64,000 bases of DNA, taken from positions 100,817 to 164,816 of the forward strand of contig NDHX01000001.1 of the NCBI GenBank assembly GCA_013626165.1. Direction: 5' to 3'. The notes below the pieces were generated by a model. That model was not told the DNA's origin. It saw only the letters and a list, made by a program, of their open reading frames with translations, and made no database searches. Origin of the DNA: Candidatus Velesiimonas alkalicola (GTDB lineage: Bacteria; Omnitrophota; Gorgyraeia; Velesiimonadales; Velesiimonadaceae). The position numbers were made by a program, and so were the translations under genes. Of the stretch, positions 1 to 64,000 are shown one piece after another. How positions within the stretch are numbered: position 1 is the first letter of the stretch; every line of letters starts with the position of its first letter.

Positions 1-779
1 CTTGTATATTATGTAATGAAAAACTAAAATTTGATAGACTGTTAAAAAAAGCAAAACAATTAGATTGTGATTATATTGCAACAGGGCACTATGCCAATGT
101 GTCCAAAGATACAGAAACAGGCAGGTTTGTTCTTTCCTGTGGAAAAGACAAAAAAAAGGACCAGTCATATGTGCTTTTCTCATTAACGCAAGGCCAGCTT
201 GCCCATTCAATATTCCCAAATGCAAGTTTTACCAAAAAACAGGTTCGTTCAATTGCAAAAAAATTGGGGCTTCCTATTTATAATAAAAAAGAAAGTATGG
301 AGATTTGTTTTGCCGGAGAAGGAAAGTATCAGGATGTGGTTAAACATTATTATTCTTCTGCTGGAAGGCAGGGGAATATCACAGACACAAAAGGGCAGGT
401 ATTGGGGAAACATATGGGGATTGAAAATTGGACAATAGGACAGAGAAAAGGGCTTGGTATTGCAAAAGAGAAACCTGTGTATGTTGTCCGAATTGAACCG
501 GAACACAATAAGATTGTGGTAGGTCCGAGAGAAATATTATGTAAAAAAGAACTTTTTGCAAAAAACATTAACTGGGTTTCTATTGAAAAGCCTGACAAGG
601 TTATAAAGTGTAAAGCAAAGGTAAGGTCAGCGCACCCTGCCTCATCTTGCACGGTTGAGGTTGTTGACAATAAATTAGCAAAGGTCGTTTTTTCAAGAAA
701 GCAGTTTGCAATTACACCCGGTCAAGCAGTGGTATTTTATAAAAATGGTATTGTTCTTGGAGGGGGTTGGATTGAATAA
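1..779 (+). CDS. mnmA: tRNA-specific 2-thiouridylase MnmA, 5'-truncated by the window edge
   Basis: Open in frame from nt 3. Translation ...LDCDYIATGHYAN..KDQSYVLFSL.. matches the MnmA core motifs (ATGHYA, KDQSYFL). Stop TAA at 777-779. Confidence 0.85.
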   Translation, partial: CILCNEKLKFDRLLKKAKQLDCDYIATGHYANVSKDTETGRFVLSCGKDKKKDQSYVLFSLTQGQLAHSIFPNASFTKKQVRSIAKKLGLPIYNKKESMEICFAGEGKYQDVVKHYYSSAGRQGNITDTKGQVLGKHMGIENWTIGQRKGLGIAKEKPVYVVRIEPEHNKIVVGPREILCKKELFAKNINWVSIEKPDKVIKCKAKVRSAHPASSCTVEVVDNKLAKVVFSRKQFAITPGQAVVFYKNGIVLGGGWIE

Positions 780-798
780 GGTAACGAGCAGGAGCGCA

Positions 799-1602
799 GT
801 GGCAGAAATAAGGAATAAAGAAAAAAAGTTAGAAAATCTGCTAAAAAATATGGGAAGGGTTGTGGTTGCTTTTTCAGGTGGTGTAGATAGCTCATATCTG
901 TTAAGTGTTGCAAGAAAGGTATTGGGGAAGAAAAATGTGTGTGCAATTGTGGCAAGGTCTCCGACATATACGCAATTTGAATTAAAACAGGCAAGAGAAG
1001 TTGCAAAAATGTTAGATGTTAACTTAAAAATAATAGATACATATGAAATGAAAGACCCTAATTTTTATAAAAATCCTGTGAACAGGTGTTATTGGTGTAA
1101 GAGAGAGCTTTTTTCAAAATTAAAACAGATTGCAAAAAAAGAAAACATCAGTTACATTGCAGACGGAAGCAATATTGATGATATAAAAGATTTCAGGCCG
1201 GGAAGTATTGCCGGAAAAGAATTTGTTATAAAGCATCCGCTTCAAGAAGCAGGTTTTGAAAAACGGGAGATCAGGTTTTTTGCAAAAAAAAATAAACTAC
1301 CAAACTGGAATGCTCCTTCAATGGCCTGTCTTGCTTCAAGATTTCCTTATGGAAGAACGATAACAAAAAAAGAACTTAAAAAAGTTGAAAAAGCCGAAGA
1401 ATTTTTGAAAAAAATTGGGTTTAACCAACTCCGTGTAAGAAATTACGGAAATCTTGCAAGAATAGAATTGCACTTGAATCAGGTTCCATTGGTTTTTAAT
1501 GAAAAAATAAGAAAGGGAATAATAAAAAAACTTCATTTGCTCGGGTTTAAACATATTACAGTTGATTTGGAAGGGTATAGAACAGGAAGTATGAATTACT
1601 GA
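799..1602 (+). CDS. LarE-like PP-loop ATP pyrophosphatase / sacrificial sulfur transferase family (TIGR00268-like)
   Basis: SGGVDSS PP-loop preceded by a ~20 aa helix. Cys-containing C-terminal half. GTG start at 799 after AGGAG; an alternative ATG at 850 has no SD. Confidence 0.65.
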   Translation: MAEIRNKEKKLENLLKNMGRVVVAFSGGVDSSYLLSVARKVLGKKNVCAIVARSPTYTQFELKQAREVAKMLDVNLKIIDTYEMKDPNFYKNPVNRCYWCKRELFSKLKQIAKKENISYIADGSNIDDIKDFRPGSIAGKEFVIKHPLQEAGFEKREIRFFAKKNKLPNWNAPSMACLASRFPYGRTITKKELKKVEKAEEFLKKIGFNQLRVRNYGNLARIELHLNQVPLVFNEKIRKGIIKKLHLLGFKHITVDLEGYRTGSMNY

Positions 1603-1827
1603 TTAAACCTTTTCTTCTTAATTTTTTGTCTAACCCTGTTAGATGCAAAAATATAGAGTTTGCCTGAGCCCTCGGGGAGTTTTTTCTTTTATTTTCTTCC
1701 GAGGGCTCATCCTGAAGCCCAAAGGGCTGAAGGATCTCATAAGATCCTTCGTCGCTACACTTCTCAGGATAAGGGTCGGGAAACTTCCCGATTCCTCATA
1801 TTATCCAAGATCTAGAAAGAAGAGAAA

Positions 1828-2418
1828 ATGACTGCAATCAAACTGCCACAGCCGGAGATAAAAAAGGGAAAATCTGTTGAAGAATGTTTTAGAAATAGAC
1901 GCTCCATAAGAGAATATAAAAATACGCCTCTTTCTTTGAAAGAAATATCTCAAATTTTATGGGCAGCAGATGGAAAAAATATTGAAGACTATGGAAGAAC
2001 CTCTCCTTCTGCGGGGGCAACATATCCGATAGAGATTTATATTGCTTGTGGGAATGTTTCCGACATATCTTCCGGTGTCTATCATTACAATATAGGTACA
2101 CATTCTCTTACACTCATAAAACAAGGAGATATTAGAAGCAGTTTAAGTGAATCTGCACTAAATCAGATAATGGTTCTTAAAGCACCTGCGACTATTATAA
2201 TTGCAGGCGTTTTTGAAAAAACCACTTCAAGATATGGTGAAAGAGGAAAAAGATATGTGTTTATGGAGGCAGGACACTGTGGTCAGAATATCCATCTTCA
2301 AGCAGAATCATTAGGACTTGGGACTGTTATGGTTGGTGCTTTTAACGATGCTTCTGTGAGGAAGGTTTTAGCAATTAAAGAAGATGTTTTTTATCTTTGC
2401 CCTGTTGGGGAAAAATAA
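1828..2418 (+). CDS. nitroreductase / SagB-type dehydrogenase family protein
   Basis: FRNRRSIREY N-terminal motif typical of the nitroreductase fold. Length 196 aa. Confidence 0.7.
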   Translation: MTAIKLPQPEIKKGKSVEECFRNRRSIREYKNTPLSLKEISQILWAADGKNIEDYGRTSPSAGATYPIEIYIACGNVSDISSGVYHYNIGTHSLTLIKQGDIRSSLSESALNQIMVLKAPATIIIAGVFEKTTSRYGERGKRYVFMEAGHCGQNIHLQAESLGLGTVMVGAFNDASVRKVLAIKEDVFYLCPVGEK

Positions 2419-2567
2419 AGGCTACCAGCAACCGGTGCCCGGAGATTGGGAAAAATTTAAGTCCATTATCCACCATTTAGTTCACAGTTCATTGTCTATT
2501 ATAATAAGCCCCATTGGATGTAAAGTTATCTGACGGGGTAAAAAAAGGAAAACCAACAAAATCTTTT

Positions 2568-2786
2568 TCAACAGGTGGTGTAATTATTAGTTTTTTTTAT
2601 ATCCTCCTTTTTTCTACGGTACTTCTCTATGGTTTTGCCACTTTTTTTATAATGCTGTAATCTCATTATTTCGACACTATCCTCTAACAATTCTTCTTTT
2701 TCTATTTTTTCTTTAACTGCATTTTTTATAAATCTTCCTATTTTTAATCTTTTTTTCACAGAAGTTTTTAATTTCTTCTGTGACAT
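2568..2786 (-). CDS. hypothetical small lysine-rich protein
   Basis: 72-aa ORF in a 630-bp gap between + strand genes. AT-rich, so it could be spurious. Confidence 0.2.
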   Translation of the reverse strand: MSQKKLKTSVKKRLKIGRFIKNAVKEKIEKEELLEDSVEIMRLQHYKKSGKTIEKYRRKKEDIKKTNNYTTC

Positions 2787-3048
2787 TCTTACTTATTCTT
2801 ATTGGATAATTTCTTATTCCTGTTGTCATATTTCCCCCTTGCTCTATATTCGCAGGTGTGTCACAATTGTATAATTTTGTCAAATTTTTGTATTAAAATT
2901 TATTCCCCTTTTTATGGGGTGCCTATCTTCCTATCTCTCCCATTGGGAAACAGAAAAACCGGTGGCATATGCTGCTCTTTTCTCTTATTCCCAATGTCAC
3001 ATTTAAGAAGATATATTTTCGGGTAAGAATTGGTTATAATAATAGCGG

Positions 3049-4593
3049 ATGGAAAGTAAAGAAATTTCAAAGTCTGCCAGAGGTGTGGGGCTTGCAATAG
3101 CATTAAGCAGGGGCTTAGGCTTGGTCCGAGATATAATTGTTGCAGCAGTATTCGGAAGAAGTATTTCTGCACAGGCGTTTGTTGTTGCTTTCAGGATACC
3201 AAATCTTCTCAGGGACCTTGTTGCAGAAGGTGCGGCAAATGCAAGTTTTGTTCCTGTTCTTTGCGAAGAAGAAAAAAAGTCAGAACAGAATTTTAAAGAC
3301 ACTGCATTTGCATTGGGAAACATTCTGTTTGTTGCCCTTATTATCTTAACAATATTGGGGATGATATTTTCACCCTTACTTGTAGGGCTGTGTGCGCCGG
3401 GGTTTTTACTTGAACCCCAAAAATATAGCCTGACTGTTAAACTTACCCTCATTCTTTTCCCGTATATCCTTCTTGTCGGTGTTTACGCATTTTTTATGTC
3501 TGTCCTAAATGTGAAACATCTTTTTCTTACAAGCGCATTAGGACCGTGTTTGATGAATATCGGTATGATTGCGGGTGCATTGTCTTCATATTTTTTATTA
3601 CAGGGTTCTATATTCGGTCTTGCAGCAGGTGTGCTTGTGGGGGGGGTTTTTCAGATTCTTATACAAATTCCACAAATAAAAAAAAGTATTTTTTCGTGGA
3701 AGTTTTTCTTTGCTCCCAGTATGCCATCTGTTAAAAAAGCATTTAGACTTCTTTTGCCAAGGATATTTGGAAGTGCTGTATATCTTGCAAATACATTTGT
3801 AGATACTATATTTGCATCCCTGACATTTCTTGTTGGTCAGGCAGGTGTTATTGCAATATATTACAGTGGCCGCCTTTTTCAACTCCCGCTTGCAATTTTT
3901 GGAGTGTCCATTTCAAGTGTCAGTCTGCCGATTCTTTCTGCCTCTGCTATTGATAGTGATAAAGAGAAATTTGTTCAAGTCATTTCACATTCGTTAAGGG
4001 TTATAATCTCTGTCCTTCTTCCCTCGTCTGCTTTTTTTATAGCACTGGGGTATCCTGTAATAAAGGTTTTTTTTCAAAGAGGGGCATTTGATACATATGC
4101 TGTGAATATTACAAATGATGCTCTTATATTCTATTCAATAGGACTTTTTTCATATGGGTGCGTAAAGGTTTTGGTAAACGGGTTTTATGCGATGCAGGAT
4201 ACAAAAACGCCTGTCCAGATTTCTTTTATCTGCCTTATTTTAAATATAATATTAAACATAATCCTTGTTAGATTTTTGAGGATTTCTGGTATTGCACTTG
4301 CAACATCTATTTCAAGTTTTGTCAATTTTTCTTTGCTTGGAATAATATTAAGAAAAAAAATTGGAAGAATTGATGGAAAAAGGATATCTATTACATTTGC
4401 AAAAAGTCTTGTCCTTTCGGTGATTTTTGGTTTTTCTATATTTTTTTTATACATATTTTTCAAAAGTATTTTTGGCGATATAACCGGTCTTTTATTTTCT
4501 GTGCTTACAGGGATTATTTTGTTTCTCTCTTTAGGATGGTTATTAAAAATTAACGAGATATGGGAAGTTGTGCCGATATTGAAAAAAAGATAG
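3049..4593 (+). CDS. murJ: lipid II flippase MurJ (MviN)
   Basis: N-terminus ..LSRGLGLVRDIIVAAVFG..AFVVAFRIPNLLRDL.. and a 514-aa polytopic architecture typical of MurJ. Confidence 0.9.
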   Translation: MESKEISKSARGVGLAIALSRGLGLVRDIIVAAVFGRSISAQAFVVAFRIPNLLRDLVAEGAANASFVPVLCEEEKKSEQNFKDTAFALGNILFVALIILTILGMIFSPLLVGLCAPGFLLEPQKYSLTVKLTLILFPYILLVGVYAFFMSVLNVKHLFLTSALGPCLMNIGMIAGALSSYFLLQGSIFGLAAGVLVGGVFQILIQIPQIKKSIFSWKFFFAPSMPSVKKAFRLLLPRIFGSAVYLANTFVDTIFASLTFLVGQAGVIAIYYSGRLFQLPLAIFGVSISSVSLPILSASAIDSDKEKFVQVISHSLRVIISVLLPSSAFFIALGYPVIKVFFQRGAFDTYAVNITNDALIFYSIGLFSYGCVKVLVNGFYAMQDTKTPVQISFICLILNIILNIILVRFLRISGIALATSISSFVNFSLLGIILRKKIGRIDGKRISITFAKSLVLSVIFGFSIFFLYIFFKSIFGDITGLLFSVLTGIILFLSLGWLLKINEIWEVVPILKKR

Positions 4594-5999
4594 AACAGAT
4601 CTCTCATCAGCCGGGTGTATATATTTTCAGGGACCACAAAGGAGATGTTCTTTATATAGGTAAGGCTGCTGACTTAAAAGACAGGGTAAGGTCTTACCTG
4701 AGACAGCCATTGTTGCTTAAAATCTCTATTATGATGCAGAAAGTAAAGGGTGTCCATATCCTTACAACATCTGATGAAAAAGAAGCCCTGCTATTGGAAA
4801 ATGCACTGATAAAACAATATAAGCCACCTTATAATATGAAGTTAAGAGATGATAAAGATTATCCTCTGATATGTATAAGTGAAGAAAAGTTCCCAAGAGT
4901 AGCAATCGGCAGAAGAAAAAGATTTTTAAAGTTAAAAGCGGAATGTTTTGGTCCTTATCCCGATGCCACTGCTTTAAGAAAAGCACTATCTACGGTAAGA
5001 AGAATAATACCGTACAGAACCTGTATAAATCTCCCCAAAAGGCACTGTATATATTATCCCTTAAAATTATGTCCTGCTCCCTGTGAAGGCAGGATTTTAA
5101 GACAGGATTATGCAAGTCTTATAAAACAGTTAAAGCTGTTTTTACAGGGCAAAAGACAGAAGGTTATAAGAAATATTCATACCCGGATGCAAAAGTTAAG
5201 TGATGAACAAAAATATGAACAGGCAAAGATTGTAAGAGACAAAATATATTTGCTTGAAAAAACTGTCCAGAGGCTAAAACAATCTTATGATGTAAGCGTC
5301 CCTTCAATACTTGGTGAATTGTTTGAAACAAAAAAAGATATAAATATTATAGAAGGGATAGATGTTTCAAATATATCCGGGGTGCATCCTGTGGGAAGTG
5401 TTGTAAGGTTTGTAAGATGCAGACCCTTTAAATCCGAATACAGAAGGTATAGAATATTATCATCAGAAAGAAGCGATGCAGGGATGCTTTCTGAGGTTGT
5501 TCATAGAAGGTACGGAAAATTATTAGAAGAAAAAAAACAGATGCCAGACCTTATTCTTGTTGATGGTGGAATTGCACAGGCAAATGCCGCAAAAAGGATT
5601 TTAAACGGATTGAGGATTTTATCTGTCTGTGTTGCAGGGCTTGCAAAAAAGCAGGAATGGTTATTTGTTCCGGGTAAAAAAGAGCCGATAGTTTTATCCA
5701 GAGATTCCGCTTCCCTGCAGGCTTTACAAATGGTAAGGGATGAAGCACACAGGTTTGCTATGAGTTATCATAAAAAAATAAGAAGCAGGTCTGCTATTCA
5801 TTCAATTCTTGATGATATTTCCGGTATAGGTCCTGTACGAAAAAGTAGGATAATATCAGAGTTTGGCTCTGTTGAAGGAATTATATGTGCAGGCTATGAA
5901 AAGGTTGCAAAAACCGCAGGTTGTAGTATAGAAACTGCAAAGAAGTGGATTGAACGGATGGTTAAATTTAGTCCACAGTTCGCAGTCCATAGTCGATAG
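4560..5999 (+). CDS. uvrC: excinuclease ABC subunit C (compact form)
   Basis: GIY-YIG N-terminus (PGVYIFRD..VLYIGKA), a UVR domain, an RNaseH-like domain and a C-terminal HhH (ISGIGPVRK). Overlaps the murJ 3' end. Confidence 0.85.
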   Translation: MGSCADIEKKIEQISHQPGVYIFRDHKGDVLYIGKAADLKDRVRSYLRQPLLLKISIMMQKVKGVHILTTSDEKEALLLENALIKQYKPPYNMKLRDDKDYPLICISEEKFPRVAIGRRKRFLKLKAECFGPYPDATALRKALSTVRRIIPYRTCINLPKRHCIYYPLKLCPAPCEGRILRQDYASLIKQLKLFLQGKRQKVIRNIHTRMQKLSDEQKYEQAKIVRDKIYLLEKTVQRLKQSYDVSVPSILGELFETKKDINIIEGIDVSNISGVHPVGSVVRFVRCRPFKSEYRRYRILSSERSDAGMLSEVVHRRYGKLLEEKKQMPDLILVDGGIAQANAAKRILNGLRILSVCVAGLAKKQEWLFVPGKKEPIVLSRDSASLQALQMVRDEAHRFAMSYHKKIRSRSAIHSILDDISGIGPVRKSRIISEFGSVEGIICAGYEKVAKTAGCSIETAKKWIERMVKFSPQFAVHSR

Positions 6000-6026
6000 T
6001 CTATTAAAAACGGAAGGAGTGTGAAA

Positions 6027-8606
6027 ATGGCTATAACAGGTTCTATTGTTTTATCCATCCTTGAGAGCGGATTTTCAAAATTTTCACAGCACCAGACTGT
6101 TGTAAGACAGTTGTCAAATGGCATGGATGTTATAGTGTGTTCAATGGGTGAAAACAATTCGGCATCTGTTCAGGTATGGGTTGCAGCAGGAAGCTCAACC
6201 GAATACCAATGGTCGGGGGCCGGTATATCACACCTTCTTGAACATATGATATTTAAGGGTTCATCAAAAATAACAGGAAAACAGATCGGAGACAGGGTTA
6301 AGGCTATCGGGGGTAAAATCAATGCATATACCTCACATGAAAGAACAGTATTTTTTATTGACTGTCCTAAAGAATATGTTAAAGATGCAATAGAGATTTT
6401 ACATATGATACTTTCGGAGCCTTTGTTTGACCGGCAGGAACTTGAAAAGGAAAAAAATGTAATATTAAGAGAAATGGATATGAGACAGGATTCTCCTGAT
6501 AGGGAAATATCTGAGACACTGTGGGAGACTGCATTCAGGGTTCATCCGTATAAGATTCCAGTGATAGGATATCCTGAACTTTTTAAGAAACTTACAAGAG
6601 AAGACCTTGTAAAATATTATAAGAATTTCTATGGCTCAGAACACTGTGTTCTTGTTGTTGCAGGTGGTATCCAGATTGAAGATGTATTAAAAAAAGCAGA
6701 AATATTTTTCAGTTTTCAAAGGTCCGGTCCTGTTAAAAATCCGGTTGCTCTGGAGCCTCCTCAACTTTCACAAAAAAAGATTCGCAAGACTATGCCTGTG
6801 GATATTGCAAGGTTCATCACTGCATTCCATGGTCCAAGTTTTTATTCACCAGACCTTTATCCGATGGATATGCTTTCTGTTATACTCGGGCAGGGTAGAC
6901 CTTCAAGACTCTATCAAAGACTTATTCAAAAAGAAAATCTTGTATATTCAGTGGACAGCTGGTCTTATACACCGAAAGACCCCGGACTTTTTGGTATATA
7001 TTGCACACTTGATGCAAAAAATTTCGAAAAGGTTGAAAGAATTATTTTTGAAGAAATAGAAAAAATAAAAGAACAGGGTGTAAAAGACGAAGAGATACAA
7101 AGAGCAAAAACAAAAATAGAAAGCGAATATCTTTTTTCAATCCAGACCGCACATGGAACCGCAGCAGATGTAGGTTCTAACTTTGTATTTACAGCAGACC
7201 CGGATTTTTCGGTTTTATATCTAAAAAACATAAAAAAGGTTGATGCTGTATCAATAAGAGAAGCCGTAAAAAAATACCTAACAAATGAAAGATCTGTTAT
7301 TGCAGAACTCTGCTCAGAAGAAAAGAAGACAGTAGAACAGGGTAAGACTGAAAAAGAGTTTTTATCTGTGGAAGAAATAAAACTTCACAATGGGATAAGA
7401 CTTGTTATCCGTCCGAATCCATATGCAAACCTAGTAAGCATAAAGGCTCTTTTCCTTGGTGGGTTAAGAACAGATGAACAGCCCGGCAGTTCCATCGTCC
7501 TTTCTTCAATGCTGGAGTCCGGAACAAGTAAATACAATGCACAGGAACTTGCACTTGAGATAGAAAAAATTGGGGGGCAGAGTTCTGTACATACAGGTTA
7601 CAACTCAATAGGTTGGACAATAGAGGTTCCGCCTGACAATACAGGGAAGGCAATGGACATAATGAAGTCTGTACTTGAAGACTCAGTTTTTCCTGAGGAT
7701 GAGTTCAGTTTAAAAAAATCTCAGGCAATTGCAATAGCAAAACAGGGTTATGAACAGCCCATACATATTGCTCTGAATAGATTGAGAAAAGAACTGTTTG
7801 GAAAACATCCCTACTCAAATCCTCCGGATGGGAATCCAGGTGATTTACAGGATATAAAAATAGAAACGGTTATAAAGCAGGCAGAAGACATAATAAATCC
7901 TCAAAATATGGTTTTATCAATATTCGGGAATTTTTCTAAAAAAGAAACAGAAGACAAAATAAAAGCATCTTTTGGTTCAATCAAACCTGGGAAAGAATTT
8001 AAAATTCAACAGATTCCTTTAGATTTTCCAGAAGCGCCGAAGACCATTGAAGAAGAATTTGATGGAGAAGGGGCCTGTATTGTAATAGGTTTTCCCGGCA
8101 CAACAATGTATTCAGATGACAGATATATATTAGATGTGCTTGCCAATGCAATGAATGACCAGGGTGGAAGTCTTTATCATAGGTTGAGAGATGAAAAGGC
8201 ACTTGCGTATAGTCTTGGCTCTGCAAATATATCCGGGATTGAACAGGGTGCATTCATATTCCATATACTTACATCTAAGGAGAATGTTAAAGAGGCACAT
8301 ACTGAGATACAGAGGTTTATCAATTCTTTAGCAGAACAAATAGAAGAAAAATCAATTGAACTTGCAAAGGCAGAAGCCATAGGCGCACAGGTTCTTCAAA
8401 CACAGACAGAAGGTGGGCTGGGATTTGCAGTGGGTCTGGATGTCTTGTATGGGATGGGGGCAGATAATCAGGAAAAAAGTCTTGAAAAAATAAAAAGAAT
8501 AAAAATAAAAGATGTAAAAGATGTAATACAAGAATATTTTAATCAGGACAGAAAGGTTACAGTTATACTAGGACCAAAGGATACCCAGAACATAGGTGAC
8601 AGGTGA
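6027..8606 (+). CDS. M16-family zinc metallopeptidase, two fused pitrilysin-like modules
   Basis: Inverted zinc motif HLLEHMIFKG...E. ~855 aa, consistent with two modules. ATG at 6027 is 7 nt after AGGAG. The stop TGA is supplied by the GGTGACA repeat. Confidence 0.8.
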   Translation: MAITGSIVLSILESGFSKFSQHQTVVRQLSNGMDVIVCSMGENNSASVQVWVAAGSSTEYQWSGAGISHLLEHMIFKGSSKITGKQIGDRVKAIGGKINAYTSHERTVFFIDCPKEYVKDAIEILHMILSEPLFDRQELEKEKNVILREMDMRQDSPDREISETLWETAFRVHPYKIPVIGYPELFKKLTREDLVKYYKNFYGSEHCVLVVAGGIQIEDVLKKAEIFFSFQRSGPVKNPVALEPPQLSQKKIRKTMPVDIARFITAFHGPSFYSPDLYPMDMLSVILGQGRPSRLYQRLIQKENLVYSVDSWSYTPKDPGLFGIYCTLDAKNFEKVERIIFEEIEKIKEQGVKDEEIQRAKTKIESEYLFSIQTAHGTAADVGSNFVFTADPDFSVLYLKNIKKVDAVSIREAVKKYLTNERSVIAELCSEEKKTVEQGKTEKEFLSVEEIKLHNGIRLVIRPNPYANLVSIKALFLGGLRTDEQPGSSIVLSSMLESGTSKYNAQELALEIEKIGGQSSVHTGYNSIGWTIEVPPDNTGKAMDIMKSVLEDSVFPEDEFSLKKSQAIAIAKQGYEQPIHIALNRLRKELFGKHPYSNPPDGNPGDLQDIKIETVIKQAEDIINPQNMVLSIFGNFSKKETEDKIKASFGSIKPGKEFKIQQIPLDFPEAPKTIEEEFDGEGACIVIGFPGTTMYSDDRYILDVLANAMNDQGGSLYHRLRDEKALAYSLGSANISGIEQGAFIFHILTSKENVKEAHTEIQRFINSLAEQIEEKSIELAKAEAIGAQVLQTQTEGGLGFAVGLDVLYGMGADNQEKSLEKIKRIKIKDVKDVIQEYFNQDRKVTVILGPKDTQNIGDR

Positions 8607-8634
8607 CAGGTGACAGGTGGCTGATGGCTGATGA
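8595..8634 (+). repeat. tandem repeat (GGTGACA)x3 followed by (GGCTGAT)x2, overlapping the stop of the peptidase gene
   Basis: Direct reading: ggtgacaggtgacaggtgacaggtggctgatggctgatga. Confidence 0.8.
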
Positions 8635-8635
8635 T

Positions 8636-8733
8636 AAATGCCAAATGTCAAAATCCAAATGACAAAAAGTATGACCTGTTGATATCTATTTGACATTTAA
8701 CATTTGTTATTTATTTGTCATTTGTATCTTATT
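8636..8733 (+). promoter_or_regulatory. dyad-symmetric cluster of AAATGTCA / TGACATTT half-sites upstream of xerD (possible operator or protein-binding array)
   Basis: ccaaatgtcaaaat / ccaaatgacaaaaa direct repeats. These are mirrored by atttgacattt / atttgtcatttg around a centre near 8675. Confidence 0.3.
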
Positions 8734-8842
8734 TTTTGAGAACTGGTGTTTGTAATTTTAAGACTTGCGCTGTTTTTCCATCACCGGTCATCTGTTGCCG
8801 GTTGTATAAAATTATCCAGTGTCACAGGGGGTGGATCTAAAG

Positions 8843-9790
8843 ATGGATGCCTGTAATTGCCAGTTATCCAAAGAACAGGAGCAGATGTATGAACAGGTCG
8901 GTATTTTTTTAAATTATATGGAGATAGAAAAAGGGCTTTCAAAAAATACGGTTTATTCATATTTTTTAGACCTTAAAAAATATATTGAATTTCTAAATAA
9001 GCAAAATTTACATTCTTTTAAGTCTGTTAAAAGGGAAAATATTGTAGATTTTTTAATGGAATTAAAACAAAAGAAGAATGCTGCCCCCACTACCATATCA
9101 AGAAGGCTTGTTGCAATAAAGATGCTTCACAGGTTTCTTGCAAGAGAAAAAATTATTGAAAACGATATAACAAGTGTGCTTGAACACCCAAAGCTTTGGA
9201 AAAAACTTCCCGATGTGCTGAAGGTAGAAGAAATAGAAAAAATATTAAACATTTTAAAGACTGATAAGCCCATTGGTATAAGAAACAGGGCAATACTTGA
9301 GGTTATGTATGCCTCGGGATTAAGAGTTTCAGAGGTTTCATACTTAAAATTGGAAGATGTGAATTTAAGTGTTGGCTTTATAAAATGTATTGGAAAAGGA
9401 AGAAAAGAAAGGATTGTTCCTATCGGCAGGATTGCATCCGAATGGATTAAAAAATACATAGAAGAAGCAAGAAACAAGCTAAATCCTGAAAATGAAGAAT
9501 CTTACCTCTTCCTGTCATATCAGGGGAAAAGACTTTCAAGAATAAGCATATGGCAGATGGTCAAAGATACGGCAAAACAGGCTGGGCTTTTTAAAAAAGT
9601 AAAACCCCATACATTCAGACACTCATTTGCAACACATCTTCTTGAAAGGGGGGCAGATTTAAGAATTGTTCAAGAACTTCTGGGACATTCAAGCATATCA
9701 ACAACACAGATTTATACACATGTAGAAAAAGACAGGTTAAAAGAGGTCCACAGGAAGTTTCATCCCCGGGAAAATCCCTCTCCCTGCTAA
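8843..9790 (+). CDS. xerD: tyrosine site-specific recombinase XerC/XerD family
   Basis: Core-binding N-domain (FLNYMEIEKGLSKNT), the catalytic R..HTFRHSFATHLLERGADLRIVQELLGHSSISTTQIYTHV and the Y nucleophile. Confidence 0.8.
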   Translation: MDACNCQLSKEQEQMYEQVGIFLNYMEIEKGLSKNTVYSYFLDLKKYIEFLNKQNLHSFKSVKRENIVDFLMELKQKKNAAPTTISRRLVAIKMLHRFLAREKIIENDITSVLEHPKLWKKLPDVLKVEEIEKILNILKTDKPIGIRNRAILEVMYASGLRVSEVSYLKLEDVNLSVGFIKCIGKGRKERIVPIGRIASEWIKKYIEEARNKLNPENEESYLFLSYQGKRLSRISIWQMVKDTAKQAGLFKKVKPHTFRHSFATHLLERGADLRIVQELLGHSSISTTQIYTHVEKDRLKEVHRKFHPRENPSPC

Positions 9791-9996
9791 CTTTCTGATC
9801 AAACCATTGAAGGCGGTTTACGATTGCGCCGATGCGTTACCCTTGCGGGGAGGCAAAAATTTATATAATTTGATTCCAGATTAGAGACTGTGTTAAATGT
9901 AAAAAATTTATGGACGAAGGGTTATAATGCTATACGGGCCTTTGCCCAAATTTTGCTTTACTTCATTTTGTAAAATTTGTTTTGTCCTTGTTCTAA

Positions 9997-10139
9997 TGAC
10001 CTTTGCATAAATAATGGTAAATATAAATAGGGTCAACTCTATTTTCTCTAAAAAACCAATGTAGTATTATTAAAAAAAGAAAATAGAGTTGACCCTATTT
10101 ATCCCTGAAGATATTTTTCCATTATTTATGCAAAGGTCA
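9997..10139. repeat. large imperfect inverted repeat (about 50-bp arms, ~30-bp AT-rich loop) between convergent xerD and ndk
   Basis: tgacctttgcataaataatgg...aaatagggtcaactctattttct on the left arm is mirrored by agaaaatagagttgaccctattt...ccattatttatgcaaaggtca. Confidence 0.6.
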
Positions 10140-10220
10140 ATAATGAAAAAAGTATAGCAGATATACTGGTAAAAGGAGAGGTTAAGGATATTGTTGAAAT
10201 CTTTATATTTTGCATTTGTT

Positions 10221-10724
10221 TTATTTCCAGACTCTTTCTTCCACCTTCTCTTTTATAATCTTTTCACAAGGATATATATCAATTATTATTTCATCGGGTT
10301 TAAACCAGAGTTTTATTTCTCTTCCGGCGTCCTGTTTATTGCTTGAGGTGTGTAACACATTTTCATAAACCCCTTTTGTTGTTATTCTGCCGTACTGGCC
10401 TCTGATTGACACTGAATCTGCTTCTTCAGGGTTTGTTGCGCCTGCAACTTCTTTTACCTTTTTAATGGCATCTTCTCCCCAGTATACCAGAGCAAGAATC
10501 TTTTTCCTGTTGTGTAACTCTCCCATAATGTAACTTATCAATTCTTCAAAAAAGGGCCTGTCTTTAAGATGCTGATAGTGAATCTCGGCAAGCTGACGGG
10601 AGACCCTGGCAACCTTTGCCCCTATTATCTCCAACCTTGTTTCAGAAAGCCGCGTAAGTACATTACCCGTAAGAGATTTTTTAAGTCCATCTGGTTTTAT
10701 AATCACAAGTGTTTGTTGTTTCAT
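10221..10724 (-). CDS. ndk: nucleoside diphosphate kinase, with a ~25-aa C-terminal extension
   Basis: LVIIKPDG..., YMGELHNRKK, NVLHTSSN motifs (NVIHGSDS-like). Confidence 0.9.
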   Translation of the reverse strand: MKQQTLVIIKPDGLKKSLTGNVLTRLSETRLEIIGAKVARVSRQLAEIHYQHLKDRPFFEELISYIMGELHNRKKILALVYWGEDAIKKVKEVAGATNPEEADSVSIRGQYGRITTKGVYENVLHTSSNKQDAGREIKLWFKPDEIIIDIYPCEKIIKEKVEERVWK

Positions 10725-10737
10725 ATTATTTTATATT

Positions 10738-10926
10738 TCACCCTTCAACTGTTATGGCACTTACAGGACAGTCTTCAGCCGCCTGTTTGCAACACTCCTG
10801 AAAATCTTCAGGTATACTTGAGGATATTGCAACCGCAACATCATCAGTCATTGAGAAAACATCGGGGCAGGCATCTGCACAAAGCCCGCATCCTGTGCAT
10901 GTATCTTTGTCAACCATTACTCTCAC
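10738..10926 (-). CDS. 4Fe-4S ferredoxin (single-cluster, Pyrococcus-Fd-like)
   Basis: KDTCTGCGLCADACPDVF...CPVSAI. Start taken at the GTG (V14) that follows AAAGGAGG; an ATG 3 codons downstream is also possible. Confidence 0.7.
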   Translation of the reverse strand: MRVMVDKDTCTGCGLCADACPDVFSMTDDVAVAISSSIPEDFQECCKQAAEDCPVSAITVEG

Positions 10927-11135
10927 TTTTCCTCCTTTTTCATTTTTTGTTTTTCTTTTTTCCAATGCGGATAGTATTTTTCTATCCAGTCAATTGTTGC
11001 TTTATAGATACCTATATCATAGCCCAATTTTTCACTTTCTATCCATTTGTGTTTTAGTATTTCCTGCCTGAGAGAATTTGTTTGCTTATACAGTGCAAGC
11101 ATTTTAATTCTGTTTTCTTGTTTTGCTGATGGCAT
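10923..11135 (-). CDS. conserved small hypothetical protein (HKWIESEKLGYDIG motif)
   Basis: 70-aa ORF packed tightly between rsfS and the ferredoxin. The motif looks like a conserved short family, but I cannot name it with confidence. Confidence 0.45.
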   Translation of the reverse strand: MPSAKQENRIKMLALYKQTNSLRQEILKHKWIESEKLGYDIGIYKATIDWIEKYYPHWKKEKQKMKKEEK

Positions 11136-11141
11136 ATTATT

Positions 11142-11507
11142 TTACTCCATGAATGTCCAGGGCTCTTTATACACACCTGCTCCTGACCATATTCTGTCAA
11201 GCGAATAAAGCATCCTTGTTTCTTGAATAAATATATGGATTATAATATCGTTATAATCCATTACCACCCACTTCCCATCCCCTTTGCCTTCTATGTTTCT
11301 GACCTTATATCCTTTTGTGCCCGCTTCTTTATTTATGAGTTCTGCAAGGGATTGGCTATGTTTTATATTTTGCGATGTTGCAATTAAAAACCAATCGGTA
11401 AAACCGTTATATTTTCTCAAATCAAGCAGCATCATATTTTCTGCTTTTTTTCCAAGAAGAATATCTATAAATATTTTTACCTTTTTCGGAAAAAATCTTC
11501 CGGTCAT
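11142..11507 (-). CDS. rsfS: ribosome silencing factor RsfS (Iojap)
   Basis: DWFLIATSQNIKHSQSLAELI...WVVMDYNDIIIHIF..E.R..Y.LD..W. Confidence 0.8.
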   Translation of the reverse strand: MTGRFFPKKVKIFIDILLGKKAENMMLLDLRKYNGFTDWFLIATSQNIKHSQSLAELINKEAGTKGYKVRNIEGKGDGKWVVMDYNDIIIHIFIQETRMLYSLDRIWSGAGVYKEPWTFME

Positions 11508-11656
11508 TTTGTTTTTAAAATTCTAAACATAGATGTGCCGCAGTCCTTGCATTTACCCTTTAATGCAATTCTGCCATTCTTTAATGTAACCTGTTCTTCA
11601 TCTTTCATCTGACCTTTTTTCTTACATTTTACACAATACGCTTCTATGTTTTCCAT
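11504..11656 (-). CDS. small zinc-ribbon protein (CxxC...CxxC)
   Basis: MENIEAYCVKCKKK...KGKCKDCGTSMFRI. 4-bp overlap with the rsfS start. Confidence 0.5.
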   Translation of the reverse strand: MENIEAYCVKCKKKGQMKDEEQVTLKNGRIALKGKCKDCGTSMFRILKTK

Positions 11657-11715
11657 ACTGACCTCCTGAAATGTGAACCGAAGTATCATAACTAATATAC
11701 TGTGTCAATACCCTC

Positions 11716-12048
11716 TTATGTCAATCCACCTTTTTTCCTTATCTCACCCTTGCCAAGTGGTTTTTGTAGACGCACTTTCTTATCCAGTTCTTCCGCTGGT
11801 GTTCCGGGAATTATTATTTCTCCATATCTTATGGTTGTTATTGGAATAAGAAGTGACTGGTTTTCTGTGCCAATAGGTCTTTCTATGGTTCCTCCTTTTT
11901 CATCTATCATCTGTTGGTACAGTCTTCCATCAACCCTTAACATATAAGGAGATTCATCAGTAATGGTCCCCCTTACAATAATAACAGCACCTTCAAAATC
12001 GGATGTTGTTCTCCATAACACTAACCTTACCCTTTGTTCTAATAACAT
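11716..12048 (-). CDS. hypothetical protein (possibly PRC-barrel-like)
   Basis: 110-aa ORF overlapping the pdxJ end by 10 nt. No motif I can assign with confidence. Confidence 0.35.
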
Positions 12049-12752
12049 ATTGCCTCTTTCATTTCCCTTACAGCATTTTCTATCCCAACAAATACTGCGC
12101 GGGAGATTATTGAATGTCCTATGTGAAGTTCCTGAATACCTTTTATAAATGCAATCCTTTTAACATTATAGTATGTAAGTCCGTGTCCTGCATTTACACA
12201 AAGCCCCGTTTCCAATCCCTGATTAACCGCTTTTTCAATGGTAATTGCTTCTTTTTTAGCCTCTTCACCCTTAGCATTTGCATACTTTCCTGTGTGTATT
12301 TCAATAAAATCGGCGCCAGATTTTTTTGCGTATTCTATCTGTATAGGGTCTGGGTCTATAAATAGACTAACAGCGATACCTTTGTTTTTGAGTATTTTAA
12401 TAGATTCCTCTAAACTTGAAAATTCGGTAACAACATTTAATCCACCCTCTGTTGTTATCTCCTGTCTTTTTTCAGGAACAAGGGTTGCCTGTTCGGGTTT
12501 AATTTCACAAGCAATCTCCATAATATCCTTTGATAGAGACATCTCAAGATTGAACTTAACTGGAACAATTTCTCTGATAATCCTTACATCTCTATCTTGT
12601 ATATGCCTTCTGTCTTCTCTTAAATGAACAGTAATAACATCAGCCCCGCCAAGCACCGCAAGCATACAGGCAAAAACAGGGTCTGGTTCAAATGTCTTTC
12701 TTGCTTGACGAATCGTTGCAATATGGTCAATATTTACACCGAGTTTTGGCAT
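12039..12752 (-). CDS. pdxJ: pyridoxine 5'-phosphate synthase
   Basis: [18 protein letters not shown]...[18 protein letters not shown]...EGGLNV. ATG at 12752 preceded by GGAGGA. The upstream part of the ORF is not used. Confidence 0.85.
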
Positions 12753-12995
12753 AAATCCTCCGTCCTTATAATATCTTGAAGCAGTGTAACATTTTGATAT
12801 TCCCATATTAAGGATACTACTAAATCTAAATTTTGTCAAGAGCCTGTGAACATAACGAAAACTAAAAATTTGACACGGTATTAAAATTTCAGTATAATTA
12901 TAACATAAGTATTCAAACAAATTTTATTAATTTTTTAAACAAGAAAGAATTTACAGAGCCATGGTGGTAAACAGAAACAAGCGGCCATTTTTCTC

Positions 12996-13024
12996 TTGAC
13001 GGATTCTTAATTATATGCTAATAT
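12996..13024 (+). promoter_or_regulatory. sigma70-type promoter (TTGACG-17nt-TAATAT)
   Basis: -35 TTGACG at 12996-13001, a 17-nt spacer, and -10 TAATAT at 13019-13024. It faces the DUF2229 operon. Confidence 0.55.
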
Positions 13025-13030
13025 CCACAT

Positions 13031-13316
13031 ATTACTTGAGTCTGTCTCTGAGTATACCCTGTTGTATCGGAATTTCAATAAATTCCTATACAAAAGTCAG
13101 GGAGGTCTAAAGGGGAATAATCTGATTTCCCCGGGAGGCAGGAACTTTTTTCTTAAAACTAGGGATAAGAAAAAAGTTTTGTTAGAGGTGTTTTATGGCA
13201 CTTAAACAAAACGGGGTTAGTTTATGAAGGCAGGCTCCTGTGCCTGCTACAGGCAGGAAATAACAAATGTAAAACAACCGAAATAGAACAAAATTTATAA
13301 AAGAGAAGGCTAAAAA
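13031..13316 (+). promoter_or_regulatory. ~285-nt 5' leader with several GC-rich hairpins (candidate cis-regulatory RNA; class unknown)
   Basis: Examples: gcaggctcctgtgcctgc and tttccccgggagg. There is no ORF of 60 aa or more. It lies between the promoter and the first gene of the operon. Confidence 0.3.
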
Positions 13317-15437
13317 ATGGTAAAAAAAATAGGAATACCAAGGGCATTGCTTTATTATAAGTATTATCCTTTCTGGAAGACATTCTTGGAAGAATTAAGA
13401 TGTGAGGTAATTACATCTACACATACCACTCAAAAAATTTTACAAAGAGGAGTTAAATGCAGCATGGATGAATCCTGCCTGGCGCTTAAGGTCTTTTGTG
13501 GCCATGTGTTGGATTTAATTGATAAAGGAGTGGATTATCTATTCATCCCCAGAATAGAGAGTGTAGAGAGGAAGCATTTTGTCTGCACCAAATTTTTAGG
13601 GCTTCCGGATATAGTAAGAAATTCCATAAAAAAGACCCCACCTATTTTAAGCCCAAATATTGATTTTAACCGAAGATTTCCATACCAGTCAATGTTTAGT
13701 GCAGGATGGAGGCTTACCAAAAATCCTTTTAGGATTCACACCGCTTATTGGCGGGCAAGAAAAAAAGAACAAAACTTTGAAAGGACGCTTAAAACTGCAA
13801 CTTCGGTTTCTGAGGTGATGGAACTTATAGAAACAGGCCAGATCAGAAAAGTCAACACACAAACACATCCTGTTTCTAAGGGGGTGAATATCGCCGTCAT
13901 AGGTCATCCATATAATGTCTATGATGACCTTGTCAATCTTGGAATTATAAAAAAATTAGAGAAAAAAGGAGTAAATGTCCTCACCCAGGAGATGGTGCCT
14001 CAGGAGGTAAGTTTTAGGGCAGCCTCCAGGGTTTCAAAAGATATTTACTGGACATATCAAAAAGAAATCTTTGGGGCAAGCCTACACTTTGTAGAGAAGG
14101 GAGTAGATGGCATCATTTTTATCATTTCATTTCCCTGTGGCCCAGATTCGCTCACTATAGAGTACGCCATCAGGCAGATCAAGAATTCTGTTCCAATCCT
14201 TTCTTTAGTGATAGATGAACACCAGACTGATACAGGAATTATGACAAGACTTGAGTCTTTCATAGATTTGATAAAAATGGGAAAAGAAAAGACAACCCCC
14301 GTTAGAAAAAACTTCTCTGATGGCGCTTCTCTGCCTGTGCCACATCTGACACAGCAGACAGGTAATGGCAAAAGTGGACTTAAGATTACATTTCCTCATA
14401 TGGGGGATTACTATGTTTGCTTTAAGAGTCTCTTTGGGACCTTAGGTCATGAGGTGGTTGTTCCTCCGCCCATAACCAAAAGAACCATAGAACTGGGCTG
14501 TAAACATTCTCCCGAGTTTGTATGTTTTCCATTTAAGATCACATTAGGTTGTCTGATTGAGGGGTTAGAACAGGGTGCAGATATTCTTTTGCAGTCAGGA
14601 AGTAAAGGGTCCTGTCGGTATGGTGAGTATAAACCCGTACAGGAGCAAATATTGAAAGACTTAGGCTATAAGTTCAGGTTTATGAGGTTTAGCAGTTTTG
14701 GAGATTTTAAAGCAATAAATAAAAATGTCACAAATTTACAGATCTTGCAAAGGATAAGAATTGCCTGGGCAAAGTTAAGGGCTATAGAAAAGTTTGAAAG
14801 TGAAGTTTGGAGATTAAGTGCCTGCGAGGTAAATATTGGCGAAACCAGAAGACTGTATCAAAAATTTTTGAATTCCTGCGACCAGGCTAATACAAAAGAT
14901 CAGGTAAAGAGAGTTGAAAAAGAGTACTCGGAAAGATTTAATCAGATCAAAACAGTTCCCGGGTTCAGGCCAATTAAAGTAGGCATTATTGGTGAGATAT
15001 ACATAGTTATAGAGCCATATAGCAACTTAGATATAGAAAAAGAGTTAGGTCAGATGCGGGTTGAGGTGGTCAGGCCGCTCTGTTTAGGCCAGACTGTAAA
15101 AGAAATGCTATGCCTGTCACTTAAAAAGACTACCTTTCAAAGAATATCACGATCTTATTTGCAATATAATTCTGGTGCCCATGCCAACGCATCAGTAGCA
15201 GAAACTATTATCTTTGCTCATGAGGGTTTGGATGGTGCAATTCATATAAAACCCCACGCCTGTATGCCCGAGGTTACCGCCATGGGCGCTCTTCATAGAG
15301 TAAGTAAAGATTACAATATCCCGATATTGTTTTTTTCTTTTGATGAGAATGCAACCTCTGTTGGAGTAAGAACACGCCTGGAGGCATTTGTGGAATTACT
15401 TAAAAGAAAGAGGGAAAGAAAATGTATCTTGGCATAG
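13317..15437 (+). CDS. double DUF2229-type (acyl-CoA dehydratase activase-related) domain protein
   Basis: N-terminus IGIPRALLYYKYYPFWKTFLEEL is the DUF2229 hallmark. A second copy starts at ~aa 360 (ITFPHMGDYYVCFKSLFGTLGHEV). Conserved Cys residues are present. Confidence 0.7.
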   Translation: MVKKIGIPRALLYYKYYPFWKTFLEELRCEVITSTHTTQKILQRGVKCSMDESCLALKVFCGHVLDLIDKGVDYLFIPRIESVERKHFVCTKFLGLPDIVRNSIKKTPPILSPNIDFNRRFPYQSMFSAGWRLTKNPFRIHTAYWRARKKEQNFERTLKTATSVSEVMELIETGQIRKVNTQTHPVSKGVNIAVIGHPYNVYDDLVNLGIIKKLEKKGVNVLTQEMVPQEVSFRAASRVSKDIYWTYQKEIFGASLHFVEKGVDGIIFIISFPCGPDSLTIEYAIRQIKNSVPILSLVIDEHQTDTGIMTRLESFIDLIKMGKEKTTPVRKNFSDGASLPVPHLTQQTGNGKSGLKITFPHMGDYYVCFKSLFGTLGHEVVVPPPITKRTIELGCKHSPEFVCFPFKITLGCLIEGLEQGADILLQSGSKGSCRYGEYKPVQEQILKDLGYKFRFMRFSSFGDFKAINKNVTNLQILQRIRIAWAKLRAIEKFESEVWRLSACEVNIGETRRLYQKFLNSCDQANTKDQVKRVEKEYSERFNQIKTVPGFRPIKVGIIGEIYIVIEPYSNLDIEKELGQMRVEVVRPLCLGQTVKEMLCLSLKKTTFQRISRSYLQYNSGAHANASVAETIIFAHEGLDGAIHIKPHACMPEVTAMGALHRVSKDYNIPILFFSFDENATSVGVRTRLEAFVELLKRKRERKCILA

Positions 15438-16414
15438 ATGTTGGGTCAGTAAGCACAAAACTTGTTGTCATTGACAAGGATAGAAATGTTCTAGATGCTC
15501 TTTACATCTCCACAGGAGGAAATCCTATCCTGGCAGTAAAAAGAGGGTTAAAGACAATCCAGCAGAGACTGACAAATCCAGAAAAGATAAAAAGCGTAGG
15601 AACAACAGGCAGCGCCCGTCATCTTATCAGTATTTTAGTTAATGCCTGTGTTGTAAAAAATGAGATTATTGCCCACGCATTAGGAACCTTACACTTTATA
15701 GCAGGGGTTAGAACCATCATTGAAATAGGCGGACAGGATTCTAAAATTATAATTATAAGAGACGGTATTCCCGTAGATTTTAGTATGAATACGATATGTG
15801 CTGCCGGGACAGGCTCGTTTTTGGACCACCAGGCTACGCGCCTTGGAATTCCTGTTGAGGAATTTGGCGATTATGCCCTGAGAGCAAAAGTAAAAGTTGG
15901 TATTGCTGGAAGATGTACAGTATTTGCTGAATCAGATATGATTCACAAACAACAACTCGGATTCAGTAATGAGGATATTATCAACGGACTGTGCGAGTCT
16001 ATTGTCCGAAATTATCTGAATAATGTGGGCAAGGGAAAGGAGATTTTATCCCCTATAATATTCCAGGGCGGAGTAGCAGCAAACAAAGGCGTGGTTAGAG
16101 CTTTCCAGAAGGAGTTAGAAACAGAGGTAATTGTACCTGAGTATTACAATGTAATGGGCGCCATAGGTGCAGCTATCCTGGCTATGGAAGAGACTGAGAA
16201 GAGCGGGTGCCAGACTGATTTTGATTTTAATATTGCTGATATTGATTTCAGGACCAGATCGTTTGAGTGTAGTGGATGCCCAAATTATTGTGAAGTAATA
16301 GAGGTATTAAAAGCACATATAGTTGTCCACAGAGCCGGTTCACGATGTGGAAAATGGGAGGTTCAAGATGCAGAGGAAAGACTTGTCAAGTCGGGGGTGT
16401 ATGACAACAAATAA
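15422..16414 (+). CDS. BadF/BadG/BcrA/BcrD-type ATPase (2-hydroxyacyl-CoA dehydratase activase-like) with a Cys-rich C-terminus
   Basis: LGIDVGSVSTKLVVID..., IEIGGQDSKII, ICAAGTGSFLD, FQGGVAANKG. C-terminal CSGCPNYC...CGKW. 16-nt overlap with the upstream gene. Confidence 0.75.
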   Translation: MYLGIDVGSVSTKLVVIDKDRNVLDALYISTGGNPILAVKRGLKTIQQRLTNPEKIKSVGTTGSARHLISILVNACVVKNEIIAHALGTLHFIAGVRTIIEIGGQDSKIIIIRDGIPVDFSMNTICAAGTGSFLDHQATRLGIPVEEFGDYALRAKVKVGIAGRCTVFAESDMIHKQQLGFSNEDIINGLCESIVRNYLNNVGKGKEILSPIIFQGGVAANKGVVRAFQKELETEVIVPEYYNVMGAIGAAILAMEETEKSGCQTDFDFNIADIDFRTRSFECSGCPNYCEVIEVLKAHIVVHRAGSRCGKWEVQDAEERLVKSGVYDNK

Positions 16415-16501
16415 GTATAATTGTGTCTTCGAGGGGAATCCTTTTATTGTGTGCTATCATTGCAGGGCTGAATAATTACGAAAATTTAAGAAGGATAAAA
16501 T

Positions 16502-16693
16502 ATGGGAAAATTTCAAGAAAGGTATATTGTAGACGAAAAGGGACAAAAGACGGCGGTAGTTCTTCCGGTTGAAGAGTATGAGGAACTCTTAGAGGATCTC
16601 CACGATCTCGCAATCACCGCTGAACGTCGGGATGAGCCTACAATAGCTTTCGAAGAACTTAAGAAACGGTTGAAAGAAAATGGCTTTTTATGA
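16502..16693 (+). CDS. type II antitoxin (Phd/YefM / RelB-like)
   Basis: 63 aa with an acidic C-terminus. Overlaps the downstream RelE-like gene by 14 nt. Confidence 0.65.
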   Translation: MGKFQERYIVDEKGQKTAVVLPVEEYEELLEDLHDLAITAERRDEPTIAFEELKKRLKENGFL

Positions 16694-16943
16694 GATTCAA
16701 TGGAAGAGATCAGCCGAACGAGACTTACGGAATATCGACCCACAACAAACTCCTCGAATTATCAAGGCTGTCGAATCCCTTACAGATGATCCATTTCCGC
16801 TACAACACCGTAAACTTCGAGGCTCAGAACGAGATTATCGGATCCGAGTTGGGGATTACAGGGTGATCTGCCAAGTGGATACCAAAACGAAAATTGTGAT
16901 CATTTATCATGTCCGTCATCGTAGAGAAGCATATCGCAAGTAA
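16680..16943 (+). CDS. RelE/ParE-family toxin
   Basis: ..DYRIRVGDYRVICQVD...IVIIYHVRHRREAYRK. Classic toxin-antitoxin overlap arrangement. Confidence 0.75.
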   Translation: MAFYEIQWKRSAERDLRNIDPQQTPRIIKAVESLTDDPFPLQHRKLRGSERDYRIRVGDYRVICQVDTKTKIVIIYHVRHRREAYRK

Positions 16944-17338
16944 TAAGACCATTGACCGACTTCGCCTAACAGAGCGTATCTGGTTCGGGCTAATGCCCTC
17001 ACCAAATTGCTTTCGGCTGCTTCGGATACGTTCGGGACGTTAGGCGACATTCGTTGTCTCTTTACTCAAGTTTGAAAAATGTCCGAAAAAGATTTAATGG
17101 TATTTGAAAAGAGAGTTAAAAACTGGGAACTTGCACATCCCAGGCAGTGGATAGATACCTAATAAAAATATCAGAATCAATCAGAGGCAAGAAAGGAGGT
17201 GATGGAGAAAAATGTGGCTTCTGTCTGTGGGATTCTGTTGAAATAGAAGATGGAAATAAAAAACTTCTGAAGTTTTTTACTTTTGTAACCGCATCTTGGG
17301 GTTGGGACAAAAAACTTCAACCAAATTGGAGGTGTAGA

Positions 17339-18190
17339 TTGAAAAGATTAGTTCTTTTAAGTTTAGCAACCCTTCTGTGTCTGCCTTTGGCAGTCTATGC
17401 GATAGGTATAGGCGGGGTAGAAACACAGGGAGAAGGAAAAGTTGGCATCGGCGTTGTTCAAGAATTTGTCTTTGAAAGGGATCTGGAAGACAAAAGCGTA
17501 GAGCTAAGAGTAACGACCCCTGGTGGTCTTGCTCCTGCAACCGGCACAACAAGAAGCAAAGTTGACGAAATGAGTCGCACAATGCTAAAAACAAGCTATG
17601 GACTGACCGATAATGTAGATATGTATATAAAGTTGGGCGTTGCCAGTTTTGATTCTGAACACAGAGGTAGTGGAACCTGGCGGCTTGGTGCTGCCACTGG
17701 CACATGGGTTGAGTCCGTAAAACTTGAAGGTGACGATACTCTTGCCTATGGCATTGGTATGAAAGTTACACAACCTTTGGAAAACGGCTGGCTTGTGGGT
17801 CTTAATGTTCAACATTTAAGACACGATCACGATACAAGAAGAACCGGGTCGCAAAGAGCATACAATGCTGCTGGAGTTTTAGTTTTTTCAGAAACATTTA
17901 CTCCCCGAAAAGGGGAAATGAGAATTCAGGAAACACAAGTTGCGCCATATATTGCCAAGGAACTGGGTATGGGTGGTAGTTTTATACCTTATTTTGGCGT
18001 AGTGTACTCAGAGTTAAGAGGAAGATATAAAGAAAATGGAATAAGAGAGAGACATAAAGCCGATGACAACTTTGGTGTATTCTTGGGTGCAGATTACAAA
18101 ATTGGCCTGGATACATTACTCAATGTTGAAGCCAGACTTATAGATCTAGATCAAACAGCATTGAGTCTTGGTGCCACTCACAAATTCTAA
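17339..18190 (+). CDS. outer-membrane beta-barrel protein (signal peptide, C-terminal Phe)
   Basis: TTG start 6 nt after GGAGGTG. Signal peptide MKRLVLLSLATLLCLPLAVYA. Alternating beta-strand pattern. Ends ...LGATHKF. The upstream part of the listed ORF is not coding. Confidence 0.65.
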   Translation: MKRLVLLSLATLLCLPLAVYAIGIGGVETQGEGKVGIGVVQEFVFERDLEDKSVELRVTTPGGLAPATGTTRSKVDEMSRTMLKTSYGLTDNVDMYIKLGVASFDSEHRGSGTWRLGAATGTWVESVKLEGDDTLAYGIGMKVTQPLENGWLVGLNVQHLRHDHDTRRTGSQRAYNAAGVLVFSETFTPRKGEMRIQETQVAPYIAKELGMGGSFIPYFGVVYSELRGRYKENGIRERHKADDNFGVFLGADYKIGLDTLLNVEARLIDLDQTALSLGATHKF

Positions 18191-18331
18191 GCGTCTACTT
18201 ATTTTGTTTTATCTTAGAGCCAGAGGCGTCTTGATTCTTCAGGACGCCTTTGGTGCACTTAAGGTAAGTCTTTTATTGACGGGAAAGAAGCGATGGTGTT
18301 ATTTCAAGTCAAAAAGGCGTGGTAATCCCGG

Positions 18332-18375
18332 TAAATACTCAGTCAACTTGTGTTGCCTGAAGGCACAGGTGACTG
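18332..18375 (+). repeat. copy of the 'AATACTCAGTCAACTGTGTTRCCTGAAGGCACA' repeat family
   Basis: Near-identical to 34892-34935. Confidence 0.6.
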
Positions 18376-18423
18376 TTCTTGCATTTTTCACAAAATTTTT
18401 ATTATAATCTATACCCATAAATA

Positions 18424-18723
18424 TTATCCTTCAGCAGATCTTATAAATCCTTTTTCATGGTTGGAAAACTTATCTAATTTCTTAATAAGATTTTCCATCA
18501 TTTCCTGTCTTTTGAAAGTTTCTCCGGTTATTATAAGATTTATTGCTACCTTATCTTCTTTATCTAAACCTCTGGTATAATTTATCAGCATCTTGGTAAA
18601 AACATCTATATCTCTGACAGGTTCAGGAAAACGCATTCGTAAAGATGACTCAGAATTTAAAGAAATTAATTTCACTGTCTGCACAAATAATTTTAGTTTT
18701 TTCCTTGAAAGGGTCTGAAGCAA
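18424..18723 (-). CDS. hypothetical protein
   Basis: 99-aa ORF. No recognisable motif. Confidence 0.3.
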   Translation of the reverse strand: MLQTLSRKKLKLFVQTVKLISLNSESSLRMRFPEPVRDIDVFTKMLINYTRGLDKEDKVAINLIITGETFKRQEMMENLIKKLDKFSNHEKGFIRSAEG

Positions 18724-18861
18724 TATATCAATGAATGGTTATTATAGAATCCAAAATATAGATTTACCATAGGTGCACTGTCAAAAAAGTAAGATGCACA
18801 AACATACAACCCCGTTAGAAAGTTGGGTTTTCTAACCGGGTTATAAATACAAAAATTTTTC

Positions 18862-18890
18862 TTGACAAAGAATATTTAAAGAGATAGAAT
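18862..18890 (+). promoter_or_regulatory. sigma70 promoter (TTGACA-17nt-TAGAAT)
   Basis: Consensus -35 at 18862-18867 and near-consensus -10 at 18885-18890. Upstream of the coiled-coil gene and rplM-rpsI. Confidence 0.6.
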
Positions 18891-18930
18891 AAATAGTCTG
18901 TCTTTTGTTTTATCTGTGGAGGGAGGATTT

Positions 18931-19626
18931 ATGAATAAAGTAATTATAGGTGTGTTAATAGTGGTTGTTGGTGGGTTTTTGGTTTTTATAATTAAACAGA
19001 ACAAAGATCTTAAATTGACAAAAGTACAATTAGATACTACAAAAAATGAAATCCAACAGGTAACAGCACAAATGTTAGAACAAAAACAAAGGGCTGAAAT
19101 TGGTATTCTCCAAAAAGAAGAATTACAGAAAACATTTGACAGAGAAAGGCAAAATTTTCAGGCAAAACAAGAATTATTAAATGCGGAGAAACAATCTATG
19201 CAAAATGAAATTACAGGCCTACAGAACAGGTTGGAATCTGCAAAGGCAGATATATTAGAAATGCAGACTCAAAATCAGTTATTACAGGAAAGGGTGAATA
19301 AGTCTGAACAGGAAAAGAATGTTTTGCAACAAGAAAAGGCGGCCCTTACAGGACAGATAATAAATCTTATTTCTGAGAATGTTAAGTTAAAAGAAGAGGT
19401 CTCTGTTCTTACGCAAATAAAACAAGAGCTGGAGAAAAAGCTCAATTCTTTATCTTACTTAAGAGAGGCAATAGTAAGAGTAAAAAGAAGAATGCATGAA
19501 GAAAAGATTCGTTTGTCTAAAATCAGAGATGAGAAAGGCCTCAGAGAAGGAAACAGGGGTTATTTGGTAAGAGATGGGAGACCAACCGGAGAGGTTGTTA
19601 TACAGGTATCACCTGTTTCTCCTTAA
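18931..19626 (+). CDS. membrane-anchored coiled-coil protein
   Basis: ATG 6 nt after GGAGG. N-terminal TM helix (VIIGVLIVVVGGFLVFII) followed by a long Q/E/K-rich heptad region. Confidence 0.6.
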   Translation: MNKVIIGVLIVVVGGFLVFIIKQNKDLKLTKVQLDTTKNEIQQVTAQMLEQKQRAEIGILQKEELQKTFDRERQNFQAKQELLNAEKQSMQNEITGLQNRLESAKADILEMQTQNQLLQERVNKSEQEKNVLQQEKAALTGQIINLISENVKLKEEVSVLTQIKQELEKKLNSLSYLREAIVRVKRRMHEEKIRLSKIRDEKGLREGNRGYLVRDGRPTGEVVIQVSPVSP

Positions 19627-19649
19627 GAAATAGTATGTAGAAAAAGAAC

Positions 19650-20048
19650 ATGGAAAAACAGACAATACAATGGCATCTTATGGATGCAAAAGGAAAGGTT
19701 CTCGGAAGGTTGGCGATACAGATTGCAAAAATTTTACAGGGAAAACACAGAGTAGAGTATCAAAGACATCTTGCCGGAAATCATGATGGGGTTGTTGTAA
19801 TAAATGTAGAGTCTATTACAGTTACCGGGAATAAGGATAAACAAAAAGTATATACTAAATATTCGGGATATCCGGGTGGATTGAAAAAGGTTTCATTTAT
19901 GGAGATGAAGAAAAAAGCGCCCTGTGAAATTATTCGTCATGCAGTTAAAGGTATGCTTCCCAAAAATAAGTTGCAGGCAAGAATGCTCAGGCACTTAAAA
20001 ATATTTGAAAAAGAAGCACCGTTGTCAGTTTTAAGTATGTGTAAATAA
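19650..20048 (+). CDS. rplM: 50S ribosomal protein L13
   Basis: W.L.DAKGKVLGRLA...VV.INVESITVTGNK...KGMLPKNKL. Confidence 0.9.
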   Translation: MEKQTIQWHLMDAKGKVLGRLAIQIAKILQGKHRVEYQRHLAGNHDGVVVINVESITVTGNKDKQKVYTKYSGYPGGLKKVSFMEMKKKAPCEIIRHAVKGMLPKNKLQARMLRHLKIFEKEAPLSVLSMCK

Positions 20049-20064
20049 TTAAAAAGGACTTAAA

Positions 20065-20454
20065 ATGGAAATCTCTGTATTTACAGTAGGAAGAAGAAAA
20101 GAAAGTGTTGCAAGACTTCAACTTCAGGATGGAACCGGGAAAATACTTATAAATGGAAAAACACTTGATAAATATTTTGTAAGGGACACATTAAAAGTAC
20201 TGGTAAAACAGCCGTTAGATGCTACAAAAATGCTGGATAAATTTGATATTGATGTTGATGTTTCAGGTGGCGGAATATCATCGCAGGCAGAAGCTATAAG
20301 ACACGCACTGGCAAGGGCACTGGTAAAAGTAGATGAAACAATAAAACCAATCCTCCGTAAGAGCGGTTTTTTAACAAGAGATCCAAGAATGCGTGAAAGA
20401 AAAAAATATGGACAGGAAGGCGCGCGAAAAAGATTTCAGTGGACAAAACGTTAA
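20065..20454 (+). CDS. rpsI: 30S ribosomal protein S9
   Basis: GRRKESVARL...GGGISSQAEAIRHALARAL...KRFQWTKR. Confidence 0.92.
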   Translation: MEISVFTVGRRKESVARLQLQDGTGKILINGKTLDKYFVRDTLKVLVKQPLDATKMLDKFDIDVDVSGGGISSQAEAIRHALARALVKVDETIKPILRKSGFLTRDPRMRERKKYGQEGARKRFQWTKR

Positions 20455-20646
20455 ATATGAATCCAGGGTCTTTTTTTATTACTGCTGTTTTATTCATAAT
20501 ACATACCTTGGTATTGGGTGTTCTTTCAGAAAAATATCTTGCAGGTAGAGTATATCCCGATATGAAAATCCCCGTTCAGGACTTGTTCTTGATGGTGTAG
20601 AACAAAAACAGCTTACCAGATTAAAATTACATTTAGGAGTATACTG

Positions 20647-20852
20647 AAATTCCGACATAAGGATGAAAAACTAACTCTTCCCCTTTTCTTAAAAGGGGTG
20701 GCAGACCGAAGGTCTGACGGGGTATTTAACCCCTTTCTTTAAAAGGAATACCTACAAAGCCATGGAGATATTGAATACCCCGTCTGCTACCGCAGACACC
20801 CCTTTACAAAAGGGGAATTAAATACTTGCTTAACCCTTATGTCGGAATTTCG
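20647..20852. repeat. 206-bp element closed by a perfect 17-bp inverted repeat (GAAATTCCGACATAAGG) and holding at least 6 internal GC-clamped hairpins
   Basis: Hairpins CCCCTTTTCTTAAAAGGGG, CAGACCgaaGGTCTG, GGGGTatttaACCCC, GTCTGCtaccGCAGAC and CCCCTTTacaAAAGGGG, between rpsI and tRNA-Thr. Confidence 0.55.
20719..20740 (+). terminator. rho-independent terminator-like hairpin (GGGGT-attta-ACCCC + TTTCTTT)
   Basis: Read directly. Lies downstream of rpsI, inside the palindromic element. Confidence 0.45.
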
Positions 20853-20991
20853 GTTAAGAATATATAGAATTATAACATATATTGTTTTGGTGGACCCTGT
20901 TGAACCTGCCTGCCTTAAGAGAGGGAATTTTCTCTAAACGGTATAAAGCAAAAAATTAAGACTAATTTTTGCCGATAAAAGCAGAACAGGT

Positions 20992-21064
20992 GCTGCTGTA
21001 GCTCAGTCGGCAGAGCACGTCCTTGGTAAGGACGGGGTCATGGGTTCAATTCCCATCAGCAGCT
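20992..21064 (+). tRNA. tRNA-Thr (anticodon GGT)
   Basis: Cloverleaf folds by hand: acceptor GCTGCTG/CAGCAGC, D arm GCTC..GAGC, anticodon stem CGTCC/GGACG with loop TTGGTAA, T arm ATGGG-TTCAATT-CCCAT. CCA is not encoded. Confidence 0.9.
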
Positions 21065-21148
21065 TTAAAAAAATATAAAAGAAAAAATACTTAAAGGCAA
21101 AAAGTAAAGTGACTGGTGCCTGATGCACTGGCAAACAGGAGGTAAAAA

Positions 21149-22351
21149 ATGGCAAAAGAAAAATTTCTCAGGACAAAACCGCATGTAAATGTAGGGACCA
21201 TAGGACATGTTGACCATGGAAAAACAACACTGACAAGTGCAATAACAAAAGTATTATCTAGCAAGGGATTGGCTCAGGCAAAGACATTTGAAGAAATAGA
21301 TAATGCGCCTGAGGAAAGAGAAAGAGGAGTAACAATAAATGTACACCATGCGGAATATCAAACACAGAACAGGCACTATGCACATGTGGACTGTCCAGGT
21401 CACGCAGACTATATAAAGAATATGGTTACAGGAGCGGCACAGATGGACGGAGCAGTATTAGTGGTAAGTGCAGTAGATGGTCCTATGCCGCAGACAAGAG
21501 AACACATACTTTTGGCAAGACAGGTGGGAGTTCCTGCAATGGTGGTGTTCTTAAACAAAACAGATGCAGTAGAAGATAAAGAATTAGTAGATTTAGTTGA
21601 AATGGAAGTGCGAGATTTATTAAGCAAATATGAGTTTCCTGGGGATAAGATACCGGTGGTAAGAGGAAGTGCATTAAATGCAATGAACTGTGGATGTAGC
21701 AAAGATGATTGTCCAAACTGCAAGTCCATACTGGAATTGATGTCAGCAGTAGATAGCCATATACCTGAGCCTGTAAGAATAACGGACAGGGCATTTTTAA
21801 TGTCCGTAGAAGATGTATTTAGCATAAGCGGCAGAGGAACAGTAGGAACAGGAAGAGTAGAAAGAGGAATAGTCAAAGTAGGAGAAGAAGTAGAAATAGT
21901 AGGGATACAGACAGAGAGCAGAAGGACAGTAGTAACAGGGGTAGAGATGTTCAGGAAGTTGTTAGACGAAGGAAGAGCAGGAGACAACATAGGGGTATTG
22001 TTAAGAGGGATAGAAAAAAAAGACTTAGAAAAAGGGATGGTCATATCGGCACCAAATACAATAACGCCACACACACAATTCAAGGCACAGGTATATGTAT
22101 TAACAAAAGAAGAAGGTGGAAGACACACACAATTTTTCAGCGGCTACAGGCCTCAGTTTTTCTTCAGGACAACAGATGTAACAGGAGTAATAACATTACC
22201 GCAAGGAACAGAAATGATAATGCCTGGCGACAATGTATCTGCAACAGTAGATCTGATAGTACCTGTGGCAATGGAAAAAGAGCAAAGATTTGCAATCCGC
22301 GAAGGAGGAAAGACAATAGGAGCAGGCGTGGTAACAGAGATAATAAAATAA
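21149..22351 (+). CDS. tuf: elongation factor Tu (copy 1, tufB-like position after tRNA-Thr)
   Basis: [23 protein letters not shown]. 400 aa. It differs from copy 2 by one residue. Confidence 0.95.
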
Positions 22352-22401
22352 CAGGAGATAGTAGGTGGGAGGTAGTAGGTAGGAAAGAAATAGGGGAAAG
22401 A

Positions 22402-22551
22402 ATGCAGGAGCAGATTATATTGGCTTGTGAAGTTTGTAAAAACAGAAATTATATATCTACCAAGAATAAAAAAAATATTCCGGATAGATTACAACATAAA
22501 AAATATTGTAGGATTTGTCGTAAACATACTGTTCATAAAGAAACCAAGTAG
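22402..22551 (+). CDS. rpmG: 50S ribosomal protein L33
   Basis: 49 aa, [41 protein letters not shown] (4 Cys). Below the 60-aa ORF-track cutoff, so found by hand. Confidence 0.85.
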
Positions 22552-22598
22552 GGTAGGACCGTCTTGCCCTGTATTTGCAAGACAGGCGCAGTGTTTAA

Positions 22599-22672
22599 AG
22601 GAGCGTCGGTTAATGGTAAACCACCGGTCTCCAAAACCGGAACTGCAGGTTCGATTCCTGTCGCTCCTGCCA
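22599..22672 (+). tRNA. tRNA-Trp (anticodon CCA)
   Basis: Acceptor AGGAGCG/CGCTCCT, anticodon stem CCGGT/ACCGG with loop CTCCAAA, T loop TTCGATT. 3' CCA is encoded. Confidence 0.88.
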
Positions 22673-22765
22673 TTCTGTAAAGTAAAAAACAAAGGGCAAT
22701 GAGAGTAAGTGACAATAGATTTTTTTATTTGTCACTTATTTATAATGTGTGGCAAGAGGATTGTA

Positions 22766-22948
22766 ATGAAAAAAATAGTCAATTTTATAGCAGAGGTAAA
22801 GGGCGAATTAAAAAAGGTTGGATGGTCAAATAAAAAAGAGTTGACATATTCAACAGGTGTTGTTACAATAATCTCTTTCTTTCTTGCTTTGATCATTGCA
22901 ATTGCAGATTGGTTTTTATCACATATAATAAGAATTATTATTCGTTGA
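22766..22948 (+). CDS. secE: preprotein translocase subunit SecE
   Basis: ATG after AGAGGA. FIAEVKGELKKVGW..KEL... followed by a single TM helix. Confidence 0.85.
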   Translation: MKKIVNFIAEVKGELKKVGWSNKKELTYSTGVVTIISFFLALIIAIADWFLSHIIRIIIR

Positions 22949-22957
22949 GGTAATTAA

Positions 22958-23530
22958 ATGACACAAAAATGGTATATAGTTCATACTCAGGCTAATACAG
23001 AAGAAAAGATTGAGAGGGAAATTAAAAGAGGCATAGAAGATGGAACCTTATCCGATTGTGTTTTTGATGTTATAGTTCCAAAAGAAAAGGTTCAAGAGGT
23101 AAAATCAGGAAAGAAGATAATAAAAGATCAAAAAATCTTTTTAGGTTATGTGCTTATTAAGATGGTTGACCTGTCTTTGCTTAAAAGTGAAGATGCGAGT
23201 TTGCGGAATATTGCACAAAGAGCGTTTCTGGCTGTAAGAAAGACATCAGGGGTCTCAAGTTTTATAAGTTCAGGTAAGAAGCCGGTTGCGATATCAGAAG
23301 AAGAGGTTGAAAAAATATTAAAAAAGACAGCAGAAACCAAAGAAAAGCCTACAATTAAACAGACCTTTTCGCAGGGTGAATCGGCAAGAATTAAGGAAGG
23401 TCCTTTTGAAAATTTTATGGGTACAATTGAGGAAGTCTATCCTGGTAAGGGAAGGTTGAAGGTTATGGTTGTAATATTTGGAAGGACAACCCCAGTTGAA
23501 CTGGAATATGGACAAGTGGAGAAAATATAA
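22958..23530 (+). CDS. nusG: transcription termination/antitermination factor NusG
   Basis: [14 protein letters not shown]-terminal domain. KOW C-terminus [20 protein letters not shown]. Confidence 0.9.
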
Positions 23531-23958
23531 TGGCAAAGAAAAAAATTACAGCACAGATCAAACTGCAGATACCAGCAGATGGAGCAAATCCAGCCCCACC
23601 TGTTGGTCCTGCACTTGGGCAGCATGGTGTAAATATTATGGAGTTTTGTAAAAGTTTTAATGCTGCCACAAAGGATAAGGGAGGAATGATTATTCCTGTT
23701 GTAATCTCAGTTTACGAAGATAAAAGTTTTACATTTATAATGAAAAGTCCCCCTTGTAGCGCTCTTTTAAAACAAGCCTGTGGACTTGCAAAGGGGTCCG
23801 GTCAACCCAACAAACAAAAGGTTGGCAAGATTACAAAATCACAGGTTAGAGAAATTGTAAAAATAAAAGCCAAAGATTTAAACGTATCTGATGAAGAGCA
23901 AACAATCCGTATTGTCGAAGGAACTGCAAGAAGTATGGGGATTGAGGTATCTGATTAA
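23530..23958 (+). CDS. rplK: 50S ribosomal protein L11
   Basis: [31 protein letters not shown]. Confidence 0.95.
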
Positions 23959-23961
23959 AGA

Positions 23962-24157
23962 AGGTGACTGGCATAAGAGGCAGGAGGTAGTAGGTAGTAG
24001 ATAGTAGGTAGGAGGTAGTAGGTAGTAGATAGTAGGTAGTAGGTAGGAGGTAGGATAAAAAATGGGGACTGGCGACTGGAACCCCGGGCACCAGGGTATC
24101 CTTCAGAACGGGGTTTGTATCTTCGGATACTTTCCGGGTGTGGCACTTCGGAGAACG
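23962..24157 (+). repeat. composite mosaic repeat: GGTGACTGG connector + (G[T/G]AG[G/A]TA)n heptamer array + GACTGG..GGCACCAG + module A (49-nt conserved hairpin block)
   Basis: Heptamers at 23983-24054. Module A cggggtttgtatcttcggatactttccgggtgtggcacttcggagaacg at 24109-24157 is identical to 46902-46950. Confidence 0.75.
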
Positions 24158-24188
24158 ACTAACAGTGAATGTTAACATAAAAACAGTG

Positions 24189-24887
24189 ATGAAAAAACAT
24201 AGTAAAAGATACGAAAAGATACTTTCTCAACTTCCGAAAGAAGAAAAAATTTGGAAGATAGCAGATGCGGTAAAGGTTTTAAAGGAATTACCACCTGTAA
24301 AATTTAATGAGACAGTGGCTCTTTCATTTAAGACGGACATAAATCCAAAACAGTCTGACCAGAATATAAGAGGAACGGTTGTTCTACCTAATGGCTTGGG
24401 CAGGAAGGTCAGGGTTGCGGTGTTTTGTAAGGGAGAGCATGAGAAGGCAGCAAAAGATGCAGGGGCAGATGTTGTAGGTGCAACAGACCTTGTAGAAAAG
24501 GTTGCTGGCGGATTTCTTGACTTTGATGTTGCAATTGCCACACCTGAAATGATGCGCGAAATGGGAAGGCTCGGTAAAGTGCTTGGTCCAAAAGGATTGA
24601 TGCCAAACCCAAAGGTAGGAACTGTTACAACAGATGTTGGAAAAGTGGTAAAAGAAGCAAAGGCCGGACGCGTTGAGTATCGTATGGATAAACAGGGCAA
24701 TATCCATGTGGCAGTGGGTAAGATTTCGTTTGAACCGAGTGCAATAGTTGAAAATGCTTCAACTGTTATAGAGTCGGTTTTTAAGGCAAGACCTGCTGCA
24801 TTAAAAGGACAATATATTAAAAGTATTCATATAGCAAAAACAATGGGCCCTGGTTTAAGGTTAGACATAAGTCAGTTCAAATTGTAA
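24189..24887 (+). CDS. rplA: 50S ribosomal protein L1
   Basis: MKKHSKRYEKI..., SDQNIRGTVVLPNGLGR. The upstream part of the listed ORF is read from repeat DNA. Confidence 0.9.
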   Translation: MKKHSKRYEKILSQLPKEEKIWKIADAVKVLKELPPVKFNETVALSFKTDINPKQSDQNIRGTVVLPNGLGRKVRVAVFCKGEHEKAAKDAGADVVGATDLVEKVAGGFLDFDVAIATPEMMREMGRLGKVLGPKGLMPNPKVGTVTTDVGKVVKEAKAGRVEYRMDKQGNIHVAVGKISFEPSAIVENASTVIESVFKARPAALKGQYIKSIHIAKTMGPGLRLDISQFKL

Positions 24888-24925
24888 GAGTCTGTGAGCA
24901 CAACCCCAATAGAACAGGTTCACTG

Positions 24926-25026
24926 GTGACAGGTAAAAGCCGTATATCGTATTCTGTATATCGTGAAAGAAACAGAGCACAGAATACGGACGACGGGTGA
25001 TGGAATACGGTATACGAAATACAAGT
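24926..25026 (+). promoter_or_regulatory. rplJ leader carrying a 10-bp inverted repeat (CGTATTCTGT / ACAGAATACG) and a GGAATACGGTATACGAAATACA motif
   Basis: Lies where L10(L12)4 autoregulatory leaders are usually found. The motif is shared with the rpsK upstream region. Confidence 0.35.
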
Positions 25027-25038
25027 ATGAGAAGTGGT

Positions 25039-25563
25039 ATGATAAGGTTTGATAAATCTTCTATGTTAGATGAGGTAAAGAGTTCTATTAAGGATGGGCA
25101 GGCTATATTTATTTTTAGGTATAAAGGGCTTCGCACATCAGAGCTTGAAGAATTAAGAAAAACTGTAAGGTTAAGTGGGAAAGTATTTGTATGCAAAAAT
25201 TCTATCCTTAAGGTTGCATTGAAAGATATAAGCCTTGAAAAAGCCGTTCAATTTGTAGAAGGTCCATCAGCAATTGCAGTTTCAACAACAGACCCTTGTG
25301 TTTTATCAAAAGATATTATTAAGTTTGCTTCAAATCATCCTGCGTGTGTTGTTTTGGGTGGAGTGCTTGGGAAGGAAGTACTTACGGCATCTGTTGTCAA
25401 GCAATTGGCAGGCCTGCCATCAAGACAAGAGATTCTTGGACAAGTGGCATGGACAGCGCAGTCTGCTGTTTATCACTTTATCTGGACTTTAAATGGAATA
25501 ATTTGTAAGTTTCTTTATGTAGTAGAACAAATTAAAAACATACCAGACCGTAAGGCAGAATAA
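25039..25563 (+). CDS. rplJ: 50S ribosomal protein L10
   Basis: [33 protein letters not shown] at 25039 is preceded by a purine-rich SD; 25027 is an alternative. Confidence 0.85.
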
Positions 25564-25580
25564 TAAAAGAAGGAGATGAT

Positions 25581-25991
25581 ATGTCAGAAATAAAGGTAGA
25601 AACACAGTCTGCATCTACAAAGGTAAATGAAATAGTAGAGGCAGTAGGTCAATTAAGTGTCCTTGAACTTTCATCGCTTGTGAAGGCTATGGAAGAAAAA
25701 TTTGGTGTCAGTGCCACTATGCCGGCTATAACATCTGCGGCAGGGCCATCTGCTGAGGCAAGGCCTTCTGCTGAGGAAAAAACAGCATTTGATGTTGTTC
25801 TTACGGATGCGGGCTCTCAAAAGATAGCGGTTATAAAAGAGGTAAGGGCTATCACAAGTCTTGGTTTGAAGGAGGCAAAAGACCTTGTTGAGGGAGCGCC
25901 TAAACCGGTAAAAACAGGCGTTTCAAAAGAAGAAGCAGAGAAGATAAAGAAACAGATTGAGGCAACAGGTGCAAAGGTAGAATTAAAATAA
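25581..25991 (+). CDS. rplL: 50S ribosomal protein L7/L12
   Basis: [19 protein letters not shown]... and C-terminal [23 protein letters not shown]... Confidence 0.93.
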
Positions 25992-26010
25992 AAGATTGAA
26001 AGGATATAAA

Positions 26011-29000
26011 ATGCAGGAATTAAAAAGTTTTGCAAAAATACCAGAGATTATGGATTTGCCTCACTTCTTAGATATACAGACCCAGCCTTATGAGGAATTT
26101 CTTCAAGGCTTTGTTCCCAAAAACAAGAGAAAGTCAGTGGGACTGCAAGAGGTTTTTGAAGAGTTTTTTCCTATGGAACTTCCGGACAAGGGGGTCAGGC
26201 TTGAGTTTTTAAGATATTCTCTTGAAAAACCGAGCCATACAATAGAGCAATGTTTGGCCGGAGGTTTTACATATGCAAGTCCTTTGAGGGCCCGTCTGAG
26301 GTTAAGAACAGGCAAAAGAGAAGTTGTAGAAGAGGATGTATATATATGCGACATTCCCTTGATGATGCCTACGGGTTCATTTATTATAAATGGTGATGAG
26401 AGAGTGGTGGTAAGCCAGCTTCACCGTTCTTCAGGTGTTTGTTTTGAAGAGTCGCCCCATCCGTCAGGGAAGATGTTGTATATTGCCCGTATTATACCGG
26501 ACAAAGGTTCCTGGATGGAGTTTGAGTTTGATATAAACGATTTGATGTATGTTCACCTTGATAGAAGAAAAAAATTTTATGTAACAACCCTGTTAAGAGC
26601 ACTTGGTTTTGAAACAGATGCCGATATTCTTAAAGAATTTTATCCGATTGAAGTGTTACACCTGAAAGACACAGTTATATCAAGTCTTGTCGGAAGAGTG
26701 TGTGCGAAAGATATTATTCATAAAAAAACGCAAGAAAAGATTGTTTCAACAGGTGAGTCTATCACAGTTGAGATGGTTTCACAATTAGAAGATGCAGGTC
26801 CTGTGTTTTCAGTATTTGACCTTTCATCTAAAAGACAGCTCTATAGCACTTTGGCAAGTGATCATCTTCATACCAAAGAAGATGCTCTTGTTGAGATATA
26901 CCATAAGATGCGTCCTATGGAGCCATCCACAGTTGATGGAGCAAGTGATATGTTAAAAAATAATTTTTTCAACAAGAAAAGATACCATCTTGGGAAGGTT
27001 GGCAGATTTATACTGAACAGAAAACTTAATATGAATGTTCCTTTTGATAATACAGCGCTTGATAAGGAAACAATAATCAATGTTATTAAATATCTTTTAA
27101 GTCTCAGAAACGGAGAGGGAAAAGTTGATGACATTGATCATCTCGGCAACAGAAGAGTAAAAACTGTTTGTGAGCTTGTTCAAAATCAGTTCAGGATTGG
27201 TTGCGCCAGACTTGAAAGAAATGTAAAAGATCGTATGGCGGCATATAGTAATGAAATGCTTCTTCCACACAATCTTGTTAATTCAAAAATAGTGTCTTCG
27301 GTAATAAAAGACTTTTTTGCAAGGAGTCAATTATGTCAGTTTATGGATCAGATAAATCTGCTCGCAGAACTAACACATAAAAGACGGTTAAGCGCGCTTG
27401 GCCCTGGTGGGCTTTCCAGAGAAAGGGCTGGTTTTCAGGTGCGTGATGTTCACCATTCGCACTATGGAAGGATATGTCCTATTGAAACACCGGAGGGTTC
27501 TAATGTCGGACTTATAGCATCGTTGGCAACATATGCGAGGATAAATGAGTTTGGTTTTATTCAGACCCCTTACAGGAAGGTGGTAGATGGGAAAGTAACC
27601 GGAAAGATAGAATATCTTTCAGCAGATATAGAGGACCAATATGTAATAGCTCAGGCAAACTCAAAAATAGATGAAGGCGGAAAATTTCTTGACGAAAGGG
27701 TTCTTTGTAGGGACAAGGGAAATTTTTCGCTTGTAGATCCAGAAGATATATCCTATATGGATGTTTCTCCGAAACAGATTGTAAGCGTTGCGGCAAGTCT
27801 TACTCCGTTTTTTGAACACAATGATGCGAACAGAGCGCTGATGGGTTCCAATATGCAAAGGCAGGCTGTTCCTCTTTTGCTTCCCGAAAGAGCGCTTCTT
27901 TCAACAGGTATTGAAGGCAGGATTGCAAAAGATGGTGGTGCTGTTGTAATTGCAAAAAAATCAGGTAAAGCAACAAGGGTTGAATCCGACAGGATAGTTA
28001 TTGACAATGAACAGTACACTTTAAAAAAGTTTATCCGTTCAAATTCTTCTACCTGTATTAATCAAAGACCTCTGGTTAAGGTAGGTGATAATGTCAAGGC
28101 AGGGGATATTATTGCAGATGGACCTGCTACAGACAATGGCGAACTTGCACTTGGCAGGAATATACTTGTTGCATTTATGCCCTGGTACGGTTATAACTTT
28201 GAGGATGCAATCGTAATAAGCAGAAAACTTGTCTCTGATGATTTATTGACCTCTATTCATATTGAAGAGTTTGAGGTTGAGGCGAGAGAAACCAGACTTG
28301 GTAACGAAGAAATAACAAGAGATATTCCAAATGTAGCAGAGGAAGCATTAAAAAATCTTGATGAAGAGGGAATTGTCCACATAGGTGCCGAGGTATCGGC
28401 TGGCGATGTTATTGTTGGAAAAATTACACCAAAAGGTGAAACAGAACTAACACCTGAAGAAAAACTGTTAAGGGCGATATTTGGGGAAAAGGCAAAAGAT
28501 GTAAAAGACTCATCACTTATTGTTCCACCCGGTGTTGAGGGGACAGTCGTAGATATAAAGGTGTTCTCAAGAAAGGATATATTAAAAGGTAAAAAGAAAA
28601 AGACATTAAAGATTGAGGAGATGCAGGCAATAGAATCTATCAGAAAGCACTATGAGACACAGATACAGCATCTTGTACTTGAAAAAAATAAAAAAGTTGC
28701 CTCCGTACTTTTGGGTAAAAAATTAACACAGAGCATAATAGATGAAGAAACAGGACAGATACTTATATCGTCGGGTAATTCCATTACAAAATCAGATTTG
28801 AAAAAAATTGAGACCGAATCCTGCGATGCATCAGATATACATATAAATAATGAAAAGGATTCTGCGGAACTTTATAAAATGGTGAAAATATTTGATGACC
28901 AGATATTAAGTTTAAGTTCGGAACAAAAAAGACAGACAGATAGAATAAAAAGGGGTGATGAACTCCCGACGGGTGTATTAAAAAGGGTTATCATATATAT

Positions 29001-29712
29001 TGCGTCAAAAAAGAAAGTATCAGTTGGTGATAAATTAGCAGGTCGGCATGGAAACAAAGGTGTTATAGCAAAGATACTGCCTGAAGAAGATATGCCGTTT
29101 ACAGCAGATGGAACACCTATTGAGATGATACTTAATCCGTTGGGTGTGCCATCTCGTATGAATGTTGGCCAGATATTAGAAACCCAGCTTGGTTGGGCAG
29201 CAAAAGCGCTTGGCATTAGATTTATAAGTCCTATATTTGATGGGGCAAAAGAAGAAGAAATTCGTGGAGAACTTAAAAAAGCAGGACTTCCAGAAGATGG
29301 GGTGATTACATTATATGATGGAAAGACAGGACAGGCATTTGTACAAAAAATAAGTGTTGGCTACCTGTATATGATGAAACTTATACATCTTGTTGATGAT
29401 AAGATACACGCAAGAGCAATAGGTCCTTATTCTCTTATTACACAGCAGCCGTTGGGTGGGAAGGCACAGTTTGGTGGACAGAGATTAGGAGAAATGGAGG
29501 TATGGGCGCTTGAGGCATATGGTGCGGCACATACATTACAAGAATTTCTAACAATAAAGAGCGATGATATTCAGGGAAGGACAAAAGCTTACGAGGCAAT
29601 TGTAAAAGGTGAACAGGTATTACAGCCTACAACGCCGGAGTCATTTAATGTTCTTATAAAAGAACTCCAGAGCCTTGGATTAGATATAAAAATAGAAAAA
29701 AAGAAGAAATAA
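26011..29712 (+). CDS. rpoB: DNA-directed RNA polymerase subunit beta
   Basis: ATG at 26011; the TTG at 25996 sits too close to the rplL stop. Hallmark segments [33 protein letters not shown] and NMQRQAVPL. Confidence 0.95.
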   Translation: [1233 protein letters not shown]

Positions 29713-29751
29713 AGTAAGCGGCAACTGGTACTCTGGTGCACAAGGAATATT

Positions 29752-32700
29752 ATGGATACAGTAAATATTTTTGATAGTATTACTATAAAGATTGCATCCC
29801 CTGAAACTATAAGGGCATGGTCTTACGGACAGGTGAAGAAGCCCGAGACATTGAATTACAGAACATTAAGATCAGAAAAAGACGGACTTTTTTGTGAAAA
29901 GATATTCGGTCCTACAAAAGACTGGGAATGTTATTGCGGAAAATATAAAAGAATAAAAAATAAAGGGATAGTATGCGACAGGTGTGGTGTGGAGATTACA
30001 CTTTCAAGAGTCCGAAGAGAGCGGATGGGACATATAGAACTTGCAGCTCCTGTTTCACATATCTGGTTTTTTAAGTCTCTTCCGTCAAGGATAGGGATAC
30101 TTCTTGATTTAACACTAAAAGAACTTGAGAAGGTTCTTTATTATGAAGAATACATTGTTATAGACCCTAAAAGCACCCCGTTAAAGGAAAAACAGCTTCT
30201 TAATGATGAGCAATATCAGGAAGCCATTATAAGGTATGGTGCAGAAAACTTTGATGCAGGGATTGGTGCAGAGGCTGTACAACATTTTTTAAGAAGGGTT
30301 AATTTTGATAAGATTTCATTAAAGTATAAAAAACAGATTAAGGGGTCAAAATCTGATATTACAAAACAAAAAATTGCAAAAGTATTAAATATTTTAGATA
30401 CCCTTAAAAATTCCGGAAATAAGCCTGAATGGATGATATTAACTGTTTTACCGGTAATTCCCCCGGACCTAAGGCCGCTTGTTCCTTTAGACGGTGGAAG
30501 GTTTGCAACAAGTGACCTAAATGACCTGTATAGAAGGGTTATAAACAGAAACAACAGGTTGAAAAAGCTTATAGAACTTTCTGCGCCAGATATTATTATA
30601 AGAAATGAGAAGAGGATGCTTCAGGAGGCAGTTGATGCATTATTTGAAAATGGCAAGCATGGTAAGCCGGTTCTTACCGCCGGGAATAGACCCCTGAAAT
30701 CCCTTTCAGATATGTTAAAGGGAAAACAGGGAAGATTCAGACAGAATCTTCTGGGAAAAAGGACCGATTATTCCGGACGATCTGTTATTATCATAGGTCC
30801 TGAACTTAAACTGCACCAGTGTGGTCTGCCCAAAAAAATGGCGCTTGAACTTTTTGAACCATTTATTATACAGAAGTTAAGAGAAAAGGGATATGTTCAT
30901 ACAATAAGAAGTGCAAGAAAACTGGTGGATAAAAAAAAGACAGAGGTTTGGGATATACTTGATGAAGTAATCAAGGACCACCCTGTTATACTGAACAGGG
31001 CACCCACACTGCACAGACTTGGAATACAGGCTTTTGAGCCTGTTCTCATAGAAGGCAATGCAATAAAAGTTCATCCATTTGTGTGTGCGGCATTTAACGC
31101 TGACTTTGACGGTGACCAGATGGCGGTTCATGTCCCTCTTTCGATAGAGGCTCAGGTTGAGACAAGACTTCTTATGCTTGCTCCAAATAATTTATTTGCA
31201 CCGTCCAGTGGCCGCCCCATAGTTGCGCCCACACAAGATACAGTTATCGGGTGTTATTTTTTAACAATACCAAAATTGGGCTGTCGAGGAGAAGGAAAAA
31301 TATTTGCAAGTACAGACGAAGCAATGATAGCGTATTATGATGAAGAAGTAGAACTTCATGCAGTTTGTAAGGTAATGTTAAACGGCAATTTGATAGATAC
31401 AACAGTCGGAAGAATCTTATTCAATGATATACTGCCCAAAGGTATGCCCTTTGTCAATGAACCAATGGATAGAAAGGTTCTTGGTTCTCTTATAATTAAA
31501 TCTTATAAACTTTTTGGGGCTGAAAAAACAGTTCAGATGCTTGATGAATTAAAAAAAATAGGATTTGAAATGTCAACACACGCAGGGATCTCTATTTCTA
31601 CATCCAGCCTCTCTATTCCTTCCAAGAAAGAAGAGGTAGTGAAGAAAGCACAAAAAGAAGTAAAAGAAGCAGAAAGCAAATACAAGGCAGGTATCATTAC
31701 AGAAGGCGAAAGAAACAATAAGGTTATTGATATATGGACAAGGGTAACACAGGAAATCCAGGACCTTATATTTGAATCCTGGGATCTGTTTAACCCGGTT
31801 CGCATGATGGCTGATTCAGGAGCAAGAGGAAACCGTCAGCAGATAAGGCAGCTTGCAGGTATGAGGGGGTTGATGGCAAAGCCCTCGGGTGAAATTATAG
31901 AAATACCCATTATTGCAAATTTCAGAGAAGGACTTACAGTTCTTGAATATTTTATCTCTACACACGGGGCAAGAAAAGGGCTTGCAGACACTGCGCTTAA
32001 AACATCGGACGCCGGTTATCTTACCCGTAGGCTTGTTGATGTTGCGCAGGATGTAATTATAACAGAAGAAGATTGTGGTACCTTAAGCGGAATACTTATA
32101 AGTGCCATAACAGAGGGTGAAGATGTAGTTGTAAGTTTGAAGGAAAGAATTGTCGGAAGGATTGCACTTGATAATATTGTAGATGTTATAACGGACCAGA
32201 TTATTGTATCCGCAGGTGAAGAGATAACAGATGAAAAGACTGATAAAATTGAAGAGGTTGGGATTGAAAAGATTCGTATAAGAAGTGTTCTAACCTGTCA
32301 GACAAGATTGGGTGTATGCCAAAAATGTTATGGTAGAAACCTTGCTACGCAGAGGATATCTGAACTTGGGGATGCAGTGGGCATCATTGCTGCTCAATCA
32401 ATTGGAGAACCCGGCACACAGCTTACGATGCGTACCTTCCATATCGGTGGAACAGCATTCGGTATAGCAAAACAAAGTGGTATAAAGGTGAGAAATTCAG
32501 GAACTGTTAGATATCATAACCTTAAAACAGTTTCTATAAAAGGTGGCCTTTTTCGTGTAATAAACAGGATTGGTGAGATATCTATAAATGATGAAGTGGG
32601 CAGGGAATTTGTCCGATACCGTATACCGTTTGGCGCAACTGTATTTGTTCAGGACGAGGGTAAAATAGAAAAAGCAGAGGAACTTACCCAGTGGGATCCG

Positions 32701-33720
32701 TACACAATCTCAATAGTTTCAGAAGTATCAGGGCGTGTCCAGTATATGGATATAAGATCCGGTGTTACAATGCGTGAAGAATTAGACCCTGCCACAGGTA
32801 TCACAGGCCGTATTATTACAGAACACAAGGGAGATTATTATCCACAGATATTGATAAAAGATGAAAAAAATGAGATTCTTGCAACATATCCTGTCCCAAC
32901 AGGTGCTCATATAATGGTAGATGAAAAACAGGAAGTTGAAAGTGGCGATGTGATAGCAAAGACACCAAGAAAGATAACAAAGACAAAAGATATTACAGGT
33001 GGGCTTCCGAGGGTTGCAGAACTTTTTGAAGCAAGAAAGCCCAAGAACCCTGCGATAATAAGTGACATCTCAGGTGTTGTTGATTTTGGTCCTGCAAAAA
33101 GAGGACACAGAAGAATCATTGTAAAGAATCCTCAAACACAGGATGAAAGAGAATACCTTGTCCCGTCAGGGAAGCATATCCTTGTGTATAAAGGTGACAA
33201 TATAACAGCGGGACAGCAATTAACAGATGGCCCTGTTGTTTTACAGGATATATTAAAAACACTTGGAGATAAGGCGTTGCAAGAATATCTTGTTAATGAA
33301 ATACAGGAAGTATACCGTCTTCAGGGTGTTCGTATAAATGATAAACATATAGAAGTTATTGTTCGTCAGATGATGAGAAGAGTAAGCATTACAGACCCCG
33401 GTAATTCGGATTTTCAGGAAGGAATGCATGTTGATAAATTTAAGTTTAATGATGTGGTTACTGCATTAAAAAAGAAGAATAAAAATTTGCCTAAGGCCAT
33501 GCCAACACTTCTCGGTGTAACAAAAGCATCTTTAAGCACGGAAAGCTTTATCTCTGCTGCAAGTTTTCAAGAAACGACGCGTGTTCTTACAGAGGCGGCC
33601 TTAGCCGGTAAAAAAGATTTTCTCCTTGGATTAAAAGAAAATGTTATTATGGGGCATCTAATCCCAGCAGGGACAGGGTATCACTCACATCATGAATTTG
33701 AGATAGAAAGGGAAAAATAG
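29752..33720 (+). CDS. rpoC: DNA-directed RNA polymerase subunit beta'
   Basis: Zn finger CYCGKY...[25 protein letters not shown], and so on. The TAG stop is the first unit of the heptamer array. Confidence 0.95.
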
Positions 33721-33985
33721 TAGGTAGGAGGTAGTAGGTAGGAGGTAGGAGGTAGGAGGTAGGAGGTAGGAGGTAGGAGGTAGTAGGTAGTAGGTAGGAG
33801 GTAGGAGGTAGTAGGTAGGAGGTAGGGAAAAAAATGGTGACGGATGACTGGTGACAAGCGACTGGAACCCGGGCACCAGTGCACCAGAGCACCCTCTGGG
33901 TGGGGGTAAAACATAATCCCCCGACCCATCCTTTGGATGGGTGCCCCGCCCCTCCTTTTGTAAAGGAGGAGGGGTGGATTATGGT
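33718..33985 (+). repeat. composite mosaic repeat: heptamer array (33718-33826) + GGTGAC../GGCACCAG connector + module B (~70-nt three-hairpin element, 33912-33983)
   Basis: Module B core cataatcccccgacccatcctttggatgggtgccccgccc.tccttttgtaaag...ggggtggattat is shared with 41711-41783. Confidence 0.75.
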
Positions 33986-34023
33986 TTGAAAAAATTTGTG
34001 TCTAATAAAAAAGAAAGAATAAT

Positions 34024-34407
34024 ATGCCAACTATAAGTCAATTGATAAGATTTGGAAGAGCAAGAATTAAAAAGAAGACAAAATCACCTGCATTAAATAA
34101 ATGCCCACAGAGAAGAGGGGTTTGTCTGCAGGTAAGAACTATGACACCCAAGAAGCCAAACTCTGCTTTGCGCAAGATTACCAGAGTCAGGCTTACCAAT
34201 GGTATAGAGGTTACTGCATATATACCCGGTGAAGGACACAACCTTCAAGAACACTCTATTGTATTGGTTCGTGGAGGCAGAGTAAAGGATCTTCCGGGCG
34301 TCCGATATCATACTGTAAGGGGAACACTTGACACAGCGGGTGTTGAAAACAGAAAAAAGAGCCGTTCTAAATATGGGACAAAAAGACCGAAGGAACAGGC
34401 TAAATAA
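34024..34407 (+). CDS. rpsL: 30S ribosomal protein S12
   Basis: [10 protein letters not shown]....[25 protein letters not shown]. Confidence 0.95.
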
Positions 34408-34418
34408 CGGAGCAGGGA

Positions 34419-34886
34419 ATGAGAAGAGGTAAAATACAAAAAAGGAAGTTATTACCGGATCCTAAATATAACGATTTACTGGTAAGCAAGTTTATAAATA
34501 TACTTATCTTAAAAGGTAAAAAATCAAAAGCTGAAAAAATAGTTTATAATGCGATGGAAGAGGTTTCAAAAAAGATTAATAAAGAGCCATTAGAAATTTT
34601 AAGTAAGGCGGTTAACAATGTCCGACCTCTTTTGGAGGTAAAAGCCCGACGGATAGGCGGTGCCACCTATCAGGTTCCTATTGAGGTTAACGAAGAAAGA
34701 GGAAGGGCTATTGCACTTCGTTGGATAAGAGATTTTGCCAGAGTTAAAAAAGGGATGCCAATGGAAAAAAAACTTGGGGGCGAAATTTTAGATGCATATA
34801 AAGGCGAAGGTGCTTCTATGAAAAAAAGGGCAGATACACATAAGATGGCAGAATCAAACAAGGCATTTGCACATTTTAGATTTTGA
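34419..34886 (+). CDS. rpsG: 30S ribosomal protein S7
   Basis: LPDPKYNDLLVSKFIN.L...GKKS.AEKIVY... Confidence 0.93.
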   Translation: MRRGKIQKRKLLPDPKYNDLLVSKFINILILKGKKSKAEKIVYNAMEEVSKKINKEPLEILSKAVNNVRPLLEVKARRIGGATYQVPIEVNEERGRAIALRWIRDFARVKKGMPMEKKLGGEILDAYKGEGASMKKRADTHKMAESNKAFAHFRF

Positions 34887-34891
34887 AATTG

Positions 34892-35017
34892 TAAATACTC
34901 AGTCAACTGTGTTACCTGAAGGCACAAAGGCGCAAGGTGACAAAGGTACAAAGCATAAGAAAAGAATCTAAAAGGACAGTCCACTTTGTGCCTGTGTGCC
35001 TTAAGTGCCTCTGTGCC
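34892..35017 (+). repeat. 'AATACTCAGTCAACTGTGTTACCTGAAGGCACA' repeat plus GGCACA / TGTGCC inverted iterations
   Basis: The first 43 nt are near-identical to 18332-18375. This is followed by ggcacaaaggcgcaaggtgacaaaggtacaaagc ... ctttgtgcctgtgtgccttaagtgcctctgtgcc. Confidence 0.55.
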
Positions 35018-35142
35018 TAAAATATGAACTGAATTTAGTGAATATTTACGGTTTTCCTTTATTTTAAGATTCTAAACTTGCTGAACTAATGATGGAACAA
35101 AATATCTTATTAGAATTTAACAAAAAGGAATATAAAAATATT

Positions 35143-37218
35143 ATGGAAGTAAAATATACTTTACAAAAATTACGCAATGTAGGTATTATTGCACATATTG
35201 ATGCAGGGAAAACAACTACCACAGAGAGAATTCTCTATCATGCTGGAACCATTGATAGAATGGGAAATGTTGATGATGGAACAACACAGACAGACTGGAT
35301 GGTTCAGGAAAGGGAAAGAGGTATAACTATTACAAGTGCCTGTACCACCAGTTTTTGGAAAGACTGCAGAATAAACATCATAGATACACCGGGGCATATT
35401 GATTTTACCGTAGAGGTAGAAAGAAGTTTAAGGGTTCTTGACGGTGCGGTTGTGATATTCTGTGCTGTAGGAGGAGTTGAGTCTCAATCTGAAACAGTAT
35501 GGAGACAGGCAGATAGGTATCATGTTCCAAGGATTGCTTTTATTAATAAAATGGACAGGATAGAAGCAGATTTTTTTGGAACCCTGAAACAGATACAACA
35601 AAGACTTGGCGCAAATGCAGCAGCGGTTGAGATACCCATAGGGGTTGGACAAAATTTAGAAGGTGTTATAGACCTTATTAAAATGAAATCTCTTATCTAT
35701 GATATTAAAGACATTACAGGTAGATTTAAGGTTGGTTCAGTTTCACCTGACCTTTTAGAAATGGCAAAACTGTATCGCGCAAAACTTATTGAGTCTGTCG
35801 CAGAGACCGATAAAAATATTATGGAAAAGTTTTCGCACGATCAGGAAATAAAAGAAGGAGAACTATCATCTGCCATAAGAAGACAGACGATAGCAGGAAA
35901 GTTTGTTCCGGTTCTTTGCGGTTCATCACTTAAAAATATAGGTGTTCAACCTATTTTAGATGCAGTTGTAGACTGGTTGCCAAGCCCGGTTGATGTCCCC
36001 CCTGTTCAGGGGATTGTTCAGGGTAAAGATGTAATAGAACAAAGGAAAGCATCGGATGATGAGTATTTTTCTGCACTTGCATTTAAGATAATGATAGATC
36101 CATATGTTGGAAAACTCACATTTTTAAGGGTCTATTCAGGCATACTAAAATCAGGTTCCTACATATATAACGTAAGCAGGGACAAAAAAGAAAGAATTGG
36201 AAAACTTCTTAAAATGCATGCAAACAGGCAGGAAATAATTGAAGTGGTAAAAACTGGAGATATTGCTGCTGCTGTAGGACTAAGAGAAACAAAAACGGGT
36301 GATACCATATGTGATGAACAACATCCTGTAATCCTTGAGTCCATGCATTTGCCACAGCCTGTTATATCCCTTGCAATTGAACCTTTGACAAGACAGGATC
36401 AGGATAAACTTTCTCTTGCACTTTCAAGATTGCAGGACGAAGACCCTTCGTTTTGTGTTTCTTATAATGAAGAGACGGCACAGACGCTTATTTTGGGTTT
36501 TGGAGAATTGCATCTTGAAATAATTGTTGACAGATTGAAAAGAGAATTCAATGTTCAGACACAGGTTGGAAAACCGCATGTTGCATATAAAGAAACATTG
36601 ATTAAACCTGTAAGACAGGAAGGAAAGTTTGTGCAGCAGAGCGGCGGGCGTGGACAGTATGGGCATGTCGTATTTGAGATAGAGCCCATAGAAAGAGGTT
36701 CAGGAATAGTGTTTGAAAGTGCGCTACGCGGAACAAGTATACCCAGAGAATATGTTCCCTCTATAGAACAGGGAGTAATAGAATCCGCACAGACAGGACC
36801 TTTGGGAGGATTTCCTGTTGTAGATGTAAAGGTAGTGCTTATAGATGGCTCATACCATGAAGTAGATTCTTCAACATTCGCATTCAAGATGGCAGGCTCT
36901 ATCGGATTTAGCGCAGCACTTAGATCGGGGGGTTCAATGCTCCTTGAGCCTATTATGGATGTGGAGGTTGTGGTTCCTGAGGAATATTTAGGCGATGTAA
37001 TTGCTGATATGGGAGCTCGCAGGGCAAAGATAGAACAACTTTCACAGAGAGGCAATGTCCGTGTTATAAGAGGATTTATTCCTCTTTCAGAGCTTTTTGG
37101 ATATGCAACTGCTGTTCGTTCTGTAAGTCAGGGAAGGGCATCATATGTAATGCAGCCAGCATATTATGCAGAGGTTCCAAAAAATATAAAAGAAAAAATA
37201 CTTAAAGGCAAAAAGTAA
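35143..37218 (+). CDS. fusA: elongation factor G
   Basis: Start at MEVKYTLQKLRNVGIIAHIDAGKTTTTERILY, aligned to the EF-G N-terminus. The listed ORF starts 18 codons earlier. Confidence 0.93.
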   Translation: MEVKYTLQKLRNVGIIAHIDAGKTTTTERILYHAGTIDRMGNVDDGTTQTDWMVQERERGITITSACTTSFWKDCRINIIDTPGHIDFTVEVERSLRVLDGAVVIFCAVGGVESQSETVWRQADRYHVPRIAFINKMDRIEADFFGTLKQIQQRLGANAAAVEIPIGVGQNLEGVIDLIKMKSLIYDIKDITGRFKVGSVSPDLLEMAKLYRAKLIESVAETDKNIMEKFSHDQEIKEGELSSAIRRQTIAGKFVPVLCGSSLKNIGVQPILDAVVDWLPSPVDVPPVQGIVQGKDVIEQRKASDDEYFSALAFKIMIDPYVGKLTFLRVYSGILKSGSYIYNVSRDKKERIGKLLKMHANRQEIIEVVKTGDIAAAVGLRETKTGDTICDEQHPVILESMHLPQPVISLAIEPLTRQDQDKLSLALSRLQDEDPSFCVSYNEETAQTLILGFGELHLEIIVDRLKREFNVQTQVGKPHVAYKETLIKPVRQEGKFVQQSGGRGQYGHVVFEIEPIERGSGIVFESALRGTSIPREYVPSIEQGVIESAQTGPLGGFPVVDVKVVLIDGSYHEVDSSTFAFKMAGSIGFSAALRSGGSMLLEPIMDVEVVVPEEYLGDVIADMGARRAKIEQLSQRGNVRVIRGFIPLSELFGYATAVRSVSQGRASYVMQPAYYAEVPKNIKEKILKGKK

Positions 37219-37259
37219 AGTGACTGGTGCCTGATGCACTGGCAAACAGGAGGTAAAAA

Positions 37260-38462
37260 ATGGCAAAAGAAAAATTTCTCAGGACAAAACCGCATGTAAA
37301 TGTAGGGACCATAGGACATGTTGACCATGGAAAAACAACACTGACAAGTGCAATAACAAAAGTATTATCTAGCAAGGGATTGGCTCAGGCAAAGACATTT
37401 GAAGAAATAGATAATGCGCCTGAGGAAAGAGAAAGAGGAGTAACAATAAATGTACACCATGCGGAATATCAAACACAGAACAGGCACTATGCACATGTGG
37501 ACTGTCCAGGTCACGCAGACTATATAAAGAATATGGTTACAGGAGCGGCACAGATGGACGGAGCAGTATTAGTGGTAAGTGCAGTAGATGGTCCTATGCC
37601 GCAGACAAGAGAACACATACTTTTGGCAAGACAGGTGGGAGTTCCTGCAATGGTGGTGTTCTTAAACAAAACAGATGCAGTAGAAGATAAAGAATTAGTA
37701 GATTTAGTTGAAATGGAAGTGCGAGATTTATTAAGCAAATATGAGTTTCCTGGGGATAAGATACCGGTGGTAAGAGGAAGTGCATTAAATGCAATGAACT
37801 GTGGATGTAGCAAAGATGATTGTCCAAACTGCAAGTCCATACTGGAATTGATGTCAGCAGTAGATAGCCATATACCTGAGCCTGTAAGAATAACGGACAG
37901 GGCATTTTTAATGTCCGTAGAAGATGTATTTAGCATAAGCGGCAGAGGAACAGTAGGAACAGGAAGAGTAGAAAGAGGAATAGTCAAAGTAGGAGAAGAA
38001 GTAGAAATAGTAGGGATACAGACAGAGAGCAGAAGGACAGTAGTAACAGGGGTAGAGATGTTCAGGAAGTTGTTAGACGAAGGAAGAGCAGGAGACAACA
38101 TAGGGGTATTGTTAAGAGGGATAGAAAAAAAAGACTTAGAAAAAGGGATGGTCATATCGGCACCAAATACAATAACGCCACACACACAATTCAAGGCACA
38201 GGTATATGTATTAACAAAAGAAGAAGGTGGAAGACACACACAATTTTTCAGCGGCTACAGGCCTCAGTTTTTCTTCAGGACAACAGATGTAACAGGAGTA
38301 ATAACATTACCGCAAGGAACAGAAATGATAATGCCTGGCGACAATGTATCTGTAACAGTAGATCTGATAGTACCTGTGGCAATGGAAAAAGAGCAAAGAT
38401 TTGCAATCCGCGAAGGAGGAAAGACAATAGGAGCAGGCGTGGTAACAGAGATAATAAAATAA
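37260..38462 (+). CDS. tuf: elongation factor Tu (copy 2, str-operon position)
   Basis: Identical to copy 1 except A vs V at one position (gca vs gta). Confidence 0.95.
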
Positions 38463-38467
38463 CAGGA

Positions 38468-38549
38468 GATAGTAGGTGGGAGGTAGTAGGTAGGAAAGAA
38501 ATATTTTTTCCTATCTACTACCTACTATATCCTACCTCCTATATTTTTT
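38468..38549 (+). terminator. intrinsic terminator built from a heptamer array and its inverted copy, followed by TTTTTT
   Basis: gatagtaggtgggaggtagtaggtagg ...loop... cctatctactacctactatatcctacctcctata then tttttt. This is the only place in the window where the heptamer occurs as its reverse complement. Confidence 0.6.
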
Positions 38550-38560
38550 GGGGGAAAGAG

Positions 38561-38863
38561 ATGGCTCAAAGGATAAGGATAAAACTAAAAGCATATGACT
38601 CAAGACTTTTAGACCAATCTACGCAGGAAATTGTAAATACTGTTAAAAGAACAGGTGCAAAGATTTCAGGACCTATTCCGTTACCTACTAAAAAAGAGGT
38701 AACAACTGTTCTGCGTTCTCCTCATGTAGATAAAAAATCAAGGGAACAGTTTATAATAAGAACACATAAAAGGATACTTGATATACTTGAGTCAACACCT
38801 AAAACAATAGATGCATTAAAAAAACTTGATCTGCCAGCTGGTGTAGATGTTGAGATAAAGTAG
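38561..38863 (+). CDS. rpsJ: 30S ribosomal protein S10
   Basis: [11 protein letters not shown]...LD.S...IV.T.KRTGA...GPIPLPT. Confidence 0.95.
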
Positions 38864-38864
38864 G

Positions 38865-39012
38865 GTCTGCTGAAAAACTCATCAGACCTTAAAATCGGTG
38901 TAATCTTTCCAAAATCTGTGTAATCAGGGCTTACTGGATGTGTTAATATAACACAGTAAGCCCAGTCTTTAAGAGCACCAGAGCACCAGAGCACCAGTGC
39001 ACCAGTTATAGA
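38865..39012 (+). repeat. spacer with two hairpins (GGTCTG..CAGACC; GGGCTTACTG..CAGTAAGCCC) and a (GAGCACCA)x4 octamer array
   Basis: Read directly. The octamers are the reverse complement of the TGGTGCTC family. Confidence 0.6.
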
Positions 39013-39022
39013 GAGATTAATT

Positions 39023-39745
39023 ATGTCCATAGGATTACTTGGAAGAAAATTAGGAATGACACAAATTTTTGCCGAAGACGGCAGAAGGATTCCTGTTACA
39101 GTCATAGAAGCAGGCCCCTGTCCTGTCTTACAGATAAAGACAGCTCAGAAGAACGGTTATGATGCCATTCTTATCGGGTTTGGAGAAAAAAAAGAATCAA
39201 GGGTATCAAAACCGAATCTCGGTTTTTTTAAGAAGATAGGCAGGATTCCTGTTCAATTGATGAAAGAAATAAAAATACCTCAGGGCACCGAAAAACCACA
39301 GGAAGGCGTTGTATTAAGGGTTGACCAGTTTAAACCCGGTGATTTTGTAGATGTAACGGGAAAATCTATCGGCAAGGGTTTTCAGGGCGGTATGAAAAGG
39401 TGGGGATGGGCAGGAGGACCAAGTACACATGGTTCTACATCTCACAGAAGGGTAGGTTCTATAGGGTCCTCTACTACACCTGGAAGAGTTATAAGAGGGC
39501 ATCACATGCCGGGTCATATGGGCAATGATACTGTTACAACACAAAGTTTAGAAGTTATAAAAGTTGATGTTGAGAATAATCTTATTGCAATAAAAGGTTC
39601 TATTCCCGGGTCTAAATCCGGATATGTTACGCTCTGCAAGGCGTTAAAAAGACTTCCCATACTTAAGGTTGCCACAGTTGCTGAGAAGCATAAGAAGGCA
39701 GATACATTGAAGGCTTCTAAGCTTATGAAGAGGATAAAAAAATAA
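39023..39745 (+). CDS. rplC: 50S ribosomal protein L3
   Basis: MSIGLLGRKLGMTQIF. Confidence 0.95.
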   Translation: MSIGLLGRKLGMTQIFAEDGRRIPVTVIEAGPCPVLQIKTAQKNGYDAILIGFGEKKESRVSKPNLGFFKKIGRIPVQLMKEIKIPQGTEKPQEGVVLRVDQFKPGDFVDVTGKSIGKGFQGGMKRWGWAGGPSTHGSTSHRRVGSIGSSTTPGRVIRGHHMPGHMGNDTVTTQSLEVIKVDVENNLIAIKGSIPGSKSGYVTLCKALKRLPILKVATVAEKHKKADTLKASKLMKRIKK

Positions 39746-39760
39746 ATAAAATGGGTAAAA

Positions 39761-40387
39761 ATGTTTGAGATAGCGGTAAAAAACATAAAAGGCGAGAATG
39801 TGGGGCAGGTTTCGCTTGATGAGGCGATATTCAATGGGAAAATAAATAAAGATGTCTTGCACGAAATACAGGTTATGGCAGAGGCTAATTTAAGGAAAGG
39901 CACTGCTTCTACCAAAACGAGGGGGGAGGTTTCCGGTGGTGGTAAAAAGCCATGGAGACAGAAAGGAACAGGAAGGGCCCGTGCAGGTTCCATAAGGTCG
40001 CCACTGTGGCGTCATGGTGGGATTGTATTCGGTCCTCATCCTCGGAATTTTCATTACAGTGTAAATAAAAAGATTAGAAAAATTGCATTAGTTTCGGCAC
40101 TAAATTCAACTCTGAAAGAAAACGCCCTTTTTGTTATAGATGCTTTTAATTTAGATTCCTCAAAAACAAAGAATGCAGCAAGCGCAATATCGTCTATTGG
40201 TGTAAGGAAACCTGTTCTTTTTGTGTTTGACAAAATAACCACAGAGGTTAACAGAGTAACAAGAAATATAGAAGGTGTCCGAATTATAATATCTTCAAAT
40301 CTTGATGCTTATAGTGTTTTAAGGTCAAGGTCTGTTGTTTTTACGAAAGATGCGTTAAATAGTATTATAGAGAGATTGAAGAAATGA
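39761..40387 (+). CDS. rplD: 50S ribosomal protein L4
   Basis: GGGKKPWRQKGTGRARAGSIRSPLWRHGG. Confidence 0.93.
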   Translation: MFEIAVKNIKGENVGQVSLDEAIFNGKINKDVLHEIQVMAEANLRKGTASTKTRGEVSGGGKKPWRQKGTGRARAGSIRSPLWRHGGIVFGPHPRNFHYSVNKKIRKIALVSALNSTLKENALFVIDAFNLDSSKTKNAASAISSIGVRKPVLFVFDKITTEVNRVTRNIEGVRIIISSNLDAYSVLRSRSVVFTKDALNSIIERLKK

Positions 40388-40662
40388 AAGACCAGTATGC
40401 AGTTGTAAAAAGTTTATTAAGAACAGAAAAAGGGACCGAACAGAAAAAGATTAATAAGTATCTTTTTCTTGTGGATATGAAGGCTAACAAGGTTCAGGTT
40501 AAAAATGCGGTGGAAAAAATATATAGTGTGAAGGTTGAAGGGGTGAACACATCAATAATGTCTGCAAAACCTAAACGTGTCCGCAATCGTCAGGGTTGGA
40601 CATCAAAATGGAAAAAAGCGGTTATTACCTTGAAAGAGGGAAACAAAATAGAAGCAGAATAA
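40384..40662 (+). CDS. rplW: 50S ribosomal protein L23
   Basis: YLFLVD..ANK..VKNAVEKIY.VKV..VNT. Confidence 0.92.
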   Translation: MKDQYAVVKSLLRTEKGTEQKKINKYLFLVDMKANKVQVKNAVEKIYSVKVEGVNTSIMSAKPKRVRNRQGWTSKWKKAVITLKEGNKIEAE

Positions 40663-40689
40663 TAAATAGAACCTAAGAAAAGGAAACAT

Positions 40690-41511
40690 ATGGGAATAAA
40701 AACATATAAGCCGACAACCCCTGGGTCAAGATGGAAAACAGGTTATACATTTGAAGAAATTACAAAACAGGCGCCGGAAAAATCGTTGATAACTGTTTTA
40801 AAAAAAAAAGGTGGCCGCAATATACACGGTCATATTACAATAAGACACAGGGGTGGCGGCAATAAAAGAAGGTACAGGAGTATAGATTTTAAAAGAGATA
40901 AAACAGACGTGCAAGGCAGAGTGGTAACAATTGAATATGATCCTAACCGTTCTTCAAGGATTGCACTTATACAATATCCAGACGGAGAAAAAAGATATAT
41001 TATATGTCCTCTTGATCTAAAAATAGGAGATACAGTTGCATCTGGTCCTGATGTAGATATAAAGCCCGGCAACGCACTTCTGTTAAGAAAAATACCGACA
41101 GGCACAATTATTCATTGTCTTGAATTGCATCCTGGCAGTGGAGCAGCACTTATCAGAAGCGCAGGGGCATCAGCACAGATGGTTGCAAAAGAAGGTAAAT
41201 ATGCGCATATCAGAATGCCCTCAGGCGAGGTAAGGCTTTTTAGTCTTAATTGTTATGCAACAATAGGACAGGTAGGGAATATAGAACACGGCACAATTTC
41301 TCTTGGCAGAGCCGGTAGAGCAAGGCATATGGGAAGAAGGCCAAAAGTTCGTGGTGTTGCAATGAATCCCCATGACCATCCGATGGGCGGAGGTGAAGGG
41401 AAAGCTTCCGGTGGACAGCCAAGAAGTCCGTGGGGTCAGTATGCAAAAGGATTTAAGACAAGGAAGAAACACAAGGTTTCTGATAAATACATAGTTAAAA
41501 GAAGAAAGTAA
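40690..41511 (+). CDS. rplB: 50S ribosomal protein L2
   Basis: [18 protein letters not shown]..., [31 protein letters not shown]. Confidence 0.95.
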
Positions 41512-41518
41512 AAGAAAC

Positions 41519-41790
41519 AGTAGGTAGTAGATAGTAGATAGTAGGTAGTAGGTAGTAGGTAGTAGGTAGTAGGTAGTAGGTAGTAGGTAGTAGGTAGTAG
41601 ATAGTAGGTAGTAGGTAGTAGATAGGAGATAGTAGGTAGGAAAAAAAATGGTAACTGGTGACCGGTGACTGGAACCCCGGGCACCAGGGCACCCTTTGGG
41701 CAGGAGAAAACATAATCCCCCGACCCATCCTTTGGATGGGTGCCCCGCCCTTCCTTTTGTAAAGAAAGGCAGGGGTGGATTATCTTTTCT
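41519..41790 (+). repeat. composite mosaic repeat occupying the canonical rpsS slot: heptamer array (41519-41640) + GGTAACTGGTGACCGGTGACTGG/GGCACCAG connector + module B
   Basis: Module B at 41711-41783 is shared with 33912-33983 and differs by a few changes inside the hairpins. Confidence 0.75.
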
Positions 41791-41811
41791 AGGATTTAAT
41801 GGGGAATTGAC

Positions 41812-42180
41812 ATGGCAAAAAAAATAGATACAAGAATTGTTTCAAAAGCATTTGCTCGTTATATAAGAATGACACCGAGAAAGGTAAGGGGTGTTATTGA
41901 CCTTGTTCGTGGTAAAAGGCTTAAACTGGCATATTCAATACTCATCGGTGTTAACAAGTCTGCAAGGCTGCCAGTTGAAAAAGTTATAAAATCGGCGGAG
42001 ACAAATGCAAAAAGGTCTTCTCCTACTATAGACACAAGCGGCCTTATTATAAAACATATATGGGCAGATGAAGGTCCCTTGCTTGGATATGGGAAAAGAT
42101 TCAGGGCTGCTCCGATGGGAAGGGCTATGCAAATAAAAAAAAAGACCTGTCATATCGGGGTGGAATTAGCAGTAAAATAA
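41812..42180 (+). CDS. rplV: 50S ribosomal protein L22
   Basis: ARYIRMTPRKVRGVIDLVRGKR...IWADEGP...HIGVELAV. This is L22, not S19. Confidence 0.9.
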   Translation: MAKKIDTRIVSKAFARYIRMTPRKVRGVIDLVRGKRLKLAYSILIGVNKSARLPVEKVIKSAETNAKRSSPTIDTSGLIIKHIWADEGPLLGYGKRFRAAPMGRAMQIKKKTCHIGVELAVK

Positions 42181-42215
42181 TAGTAGATAGTAGGTAGTAG
42201 GTAGTAGGTAGGAGA
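42181..42215 (+). repeat. heptamer array (TAGTAGATAGTAGGTAGTAGGTAGTAGGTAGGAGATGGAGGT) supplying the SD for rpsC
   Basis: GGAGGT lies 6 nt before the GTG start of rpsC. Confidence 0.65.
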
Positions 42216-42227
42216 TGGAGGTAAAAT

Positions 42228-42872
42228 GTGGGACAAAAAGTAAATCCTATTGGTTTAAGATTAGGGATTGTAAAAGACTGGAGTTCTCGTTGGTTTGCGC
42301 CTGCGAAAGATTATGCAGACCTATTAAACGAGGATGTTGGTATAAGAAAATATATCTATAAGTTATTTGCTCAGGCAATGGTTGCAAAGGTTGATATAGA
42401 AAGAGCAGGCGACCGTGTGCGGATTATTATACATACTGCCAGACCGGGAATTATCATAGGAAGAAAAGGGGCAGATGTTGACAGGCTCAAGGAAGATTTA
42501 CAAAAAATTACAAATAATAAAGAAGTTTATATAGATATTCAGGATGTAAAAGAGCCGCTCCTTAATGCAAGACTTGTTGCTGAAAATATTGCATATCAGA
42601 TACGGAAACGTATTTCATACAAAAGAGCAATGAAAAAGGCGATACAGTTAAGTATGAATGCAGGAGCAAAAGGCATAAAAATAGCCTGTGCGGGAAGACT
42701 TGCAGGTGCCGAAATGGCAAGAGAAGAAACAAGAAAAGAAGGGAAAGTTCCTCTTTCTACATTAAGGGCTAATATTGACTATGCATGTATACAGGCGCTT
42801 ACTATGTATGGAACAATAGGTGTAAAGGTTTGGATATATAGTGGAGAAATAGTGCCACAAAAAAATAGGTGA
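42228..42872 (+). CDS. rpsC: 30S ribosomal protein S3
   Basis: GTG start. MGQKVNPIGLRLG...KH domain. Confidence 0.93.
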   Translation: MGQKVNPIGLRLGIVKDWSSRWFAPAKDYADLLNEDVGIRKYIYKLFAQAMVAKVDIERAGDRVRIIIHTARPGIIIGRKGADVDRLKEDLQKITNNKEVYIDIQDVKEPLLNARLVAENIAYQIRKRISYKRAMKKAIQLSMNAGAKGIKIACAGRLAGAEMAREETRKEGKVPLSTLRANIDYACIQALTMYGTIGVKVWIYSGEIVPQKNR

Positions 42873-43030
42873 ATAGGTAAAAACAAGTAGGTAGTAGATA
42901 GGAAAGAATAACCAATAACCAAGTTCTAAACACCAGGCGCTAAACAATAATCAATTTTTCAAATCCCAATTATCAAACTTTGGAATTTTTTATTTCTCAA
43001 ATTGGTGTGTTTTTATGAAGGGGAGTTGAT

Positions 43031-43462
43031 ATGGCTTTAATGATGCCCAAAAGGGTAAAATATAGGAAAGCACAAAGAGGCAGAAGAAAGGGGATTGCAA
43101 CAAAAGGTTCTAACATTTCATTTGGCGAGTTCGGTTTAAAAGCACTTGAAAATGGTTGGATAGGCAACAGACAGATTGAAGCGGCACGTGTTGCATTAAC
43201 CCGTGCAGTAAGAAGAGGAGGAAAACTTTATGTAAGGCTTTTCCCGGATAAGCCCGTTACTAAAAAACCGGCAGAAACAAGGATGGGCAAAGGCAAGGGG
43301 GCAGTTGAAAATTGGGTTGCTGTTGTAAAAAGGGGTAAAATTCTTTTCGAATTAGAGGGTATTCCGGGTACTGTTGCAAAAGAGGCATTCAGACTTGCAG
43401 CGCACAAGTTGCCGATAAGAACATGTTTTGTTGCAAGAAAACATCTGTATAATACAAATTGA
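43031..43462 (+). CDS. rplP: 50S ribosomal protein L16
   Basis: [27 protein letters not shown]. The exact start is uncertain because there are several N-terminal Met codons. Confidence 0.9.
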
Positions 43463-43561
43463 AAAAGATAAGATTGTTGTTAAATTTTTTTAAAAAATAT
43501 TACCCATAAAGAATGGTAATTTTAAGAAGCAATAGAAATACCGGAAAGCAAAGAAGATAGT

Positions 43562-43753
43562 ATGAAAGCGAAAGAAATAAGAACATTCTCCGCTGAGGAA
43601 AGAAAAAACAGGCTTGGCTCTTTAAAAAAAGAGATTTATGATATTGAATGTAGAAAAAAGACAGGTGAAGCGCAATCCAGCGGGAAGGTAAGAAACATAA
43701 GAAAGGACATTGCAAGAATTTTAACAGTAATGAATCAAAAGGAGCAAAAATGA
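43562..43753 (+). CDS. rpmC: 50S ribosomal protein L29
   Basis: 63 aa, EIR..S.EE....L..LKKE. Confidence 0.85.
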
Positions 43754-44004
43754 CAGGTAGGGTAAGAAAAAGAAAAGTTAAAGAGGGTGTTATTGTAAGC
43801 GACAAAATGAATAAGACGGTGATTGTTAAGGTTACAAGAAGAGCCAAACATCCTGTATATGGGAAGATTGTATCAAGGGCTAAAAATTTTATGACTCATA
43901 ATGAAAACATTGCAAAATTGGGTGATAAAGTAAAAATAATGGAAACCCGCCCTCTTTCAAAAAATAAAAGGTGGCGTGTTGTAGAAGTGGTGAAAAAACT
44001 TTAA
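43750..44004 (+). CDS. rpsQ: 30S ribosomal protein S17
   Basis: [16 protein letters not shown]...HP.YGK......K...H.EN.A..GD.V.I.E.RPLSK.K.W. Confidence 0.92.
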
Positions 44005-44064
44005 TTTCATGTGGATTATAAAATGACAAATAGCGGATTTTGTTTTAAAGAGGCAATTTAAGCA

Positions 44065-44433
44065 ATGATACAGATGAGAACTATATTAGATGTTGCAGAT
44101 AATACAGGAGCAAAACGAGCCTCTATGATAGGTGTTCTTTATAAGGGAGGAAAACTTACTGGAAGAGTCGGTGATATTATTACATGCAATATAAAAGAAT
44201 CTTCGCCTGATGCTGTTGTAAAAAAGGGCGAGGTTACAAGAGCAGTTATAGTAAGAACTAAAAACTGGATAAGAAGAAAAGATGGTTCTGCTGTTAAATT
44301 TGATTCAAATGCAATTGTAATTATAGATCCCCAAGGAAATCCTCGTGGAACCCGTGTGTTCGGTCCCATTGCGAGAGAAATAAGAGATAAGGAGTTTATA
44401 AAGATTGCGTCTTTGGCGCCGGAACTGGTATAA
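44065..44433 (+). CDS. rplN: 50S ribosomal protein L14
   Basis: MIQMRTILDVADNTGAK. Confidence 0.95.
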   Translation: MIQMRTILDVADNTGAKRASMIGVLYKGGKLTGRVGDIITCNIKESSPDAVVKKGEVTRAVIVRTKNWIRRKDGSAVKFDSNAIVIIDPQGNPRGTRVFGPIAREIRDKEFIKIASLAPELV

Positions 44434-44459
44434 ACATAAACTTAAAAAGGGAAATACTT

Positions 44460-44813
44460 ATGTTTAAAATTAAAAAAGATGATACAGTTGTTGTTTTAAA
44501 AGGAAGGGACAGGGGAAAGACCGGAAAGGTTTTAAAAATTTTTACCTCCTGCGGAAAACCCGAAAGAGCACTTGTCCAGGGAATCCAGATTGTGAAAAGG
44601 CACTTAAAAAAAAGGAAACAGGATGAGCCAGCCGGTATAGTTGAAAAAGAGGCGCCTATAAATGTAAGCAATATTGCGCCACTATGTAGTAAATGCAAAA
44701 AACCGGCAAGGGTTGGTTTTAAGATAGAGGATTCAAAATCATCGCAAAGTGGCTCCTCCATACTTGCAAAGAAGATTCGTTATTGTAAAAAGTGCAAGGA
44801 AGCGATCATATGA
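44460..44813 (+). CDS. rplX: 50S ribosomal protein L24 with a Cys4 C-terminal extension
   Basis: KOW motif KKDDTVVVLKGRDRGKTGKV. C-terminal CSKCKK...CKKCKE. Confidence 0.92.
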   Translation: MFKIKKDDTVVVLKGRDRGKTGKVLKIFTSCGKPERALVQGIQIVKRHLKKRKQDEPAGIVEKEAPINVSNIAPLCSKCKKPARVGFKIEDSKSSQSGSSILAKKIRYCKKCKEAII

Positions 44814-45352
44814 TGCCGAGAATACTTGAAAAATACAGGAAAGAAACAATCCCCCATTTAAGGAAAAATATAGGGATAAACAATGTAATGGCATTGCCCA
44901 AGATGTCCAAGATTGTTGTAAATGTTGGTTGTGGGGAAGGGGCAAAAGATATAAAGATACTTGAAGGCATAAGAAATGACCTTGCTACAATTACCGGACA
45001 GATGCCGGTTATAACAAGAGCGAAGAAGGCTATTGCAAATTTTAAGATAAGAGAAAAACAGACAATAGGATGTATGGTTACATTAAGAGGGGTAAGGATG
45101 TATGAGTTTTTTGACAGGCTTGTTAATGCAACGCTTCCTCGTATCAGGGATTTCAGGGGTGTTTCTGTTAAAGGTTTTGATGGACAGGGAAATTATAATC
45201 TTGGTCTGCTAGAACATACGGTATTTCCGGAGATTGACATAGACAGGGTTACAAAAGTATTTGGTATGAATATAACAATTGTTATAAAGAACGGAAGTCC
45301 AAATGGGTCATATCAATTGCTTAAATTGCTTGGTATGCCATTTCAGAAATAG
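44810..45352 (+). CDS. rplE: 50S ribosomal protein L5
   Basis: MMPRILEKYRKE...NVMALPKMSKIVVNVGCGEG. Confidence 0.92.
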   Translation: MMPRILEKYRKETIPHLRKNIGINNVMALPKMSKIVVNVGCGEGAKDIKILEGIRNDLATITGQMPVITRAKKAIANFKIREKQTIGCMVTLRGVRMYEFFDRLVNATLPRIRDFRGVSVKGFDGQGNYNLGLLEHTVFPEIDIDRVTKVFGMNITIVIKNGSPNGSYQLLKLLGMPFQK

Positions 45353-45361
45353 GAGAATTTT

Positions 45362-45547
45362 ATGGCAAAAAAGTCTTTGATAAATAAGGCAAATAGACTG
45401 CCAAAATTTAAGACAAGGGCGTATAACAGATGTAGACAATGCGGAAGAAGTGGCGGATACTTAAAAAGATTTAAACTTTGCAGGCTTTGTTTCAGAGAGT
45501 TAGCATCCCGGGGAGAAATTCCAGGTGTTGTAAAAGCAAGTTGGTAA
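45362..45547 (+). CDS. rpsZ: 30S ribosomal protein S14 (zinc-binding type Z)
   Basis: 61 aa, [25 protein letters not shown]. Confidence 0.9.
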
Positions 45548-45564
45548 AAATTCAGGAGGAATGA

Positions 45565-45981
45565 ATGGCTTTAACTGACCCTGTGGCAGACTTTCTTACA
45601 AGAATTAGAAATGCAAGTAATGCAAGAAAAGAAAATGTTGATGTTTGTAGTTCTCGTCTTATAAGTGAAATATTAAGAATATTAAAACAAGAAAGGTATA
45701 TTCTTAATTATAAGCAATTGGAAGAAGGCCAGAAAGGCTTACCACGAGTAAAAAACAGATATCGTGTATACTTAAGAATGACAAGAAAAGGGGAACCTGT
45801 AATTCAGGGTATTTCAAAAATTTCAAAACCTGGTTTAAGAATTTATGCAGATGTTAATAAATTGGCAAAAATCAGAAGGCACTTAGGTGTTGCTGTTGTA
45901 TCCACATCAAAAGGAATTATGACGGATAAAGAGGCAAGGAAGAACAAAATAGGCGGAGAAGTTGTTTGCAGGATATGGTAG
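45565..45981 (+). CDS. rpsH: 30S ribosomal protein S8
   Basis: MALTDPVADFLTRIRNA. Confidence 0.93.
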   Translation: MALTDPVADFLTRIRNASNARKENVDVCSSRLISEILRILKQERYILNYKQLEEGQKGLPRVKNRYRVYLRMTRKGEPVIQGISKISKPGLRIYADVNKLAKIRRHLGVAVVSTSKGIMTDKEARKNKIGGEVVCRIW

Positions 45982-45993
45982 GGGATAGGTAAA

Positions 45994-46066
45994 CAGGTGA
46001 CAGGTGACCGGTGCACTGGTGCACTGATGCACTGATGCACTGATGCACTGGTGCACTGGTGCACTA
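45994..46066 (+). repeat. GGTGACAGG + octamer array (GCACTGRT)x7
   Basis: caggtgacaggtgaccggtgcactggtgcactgatgcactgatgcactgatgcactggtgcactggtgcact. Confidence 0.75.
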
Positions 46067-46080
46067 TTAAAGAGGAAGAT

Positions 46081-46635
46081 ATGTCAAAGATAGGCAAGAG
46101 ACCGATTTTGTTGCCAAAGGGCGTTACAACACAGATAAAGTCTGATACTGTTGTAATAACCGGACCAAAAGGAGCGTGTGAAAAAACTCTTCCAACAGGT
46201 GTTCAAATTCAGCAGAATGAAAATCAAATTTTTATTACTACGCAAGGTACGGGCGCACAAAATGCATCACACTGGAATACAATTCAGGGGACCATCAGGA
46301 GTCATATTAAAAATATGATTCAAGGCGTATCAGAAGGTTTTCAAAAGGAACTTGATATTGTTGGTGCTGGTTACAGGGCACAGGTTTTGGGAAAAAAGTT
46401 AAATATATATTTAGGTTTCACACACCCTATCAATTATGATATACCTGCTGGCATAATCATAGAAGTTCCCAAACCTACATCAATAATTATAAAAGGGGTT
46501 AATAAGGAGTTAGTGGGCAGGGTTGCAGGAGAGATAAGAGGTGTTATGAGGCCTGAACCGTATAAAGGTAAGGGCATAAGATATAACAAAGAGATTGTCA
46601 GGAAAAAGGCTGGAAAGGCAGTAGCAGGAAAATAA
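46081..46635 (+). CDS. rplF: 50S ribosomal protein L6
   Basis: ATG after AAGAGGAAG. MSKIGKRPILLPKGV. Confidence 0.92.
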   Translation: MSKIGKRPILLPKGVTTQIKSDTVVITGPKGACEKTLPTGVQIQQNENQIFITTQGTGAQNASHWNTIQGTIRSHIKNMIQGVSEGFQKELDIVGAGYRAQVLGKKLNIYLGFTHPINYDIPAGIIIEVPKPTSIIIKGVNKELVGRVAGEIRGVMRPEPYKGKGIRYNKEIVRKKAGKAVAGK

Positions 46636-46659
46636 AAATTAGTATCTAGTAGATAGAGG

Positions 46660-46950
46660 AAAAAATGGTGACTGGCATAAGAGGCAGGAGGTAGTAGGTA
46701 GTAGATAGTAGGCAGTAGATAGTAGGTAGTAGATAGTAGGTAGTAGATAGTAGGTAGGAGGTAGGATAAAAAATGGGGACTGGCGACTGGAACCCCTGGC
46801 ACCAGGGTATCCTTCAGATGGGGGGGGGATTATGTTTTGAATTTATTTGTAATTTGAGATTTGTTTAAGATTTCCTCGTTAGAAGTAAAAAAACTTCTAA
46901 ACGGGGTTTGTATCTTCGGATACTTTCCGGGTGTGGCACTTCGGAGAACG
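46660..46950 (+). repeat. composite mosaic repeat: GGTGACTGG connector + heptamer array (46677-46766) + GACTGG..GGCACCAG + G-run + module A (46902-46950)
   Basis: The first ~150 nt are near-identical to 23962-24100. Module A is identical to 24109-24157. Confidence 0.75.
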
Positions 46951-46982
46951 GTCTCTACGGTAAATATTGTTTATGGGGGCAC

Positions 46983-47339
46983 ATGAAAGTAAATAATCAA
47001 ATAGGATTGCTCAGGCGCCACAAGCGTATAAGAAAAAAAATATCAGGAACTGAGAAAAGACCGAGACTTTGCGTTCATAGAAGTCATAAAAATTTATACG
47101 CTCAGATTATAGATGATACGCAAGGAAAGACACTGGTTTCATTTTCTACTTTAAGCCCTGAATTTTCTGGGCAAAAAGGTGGAAATATTAAGTCTGCAGA
47201 ATCACTTGGTGAAAAAATAGCAAAGATTGCTGTGGAAAAAGGGCTCAGTGAAGTCATATTTGACAGGGGTGGCTATCTTTATCACGGGAAGATAAAGGCA
47301 TTTGCAGACGCAGCTCGCAAGGCAGGTTTGAAGTTTTAA
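46983..47339 (+). CDS. rplR: 50S ribosomal protein L18
   Basis: ATG at 46983 after [24 protein letters not shown]. The upstream 25 codons of the listed ORF are repeat-derived. Confidence 0.9.
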
Positions 47340-47350
47340 AGGGGGTTAAT

Positions 47351-47950
47351 TTGGCCGAGGAATTAAAAATATCTGAAGAAAAAACATCCACAGAGTCCCC
47401 AACCCAGGATGCACCAGTTATAGAAGTTACTCCTAATGTTAAAAGGTCAGATTCTTTGCAGAAAGAAACAATCACGCCCTTTATGGTTAAAGAAAAAGAA
47501 GAGGAATGGATAGAAAAGGTTGTAAGTATAAACAGAACCGCAAAGGTTGTAAAGGGGGGAAGAAGAATGGCATTTAGCGCTCTTGTTGTTACAGGCAATA
47601 CCCGGGGACAGGTTGGTTTTGGTGTGGGCAAGGCAAACGAGGTAGTAAATGCCATAAGAAAAGGTGGGAACGAGGCCCGTAAGTCTTTATTTAATGTTAT
47701 GTTAAAAGGTACAACTATTCCTTACCAGGCAATAGGGCACTGTGGGGCTGCAAGAGTTTTAATTAAACCTGCATCAAGGGGTACCGGTGTCATTGCAGGT
47801 GGTGCCGTAAGAGCAGTTTGTGAAGTGGCGGGTATAAAAGACATACTTGCAAAATGTCTTAAATCTGATAATCCTGTAAATGTTGTAAGAGCAACGGTTG
47901 ATGCATTCAAAAAAATGGGAAAGGCAGGATTAAAAGATGAAATTGAATGA
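47351..47950 (+). CDS. rpsE: 30S ribosomal protein S5 (with a ~44-aa N-terminal extension if the TTG start is used)
   Basis: [43 protein letters not shown] at 47351 follows AAGGGGGT. Confidence 0.85.
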
Positions 47951-48386
47951 GATTGCAAAAATTAAGGGTTGGAGAAAGAATGCAAAAAGGGTCGGCCGTG
48001 GGCCTGGCTCAGGGCATGGGAAAACATCCTGCAAAGGACAAAAGGGGCAGACATCAAGAGCGGGAAGAGCCACGAAACCGGGTTTTGAAGGAGGACAGAC
48101 CCCTCTTATAAAAAGAATACCTAAAAGAGGTTTTACAAGTTATCCCAAAACTGTCTATCAGGTAGTAAATCTTGATAGATTGAATACATTGCAAGATAAT
48201 ACAGAAATTGACTTAAAAGCAATGATAGAAAAAGGATGGATAAAGCACGGTCCTGTAAAAATACTTGGGAAAGGAGAATTAACCAAAAATGTTAGTGTGC
48301 AGGCAAATGCGTTTTCAAAAAGTGCAGTGGACAAAATAGAGAAAGCAGGTGGCAAAGCTGTTGCTTTAAGGTCCATACCTCAATAA
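47937..48386 (+). CDS. rplO: 50S ribosomal protein L15
   Basis: [19 protein letters not shown]. Overlaps the rpsE end, so no rpmD lies between them. Confidence 0.92.
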
Positions 48387-48536
48387 GTTTATACCAAAGT
48401 AGGATTTTCTTGGACAGGACAATAAAAGAAGATATAGGAGATAGTTTCATGGGGACAAGTTTTTTCGTCATTCCACGATTCAATAGGTCCTGCCTGCCAG
48501 TGTGCATAGCGGGGAATCCAGGCATAAAGGAGTGAT

Positions 48537-49871
48537 ATGTTTAAGGCATTTGCAAATGCTTTTAAAATAGAGGATTTAAGAAAGAAGATTATTATTACTC
48601 TTGCACTTCTGTGTGTCTTGAGGATAGGTTCTTATATCCCTGTGCCGGGTATAGACCATGTTGAGCTGGGGAAGTTTATTAGACAGTTGCAGATGGGTTT
48701 TGCCGGGCAGGCTGTATTTGGAATGATGGATCTTTTTACAGGTGGTGCAATGAGTCAGTTGACTGTATTTGCGCTTGGTATTATGCCATATATCTCTGCT
48801 TCTATTATTTTTCAACTTCTTACCGCTGTTGTTCCCTCATTAGAAAAACTTGCAAAAGAAGGAGAAAGTGGAAGAAGAAAATTAAATACGTATATCAGAT
48901 ATGCAGCAATCGGGATAGGCATATTTCAGGCAATGCTTATAAGTGTTGGGATTGAGAATCCAAGGAATACGGGTGGTTTCTCTCTTGTCTTAAATCCTGG
49001 ATTGCCTTTTCGTTTTGTAGCCATACTTTCAATGGCGACAGGGACAACATTTATTATGTGGCTCGGCGAGCAGATACAGGAATATGGGATTGGGAATGGT
49101 ATGTCGCTTATTATCGCAGCAGGCATTGTTTCAAGAATACCTGCTGCTATTGGACTTATGGTAGAGGTTGTCAGATTAGGACAGGTGCAAGCCTACACTA
49201 TTATACCGCTTCTTGTACTTCTTGTTGCAGTTACAATGGCAATTGTTTTGATAACACAGGCTGCAAGAAAAATACCAGTACAATATGCAAAAAGGGTTGT
49301 TGGCAGGAAAGTGTATGGCGGAGCAAGTACATATATACCATTAAGAGTAAATCAGGCCGGTGTTATTCCCATTATATTTGCACAAACCATTATTATGTTC
49401 CCGGCTGTAATTGCCAGTTTTATTCCTAATGAGGCATTTCGTAAGTTTGCAGATTGGTTAACAAGAGGACATATACTTTATACATCTCTTTATGCAATGC
49501 TTATAATTATTTTTGCATATTTTTATACGGCAATAGTATTTAATCCCATAGATATTGCAGAGAATATGAAGAAATATGGCGGTTTTGTCCCCGGCATAAG
49601 ACCGGGTAAGCCAACTGCTGATTATTTTGATTTTGTTATGACAAGGATTACACTTCCCGGAGCACTTTTCCTTGCCCTTGTTGCGATATTTCCGGATTTG
49701 ATTACATACTGGTTTAGGATTCCGTATCTTCCGGCAAGCTTTTTTGGCGGCACAGGGCTTCTTATTGTTGTCGGTGTTATGCTTGATACAAGCCGCCAGA
49801 TAGAAACTCACCTTCTTATGAGAGACTATGAGGGTTTTATGAAAAAGGGAAGGATAAAGGGAAGAAGATAG
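48537..49871 (+). CDS. secY: preprotein translocase subunit SecY
   Basis: 444 aa, 10-TM pattern, GIMPYISASIIFQLL. Confidence 0.95.
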   Translation: MFKAFANAFKIEDLRKKIIITLALLCVLRIGSYIPVPGIDHVELGKFIRQLQMGFAGQAVFGMMDLFTGGAMSQLTVFALGIMPYISASIIFQLLTAVVPSLEKLAKEGESGRRKLNTYIRYAAIGIGIFQAMLISVGIENPRNTGGFSLVLNPGLPFRFVAILSMATGTTFIMWLGEQIQEYGIGNGMSLIIAAGIVSRIPAAIGLMVEVVRLGQVQAYTIIPLLVLLVAVTMAIVLITQAARKIPVQYAKRVVGRKVYGGASTYIPLRVNQAGVIPIIFAQTIIMFPAVIASFIPNEAFRKFADWLTRGHILYTSLYAMLIIIFAYFYTAIVFNPIDIAENMKKYGGFVPGIRPGKPTADYFDFVMTRITLPGALFLALVAIFPDLITYWFRIPYLPASFFGGTGLLIVVGVMLDTSRQIETHLLMRDYEGFMKKGRIKGRR

Positions 49872-49883
49872 GATAATTTTTTA

Positions 49884-50588
49884 GTGAAAACAATAAAACT
49901 GATATTTTTAGGCCCTCCCGGTGCAGGAAAAGGGACACAGGCGGTTAATCTTGCAGTGCAATGGGAAACGCTTCATATATCCACCGGCGATATATTAAGA
50001 GAGTCTATAAAGAATAAAGAACCTTTAGGATTGAAAGCTAAAAACTATATGCTCAAAGGTGAACTTGTTCCGGATAACATTGTGATATCTATGGTGATGG
50101 AAAAAATAAGTAGCAATACCAATAATAAAGGATTTGTATTAGATGGATTTCCCAGAACATCCAATCAGGCTAAAAAACTTGATACTGTAATGGCAGATGA
50201 AGGGATAATTTTAGATGCTGTGGTGTATTTTGAAACATCTGAAGAAACTGTATTAAGGAGACTTTCCGGGAGAAGGGTGTGTAGAAATTGTGGTGCAAAT
50301 TATCATCTAACCAATATGCTTCCCAAGATTGCAGGTGTATGTGATAAATGCAAAGGCCCACTATACCATAGAGAAGATGATAAACCAGAGGCCATAAGAA
50401 AAAGGCTTGAAGTTTATAAGAATAAAACAACACCGTTATTGAATTATTATAAAAAAAGTGGTTTATTGAAAACAATAAACGGAGATTTGGAAGTCCAAGA
50501 AGCGTTTGAAGAAATAAAAAACAAGGTAACTGGTGCCTGGTGCTCTGGTGCCTGGTGCTCTGGTTTTTTAAAAGATGATACCTGTTAA
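49884..50588 (+). CDS. adk: adenylate kinase (zinc-lid type) with a repeat-encoded C-terminal tail
   Basis: GPPGAGKGTQA, the lid CRNCGANYH..CDKCKG. The last ~20 aa (VTGAWCSGAWCSGFLKDDTC) are read from the CTGGTGC array. Confidence 0.9.
   Translation: MKTIKLIFLGPPGAGKGTQAVNLAVQWETLHISTGDILRESIKNKEPLGLKAKNYMLKGELVPDNIVISMVMEKISSNTNNKGFVLDGFPRTSNQAKKLDTVMADEGIILDAVVYFETSEETVLRRLSGRRVCRNCGANYHLTNMLPKIAGVCDKCKGPLYHREDDKPEAIRKRLEVYKNKTTPLLNYYKKSGLLKTINGDLEVQEAFEEIKNKVTGAWCSGAWCSGFLKDDTC
50527..50563 (+). repeat. (CTGGTGCCTGGTGCT)x2 15-nt tandem repeat inside the adk 3' end
   Basis: ggtaactggtgcctggtgctctggtgcctggtgctctgg. The 15-nt period keeps the reading frame. Confidence 0.75.
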
Positions 50589-51348
50589 AAATAAACAGCA
50601 GATACATTTTATTGAAAATGCCTGCAAGATTGTTGTAGATACAATGAGAATGTTAAGGCATCACTTAAAACCCGGTGTAACGACCTTATATCTTGATGAA
50701 ATTGCCAATAAACATATTTGTTCTTTTGGTGCTGTTTCTGCATTTTGGGGATATAGCGGAAATGAAAAACATACAATGAAACCATATCCCGGTCATATCT
50801 GCACATCTATCAATGACGAGGTTATCCATGGAATACCCAACAACAGGGTTCTTAAAAATGGGGATATAATAAGCATAGATATTGGAGTATGTTATAAAAA
50901 CTGGTACGGGGATATGGCGTGGACATTCCCTATCGGGGATATAAGTAAAGAGACACAAAAATTATTAGATGTAACAAAACAGGCGTTGTATGCAGGAATA
51001 AAACAAGCAAGAAAAGAAAACAGGCTTTATGATATTTCAGCCGCAATACAGAATTGTGTTGAGAGAGAAAATTTCTCTGTTGTCCGACAATTTGTAGGGC
51101 ATGGTGTGGGTAAGTCTCTTCATGAGGAACCCCAGATACCAAACTTTAAAGATAAGGGCAATGGCCCGAGATTAGAACCGGGAATGGTATTTGCAATAGA
51201 GCCGATGACAAATGCAGGTGTCTCTGATGTCCTAATACTTGATGACGGCTGGACTGCTGTAACAAAGGATGGAAAGATTTCCGCACATTTTGAACATACA
51301 GTATGTATTACAGATGAAGAACCCCAAATCTTAACACAGTGGGAATAG
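50575..51348 (+). CDS. map: type I methionine aminopeptidase
   Basis: Pita-bread fold motifs. FVGHGVGKSLHEEPQIPN. Confidence 0.92.
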   Translation: MIPVKNKQQIHFIENACKIVVDTMRMLRHHLKPGVTTLYLDEIANKHICSFGAVSAFWGYSGNEKHTMKPYPGHICTSINDEVIHGIPNNRVLKNGDIISIDIGVCYKNWYGDMAWTFPIGDISKETQKLLDVTKQALYAGIKQARKENRLYDISAAIQNCVERENFSVVRQFVGHGVGKSLHEEPQIPNFKDKGNGPRLEPGMVFAIEPMTNAGVSDVLILDDGWTAVTKDGKISAHFEHTVCITDEEPQILTQWE

Positions 51349-51360
51349 TAAAAGGAATCT

Positions 51361-51576
51361 ATGCCAAAAGAAGAAGCAATTGAGGTTGAGGGCAAAATTA
51401 TAGAATCTCTTCCAAACGGGATGTTCAGGGTTGAACTTGATAATGGACATCGTTTACTTGCACACCTTAGCGGGAAGATGAGACTTAATTATATAAAACT
51501 ATTGCCGGGTGATCGTGTAAAAATGCAGGTGTCTCCTTACGACCTAAATAAGGGAAGGATAGTTTATAGAATATGA
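51361..51576 (+). CDS. infA: translation initiation factor IF-1
   Basis: [32 protein letters not shown]. Confidence 0.93.
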
Positions 51577-51578
51577 AA

Positions 51579-51607
51579 TAGTAGGTAGTAGGTAGGAGGT
51601 AGGGGGG
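51579..51607 (+). repeat. heptamer array (TAGTAGGTAGTAGGTAGGAGGTAGGGGGG) forming the SD of rpmJ
   Basis: Read directly. Lies between the infA stop and the rpmJ ATG. Confidence 0.65.
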
Positions 51608-51612
51608 AAGTT

Positions 51613-51726
51613 ATGAAAGTTCGATCATCAGTTAAAAGAATTTGTGAAAAATGTAAGATTGTAAGGCGTCAAGGTGTTGTAAGGGTGATATGTAAGATAC
51701 CAAAACATAAACAAAGGCAGGGATAA
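51613..51726 (+). CDS. rpmJ: 50S ribosomal protein L36
   Basis: 37 aa [37 protein letters not shown]. Below the ORF-track cutoff. Confidence 0.85.
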
Positions 51727-51777
51727 ACAATGAAACAAGATGACTGGTGCTCTGGTGCCCTATAATTGGGGGGAGAA

Positions 51778-52173
51778 ATGCCGAGAATCTCAGGTGTTGA
51801 TGTTTCAAAAGATAAAAGAATAGAAATCGGATTAATGACGATATACGGTATAGGTAGGGCTTTATCTAATCGTATATTACAGGAGGCACAGATAAATCCA
51901 GGTAAGAAAGGAAAAGAGTTATCAGCTGAAGAAGTTTCTCGCATATCTTCTATCATACAGAAGTCTTACAGGGTTGAAGGAGAATTAAGACGGGAAACAT
52001 CAGGGAATATAAAACGTCTTATGGATATAGGTTCCTACAGAGGAACGCGCCATAAAAAAGGACTTCCAGTGCGTGGCCAGAGGACTCATACAAATGCAAG
52101 GACACGCAAAGGACCTAAAAGAGGCATAAGACTGAAGAAAAAAACGGTATCAGCAGGAGCGTCAAAAACATAG
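51778..52173 (+). CDS. rpsM: 30S ribosomal protein S13
   Basis: MPRISGVD...[14 protein letters not shown]...[32 protein letters not shown]. Confidence 0.9.
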
Positions 52174-52311
52174 TATGTAGTAGATAGGTAAAAGATGTAT
52201 ATCGTTGTCCGTCGTACGTATACCGTATAAAGAAAAAGAAGTGGAATATAATATACGGAATACGAAATACAGGTGTTTGGGATTTGTAATTTATCAGAAA
52301 AGGGGGATTAA

Positions 52312-52749
52312 GTGGAAGAGCAACAAGAAAATTCTAAAAAAGTACACCCTGACACTCCTGGTGTAGGTGCCCAAAAAAAAGGGAAAAAGAAGATCACAAG
52401 GGTAGTAGGTAGCGGTGTTGCGCACATTCAGGCAAGTTTCAACAACACAATAATCAGTATTACAGATAAGACAGGCAATACTGTTGCGTGGGCAAGTGCA
52501 GGCAGTGCTGGTTTCAGTGGTTCAAGAAAATCTACGCCTTTTGCTGCACAGATTGCTGCAAGCCATGCAGCAAAAAAAGCGCTTGATTGTGGTGTAAAAG
52601 AAGTGGAGATTTGCGTAAAAGGTCCGGGCGCCGGAAGAGAGTCTGCTATAAGGGCTTTGCAGGCAGGCGGTCTTCATATAACAATAATAAAAGATAAAAC
52701 ACCGGTACCGCATAATGGTTGTCGTCCACCAAAAAGAAGAAGGGTGTAG
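52312..52749 (+). CDS. rpsK: 30S ribosomal protein S11
   Basis: GTG after [28 protein letters not shown]...[19 protein letters not shown]. Confidence 0.92.
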
Positions 52750-52767
52750 ATTACAGAGAGGGTATAA

Positions 52768-53397
52768 ATGTCAAGATATACAGGACCATCCTGTCGTCTT
52801 TGCAGAAGAGAAGGGATAAAGCTTTTCTTAAAAACATCCAGATGTACAACGGGAAAATGTGCATTTGATAGAAGACAGTATATTCCCGGACAGCATGGGA
52901 AAAAGGGGAAATCAAAATTATCTAATTATGGGTTACAACTTCGTGAGAAGCAGAAACTAAAAAGGCTGTATGGTATTGGTGAGACCCAGTTTAAGAATTA
53001 TTTTTTAAAAGCCGCAAAGAAAAGAGGTATTACAGGTGTAATGTTGTTGCAACAATTGGAGACCAGATTAGACAATGTTATATTCAGGGCATGTTTTTCA
53101 GGAACCCGTGGTGAAGCCAGGCAGATAGTAAGGCATGGCTTTGTTGTAGTTAACGACCAGAAGGTTAATATTCCTTCATTTCTTGTAAAACCGGGTGACA
53201 GATTCAAAATAGTGGGAAAGGAAAATGTTATAAACAAGGTAAAACAAACCGCAGAGATTGTTAAGTCCAGGGGAGTTCCTTCATGGCTTAATGTTCATCT
53301 TGATACACTTGAAGGGGAGGTATCAAGACCTCCGGACAGGGCTGATATTCAGGTTCCGGTTAATGAGCAGACGATAGTAGAATTATATTCTAAATAA
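52768..53397 (+). CDS. rpsD: 30S ribosomal protein S4
   Basis: [22 protein letters not shown]-terminal S4 domain. Confidence 0.93.
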
Positions 53398-53423
53398 CCT
53401 ATATAACTAAAACAGGGGGAATA

Positions 53424-54407
53424 ATGGGAGTGGTCTGGAAAGGTTTTGAGATACCACAAAGACTTGAATGTGATGAGGATACATATACGTCAACATATGG
53501 AAAATTTATTGCAAAACCATTTGAAATAGGATATGGTGTAACAGTCGGCAATTCTCTAAGAAGAGTACTTCTTTCTTCGCTAGAAAGTTCGGCTGTTACA
53601 GGTGTTTGTATTGAAGGTGTTCGGCACGAATTTTCAACCATACCGGGGGTTACAGAAGAAGCTATACAGATTATACTTAACCTTAAGAAGCTTGTTTTAA
53701 AATCTCATTCTCCGAGTCCAAAACGGATTTATCTTAAAGCCCAAGGACAGAAAGAGATGTTTGCTTCTGATATTATAACAGATGAAACGATTGAAATATT
53801 GAATCCGGAACTTCACATTGCAACGCTGGGGAAAGATGCATCTTTGAATATGGAAATAGAAGTGGGAAGAGGAAGAGGATATGTTCCAGCAGAAAAAAAT
53901 AAAAAACAACATCAGCCAATAGGTTGGATTGCTGTTGATTCTGTTTTTACCCCCGTTGTAAAGGTGAATTATTTTGTGGAGAATACCCGTGTGGGTAAGG
54001 TAACGGACTATGAAAAGTTGATACTTAATATCTGGACAAACAAGGCAATTACACCGAAGGATGCAATAGTATCTGCTGCCCGAATATTACAAAGACATTT
54101 TGATATATTTACAATCTATCAGCCCGCAGAAGAGGAGAGACTTGAGGAAAAGAAAATAGATGTTGAGACAGTGGAAAAACTTCATATGTCGGTTTCTGAT
54201 CTTGAACTTTCTGTCCGAAGCACTAATTGTTTTAAAGAGGCCAATATTAAAACCATTGGAGAGCTTGTGACCAAGACCGAAGAAGAATTACTTTGTTTCA
54301 GAAATTTTGGTAAAAAGTCACTTGTAGAGATCAAAGATATATTGCAAAGCATGGGACTTTCATTGGGGATGAAAAAGGAAGAACAGGAGAATAGGTATGA
54401 GACATAG
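53424..54407 (+). CDS. rpoA: DNA-directed RNA polymerase subunit alpha
   Basis: [34 protein letters not shown]-terminal CTD. Confidence 0.95.
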
Positions 54408-54879
54408 AAAGGATAATAAAAGACTTTCACGCACCACAGGACATAGAACAGCAATGGTAAGAAATATGGCAACCAGCCTTTTTGAAAATGAAAAAATTAC
54501 AACAACTGTTCAGAAGGCAAAATTTTCAAGAAGGTTTATTGAAAAACTCATAACATTTGGAAAAAAAAATACACTTGCTGCAAGAAGAATGACTGAAAAA
54601 ATGCTTGGTAAAAAAAACATTGTCCATATGCTTTTTAGTGAAGTTGCGCCCTTATTTGCCAATAGACAGGGAGGATATACAAGAATTGTAAAAAGCAAAT
54701 TCAGGGCAGGTGATGGGGCACAATTATGTGTATTTGAACTTGTAGAAAAAAGGCAGAAGTCTATTGAACAGCCAGAGCAGGCTGTAGATAAGAAGACTGT
54801 AGAAAAACATCCCACTCAACCTACAGAAGAAAAAAAAGGTGCAATTAAAAAAATAAAGAGAATATTCCACAGAAAATAG
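54397..54879 (+). CDS. rplQ: 50S ribosomal protein L17
   Basis: [25 protein letters not shown]. The TAG stop is the first heptamer unit. Confidence 0.93.
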
Positions 54880-54931
54880 TAGGTGGTAGATAGTAGGTAG
54901 TAGATAGTAGATAGTAGGTGGTAGATAGTAG
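54877..54931 (+). repeat. heptamer array (TAGTAGGTGGTAGATAGTAGGTAGTAGATAGTAGATAGTAGGTGGTAGATAGTAG)
   Basis: Read directly, downstream of rplQ. Confidence 0.7.
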
Positions 54932-54974
54932 AAAAAACAAATATCAAACTGCTCGTGTGTTCTTGAGAGAAGGT

Positions 54975-56219
54975 ATGACCATAGCTGAAAAGATTTTGTC
55001 AAACCATTCAGGGAAAAGATTACGGGCTGGCGATATTGCCATATGTGGTGTAGATTTTTGTTTTTCTCAGGATGGGACAAGTTCGCTTGTTATAGATTCT
55101 TTTAAAAAATTGGATTTAAGTTTAGCAATGAAAAATAAGTTTGCTATGGTTATAGACCATTCAGCTCCGAGTCCAAACTTGGGTGTTTCAACTGTTCATA
55201 AAAAGATGAGGGATTTTGCAAGCCGAACAAACTCTATATTGTATGATGTCGGGTGCGGTGTTTGTCACAATGTAATACCGGAACAAGGGCACATCTTGCC
55301 CGGAGATCTTGTTATGGGAGCAGACTCACATACCTGCACATATGGGGCGCTTAATGTTTTTGCAACAGGTGTGGGTTCTACCGACCTTGCAGTAGTTCTT
55401 GGCACGGGGAAAAACTGGTTTAAGGTCCCTGAGTCTGTAAGAGTAAGATTAGAGGGTAATCTTCAAAAAGGGGTTTATTCAAAAGATGTAATTCTTTATA
55501 TTGCCGGAAAATTAGGAGTTGACAGTTGCACATATCAATCAATAGAGTTTGAAGGGCCTGCAATATCTGATATGAGTATTGAGGCAAGGTTCACCATTGC
55601 AAATATGGGCGTTGAACTTGGATGCGAGTGTGCACTTATGCAGGCAGATGACAGTACCATTGAATGGACTTCAAAGCATAGCAAAAGAAAACCAAGGCCT
55701 GTTTTTCCTGATAAGAATGCAAGGTATGTTCAGGAATATGTTTATAATGTCAAAGATATCCCCCCCCAAATTGCCAAACCCCATTCAGTAGATAATGTAT
55801 GTAGTATTGAAGAAGTTTTAAGTCTACCTATTCAGGTTGCATACCTTGGAACCTGTACCAACGGCAGAATTGAAGACCTGTCTATTGCTGCAAAAATATT
55901 ATCGGGTAAGAAAATTTCAAAAGATGTCCGCTTTATTATTGCTCCCGCATCAAAGGATATATACATAGAAGCAATGGAAAAAGGTATCATACAAATTTTT
56001 GTTCAAGCAGGCGCAGCAATTGTAACTCCTGGTTGTGGTCCTTGCGTTGGAACACATAACGGGATTCCTTCCGACGGAGAAAATGTCATATCAACCGCTA
56101 ATAGAAATTTTAAAGGAAGAATGGGCAATCCAGATGCTTTTATATATCTTGCATCTCCTGCAACAGTTGCTGCCTCTGCAATAGCAGGTAAAATACAGGA
56201 CCCAAGAAAAATTTTATAG
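54975..56219 (+). CDS. aconitase-family dehydratase large subunit (LeuC / homoaconitase-like, short archaeal-type form)
   Basis: MTIAEKILSNHSG..., GTCTNGR, TPGCGPCVG. No small-subunit gene is adjacent. Confidence 0.7.
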   Translation: MTIAEKILSNHSGKRLRAGDIAICGVDFCFSQDGTSSLVIDSFKKLDLSLAMKNKFAMVIDHSAPSPNLGVSTVHKKMRDFASRTNSILYDVGCGVCHNVIPEQGHILPGDLVMGADSHTCTYGALNVFATGVGSTDLAVVLGTGKNWFKVPESVRVRLEGNLQKGVYSKDVILYIAGKLGVDSCTYQSIEFEGPAISDMSIEARFTIANMGVELGCECALMQADDSTIEWTSKHSKRKPRPVFPDKNARYVQEYVYNVKDIPPQIAKPHSVDNVCSIEEVLSLPIQVAYLGTCTNGRIEDLSIAAKILSGKKISKDVRFIIAPASKDIYIEAMEKGIIQIFVQAGAAIVTPGCGPCVGTHNGIPSDGENVISTANRNFKGRMGNPDAFIYLASPATVAASAIAGKIQDPRKIL

Positions 56220-56317
56220 TTAAAAAAATTATTTTTTGTGTTTGACAAAATTTGTTTTTTTGGTACAATACCCCGACGGGTGGGGTTTAGATAGATATAG
56301 GGGAAAGATTATTCGGC

Positions 56318-58087
56318 ATGAAAAAATCCATAAGCATAGATATTGGGGCCTCTTCTGTTAAACTTATTGAACTTGCAAAGACAGGCAAAGGTATAGAAGT
56401 CTTGCGTGCAAGGATAGTTGAAATAGATGTACAGCAGATTGCAGATTCAGACGACAAGGCACGGTTACAAACCCGGTTAGTTAATGATGCAATAAGGCAA
56501 ATTCTTTCCGAAGAAAAAATTCGCAATCCTAAGGTTACAATTTCAATTTCAGGGCAGTCTTGCATAGTTCGTTCAATAAAACTTCCGAGGGTTTCCAAAC
56601 ATAAGATAGGTCAGATAGTTAAATATGAGGCTCAGCAACAGGTGCCGTTCCCGATGGACGAAGTTATCTGGGATTATGAAGTGCTATCTTCTTCATCTGC
56701 ACCAGAAACAGATGTGATACTTGTTGCGGTAAAAAAAGAAGTTATACAGGATATTATGAGTCATCTTGTATCTACAAAAGTGCCGCTGGATATTGCTATT
56801 GTGGATGCTGTTCCTGTTGCTTTATACAATGCTGTTTCACACAGAAGGTCTATTGATAGGCCGCTCATTGTTCTTGATATTGGCACGCAGGCAACAAATC
56901 TTATCATAGTTGAAAACAAGAAGATGTGGGCTCGTTCTATTCCCATGGGTGGAGAAAACACCACACATGCTATTGCTGAAAAATATAATACCAGACTCAA
57001 AGAGGCTGAAGACTTAAAAAGAAAAGAAGGTGTTTTTTTGATGGATCAGGAACAGATGGGTGTGTCTTCCACAGAACAACAGGAAATTTCCAGGACCATA
57101 AGTTTTTCATTAATGGACATTCTTTCAGAGGTTTCCCGTTCCATCGGTTTTTACAAGATACAATCTCCCGGTGTTATTTTTGGCGGGATATATCTTACAG
57201 GCGGAGGATCAAACCTGAAAGGCATTGATAAGTTTTTTGAAAAAAACCTGAATATTCCAGTCATGCCCGGTGGAATGTTTGACAGTGTCTCTGTTTCTGC
57301 TAATTGTTATAAAGATTTCAAAGAAAGAACCGATTTTTCTTGCAGGTTCTCTGTCGCCTTTGGAATGGCGCTAAGAGATATTACAGATGTTCCTATTAGT
57401 ATTAATCTTCTGCCTTCAAACTATGCTAATGCAAGACAGGTAAGACTCTCTGTGCCTTATTTTTTTATGGCTGCTGCACTTGCTGCTGGTATTATCTATA
57501 TGGGTGGACAATTTGTGAAAGTGGACAATGAACGAAAAAATTCCGAATTAAATATGTTGAAAAAAGAAAGAACTGAACTTAAAGCGCATGAAACACGCTT
57601 TAAGGAATTAAAAAGTCAGATAGAGCCACAGATTCAAAAGGTAAAATTTTTAGAAAACATTACAAAGGCAAGACAATATTGGCTTAATACAATCATTAAT
57701 ATAAACAAAGATCTTCCTCAAGAGGTGTGGATAACAAATTTTATGCCTGTATTTGAGAAGGATACGATAAAAATAAGAATGAGAGCGAAAACAGACAATT
57801 CTAACCTTCAGGGTTATGCAACCGTAAGTGAGGTTCCAAATAAGCTGTCAAAAACAGGAAGGTTTCAGGATGTTGTAATATCGGATATCTCTGAGGAGGA
57901 GGTTATACCGCAGAAAAATATTGTTTTTACAATTACAGCAGAGGTTGTAAACCCTGAACTGCAAAGGGCTATTCTTTTTGTCGCAGCAGAAGAGATAGGG
58001 GTAGCGGAAAGAGAAACAGAGGTAGGTTTTCCCGGGATGCCCCCTATGCCTGGTGAAGACAGAAGAAGAAGAGAGGATGAGTTTTAG
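56318..58087 (+). CDS. type IV pilus assembly PilM (actin-like ATPase) fused to a PilN-like TM/coiled-coil domain
   Basis: N-terminus KSISIDIGASSVKLIEL... and the PilM fold. After ~aa 350, LLPSNYANARQVRLSVPYFFMAAALAAGIIYMGG... is a PilN-type domain. Confidence 0.7.
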   Translation: MKKSISIDIGASSVKLIELAKTGKGIEVLRARIVEIDVQQIADSDDKARLQTRLVNDAIRQILSEEKIRNPKVTISISGQSCIVRSIKLPRVSKHKIGQIVKYEAQQQVPFPMDEVIWDYEVLSSSSAPETDVILVAVKKEVIQDIMSHLVSTKVPLDIAIVDAVPVALYNAVSHRRSIDRPLIVLDIGTQATNLIIVENKKMWARSIPMGGENTTHAIAEKYNTRLKEAEDLKRKEGVFLMDQEQMGVSSTEQQEISRTISFSLMDILSEVSRSIGFYKIQSPGVIFGGIYLTGGGSNLKGIDKFFEKNLNIPVMPGGMFDSVSVSANCYKDFKERTDFSCRFSVAFGMALRDITDVPISINLLPSNYANARQVRLSVPYFFMAAALAAGIIYMGGQFVKVDNERKNSELNMLKKERTELKAHETRFKELKSQIEPQIQKVKFLENITKARQYWLNTIININKDLPQEVWITNFMPVFEKDTIKIRMRAKTDNSNLQGYATVSEVPNKLSKTGRFQDVVISDISEEEVIPQKNIVFTITAEVVNPELQRAILFVAAEEIGVAERETEVGFPGMPPMPGEDRRRREDEF

Positions 58088-58088
58088 T

Positions 58089-58871
58089 ATGATAAAAAAG
58101 TACCTATTGTCTGTTGTTCTGATGCTGTTTGTAATGATTCTTCTTTTTATTTCAGTCTGGAGTGTTATTTCCCAGTTCAGACAAAAACAGATACTTACCA
58201 CTCAGATTTCAGACCTCAAGCATCAGATAGATGCAATTGGCCCTGAAAAATATTCTCCAGATGTTATCAAGATTTATCAAACAAGAATACAAGAGTCTGA
58301 AGAAATATTTAAAAGTATTGATAATTATTTTTCTAAACCCTCTATGTTTGAACCGACAGAAGTTGAAAAAAATCCCATAAGATTTATTGGAGACATGAGG
58401 GCATTTCAGGAAAGAATAAGAGCGTCTGATCTCGCAGGCATATTGCCCCCAGACCTTGGTTTTCCGAAAACTGTTCCTCCGGCAGACCAAATACCTGTTA
58501 TAATAAAAGAGTTGGAAATATGTCAAGAATTATGCAGGATATGGAGTTCGGCCGGCATCAAAAAAGTGGTTTCAATGGGTAGGCACCCTGCCAGAGAAAA
58601 GCAGATACAGGGCACGCCCTATAAGTATAAGATTTATCCATCTGTGTTTGTTGTAGAAGGCACACAATCTGATATATTGAAGATGTTGATGCTTTTAAGA
58701 GAGTCTGATTTTTTATTTGTTGTAAAAAAGATTGATATGAGTTTTATTGGGGGAATATCTCCATCTACGACGACAGGACAAAAAGAAAGTGAATTTCCGC
58801 TTATCAGTTCTAGGGTGGAACTTTTGACATATGTTTTTAGCAGGGAAGCAGGACAGACAGTTGGCCTTTAG
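58089..58871 (+). CDS. PilO-like pilus assembly protein
   Basis: N-terminal TM helix plus a coiled coil, directly after the PilM-N gene. Start at 58089 or 58077. Confidence 0.5.
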   Translation: MIKKYLLSVVLMLFVMILLFISVWSVISQFRQKQILTTQISDLKHQIDAIGPEKYSPDVIKIYQTRIQESEEIFKSIDNYFSKPSMFEPTEVEKNPIRFIGDMRAFQERIRASDLAGILPPDLGFPKTVPPADQIPVIIKELEICQELCRIWSSAGIKKVVSMGRHPAREKQIQGTPYKYKIYPSVFVVEGTQSDILKMLMLLRESDFLFVVKKIDMSFIGGISPSTTTGQKESEFPLISSRVELLTYVFSREAGQTVGL

Positions 58872-58883
58872 GAGGAAAGATTA

Positions 58884-59864
58884 ATGCAAGGTTTTATTTT
58901 ATCATTATCCTGTTATGCCAGGATGTTATTTTTCTTTCTTATTGCGCTCTCAATAGGGTCAGCAATTTTTTTGGTTATGTTGCCACGAAAGGAAAATCAA
59001 ACTTTATCTGTGGTATCTAAACCGGGCACAGAGGATGCAAAACTTTCTGATGAAGAAGAAAAAATTTTCAAGGAAATAACACTTTTTGCCGAAAGTCTAA
59101 AAAATATATCAAAAATAGAAATCCCGTTCAAAAATATATTTAATCGCCCCGAGGATGAACCTACAGTTTTAGAACCGATACTACCTGCTCTGGAATTTAT
59201 TGATATTGAAATCCACGAATTTTTAGCACAAATTTTTATTAAGGCAAAAGAAAGCCTGCCGCAGTGGCGCGGGACAATCACTATTGATGACAGGATGCTC
59301 AATGCTTTATATCCCCATGGGTTAAAAGTGAATATCAGGACGCACACAGACACACCGGTTTCAAGAGTTATACTTGATGCTATTAAAAAGACAAGACTAA
59401 CAGTTCAAAGAAGAGAGGAACAGATAATGATTGTTGAGAGGATAAAACCTGAATACACCGTAATTGATATACAACAGATACTCTATCCTTTTCGGTATGT
59501 TGGTTATATACAACAACCAGATGGGACGTTGACTGTAAATATTTCAAATGTAATAAGCTCAAAACCATTTCTCAGTGTGGGTGAAGTTTTTTCATTAAAA
59601 GATGAACGGGATGTTGTATTTGAAATAGAGAAAATAACAAAAGAGGTTATAAAGGTAGTATCAAATAAAGGAGAAAGACTTACAATGTATTTGAATCAAC
59701 CTGTTCAAAGAGATTTGTTTATTACAACCATACAGGGCCCAACAGGCGAAATTTTTAAAAATAAAAAAACAGGCGATACAATTGGATCTGGTAAAATAGT
59801 TGATGTAAAAGAAAATTATGTTATAATAGAAGAGGATTCGCAGAAGTATCAGTATAATAAATAA
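58884..59864 (+). CDS. hypothetical membrane-anchored protein (PilP-like position)
   Basis: N-terminal TM helix. Assigned by gene order only. Confidence 0.35.
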   Translation: MQGFILSLSCYARMLFFFLIALSIGSAIFLVMLPRKENQTLSVVSKPGTEDAKLSDEEEKIFKEITLFAESLKNISKIEIPFKNIFNRPEDEPTVLEPILPALEFIDIEIHEFLAQIFIKAKESLPQWRGTITIDDRMLNALYPHGLKVNIRTHTDTPVSRVILDAIKKTRLTVQRREEQIMIVERIKPEYTVIDIQQILYPFRYVGYIQQPDGTLTVNISNVISSKPFLSVGEVFSLKDERDVVFEIEKITKEVIKVVSNKGERLTMYLNQPVQRDLFITTIQGPTGEIFKNKKTGDTIGSGKIVDVKENYVIIEEDSQKYQYNK

Positions 59865-59880
59865 TTATAAAGGAGAAAGT

Positions 59881-61185
59881 ATGAGAAAGATGAGTCTATC
59901 TTGTTTATATGCAAGTTTATTATTTTTTATATTTATCCCCTTATTTTTATCTTCTGTCAAAGCAAGCCCCCCCTTAAGCCAGGAAATGGCAGAACAGTTT
60001 ATGGAGGAAGTTATCTCCGAGAAAAAAGTAAAGAAACAGCAGCTGCAGATAGTTTCGCAAGAACATATACAGAAGGGGATATTATTACATAAACAGGAAA
60101 AATATCAGGAGGCGCTGAATGAATTCCAGGCGGCATTGCAAGCAAGCCCCGAAAACAAGGAGGCATCTTCCTGGGTTAAAAAATGCAAGGCGATAATGGA
60201 AAGGTCAGGCGCAAACTTTTATCATGAGGGCAGAGCGCTTTATAGAAACAAGCAATACAATAAAGCGCTTGAATCATTTAAGAAAGTGCCGCAGGATAAT
60301 CGAATGTACAAAATAGCAAAACAATGGATTTCAAGAGCAGAAGAACAGATTAAGAAAGAAAAAGAGAGAAAATTTAAGACAGAACAAAGGTTGTCTGTAA
60401 GAAAGGCTGAAGATATAAAAAGGGATATTTTTGCAAGCGGGAAAAATGCCTTTAGAAAAGGTAATTATGAAATTGCAGAGGCAAACTTTGCAGAGCTTTT
60501 ACAAAGAGAACCTGGCAACAAAGAGGCAGAAGAATGGTTAAAAATTACAAGAAGAGAAAGAGAAAAAACATTGGCCAAAATTTCTGCGAAAGATGCAGTT
60601 GCAGATATGAAAGTTGCCGAGATTAAAAAAGATGCCACAGAAAAAGAAATGATGTTAGAAGTGGAAAGGGCATATTCTCCTGAAAGAAGAGTAGGCCCAG
60701 GCATTGAAGAAATTGAAAAATTGGACCCTGATGAATTACTGAGAAAGCAGATGAAAGACAAACTTGAGGCACTTCCTTTTGTTCAGACTGTTGACTTTAT
60801 AGGTGCAGATATATCAGATGTTATAAGAATGTTGATGACAATGACAGGTATAAACATAATGCTTGATGAGGTAGCGGTAAAGAGAGTGCATCCCGGAGGA
60901 TTTTCTATAACATTTAAAACAGTCTCACCAATGCCGCTTTTAAGCCTTTTAGATATGGTACTAAAAGCAAGTAGATTAGGTTATAAAATAGAACCATATT
61001 ATGTATGGATATCTGATAAAGAAACACTTAAAGCAGAAGAAATTATTCTGAAAACATATCAATTAAGATATGGAGCAAGAAGAGCAAGAGAGGTTGAAAT
61101 AGATAGAGATAGAGAAGATAGAAGAGATAGAAGAGATGGAGAAGATAGAAGAGATGGAGAAGATAGAAGAGATAGAGGACGCTAA
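59881..61185 (+). CDS. secreted TPR-repeat protein with a secretin-N/STN-like domain and an RD-repeat C-terminal tail
   Basis: Signal peptide and TPR-like repeats. LPFVQTVDFIGADISDVIRMLM..INIMLD resembles a secretin N-terminal domain. The tail DRDREDRRDRRDGEDRRDGEDRRDRGR comes from a 21-nt purine-rich tandem repeat. Confidence 0.55.
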   Translation: MRKMSLSCLYASLLFFIFIPLFLSSVKASPPLSQEMAEQFMEEVISEKKVKKQQLQIVSQEHIQKGILLHKQEKYQEALNEFQAALQASPENKEASSWVKKCKAIMERSGANFYHEGRALYRNKQYNKALESFKKVPQDNRMYKIAKQWISRAEEQIKKEKERKFKTEQRLSVRKAEDIKRDIFASGKNAFRKGNYEIAEANFAELLQREPGNKEAEEWLKITRREREKTLAKISAKDAVADMKVAEIKKDATEKEMMLEVERAYSPERRVGPGIEEIEKLDPDELLRKQMKDKLEALPFVQTVDFIGADISDVIRMLMTMTGINIMLDEVAVKRVHPGGFSITFKTVSPMPLLSLLDMVLKASRLGYKIEPYYVWISDKETLKAEEIILKTYQLRYGARRAREVEIDRDREDRRDRRDGEDRRDGEDRRDRGR

Positions 61186-61410
61186 TTCGTTATTCCTGCG
61201 AAGACAGAAATCCAGTGTTTTTACTTCTGATACCATTGGAAAGTTCAAAAATAAAATGACCCACTATCGTGTGGGTGCCCCGAAATTAAAATTATACAAT
61301 CCATTTTGTGTGTGGATGCCCCAAATGTAAAATTACTTTAAAATTACTAAATTTTGTACTGTCATTTTGATATTAGATTTTTGATATTTGAATTTCAAAA
61401 AGAGGTGTGT

Positions 61411-62532
61411 ATGAAATATTTTAGGTATATTAAAACTTATATTTGCAGGAATAAGGAACGAAATAAGAAAAAATGGCTAACAGTTTTTATGTGTTTGATG
61501 TGTGTTTTCTTTTTTATCATTGCTGCTCCGGGACAGGAACCAACAATAGAACCGGGTGAAGGGATGTCCATTGACCAGTTTCTTTTGCAGGCGCTACCAC
61601 CAGAAGAAAGACGCGTTATCTCTTTTGACCCTGCAACAGGTATCCTTACAGTTAAAGATACAAAAACAAATCATGCCATTATAAGAGAACTTCTCAAAAA
61701 ATTTGATGCAGCTCCAAGACAGATAATGATAGAAGCAAAATTTGTTGAAGTTTCAGTTAAGGACTTAGACGAGTTTGGTATAGAATGGTATTTTTATCGT
61801 CCAGGTAGGGTTGATGATAAGTGGGCGCATTTTGGTGTAGGAGATCCCGGTAGACCGGATACGACAGGTATTTTTTGGACAGAAGGCCTTGCAAGGTTTC
61901 CAGCAACAGCAACCGGAGCAGATCTTTTTGTTTCAATCACAAAATTAAGAGGAGATTACTTAAGAGCATATCTTCATGCACTTGAAGAACAGGGTAAAGC
62001 AAACCTTCTTTCTGCGCCCCGTGTAACAACACTTTCAGGACGGCCGGCAATCATAGAGATTATAAGGGAAATCCCTTATACAAGCGAATTTAGGACAGAT
62101 AATATAGGAACCGCAGAGAATCCCATCTGGCGCAGAACATATACTACAGACATAGAAGAGATTGGCATTACTCTGGAGGTTATCCCAACTGTTGGAGAAG
62201 GAACAGATATTATTACACTTGATATATACCCTTCTGTTGATGTTTTAAAGGACCGTATTCCCATACATGCATTAATTCCTAAAGAGATGGGACAGCCTGT
62301 TATTGATACAAGAACAACAGAAACAAGTGTATATGTAAAAAGTGGGTCAACAATTATATTGGGTGGATTGATAAAGGATGAAGACCTTATTACTGAAAAA
62401 AGGGTTCCTTTAATAAGCAGTATTCCGCTTCTCGGGAATCTGTTTAAGTACAAACACAGGACCAGGGAAAAAACAAACCTTCTTATATTTATAACTGCAA
62501 CCCTTATCACCGTGGATGGAGAAGAAATATGA
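61411..62532 (+). CDS. secretin (GspD/PilQ family), short form, paralog 1
   Basis: N3-like domain IMIEAKFVEVSVKDLDEFGIEW. Secretin C-domain LLSAPRVTTLSGRPA..., VPLISSIPLLGNLFKY...NLLIFITATLI. Confidence 0.8.
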   Translation: MKYFRYIKTYICRNKERNKKKWLTVFMCLMCVFFFIIAAPGQEPTIEPGEGMSIDQFLLQALPPEERRVISFDPATGILTVKDTKTNHAIIRELLKKFDAAPRQIMIEAKFVEVSVKDLDEFGIEWYFYRPGRVDDKWAHFGVGDPGRPDTTGIFWTEGLARFPATATGADLFVSITKLRGDYLRAYLHALEEQGKANLLSAPRVTTLSGRPAIIEIIREIPYTSEFRTDNIGTAENPIWRRTYTTDIEEIGITLEVIPTVGEGTDIITLDIYPSVDVLKDRIPIHALIPKEMGQPVIDTRTTETSVYVKSGSTIILGGLIKDEDLITEKRVPLISSIPLLGNLFKYKHRTREKTNLLIFITATLITVDGEEI

Positions 62533-63740
62533 TAACAAAAATAGGCGACAGGAGACAGACAACGGGTTACAGGAAAATAAATCAATTACTAATTAAATCA
62601 AGGACAGGAATAGATTTAGTGATATTTTGTTTTATTATTTTATTTACTGCTTTTAATCCGATCTGTAATAAAGCATTTGCGCAGGAAGAAGAGGTAATCG
62701 CTGGCACAACAATAAGAGACTGGCTTTTAAGTTCTTTAGGGCCTGACCCTACAGGCAGAAGAAAAATTGTTCTTTATGAACCTACAGGACTTCTTGTTGT
62801 TACTGCAACAGCCACAGAACATGCAAACATAAAAGAACTTATTGATTTATGGGAAAAAAGGGCCGGGAAAGCACAAATTTTAATAGAGGCAAGGTTTATT
62901 GAAGTTGCACTGGCTGACCTTGCCGATATGGGTATAGAATGGCAGGATATAAGGTATCATACAAGAAAAGATAGAAGACCCCCCCTAATACCCGGCGGGG
63001 AAAGAGGATGGGATGGGAGTGACTTTTATGTGGGTCCAGGAATAGACGGGAGAGGTCCTGCCCGGACAGGAACAGGGTTTGGTATCCCCCTTGCAGGCAT
63101 AGGAGGTGGACTGGGCCTTTTTTTGGGTAAGACCACACTTAATAGAACACAGGTTCAGATGTATCTTCATGCTTTGCAACGGTTAGACAAGGTAAATCTT
63201 ATTTCTTCGCCAAAACTTACAACCATATCAGGACAGACAGCGAACATAGAGATTATAACGCGGCTTCCATATGCAACAAATGTAACAAGGACAAACCAGG
63301 GGACTGCAGAACGCCCAATCTGGGTAGATACATATGATATTGATGAAGAAATTGCAGGTATTATATTTGAGGTTACTCCAACTGCTGTTCTTGATTCAAT
63401 GATAATAAATCTTGACTTACATCCGGAAATTAGGGCACTTATTGACAGAATTCCCGTTGTAGACAGTCCTGAATTCCCTAAAGAATTAGGTTGGCCTATT
63501 ATAGATGTAAGAAGCATAGAGACGAGCATGAGCATAAGAAGCGGCCAGACGGTGGTGATGGGAGGGCTTATAAAAGATGATGATATAAGAACAGAAAGAA
63601 AGGTTCCAGTCCTTGGTAATATACCTTTATTGGGTTCATTATTTAGATATGAGACACAAGACAGAAAAAAAAGAAACCTTGTAATATTTTTAACTGCAAC
63701 ACTTATAACACCCGAAGGCGAACCATTTGAGGGACACTGA
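62529..63740 (+). CDS. secretin (GspD/PilQ family), short form, paralog 2
   Basis: ATGA overlap with paralog 1. ILIEARFIEVALADLADMGIEW, LISSPKLTTISGQTA..., VPVLGNIPLLGSLFRY..NLVIFLTATLI. Confidence 0.8.
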   Translation: MITKIGDRRQTTGYRKINQLLIKSRTGIDLVIFCFIILFTAFNPICNKAFAQEEEVIAGTTIRDWLLSSLGPDPTGRRKIVLYEPTGLLVVTATATEHANIKELIDLWEKRAGKAQILIEARFIEVALADLADMGIEWQDIRYHTRKDRRPPLIPGGERGWDGSDFYVGPGIDGRGPARTGTGFGIPLAGIGGGLGLFLGKTTLNRTQVQMYLHALQRLDKVNLISSPKLTTISGQTANIEIITRLPYATNVTRTNQGTAERPIWVDTYDIDEEIAGIIFEVTPTAVLDSMIINLDLHPEIRALIDRIPVVDSPEFPKELGWPIIDVRSIETSMSIRSGQTVVMGGLIKDDDIRTERKVPVLGNIPLLGSLFRYETQDRKKRNLVIFLTATLITPEGEPFEGH

Positions 63741-63744
63741 AAAA

Positions 63745-63812
63745 GGTGACAGGCGACCGGCAACAGATGCTCTGGTGCTCTGGTGCTCTGGTGCCCTGGT
63801 GTTCCAGTCACC
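63745..63812 (+). repeat. GGTGACAGGCGACCGG + (GCTCTGGT)x4 octamer array + inverted GGTGACTGGAA
   Basis: ggtgacaggcgaccggcaacagatgctctggtgctctggtgctctggtgccctggtgttccagtcacc. Confidence 0.7.
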
Positions 63813-63829
63813 TTAAAAAAGGAAGGAAT

Positions 63830-64000
63830 ATGAAAAAGATTACCGGGATATGTCTGATAATAGTTGGGATTTGTTGTTCGGGTTATGTCTTAGTCTCAAT
63901 AGCACAACAAAGTGTTAGAAGGCCGATTATTGTAAGCACATCAGGACTGGATGTTTATAAGGACCAGTCTCTTGAAGTTAGGGGTATAATAAGCGTAAGT
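63830..64000 (+). CDS. hypothetical membrane protein, 3'-truncated by the window edge
   Basis: ATG after AAGGAAGG. MKKITGICLIIVGICCSGYVLV... (N-terminal TM helix). Confidence 0.4.
   Translation, partial: MKKITGICLIIVGICCSGYVLVSIAQQSVRRPIIVSTSGLDVYKDQSLEVRGIISVS

What the first reader, a model, noticed from the sequence alone, without database searches (positions are those of the whole stretch)
24109..24157. Module A: a 49-nt sequence identical upstream of rplA and rplR (46902-46950), containing a cUUCGg tetraloop hairpin
cggggtttGTATCttcgGATACtttCCGgGTGtggCACtTCGGagaacg is 49/49 identical at the two loci. Each copy ends 30-32 nt before the start codon. The rplA position is where L1 autoregulatory mRNA sites normally lie. 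A perfect copy before rplR, which normally has no leader, argues for a mobile or copied regulatory hairpin module. Perfect identity implies recent copying or strong constraint.
Basis: seen in the sequence. Interest (0 to 1): 0.7.

Follow-up and report, generated by a model that had tools for sequence, protein, structure and literature searches.

The report
Repeated spacer cassette before rplA/rplR
The identical 49-base sequence is real, but it is only the tail of a ~195-base spacer cassette that an uncultured Omnitrophota bacterium carries between several ribosomal-protein genes, and nothing shows it to be a dedicated L1 control site.

Summary
The 49-mer occurs exactly twice in the window, at 24109-24157 and 46902-46950. 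It ends 31 nt before the rplA ATG and 32 nt before the rplR ATG. Independent assemblies of the same population (The Cedars serpentinizing springs) confirm both junctions.

It is not a stand-alone module. The two intergenic spacers share one whole cassette, 191/195 identical (97.9%) apart from a 7-nt and an 82-nt indel:
- a 22-nt head;
- a C-free heptamer array rich in Shine-Dalgarno-like AGGAGGT;
- a G+C-rich constant region;
- the 49-mer.

At that identity a substitution-free 49 nt has P = 0.36, so the perfect identity needs no special constraint.

A third cassette, without the 49-mer, lies between convergent non-ribosomal genes. Sister cassettes with a different 3' module precede rpsL and rpsS. 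No further copy of the 49-mer turned up in any searchable collection, and there was no Rfam match.

Four of five relatives have a 0-5 nt rplK-rplA spacer. The fifth has a 23S-like GGGAGG-hairpin-CCGAC site, which the 49-mer lacks.

Best reading: this is the 3' end module of a lineage-specific mosaic intercistronic repeat, spread by recombination and co-transcribed. It probably acts as a generic structural boundary upstream of the ribosome-binding site. An L1 operator is unlikely.

The parts
24109..24157 (+). Module A, copy 1 (the 49-mer). Hairpin 1 is GTATC-TTCG-GATAC at 24117-24130. Hairpin 2 is at 24131-24154. The 5' CGGGGTTT (24109-24116) can pair with GAACCCCG at 24079-24086.
   Evidence: Exact match; folds. 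The junction with the unique rplA flank is confirmed in BBPE01006696 and BBPG01002242.
46902..46950 (+). Module A, copy 2 (the 49-mer), ending 32 nt before the rplR ATG at 46983.
   Evidence: Exact match. It is contiguous in BBPG01000421 from rplF to rplR.
23963..24108 (+). Body of the type-I cassette in the rplK-rplA spacer. Head GGTGACTGGCATAAGAGGCAGG is at 23963-23984. The C-free heptamer array (AGGTAGT/AGATAGT/AGGTAGG, about 10 units) is at 23985-24053. The A-run plus G+C-rich constant region, ending CTTCAGAA, is at 24054-24108.
   Evidence: Tandem repeats; alignment to the rplF-rplR spacer; C-free run of 87 nt.
46667..46818 (+). Body of the type-I cassette in the rplF-rplR spacer, with the same head, array (one extra heptamer at 46741-46747) and constant region.
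   Evidence: Alignment A1: 191/195 identical with the rplK-rplA cassette outside the indels.
46819..46900 (+). An 82-nt segment present only in the rplR copy. It starts with GGGGGGGGGATTATGTTTTGAATTTATTTGT, the alternative 3' end of type-I cassettes as in L014, which resembles the 3' end of module B. An A/U-rich hairpin TTAGAAGT-AAAAAA-ACTTCTAA follows; its flanks CCTCG and CGGGG can extend the pairing into module A.
   Evidence: Present in BBPG. Absent from the BBPE scaffold next to an N gap.
24158..24191 (+). Unique 31-nt stretch plus the rplA ATG. It has no Shine-Dalgarno motif and is A-rich.
46951..46985 (+). Unique 32-nt stretch plus the rplR ATG, with GGGGG 4-8 nt upstream of the ATG.
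33718..33985 (+). Sister (type-II) cassette between rpoC and rpsL: heptamer array (TAGGAGG x 15.6), constant region and module B, with no module A.
   Evidence: The fold of 33836-33995 has z = -4.4.
41519..41785 (+). Sister (type-II) cassette between rplB and rpsS: heptamer array (AGTAGGT x 17), constant region and module B.
   Evidence: Module B is 98% identical between the two copies (family D10).

Best explanation
The 49-mer is the 3' end module of a lineage-specific, modular ('mosaic') intergenic repeat cassette. The host is an uncultured Omnitrophota population from The Cedars hyperalkaline springs.

A cassette consists of:
- a 22-nt head;
- a variable-length, C-free heptamer array full of Shine-Dalgarno-like AGGAGGT/AGGTAGT units;
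- an A-run;
- a G+C-rich constant region;
- one of several alternative 3' modules. These are module A; the GGGGnGnGGATTATGTTTTGAATTTATTTGT end; or, in the sister type, module B.

Shown: the rplA and rplR copies are two near-identical instances of one such cassette. Inferred: they were produced or homogenised recently by recombination or gene conversion between spacers. Also inferred: in at least the rplK-rplA case, the cassette was inserted into a junction that is tightly coupled in relatives.

Inferred mechanism: the cassette is co-transcribed inside the long r-protein operon mRNAs. The unstructured array is an accessible, single-stranded, 30S-binding or cleavable segment. Module A then folds into two adjacent hairpins, plus a helix between its 5' CGGGG and an upstream C-run. 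This places a compact structured block a fixed ~31 nt upstream of the next start codon. That is far enough to leave the ribosome-binding site free. Such a block would act as a generic boundary or 5' protective structure for the downstream cistron.

It is not a protein-specific operator.
For: Whole-cassette identity is 191/195 plus 7-nt and 82-nt indels, so a substitution-free 49 nt is expected (P = 0.36).

A third type-I cassette lies in BBPF01001878 between convergent genes, next to a ROK kinase. It ends with the alternative 3' end and has no module A.

Sister cassettes with module B sit before rpsL and rpsS. The 82-nt insert of the rplR copy begins with that alternative end, which shows mosaic shuffling of modules.

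Every stand-alone heptamer array in the window is on the coding strand, in spacers of translation-gene operons. The only reverse-complement copy forms the 3' arm of the hairpin after tuf-2 (38463-38551). No cassette hit was found in the ~8 kb fetched beyond the window's left edge.

Relatives have rplK-rplA spacers of 0-5 nt, so the 230-nt spacer here is an insertion.

There is no sigma-70-like promoter or intrinsic terminator in module A, which fits read-through transcription.

The 5' CGGGG of the module is paired with a different upstream C-run at each locus. At rplA the partner is GAACCCCG. At rplR it is CCTCG. In strain BBPG the partner reads TCTCG, which still allows a U-G pair.

The distance to the ATG is the same at both loci, 31 and 32 nt.
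Against: - Only two copies of module A are known, and they are identical. There is therefore no covariation evidence for any structure.
- The predicted fold is not more stable than shuffles (z = -1.2 for the module, -0.8 with the constant region).
- No transcript, 5'-end or processing data exist.
- The genome-wide census is incomplete. The source genome is not in the GTDB-representative or JGI collections, and short-read assemblies break at these repeats (N gaps; Logan contigs ending at the cassette head).
- The boundary or stabiliser function is inferred from anatomy only. A neutral repeat would look the same.
- No transposition hallmarks were seen, so how the cassettes spread is unknown.
Confidence: 0.5

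Rival explanations
1. Neutral or selfish repeat. The cassettes, including module A, are non-functional repetitive DNA. They are generated by slippage and spread or homogenised by ectopic recombination, and are merely tolerated in the spacers. The hairpins and the 31-32 nt spacing are incidental.
For: Fold stability is no better than shuffles. There are only two copies of module A and no conservation in relatives. Array length and the 82-nt segment vary between strains that are 99.5-99.9% identical. Near-identity of the whole cassette is best explained by recent copying.
Against: The cassettes sit inside essential, highly expressed operons, at junctions that are translationally coupled in relatives. 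All stand-alone arrays have the same strand orientation. The arrays are strictly C-free and rich in AGGAGG. In several spacers the array runs straight into the functional Shine-Dalgarno sequence of the next gene (42181-42230, 51577-51613). This suggests selection at the RNA level.
Confidence: 0.3
2. Module A is an autoregulatory protein-binding hairpin, namely an L1 operator before rplA, and a copy has been recruited before rplR.
For: In some phyla the L1-interacting RNA lies directly before rplA, between rplK and rplA (PMC3616713). One Omnitrophota relative (L032) has a 23S-like site at that position. Module A is small and hairpin-shaped, lies close to the start codon, and rplA has no Shine-Dalgarno sequence.
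Against: Module A has no stem with an internal G-A bulge plus an unpaired A, and no GGGAGG...CCGAC motif (sequence inspection). There is no Rfam hit at E <= 10. The identical sequence precedes rplR, whose product binds 5S rRNA. The module is absent from the 81%-identical relative and from three others, whose rplK-rplA spacers are 0-5 nt. It is embedded in a repeat family that also occurs in non-ribosomal contexts.
Confidence: 0.06
3. Non-autonomous mobile element. The cassette would be a MITE or an IS200/IS605-type palindrome-associated element, with module A's hairpins as the transposase-recognised right end.
For: The cassette has discrete 5' and 3' ends shared by copies at unrelated loci. 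Hairpins lie at the 3' end. Insertions are strand-specific, and the 82-nt segment is polymorphic between strains.
Against: No terminal inverted repeats and no target-site duplication are seen. The left flanks differ (AGAA / AAAT / ACAA), so there is no conserved target tetranucleotide. No transposase of that type lies in the window or in the fetched flanks. Different copies carry different 3' ends.
Confidence: 0.08
4. DNA-level signal. Module A would be a promoter or a binding site for a DNA-binding regulator that drives rplA and rplR as separate transcription units.
For: It lies at a fixed distance upstream of two start codons. The rplR copy follows a U-rich, terminator-like stretch in the 82-nt insert.
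Against: No sigma-70-like hexamer pair lies in or around the module. The organism does use canonical TTGACA-17-TACAAT promoters, for example at 56260-56290. TGGCAC is present, but no sigma-54 -12 element (TTGC) follows it (sequence inspection).
Confidence: 0.04
5. Assembly artefact. The second copy would result from a repeat-induced chimeric path in a metagenome assembly.
For: Public assemblies have N gaps or contig ends exactly at these cassettes. The BBPE scaffold shows an rplA-type junction at the rplR locus.
Against: Module A is joined to each unique downstream flank in two independent assemblies. The rplF-to-rplR spacer is contiguous, without Ns, in BBPG01000421. A 57-nt repeat is shorter than typical reads.
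Confidence: 0.02

Closest known systems
BIMEs / REP elements of Escherichia coli (bacterial interspersed mosaic elements; from established knowledge)
   Same: Short, extragenic and often intercistronic. Co-transcribed and strand-oriented. Built from a small set of modules combined in different orders. Able to form hairpins that delimit or stabilise mRNA segments within operons.
   Different: No sequence similarity. The cassettes here are not built on an imperfect palindrome with a GTAG head. They contain a long C-free heptamer array with Shine-Dalgarno-like units. No RAYT transposase has been identified. Only a handful of copies are known, against hundreds of REPs.
BOX elements of Streptococcus pneumoniae (boxA - boxB(n) - boxC; from established knowledge)
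   Same: The architecture matches: a head module, a variable number of tandem internal units, then a tail module. They are intergenic, lineage-restricted, and reported to affect neighbouring genes.
   Different: The internal units here are 7 nt rather than 45 nt. The tail modules are alternative (A, B or the ATTATG end). The cassettes lie inside r-protein operons. There is no sequence relationship.
L1-interacting autoregulatory RNA (Fu et al. 2013, PMC3616713; Rfam-type r-protein leader)
   Same: The position is directly upstream of rplA, between rplK and rplA, as in Cyanobacteria, Actinobacteria, Chloroflexi and many Firmicutes. It is a small hairpin RNA.
   Different: It lacks the defining stem with an internal G-A bulge and unpaired A that mimics 23S rRNA. 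It is not conserved in relatives. An identical copy sits before rplR. It is part of a dispersed repeat.
STAB-SD and 5' stabiliser stem-loops (B. thuringiensis cryIIIA STAB-SD; E. coli ompA 5' hairpin; from established knowledge)
   Same: These are Shine-Dalgarno-like sequences far from any start codon, or hairpins at the 5' side of an mRNA segment, that protect the downstream RNA from decay. The heptamer array (AGGAGGT repeats) followed by module A hairpins ~31 nt before the ATG has the same layout.
   Different: This is a functional analogy only. Here the elements are internal to polycistronic mRNAs and are repeated up to 17 times. No decay or processing data exist.

Membership tests
L1-interacting r-protein leader RNA | Located in the leader of rplK or directly before rplA | tested here: met
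   Copy 1 ends 31 nt before the rplA ATG, between rplK and rplA. Criterion from PMC3616713.
L1-interacting r-protein leader RNA | A 6-12 bp stem with an internal bulge holding a G-A pair followed by an unpaired A, mimicking 23S rRNA H77 (GGGAGG...CCGAC-like) | tested here: not met
   The predicted hairpins are a 5-bp UUCG hairpin and a 10-bp stem with a single U bulge. No GGGAG or CCGAC is present. Relative L032 does show GGGAGG-hairpin-CCGAC. This test is by inspection only, since no covariance model of the family was available.
L1-interacting r-protein leader RNA | Conserved at the same locus in related organisms | tested here: not met
   The rplK-rplA spacer is 5 nt in the 81% relative L002. 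It is 4 nt, overlapping, and 5 nt in L034, L037 and L040. The module pattern is absent from 596 Gb of genomes and from the metagenome collection.
L1-interacting r-protein leader RNA | Specific binding of L1 and repression of translation | not testable with these tools
   Needs EMSA or filter binding, plus reporter assays.
Any curated Rfam family | Covariance-model match | tested here: not met
   The gathering-threshold scan of the whole window found only 2 tRNAs. E <= 10 scans of both loci gave only noise.
Mosaic intergenic repeats (BIME/BOX-like) | Several copies in intergenic DNA, built from shared modules in different combinations | tested here: met
   Five cassettes were found. A and D are type I with module A. 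L014 is type I with the alternative end. B and C are type II with module B. The D copy carries both 3' ends in tandem.
Mosaic intergenic repeats (BIME/BOX-like) | High copy number dispersed around the genome | tested here: inconclusive
   About 72 kb of the genome, plus one 4.8-kb contig, could be read. The source genome is not in the searchable DNA collections.
MITE / IS200-IS605-derived element | Terminal inverted repeats with target-site duplication, or a conserved target tetranucleotide with subterminal hairpins at both ends | tested here: not met
   The ends GGTGACTGGCATAAG... and ...CTTCGGAGAACG are not inverted repeats. The flanks differ and show no duplication.
Sigma-70 promoter | TTGACA-like and TATAAT-like hexamers 16-18 nt apart | tested here: not met
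   No site lies in 24050-24190 or 46800-46985.
Intrinsic terminator | G+C-rich hairpin followed by a U tract | tested here: not met
   Module A is followed by GACTAAC at rplA and GTCTCTA at rplR. The scan finds none there. Only the start of the 82-nt insert scores as terminator-like.

The most novel reading that the evidence does not exclude
The cassettes would be a previously undescribed system of portable intercistronic leaders that re-partition the giant r-protein/RNA polymerase operons of this hyperalkaliphilic Omnitrophota. A C-free array of Shine-Dalgarno-like heptamers would act as a 30S landing or stabilising platform. Exchangeable structured 3' modules would confer a shared post-transcriptional control on the next cistron. 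Module A precedes two 50S genes (rplA, rplR) and module B precedes two 30S genes (rpsL, rpsS). Module A would then be a true regulatory RNA recognised by a common factor and spread by cassette copying.
Probability: 0.12. Interest if true: 0.7.

Novelty: new variant of a known kind. Interest (0 to 1): 0.35.

Why it matters
If the cassettes are functional, they would show an uncultured, extreme-environment bacterium reorganising expression of its most conserved operons. Repeat cassettes have been inserted at junctions that are translationally coupled in its relatives. They would also provide a natural example of long arrays of Shine-Dalgarno-like sequences working outside translation initiation.

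For the finding as submitted, the main value is corrective. A perfectly identical 49-mer before rplA looks like an r-protein operator, yet it is explained by recent duplication of a larger repeat. Such repeats also break short-read assemblies of this population at exactly these loci.

Tried and rejected
1. Degenerate stem-preserving pattern of module A (GTATCNNNNGATACNNNCCGNGTGNNNCACNTCGG). It gave 0 hits in GTDB representative genomes, the metagenome collection and IMG/VR. The source genome is not in these collections, so this is not a genome-wide census.
2. Constant-region pattern (GACTGGAACCCN{1,2}GGCACCAG). The genome scan gave 6 hits, all in unrelated taxa with 56-71% G+C and no neighbouring heptamer arrays, so they are probably chance matches. 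The metagenome scan gave one true hit, L014, among 10.
3. Six-frame peptide trick. I concatenated translations of the module and constant region and searched 5.8 billion predicted proteins, hoping to catch spurious ORFs called over other copies. Nothing scored at E <= 10. This is a weak negative.
4. Low-stringency blastn of the 57-mer against the window and all fetched loci. No diverged copies were found.
5. blastn of the cassette against PLSDB plasmids. No match.
6. Rfam at the gathering threshold and at E <= 10. Nothing.
7. Short-ORF reading. The TTG (rplR locus) and GTG (rplA locus) starts inside the module are in different frames relative to it, so there is no shared peptide.
8. Sigma-54 reading of TGGCAC. 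No TTGC follows at the right spacing (inspection).
9. Supplementary alignments of Fu et al. 2013, wanted for building an L1-site covariance model, are not held. Nevskaya et al. 2005 is not held either.
10. Extension beyond the right edge of the window failed, because no exact protein was on record.

Full report
OBSERVATION

The 49-mer CGGGGTTTGTATCTTCGGATACTTTCCGGGTGTGGCACTTCGGAGAACG occurs exactly twice in the 64-kb window, at 24109-24157 and 46902-46950. Both copies are on the + strand. No third match appears even with three mismatches, and none occurred in 100 shuffles. Searches with each half of the module and a low-stringency blastn found no diverged copies in the window or in any fetched locus.

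Pfam confirms the flanking genes as L11 and L1, and L6 and L18. The rplA ATG is at 24189 and the rplR ATG at 46983, so the module ends 31 and 32 nt upstream.

The predicted fold has two adjacent hairpins:
- GUAUC-UUCG-GAUAC, a C(UUCG)G tetraloop;
- a 10-bp stem with one bulged U.

Its energy (-13.7 kcal/mol) is not better than dinucleotide shuffles (z = -1.2).

SOURCE AND RELIABILITY

The window's L1 is identical to a protein on NCBI contig BBPE01006696, and all close homologues are Omnitrophota. Assemblies BBPE01, BBPF01 and BBPG01 are metagenomes of The Cedars, a serpentinizing, hyperalkaline groundwater site (PMC7005843).

These independent assemblies are 99.5-99.9% identical to the window. 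They contain module A joined to the unique rplA flank and to the unique rplR flank. The duplication is therefore not an artefact of one assembly.

The same assemblies have N gaps or contig ends exactly at the repeats.

WHAT THE REPEAT REALLY IS

Aligning the two complete spacers shows that the repeated unit is the whole intergenic cassette, not the 49-mer. It runs from GGTGACTGGCATAAGAGGCAGG, 5 nt after the rplK stop, to ...GGAGAACG.

The two cassettes are 191/195 identical. They differ further by one 7-nt array unit and by an 82-nt segment present only in the rplR copy. At that substitution rate a 49-nt stretch without change has probability 0.36. The 'perfect identity' therefore carries no extra information about constraint.

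The cassette has four parts:
- a 22-nt head;
- a C-free array of about ten heptamers (AGGTAGT, AGATAGT, AGGTAGG), many of which read AGGAGGT;
- an A-run;
- a G+C-rich constant region (TGGGGACTGGCGACTGGAACCCCGGGCACCAGGGTATCCTTCAGA).

Module A follows.

A FAMILY OF MOSAIC CASSETTES

Two further cassettes in the window have an array, a related constant region and a different 3' module, 'module B'. Module B is 98% identical between its two copies. These cassettes lie between rpoC and rpsL, and between rplB and rpsS. The rpoC-rpsL one is strongly structured (z = -4.4).

A scan with a constant-region pattern found one more type-I cassette in the sister assembly BBPF01001878. It lies downstream of one gene and convergent with a ROK-family kinase gene. 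It ends with GGGGCGTGGATTATGTTTTGAATTTATTTGT... and has no module A.

The 82-nt insert of the rplR copy begins with this same alternative end, which in turn resembles the 3' end of module B. The rplR spacer therefore carries both alternative ends in tandem, whereas the rplA spacer has module A fused directly to CTTCAGA.

The BBPE scaffold shows the fused form at the rplR locus as well. It lies next to an N gap, so it may be a chimeric assembly path.

Shorter arrays of the same heptamers occur in other spacers of the translation-gene region. Stand-alone arrays are always on the coding strand. Sometimes an array runs directly into the Shine-Dalgarno sequence of the next gene (42181-42230, 51577-51613). 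Once, an array paired with its reverse complement forms a hairpin followed by a T-run after tuf (38463-38551). No cassette hit was found in the ~8 kb fetched beyond the window's left edge.

DISTRIBUTION

A stem-preserving degenerate pattern for module A gave no hit in any of these:
- one genome per GTDB species (596 Gb);
- the metagenome collection;
- IMG/VR.

The cassette also gave no hit in PLSDB plasmids. A six-frame peptide query against 5.8 billion predicted proteins found nothing either.

The nearest relative (L1 81% identical; L002) has a 5-nt rplK-rplA spacer. It has a 1.2-kb insertion of unrelated sequence between rplF and rplR, with no module A. Three more distant Omnitrophota have rplK-rplA spacers of 4 nt, an overlap, and 5 nt.

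So the 230-nt spacer here is a lineage-specific insertion into a junction that is normally tightly coupled.

The census within the source genome remains incomplete, because that genome is not in the searchable DNA collections.

THE L1-OPERATOR IDEA

Fu et al. 2013 report that the L1-interacting RNA does lie directly before rplA in several phyla. It is a 6-12-bp stem with an internal bulge containing a G-A pair and an unpaired A (PMC3616713).

One relative (L032, 60% identical L1) has a 64-nt rplK-rplA spacer reading GGGAGG-UCCUGC-CGAC-GCGGGG-CCGAC. As far as I recall the 23S H77 region, this looks like it.

Module A has nothing of the kind:
- it has no GGGAG, no CCGAC and no internal G-A bulge;
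- no Rfam family matches even at E <= 10;
- the same sequence precedes rplR;
- it is embedded in a repeat family that also occurs outside ribosomal genes.

I rate the operator hypothesis at about 6%.

OTHER READINGS TESTED

- Promoter or terminator. No sigma-70-like promoter or intrinsic terminator lies in or next to the module. The organism clearly uses canonical promoters, for example TTGACA-17-TACAAT near 56260.
- Mobile element. There are no terminal inverted repeats, no target duplications and no conserved target sequence. A MITE or IS200/IS605-type element is therefore not supported.
- Short ORF. Potential start codons inside the module are in different frames at the two loci.

MECHANISM (INFERRED)

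The cassettes are most likely read through as part of the operon mRNAs. The array is a long stretch without C, so it has little capacity for stable pairing, and it is rich in anti-Shine-Dalgarno-complementary units. It is a plausible 30S-binding or endonuclease-accessible segment.

Module A follows as a compact block. Its 5' CGGGG pairs with a C-run upstream:
- GAACCCCG at the rplA locus;
- CCTCG at the rplR locus;
- TCTCG in strain BBPG, which still allows a U-G pair.

The two hairpins come next. The block ends a constant ~31 nt before the start codon, far enough to leave the ribosome-binding site free.

I therefore propose that it acts as a generic boundary or 5'-protective structure for the downstream cistron. 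This would be analogous to REP/BIME hairpins, 5' stabiliser stem-loops and STAB-SD elements (established knowledge). That step is anatomy-based inference. A neutral repeat is a serious rival (about 30%).

VERDICT

The cassette family is a new variant of a known kind (mosaic intergenic repeats). It has an unusual feature, long Shine-Dalgarno-like heptamer arrays inside r-protein operons. That gives the locus moderate interest (0.35) even though the 49-mer itself is largely explained.

Noticed in passing
window 22353-22384, 23985-24053, 33718-33826, 38464-38495, 41519-41639, 42181-42216, 46689-46764, 51577-51604, 54876-54932: C-free heptamer arrays (TAGGAGG / TAGTAGG / TAGTAGA, up to 17 units and 149 nt without a C) sit immediately after stop codons in the translation-gene operons, always on the coding strand. 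Many units are perfect Shine-Dalgarno sequences (AGGAGGT occurs 22 times in the window). Some arrays run straight into the real ribosome-binding site of the next gene. They may be 30S standby or STAB-SD-like platforms.
   Followed up: partly
window 33908-33985 and 41707-41785: Module B (AAAACATAATCCCCCGACCCATCCTTTGGATGGGTGCCCCGCCC...GGGGTGGATTAT) precedes rpsL and rpsS. Its 58-nt core is 98% identical between copies, although the rest of the two cassettes has diverged. The rpoC-rpsL copy (33836-33995) folds into three predicted hairpins with z = -4.4. It looks more like a constrained structured RNA than module A does.
   Followed up: partly
window 8594-8619, 21120-21145, 37219-37245, 38972-39005, 45999-46065, 51735-51761, 63763-63805: A second family of short tandem repeats occurs in spacers in both orientations. 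These are 7- and 8-mers such as GGTGCACT, GGTGACAG and AGAGCACC. The constant region of the cassettes looks like a forward run of these units followed by an inverted run.
   Followed up: no
window 38463-38551: Downstream of the second tuf copy, a forward heptamer array is followed by its reverse complement and a T-run. This gives a ~40-bp hairpin that looks like an intrinsic terminator built from the repeat units.
   Followed up: no
window 24930-25025 and 52190-52275: Another shared spacer module lies before rplJ and before rpsK: ...GTATATCGT...ATACGGnATACGAAATACArG. It is made of ATACG-type short repeats and their complements. The rplJ position is where L10 leaders normally lie, yet Rfam finds no L10 leader there.
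   Followed up: partly
window 21061-21360 vs 37172-37471, and 21149-22351 vs 37260-38462: There are two tuf genes. Repeat family D6 shows 99% identity over a 300-nt stretch covering ~90 nt of shared upstream sequence and the start of the gene. A shared downstream heptamer stretch is also present. This fits gene conversion acting in the region.
   Followed up: no
L021 5463-5554 (BBPE01003146) vs L020 5700-5860 (BBPG01000421): The two springs' assemblies differ at the rplF-rplR spacer. BBPG has the 82-nt segment and a shorter array with a GTCAAGG junction, as in L014. BBPE shows the rplA-type junction without the segment, but next to an N gap. This is either real cassette conversion between strains or a chimeric assembly path.
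   Followed up: partly
L002 4056-5301 and 6733-7260 (JGI 3300045482): The 81%-identical relative has a 1.2-kb insertion between rplF and rplR. The insertion holds a ~320-nt element bounded by 22-nt inverted repeats (CTAGTGCTCTGTATCATAAATA...) and a 167-aa ORF with no Pfam hit. In this relative, rplK-rplA-rplJ directly follow rplO. It also has its own, different short tandem repeats in spacers.
   Followed up: no
L032 3223-3286 (ENA ERZ27247220): A more distant Omnitrophota relative has a 64-nt rplK-rplA spacer containing GGGAGG-UCCUGC-CGAC-GCGGGG-CCGAC. This is a good candidate for a canonical L1-binding mimic of 23S rRNA in this phylum.
   Followed up: no
window 34887-35088: The rpsG-fusA spacer holds GGCACAAAG/GGTACAAAG-type repeats followed about 60 nt later by their complements (CTTTGTGCCTGTGTGCC...). 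This is another long hairpin assembled from short tandem units.
   Followed up: no

Follow-up and report, generated by a model that had tools for sequence, protein, structure and literature searches.

Module B, a structured element upstream of rpsL in Candidatus Velesiimonas alkalicola, is very probably a copy of a dispersed REP-like palindromic DNA repeat

The structured element that precedes rpsL in Candidatus Velesiimonas alkalicola, here called module B, is very probably one copy of a palindromic DNA repeat that is small, non-autonomous and REP-like, and not a ribosomal-protein leader. The unit that defines the family is a 21-nt hairpin, G-ACCCATCC-N3-GGATGGGT-G, followed on the 3′ side by an unpaired, conserved tail of sequence CCCCG and usually preceded, two bases upstream, by a C. 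In the window, by which we mean the whole 64,000-nt stretch of DNA analysed, this core is nested in a scaffold of the window lineage that consists of a closing inverted repeat ((G/T)AAAACATAATCC...GGATTAT...) and a second hairpin of the C/T-rich...A/G-rich type. The product is a ~70-nt three-way junction that forms the right-hand module of a mosaic repeat. The best reading of the core and of the module B repeats is that they represent a new REP-like family, and module B is probably a passenger in the rpoC-rpsL and rpsS-rplV spacers.

The two co-oriented copies of module B that a sequence-only reading of this DNA had described are real and lie far beyond chance, since a 24-nt module B probe matches the window twice against 0.00 expected matches. 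Copy A occupies positions 33912-33983 of the + strand (84 bits with our model R1) and ends 40 nt before the rpsL ATG at 34024, and copy B occupies 41711-41783 of the + strand (77.6 bits) and ends 28 nt before the rplV ATG at 41812. They are identical in sequence across 33908-33951 and 41707-41750, respectively, and their core hairpins are the sole perfect GC-rich hairpins (stem of at least 7 bp, loop of 3-7 nt) in the entire 64-kb window. In copy A, the closing stem pairs CATAATCC (33912-33919) with GGATTATG (33976-33983), can be extended to about 33907-33988, and encloses the 21-nt core hairpin GACCCATCCTTTGGATGGGTG (33923-33943), the CCCCG tail (33944-33948) and hairpin 2, CCCCTCCTTTT-GTAA-AGGAGGAGGGG (33949-33974). 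In copy B, CATAATCC (41711-41718) is paired with GGATTAT (41777-41783), and the core hairpin, tail and hairpin 2 are found at 41722-41742, 41743-41747 and 41748-41775. The first hairpin is thus the same in both copies, as had been noted, but the closing 8-bp stem is not, because the 3′ arm of copy B reads GGATTAT-C and forms 7 bp. Both closing stems extend through (T/G)AAAAC / G(G/T)TTT(G/C). Hairpin 2 does differ between the copies and still folds, by means of pairing-preserving transitions and a bulge.

Each copy is predicted to fold into the closing stem, hairpin 1 and hairpin 2 (z = -5.2 and -3.7 against shuffles), with an equally good fold for the minus strand (z = -5.8 and -5.2). The predicted stability at both window sites is -33 to -40 kcal/mol, and the GC content of module B is 54-57%, compared with 38% for the genome. 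Non-coding, 72-82 nt long and bounded by a closing inverted repeat of 8-12 bp, module B falls within the size and terminal-repeat range of a MITE. A third, truncated instance lies in the rplF-rplR spacer (46816-46841, + strand), where the 3′ end alone remains (GGGGGGGGGATTATGTTTTGAA). This instance has lost the closing arm on the 5′ side together with the core and hairpin 2, and a G-run connects it to the left arm. Its support comes from two matches to GGATTATGNTTTGAA, a number reached in none of 100 shuffles.

Module B had been taken for an element of ~70 nt, but the repeat is far longer, and both copies form the right end of a composite of ~270 nt that runs in the order heptamer array, A-run, GGTGAC/GCACCAG repeats and module B. 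Before copy A, the + strand carries 15.6 copies of the heptamer GTAGGAG/GTAGTAG (33718-33826), the first TAG of which is the rpoC stop codon, and then a left arm (33827-33906, + strand) made up of the A-run, GGTGAC-type repeats, GACTGGAACCCGGGCACCAG and a short CACCC-TCT-GGGTG hairpin. Before copy B, 17.3 copies of GTAGTAG (41519-41639, + strand) are followed by the corresponding left arm (41640-41706, + strand). The left arm of copy A recurs at 41640-41706, 24054-24100 and 46765-46815, so that it is common to four window spacers in which the right modules differ. Module B is one swappable part of this mosaic intergenic repeat. Repeat units are 100-250 nt in length and without an ORF, and short-read contigs break inside module B.

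The core is widely dispersed. A scan of 185,579 species genomes for the hairpin core, with the loop left free, yielded at least 120 stretches, and the 120 listed hold at least 115 core copies. The hosts among the matches listed are uncultured groundwater bacteria of several phyla, represented by metagenome-assembled genomes (MAGs) labelled Nitrospinota, NC10, "Deltaproteobacteria", Omnitrophota and others. One Nitrospinota MAG alone has at least 22 core loci, and one from Omnitrophota has at least 12; the evidence base as a whole consists almost entirely of MAGs. The fetched loci of the Nitrospinota MAGs contain no genes orthologous to those of the window. In these listed matches, the half-sites of the core are invariant across phyla and the loop is 3 nt long in every copy, with a variable sequence. 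Conservation also extends beyond the search pattern and filter, to C at tail positions +4 (97%) and +5 (90%), G at +6 (84%) and C at -2 (83%) in the same set. A single core copy is present in 107 of 111 listed loci, and the sole close pair among them (L086) is arranged head-to-tail, 54 nt apart. Relative to the neighbouring genes, 21 listed copies are co-oriented with both, 18 are anti-oriented, and 10 and 7 are mixed. Copies are also found nested in short tandem repeats of 7-8 nt and in hairpins.

With model R1, eight full copies of module B were recovered, namely the two in the window and L018, L019, L035, L044, L054 and L072. Four of the six copies outside the window are intragenic: L018, L019, L044 (by the strict test described below) and L072, the last overlapping a 193-aa ORF that failed that test; L035 overlaps unverified ORFs only, and L054 is intergenic. 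At the gathering threshold, Rfam matched two tRNAs in the whole window, and at E <= 10 it gave one match across 33600-34100, a 16-bit manA hit that amounts to noise, with no r-protein leader; nothing relevant was matched in 18 loci of other lineages. A literature search for the core, in its DNA and RNA forms, turned up only unrelated primers and aptamers. Viral contigs, phage records and plasmid records gave no core match, and no vector was identified in them.

The sequence-only reading had suggested selection on RNA structure and proposed a covariation analysis. The suggestion was borne out in that the fold is kept through sequence change. When 20 copies, related to one another and with stems built of low-complexity runs of C and G, were aligned by fitting to a model, 90.6% of cells were paired versus 82.8% after shuffling (0/500), and the covariation score was 0.204 versus 0.090 (0/500), with slid controls reaching at most 0.086. 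Double changes occur at five of the eight closing-stem pairs and three of the five hairpin-2 pairs of this alignment; the core stem has compensatory variants as well, and pairing-preserving variation is thus present in all three stems. A plain MAFFT alignment of seven copies shows covariation at only 3 of 21 pairs, with an unfavourable covariation term. The part of the suggestion that was not supported is an RNA element tied to rpsL or other r-protein genes. As a fallback, should copies lack covariation and be randomly oriented, module B had been called the structured end of a MITE-like repeat: orientation with respect to genes is indeed random, the stems do covary, and the fallback is close to the truth.

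The second copy had been placed in the rpsS slot, and this placement is an assembly artefact, for sister scaffolds with an identical rplV keep an intact rpsS directly upstream of the composite repeat. The gene is absent from the window altogether, most likely because two heptamer arrays were collapsed in assembly, with the array at 41519-41639 as the probable site. These repeats demonstrably cause mis-assembly: near them, L129 is chimeric, L128 and L130 contain N-gaps, and L131 jumps from rpsC to secY. In L131, whose L22 is 75% identical, the rpsS-rplV spacer measures 263 nt and contains other repeats and no core. A metagenome scan with L22 found distant relatives only, at 56% identity or less, with the normal rplB-rpsS-rplV order. 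The loss of rpsS and the faults in L128-L131 make assemblies unreliable here, and one real element could on that account have been duplicated or misplaced by the assembler to give the second copy. Yet each copy was recovered in independent assemblies with its own unique right flank and hairpin-2 variant (copy A in L001 and L002; copy B with its right flank in L128, L129 and L130), and we consider such a duplication so improbable that it can practically be set aside.

Binding of S12 or another r-protein, with autoregulation, had been named as something to test. Such an autoregulatory leader would be a three-way junction in the 5′-UTR RNA, bound by S12, L22 or another r-protein and controlling the str and S10 operons. 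The location of the window copies, 28-40 nt before r-protein start codons and co-oriented with them, would suit this role, as would the stable RNA fold and the covarying stems. However, the same core occurs at more than 100 unrelated loci in several phyla among the matches listed, on both strands and both sense and antisense in ORFs, the minus strand folds as well as the plus strand, no Rfam leader matches even at E <= 10, and the L131 rpsS-rplV spacer has no core. Co-orientation with the downstream gene is true but uninformative, since all genes hereabouts in the window run along the + strand. We judge a leader to be extremely unlikely. A protein-binding role at the DNA level would instead make the core palindrome (8 + 3 + 8 bp) a double-stranded site for a conserved nucleoid, segregation or regulatory protein, kept by function and not by mobility. 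Conserved palindromic protein sites have precedents, such as parS, and the perfect inverted repeat with its variable 3-bp spacer and half-sites that do not vary between phyla would be expected of one. Against it, the compensatory changes in the stem keep intrastrand pairing and not a fixed half-site, the CCCCG tail is asymmetric, copies are nested in longer hairpins, and in-frame copies are spread over many genes that have nothing in common and vary in presence between close orthologues, all of which leave this function very unlikely.

A selfish origin followed by co-option of intergenic copies as RNA elements, as has been proposed for REP/BIME, seems to us improbable. Such copies might stabilise the mRNA of rpoBC or of the S10 operon as a barrier to 3′-exonucleases, serve as a site of RNase processing, or act between operons as an insulator or partial terminator. 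The rpoC-rpsL spacer marks an operon boundary of the classical kind, the hairpins, GC-rich against a genome of 38% GC, are very stable, and hairpin 2 of copy A is terminator-like by a consensus scan, which returned 2 sites versus 0.9 expected and hence no enrichment. RNA roles of this kind are reported for REPs in PMC3733652 and PMC3184786. Neither copy, however, is followed by a proper T-run, neither has a promoter-like site beside it on the + strand (the sole match lies near copy A, on the minus strand), termination at copy B would do harm because this copy is internal to the S10 operon, and the family has no orientation preference. A local RNA-level influence on rpsL or rplV expression may exist; any effect of module B at the window sites would be incidental, in that a stable structure 28-40 nt before a start codon may influence mRNA stability or processing.

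The behaviour of the core inside genes favours a DNA repeat. Under a strict test that demanded at least 80 open codons on each side, and was supplemented by Pfam and PDB confirmation of hosts, 19 of 46 copies in the low-GC loci among the matches listed were intragenic and in frame, 11 sense and 8 antisense to the host ORF. Hosts confirmed by Pfam include FtsK, class II RNR, a UvrD/AddA-like helicase, MnmE, AroE, UvrC, OtsAB and Lnt, among others, and comparison with solved structures revealed an insert of ~42 aa in AspRS, one of 16 aa in RNase R and 11 additional aa in an ABC exporter. Peptides encoded by the element, such as DPSTGWVP, PTHPLDGC, RPIHRMGA and GHPSSGWV, are carried by FtsK, RNR, UvrC, MnmE, RNase R, AspRS and others; a 71-aa concatenate of element-encoded peptides found no candidates in a protein database, a result that is uninformative on prevalence. 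The GC-rich core has a stop codon in none of the six frames and its indel equals seven codons, properties that may explain why intragenic copies survive.

RNase R provides a comparison of alleles. At one site in orthologues of 72-96% identity, we observed filled, partial, empty and no-insert states. Filled and partial alleles differ by exactly the 21-nt hairpin, with no duplication, as in the DNA of L137 and L135; empty alleles are 30 nt shorter than filled ones. Host sequence can be aligned to the residues that follow the insert. Because the tree has its filled states scattered, at least four gain or loss events are needed. Repeated loss or recombination between alleles, as opposed to fresh insertion, could account for this polymorphism.

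If module B is a REP-like DNA repeat, the unit would be gained and lost as DNA, and the hairpin or a cruciform may be the structure that is recognised or reactive. Propagation would occur in trans, through an enzyme encoded elsewhere in the genome, and losses would probably occur by palindrome excision or slippage. That the enzyme is a hairpin-specific HUH/RAYT-like protein or another nuclease-recombinase is an idea we regard as doubtful. The fetched loci have no recurrent protein family in the 1.5 kb next to the cores, no transposase, RAYT or mobilising enzyme was found there, and no IS has matching ends; in L114 and L080, the genes between the inverted core pairs are ordinary ones. No direct repeats indicative of target-site duplication flank copy A, copy B or L044, and neither GTAG nor CGTC adjoins the stem in any of the 115 listed copies, the conserved flanks being C-G (5′) and G-CCCCG (3′). 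With neither a target-site duplication nor such a tag, it would be premature to invoke the mechanisms known for REP/RAYT systems and MITEs. Lagging-strand ssDNA transposition of the IS200/IS605 type is argued against by the lack of replication-strand bias, the test of core strand against GC skew giving 40/74 among the matches listed (p = 0.56). Nor does CCCCG behave as a target-site duplication, for the 5′ flank is CCCCC-G in the module-B class only and differs elsewhere. We also considered that the variable stems might have been copied, in inverted form, from the target. The window copies and the L044 copy in an ABC transporter have the closing-stem sequence ATAATCC/GGATTAT in common, however, which suggests that the closing stem travels with the element.

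A bolder proposal is offered tentatively, and taken as a whole it is possible but less than likely. The 21-nt hairpin and CCCCG would together be a complete, ultra-small mobile element, several-fold smaller than any MITE, which would have spread horizontally through at least five bacterial phyla of groundwater and sediment. Its movement would depend on an enzyme specific for hairpins and unlike RAYT or IS200, given the absence of a GTAG tag, dimers and strand bias. It would nest preferentially into hairpins and short tandem repeats, in this way building module B, and colonise essential genes in frame at a rate rivalled only by the Rickettsia palindromic elements (RPEs).

These results remove a tempting false positive, because a covarying three-way junction before rpsL resembles a new r-protein leader and is a dispersed repeat. 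They also bear on annotation. Repeats of this kind break and collapse assemblies in this lineage: the window is without its rpsS, and the assembly of a relative passes over rplP through rplO. In addition, inserts of 7-40 residues in core enzymes could pass for lineage-specific domains. For the study of mobile DNA, a 21-nt hairpin that is identical across phyla, sits in varied local scaffolds and has about 40% of its copies in frame in one lineage gives a concrete handle on the enzyme that moves REP-like elements without RAYT.

Among known systems, those nearest to the present family are the REPs, the Rickettsia RPEs and the mosaic intergenic repeats. The REPs are divided into GTAG- and CGTC-tagged superfamilies (Di Nocera et al. 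2013, PMC3733652). As REPs are described in the text of that paper, the core resembles them, and the CGTC type in particular, in being a GC-rich stem-loop within 20-40 nt, with an 8-bp stem that opens with an A-T pair and a short, unpaired, conserved tail. It is further similar to those descriptions in having tens of copies or more per genome in several phyla and some units that are intragenic and translated, here in replication and repair genes (UvrC, the UvrD-like helicase, FtsK and RNR), and, like the CGTC REPs described there, in lacking an adjoining transposase in the fetched loci. A RAYT gene (HUH tyrosine transposase) flanked by the repeats is a trait of the GTAG type only. It differs in having no GTAG or CGTC tag in any of the 115 listed copies, the conserved flank being G-CCCCG, and in being nested in lineage-specific scaffolds. 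Measured against the same text, the loop is always 3 nt in the matches listed and not 4-5 nt as in CGTC REPs, and singletons (107 of 111 listed loci) replace head-to-head dimers. None of the REP family sequences quoted in the text of PMC3733652 matches the core.

The likeness to a MITE lies in module B being non-coding, shorter than 500 bp and multicopy, with terminal inverted repeats, a stable fold and both empty and filled sites among relatives. Module B is, however, GC-rich and not AT-rich, target-site duplications are lacking, the fetched loci hold no parent IS whose ends match, and the polymorphic unit of 21-30 nt is far smaller than any MITE. The modular arrangement recalls BIME of E. 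coli and BOX of S. pneumoniae, where short palindromic units are joined with other motifs and tandem sub-units in variable combinations. The module sequences differ from those of BIME and BOX, a long heptamer array and 7-8-nt tandem repeats are integral here, and IHF or gyrase-type motifs are not evident.

The Rickettsia RPEs are likewise palindromic, selfish repeats with a large share of copies in frame in unrelated housekeeping genes. As in the present family, a short peptide that they encode is conserved, and their copies vary or decay from one relative to another. RPEs are ~150 bp long and RPE-4 and RPE-6 are CGTC REPs, whereas the units here are a 21-27-nt core or a ~70-nt module without a CGTC tag. 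RPEs occur only in Rickettsia, which is obligately intracellular, while the hosts here are free-living uncultured bacteria of several phyla. No sequence relationship to RPEs was seen, and tag and hosts set the present family apart from RPE-1 to RPE-10. Small dispersed repeats (SDRs) of 21-27 nt in Nostoc and other cyanobacteria were reportedly described by Elhai et al. in 2008 (cited in PMC3116915) as mobile, by comparison of orthologous loci, and are said to be often embedded in other repeats, hairpins and heptamer tandem repeats. SDRs are not known to have a transposase. The host phylum differs and the sequences presumably do, but scale and nesting are the same, with an exact 21-nt indel between orthologues and copies in tandem repeats and hairpins. 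The present family can be seen as a free-living counterpart to the Rickettsia RPEs and to the cyanobacterial SDRs.

Module B is a palindromic repeat, dispersed and non-autonomous, that conserves its structure, comes and goes in steps of 21-30 nt and is tolerated in frame; the sequence-only reading of an r-protein leader does not hold. The window (about 38% GC) carries, entirely on the + strand, tuf-secE-nusG-rplKAJL-rpoBC-rpsLG-fusA-tuf and then the S10, spc and alpha operons; copy A (33912-33983, about 72 nt, the rpsL ATG 40 nt further on) and copy B (41711-41783, about 72 nt, the rplV ATG 28 nt further on) have the same orientation. The L22 that the window encodes has the same sequence as the one from 'bacterium Unc6' in NCBI. 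The claimed two-copy, three-hairpin element is present: a 24-nt probe from it has 2 matches in the window against 0.00 expected, and both copies fold into a closing stem, hairpin 1 and hairpin 2 (z = -5.2 for A, -3.7 for B). The complementary strands fold equally well (z = -5.8 and -5.2). Over 44 nt (33908-33951 = 41707-41750) the copies match completely; hairpin 2 differs between them. Apart from their two central hairpins, the 64 kb contain no perfect GC-rich hairpin with a stem of 7 bp or longer. The closing stem, proposed as 8 bp in both, has 7 pairs in copy B. The proposed unit of about 70 nt is likewise only the right end of a composite of about 270 nt, in which a heptamer array (GTAGGAG/GTAGTAG, 15-17 copies), an A-run and GGTGAC/GCACCAG-type repeats precede the element. 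The same left arm (A-run and GGTGAC/GCACCAG-type repeats) leads to another right-hand module in the rplK-rplA spacer; in the rplF-rplR spacer it leads to a truncated remnant (46816-46841) of the element and then to the module otherwise seen in the rplK-rplA spacer.

The "rpsS slot" assigned to copy B does not exist. No S19 gene (rpsS) was found in the whole window, and other assemblies have it upstream of copy B. L22 is identical to the window's in three other assemblies, in two of which (L128 and L130) the scaffold starts 15 nt 5' of an intact rpsS followed by ...TAGACACCATAGGAGATAGTAGATAGTAG, an N-gap, copy B and rplV; the order rplB-rpsS-rplV recurs in L131 (75% L22 identity) and the more distant L124. 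Heptamer arrays thus follow both rplB and rpsS, and most likely the assembler merged the two arrays and dropped rpsS, with no biological loss. The gap site is 41511-41812 in the window, where L128 and L130 place rpsS between rplB and the composite repeat. Around such repeats, assemblies of this lineage generally cannot be relied on: L129 fuses the left arm of copy A to the right half of copy B, and in L131 (4304-6146) secY comes straight after rpsC with rplP through rplO left out, probably through another repeat-mediated collapse. Different repeats fill the rpsS-rplV spacer of L131, among them an inverted TTTAGAG array and (CTGGTGCAC)n. Short-read contigs with this rpsL start within the element. 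Each copy was recovered independently with its own right flank, so both are real.

The window holds other repeats as well. Heptamer arrays (RTAGKAG) lie at 22353-22384, 23978-24053, 33718-33826, 38464-38495, 41519-41639, 42181-42216, 46682-46764, 51575-51604 and 54876-54932, directly 3' of stop codons in many r-protein operon spacers; they offer TAG in all three frames and reiterate a Shine-Dalgarno-like AGGAGG, and the first TAG in the array at 33718 terminates rpoC. A second two-copy module (57 nt, 96% identical, ACGGGGTTTGTATCTTCGGATACTTTCCGGGTGTGGCACTTCGGAGAACG) stands 3' of the common left arm at 24101-24157 and 46894-46950, upstream of rplA and of rplR. Further 7-8-nt tandem repeats, with units AGGTGAC, AGAGCACC, GGTGCACT and CTGGTGCY, occupy spacers at 8594-8619, 38972-39005, 46010-46065, 50530-50564 (within the 3' end of the adk ORF), 51735-51761 and 63768-63801; in Nitrospinota MAGs the core hairpin is bordered by related units, as in ACTGGTGACTGGTGC[core]CCCCGGACTGGTGACC. 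The two tuf copies are 99% identical over the 300 nt compared (21061-21360 and 37172-37471), including about 90 nt upstream of the start codon, and the heptamer stubs after their stop codons are identical (22344-22384 = 38455-38495). After the second tuf, at 38464-38550, come a heptamer array, an imperfect reverse complement of that array and a T-run (…GGTAGTAGGTAGGAAAGAAATATTTTTTCCTATCTACTACCTAC…TATATTTTTT), which form a long terminator-like hairpin upstream of rpsJ.

The core, that is hairpin 1 with its CCCCG tail, recurs in many other genomes. A scan for GACCCATCC-NNN-GGATGGGTG in one genome per bacterial and archaeal species gave at least 120 matches. About 8 of the matches listed are apparently chance, with no tail and unrelated flanks; the remainder share bases beyond the search pattern, c-G-ACCCATCC-N3-GGATGGGT-G-CCCCG. 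Among the matches listed, tail positions +4, +5 and +6 are conserved in 97%, 90% and 84% and position -2 is C in 83%. Their loops are all 3 nt long but variable in sequence, with TTC and ACT dominant, and the stem is nearly invariant, varying only by compensatory changes (ACCCATAC/GTATGGGT, ACCCATGC/GCATGGGT, ACCCATTC/GAATGGGT, AACCATCC/GGATGGTT). Their hosts are labelled Nitrospinota (several groundwater MAGs, about 39% GC, one with at least 22 loci), NC10/Methylomirabilota, 'Deltaproteobacteria', Thermodesulfobacteriota, Desulfuromonadaceae and Omnitrophota (at least 12 loci with at least 14 copies in one MAG), with single records labelled Elusimicrobia, Eisenbacteria, Baltobacteraceae and Peptococcaceae. 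Similarity around the core within a genome extends over 100-250 nt only, with no ORF inside. Its context varies by lineage, from three-way junctions resembling the window's to insertion midway along 7-8-nt tandem repeats, with a unit that changes from one locus to another, and in NC10, 'delta' and Omnitrophota genomes it lies within longer composite repeats. No protein family recurs within 1.5 kb of cores, and the inverted core pairs have ordinary genes between them. The core has no match in 2.9 million viral contigs or in phage and plasmid collections, neither the window's copy nor 18 loci of other lineages match any Rfam family, and a full-text literature search with the core sequence returned nothing relevant. 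The core (33923-33948, 41722-41747) has two inverted GGATG sites, and the conserved tail ends exactly 9 nt past the right-hand one. FokI-type IIS enzymes recognise GGATG and cut at a distance of 9/13 nt; the agreement may be due to chance and is a lead only.

Many copies lie inside genes. Under a strict test, which demanded an open frame across the core and no fewer than 80 codons to either side of it, 19 of the 46 copies in low-GC loci count as intragenic (11 sense, 8 antisense). Ten host genes were confirmed by Pfam domains that span the insert or flank it: FtsK, class II ribonucleotide reductase, a UvrD/AddA-type helicase-nuclease, MnmE, shikimate dehydrogenase, UvrC, an OtsA-OtsB fusion, Lnt, a PMT-family glycosyltransferase and an MFS fusion. 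Compared with solved homologues, AspRS has an insert of about 42 residues and two further P/S/G-rich inserts, RNase R a 16-residue insert and an ABC exporter 11 additional residues; the closing stem of the exporter copy (L044), TATAATCCCC/GGGGATTATA, is the same as that of the window, CATAATCC/GGATTATG. The core contains stop codons in no frame and is translated as DPSTGWVP, PTHPLDGC, RPIHRMGA, GHPSSGWV or GTHPVDGS. Two different Nitrospinota genomes (L060, at 7157, and L074, complement of 2518-2538) have the core at the same shikimate dehydrogenase position with near-identical flanks and loops ACT and AGT, indicating that some copies are stably inherited.

Filled and empty alleles are seen at one site in RNase R orthologues of 72-96% identity, which show five states: filled (KIP-RPIH(R/L/W)MG..-PFKKG), partial (KIPHP..PPLKK), empty (KIP----------VFKKG), a fourth group with a different short sequence (KIDSRLR--GNKFHP), and outgroups with no insert at all. 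At the DNA level, the 21-nt hairpin (7 codons) is the entire difference between ...ATTCCCC|GACCAATCCACTGGATGGGTG|ACCCGCCCCCTTT... in L137 and ...ATTCCCC|ACCCGCCCCCTTT... in L135; filled alleles exceed empty ones by 30 nt. In a tree of 672 ungapped columns, filled alleles are scattered over the branches as sisters of partial, empty and no-insert alleles, which implies at least four events, each an insertion, excision or allelic exchange. Partial alleles consist of the closing stem and hairpin 2 with the core missing, and module B is therefore a scaffold with a nested core. RNase R and AspRS of this lineage (L018 and orthologues P0004-P0037; L118) carry further small polymorphic P/S/G-rich inserts with no core hairpin (ACSDPESSSGES, PSPESSP..GEGG and PLHPSFTKGG in RNase R; PPSSLPSQGGVKG and PPSPQSSFLGGEGHGEGGAK in AspRS), which look like hairpin-2-type modules inserted alone.

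A covariance model trained on seven three-way-junction copies has exactly two matches in the window. Its top tier (>70 bits) comprises eight copies (window A and B, L018, L019, L035, L044, L054 and L072), its second tier the core with a similar second hairpin, and its long tail, at about 27 bits, copies scoring by the core alone. In the alignment of the best 20 copies, which is fitted to the model and consists of related copies with stems of C-runs and G-runs, 90.6% of cells are paired against 82.8% when shuffled and the covariation score is 0.204 against 0.090 (0/500 shuffles reach either observed value; slid controls, at most 0.086), with 5 of 8 closing-stem pairs and 3 of 5 hairpin-2 pairs changed on both sides. 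The core is invariant in this set as a consequence of locus selection. A plain MAFFT alignment of seven copies has only 3 of 21 pairs covarying. Relative to neighbouring ORFs, 21 copies among the matches listed are co-oriented with both, 18 anti-oriented, and 10 and 7 mixed, and by GC skew the forward strand is the G-rich strand in 40 of 74 loci (p = 0.56); both counts agree with the random orientation that the sequence-only reading had, together with absent covariation, set against its own proposal. Its suggestion of selection on RNA structure survives in that the fold is maintained, with covariation above shuffles, but since copies are found in both orientations relative to transcription units, it is more plausibly as a DNA element than as a functional RNA that the structure is maintained.

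As a DNA element, module B may propagate via a hairpin or cruciform through an enzyme encoded elsewhere and may be lost by palindrome excision or slippage, with selection presumably retaining only frame-preserving intragenic copies. That the mover is a hairpin-specific HUH or other nuclease-recombinase seems doubtful to us, as the usual hallmarks (GTAG tag, dimers, a recurring RAYT within 1.5 kb of cores, strand bias) are missing. In front of rpsL and rplV, module B is probably a passenger. Neither copy adjoins a promoter-like site on the + strand or includes a proper intrinsic terminator, and a secondary effect on mRNA stability or processing at these genes is unlikely.

The element is ordinary in kind and unusual in detail: its 21-nt core is invariant across phyla, sits in different scaffolds and, in one lineage, is in frame within genes in about 40% of copies. 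It differs from MITEs in having no target-site duplication and in not being AT-rich. The 'small dispersed repeats' of Nostoc, reportedly described by Elhai in 2008 as 21-27 nt long and nested in heptamer repeats, are similar in size and nesting. In colonising ORFs the element resembles Rickettsia RPEs (PMC10969869), and in its mosaic build BIME or BOX mosaics (PMC3184786). The closest match is with REPs in the sense of Di Nocera et al. 2013, particularly the CGTC type, which likewise have an 8-9-bp stem, a short tail, no adjacent transposase, a distribution over several phyla and intragenic units, often in replication and repair genes; unlike REPs, the element has neither a GTAG/CGTC tag nor head-to-head dimer organisation, and its loop is 3 nt rather than the 4-5 nt of CGTC REPs. 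On this comparison we class it as a new, REP-like small palindromic repeat.
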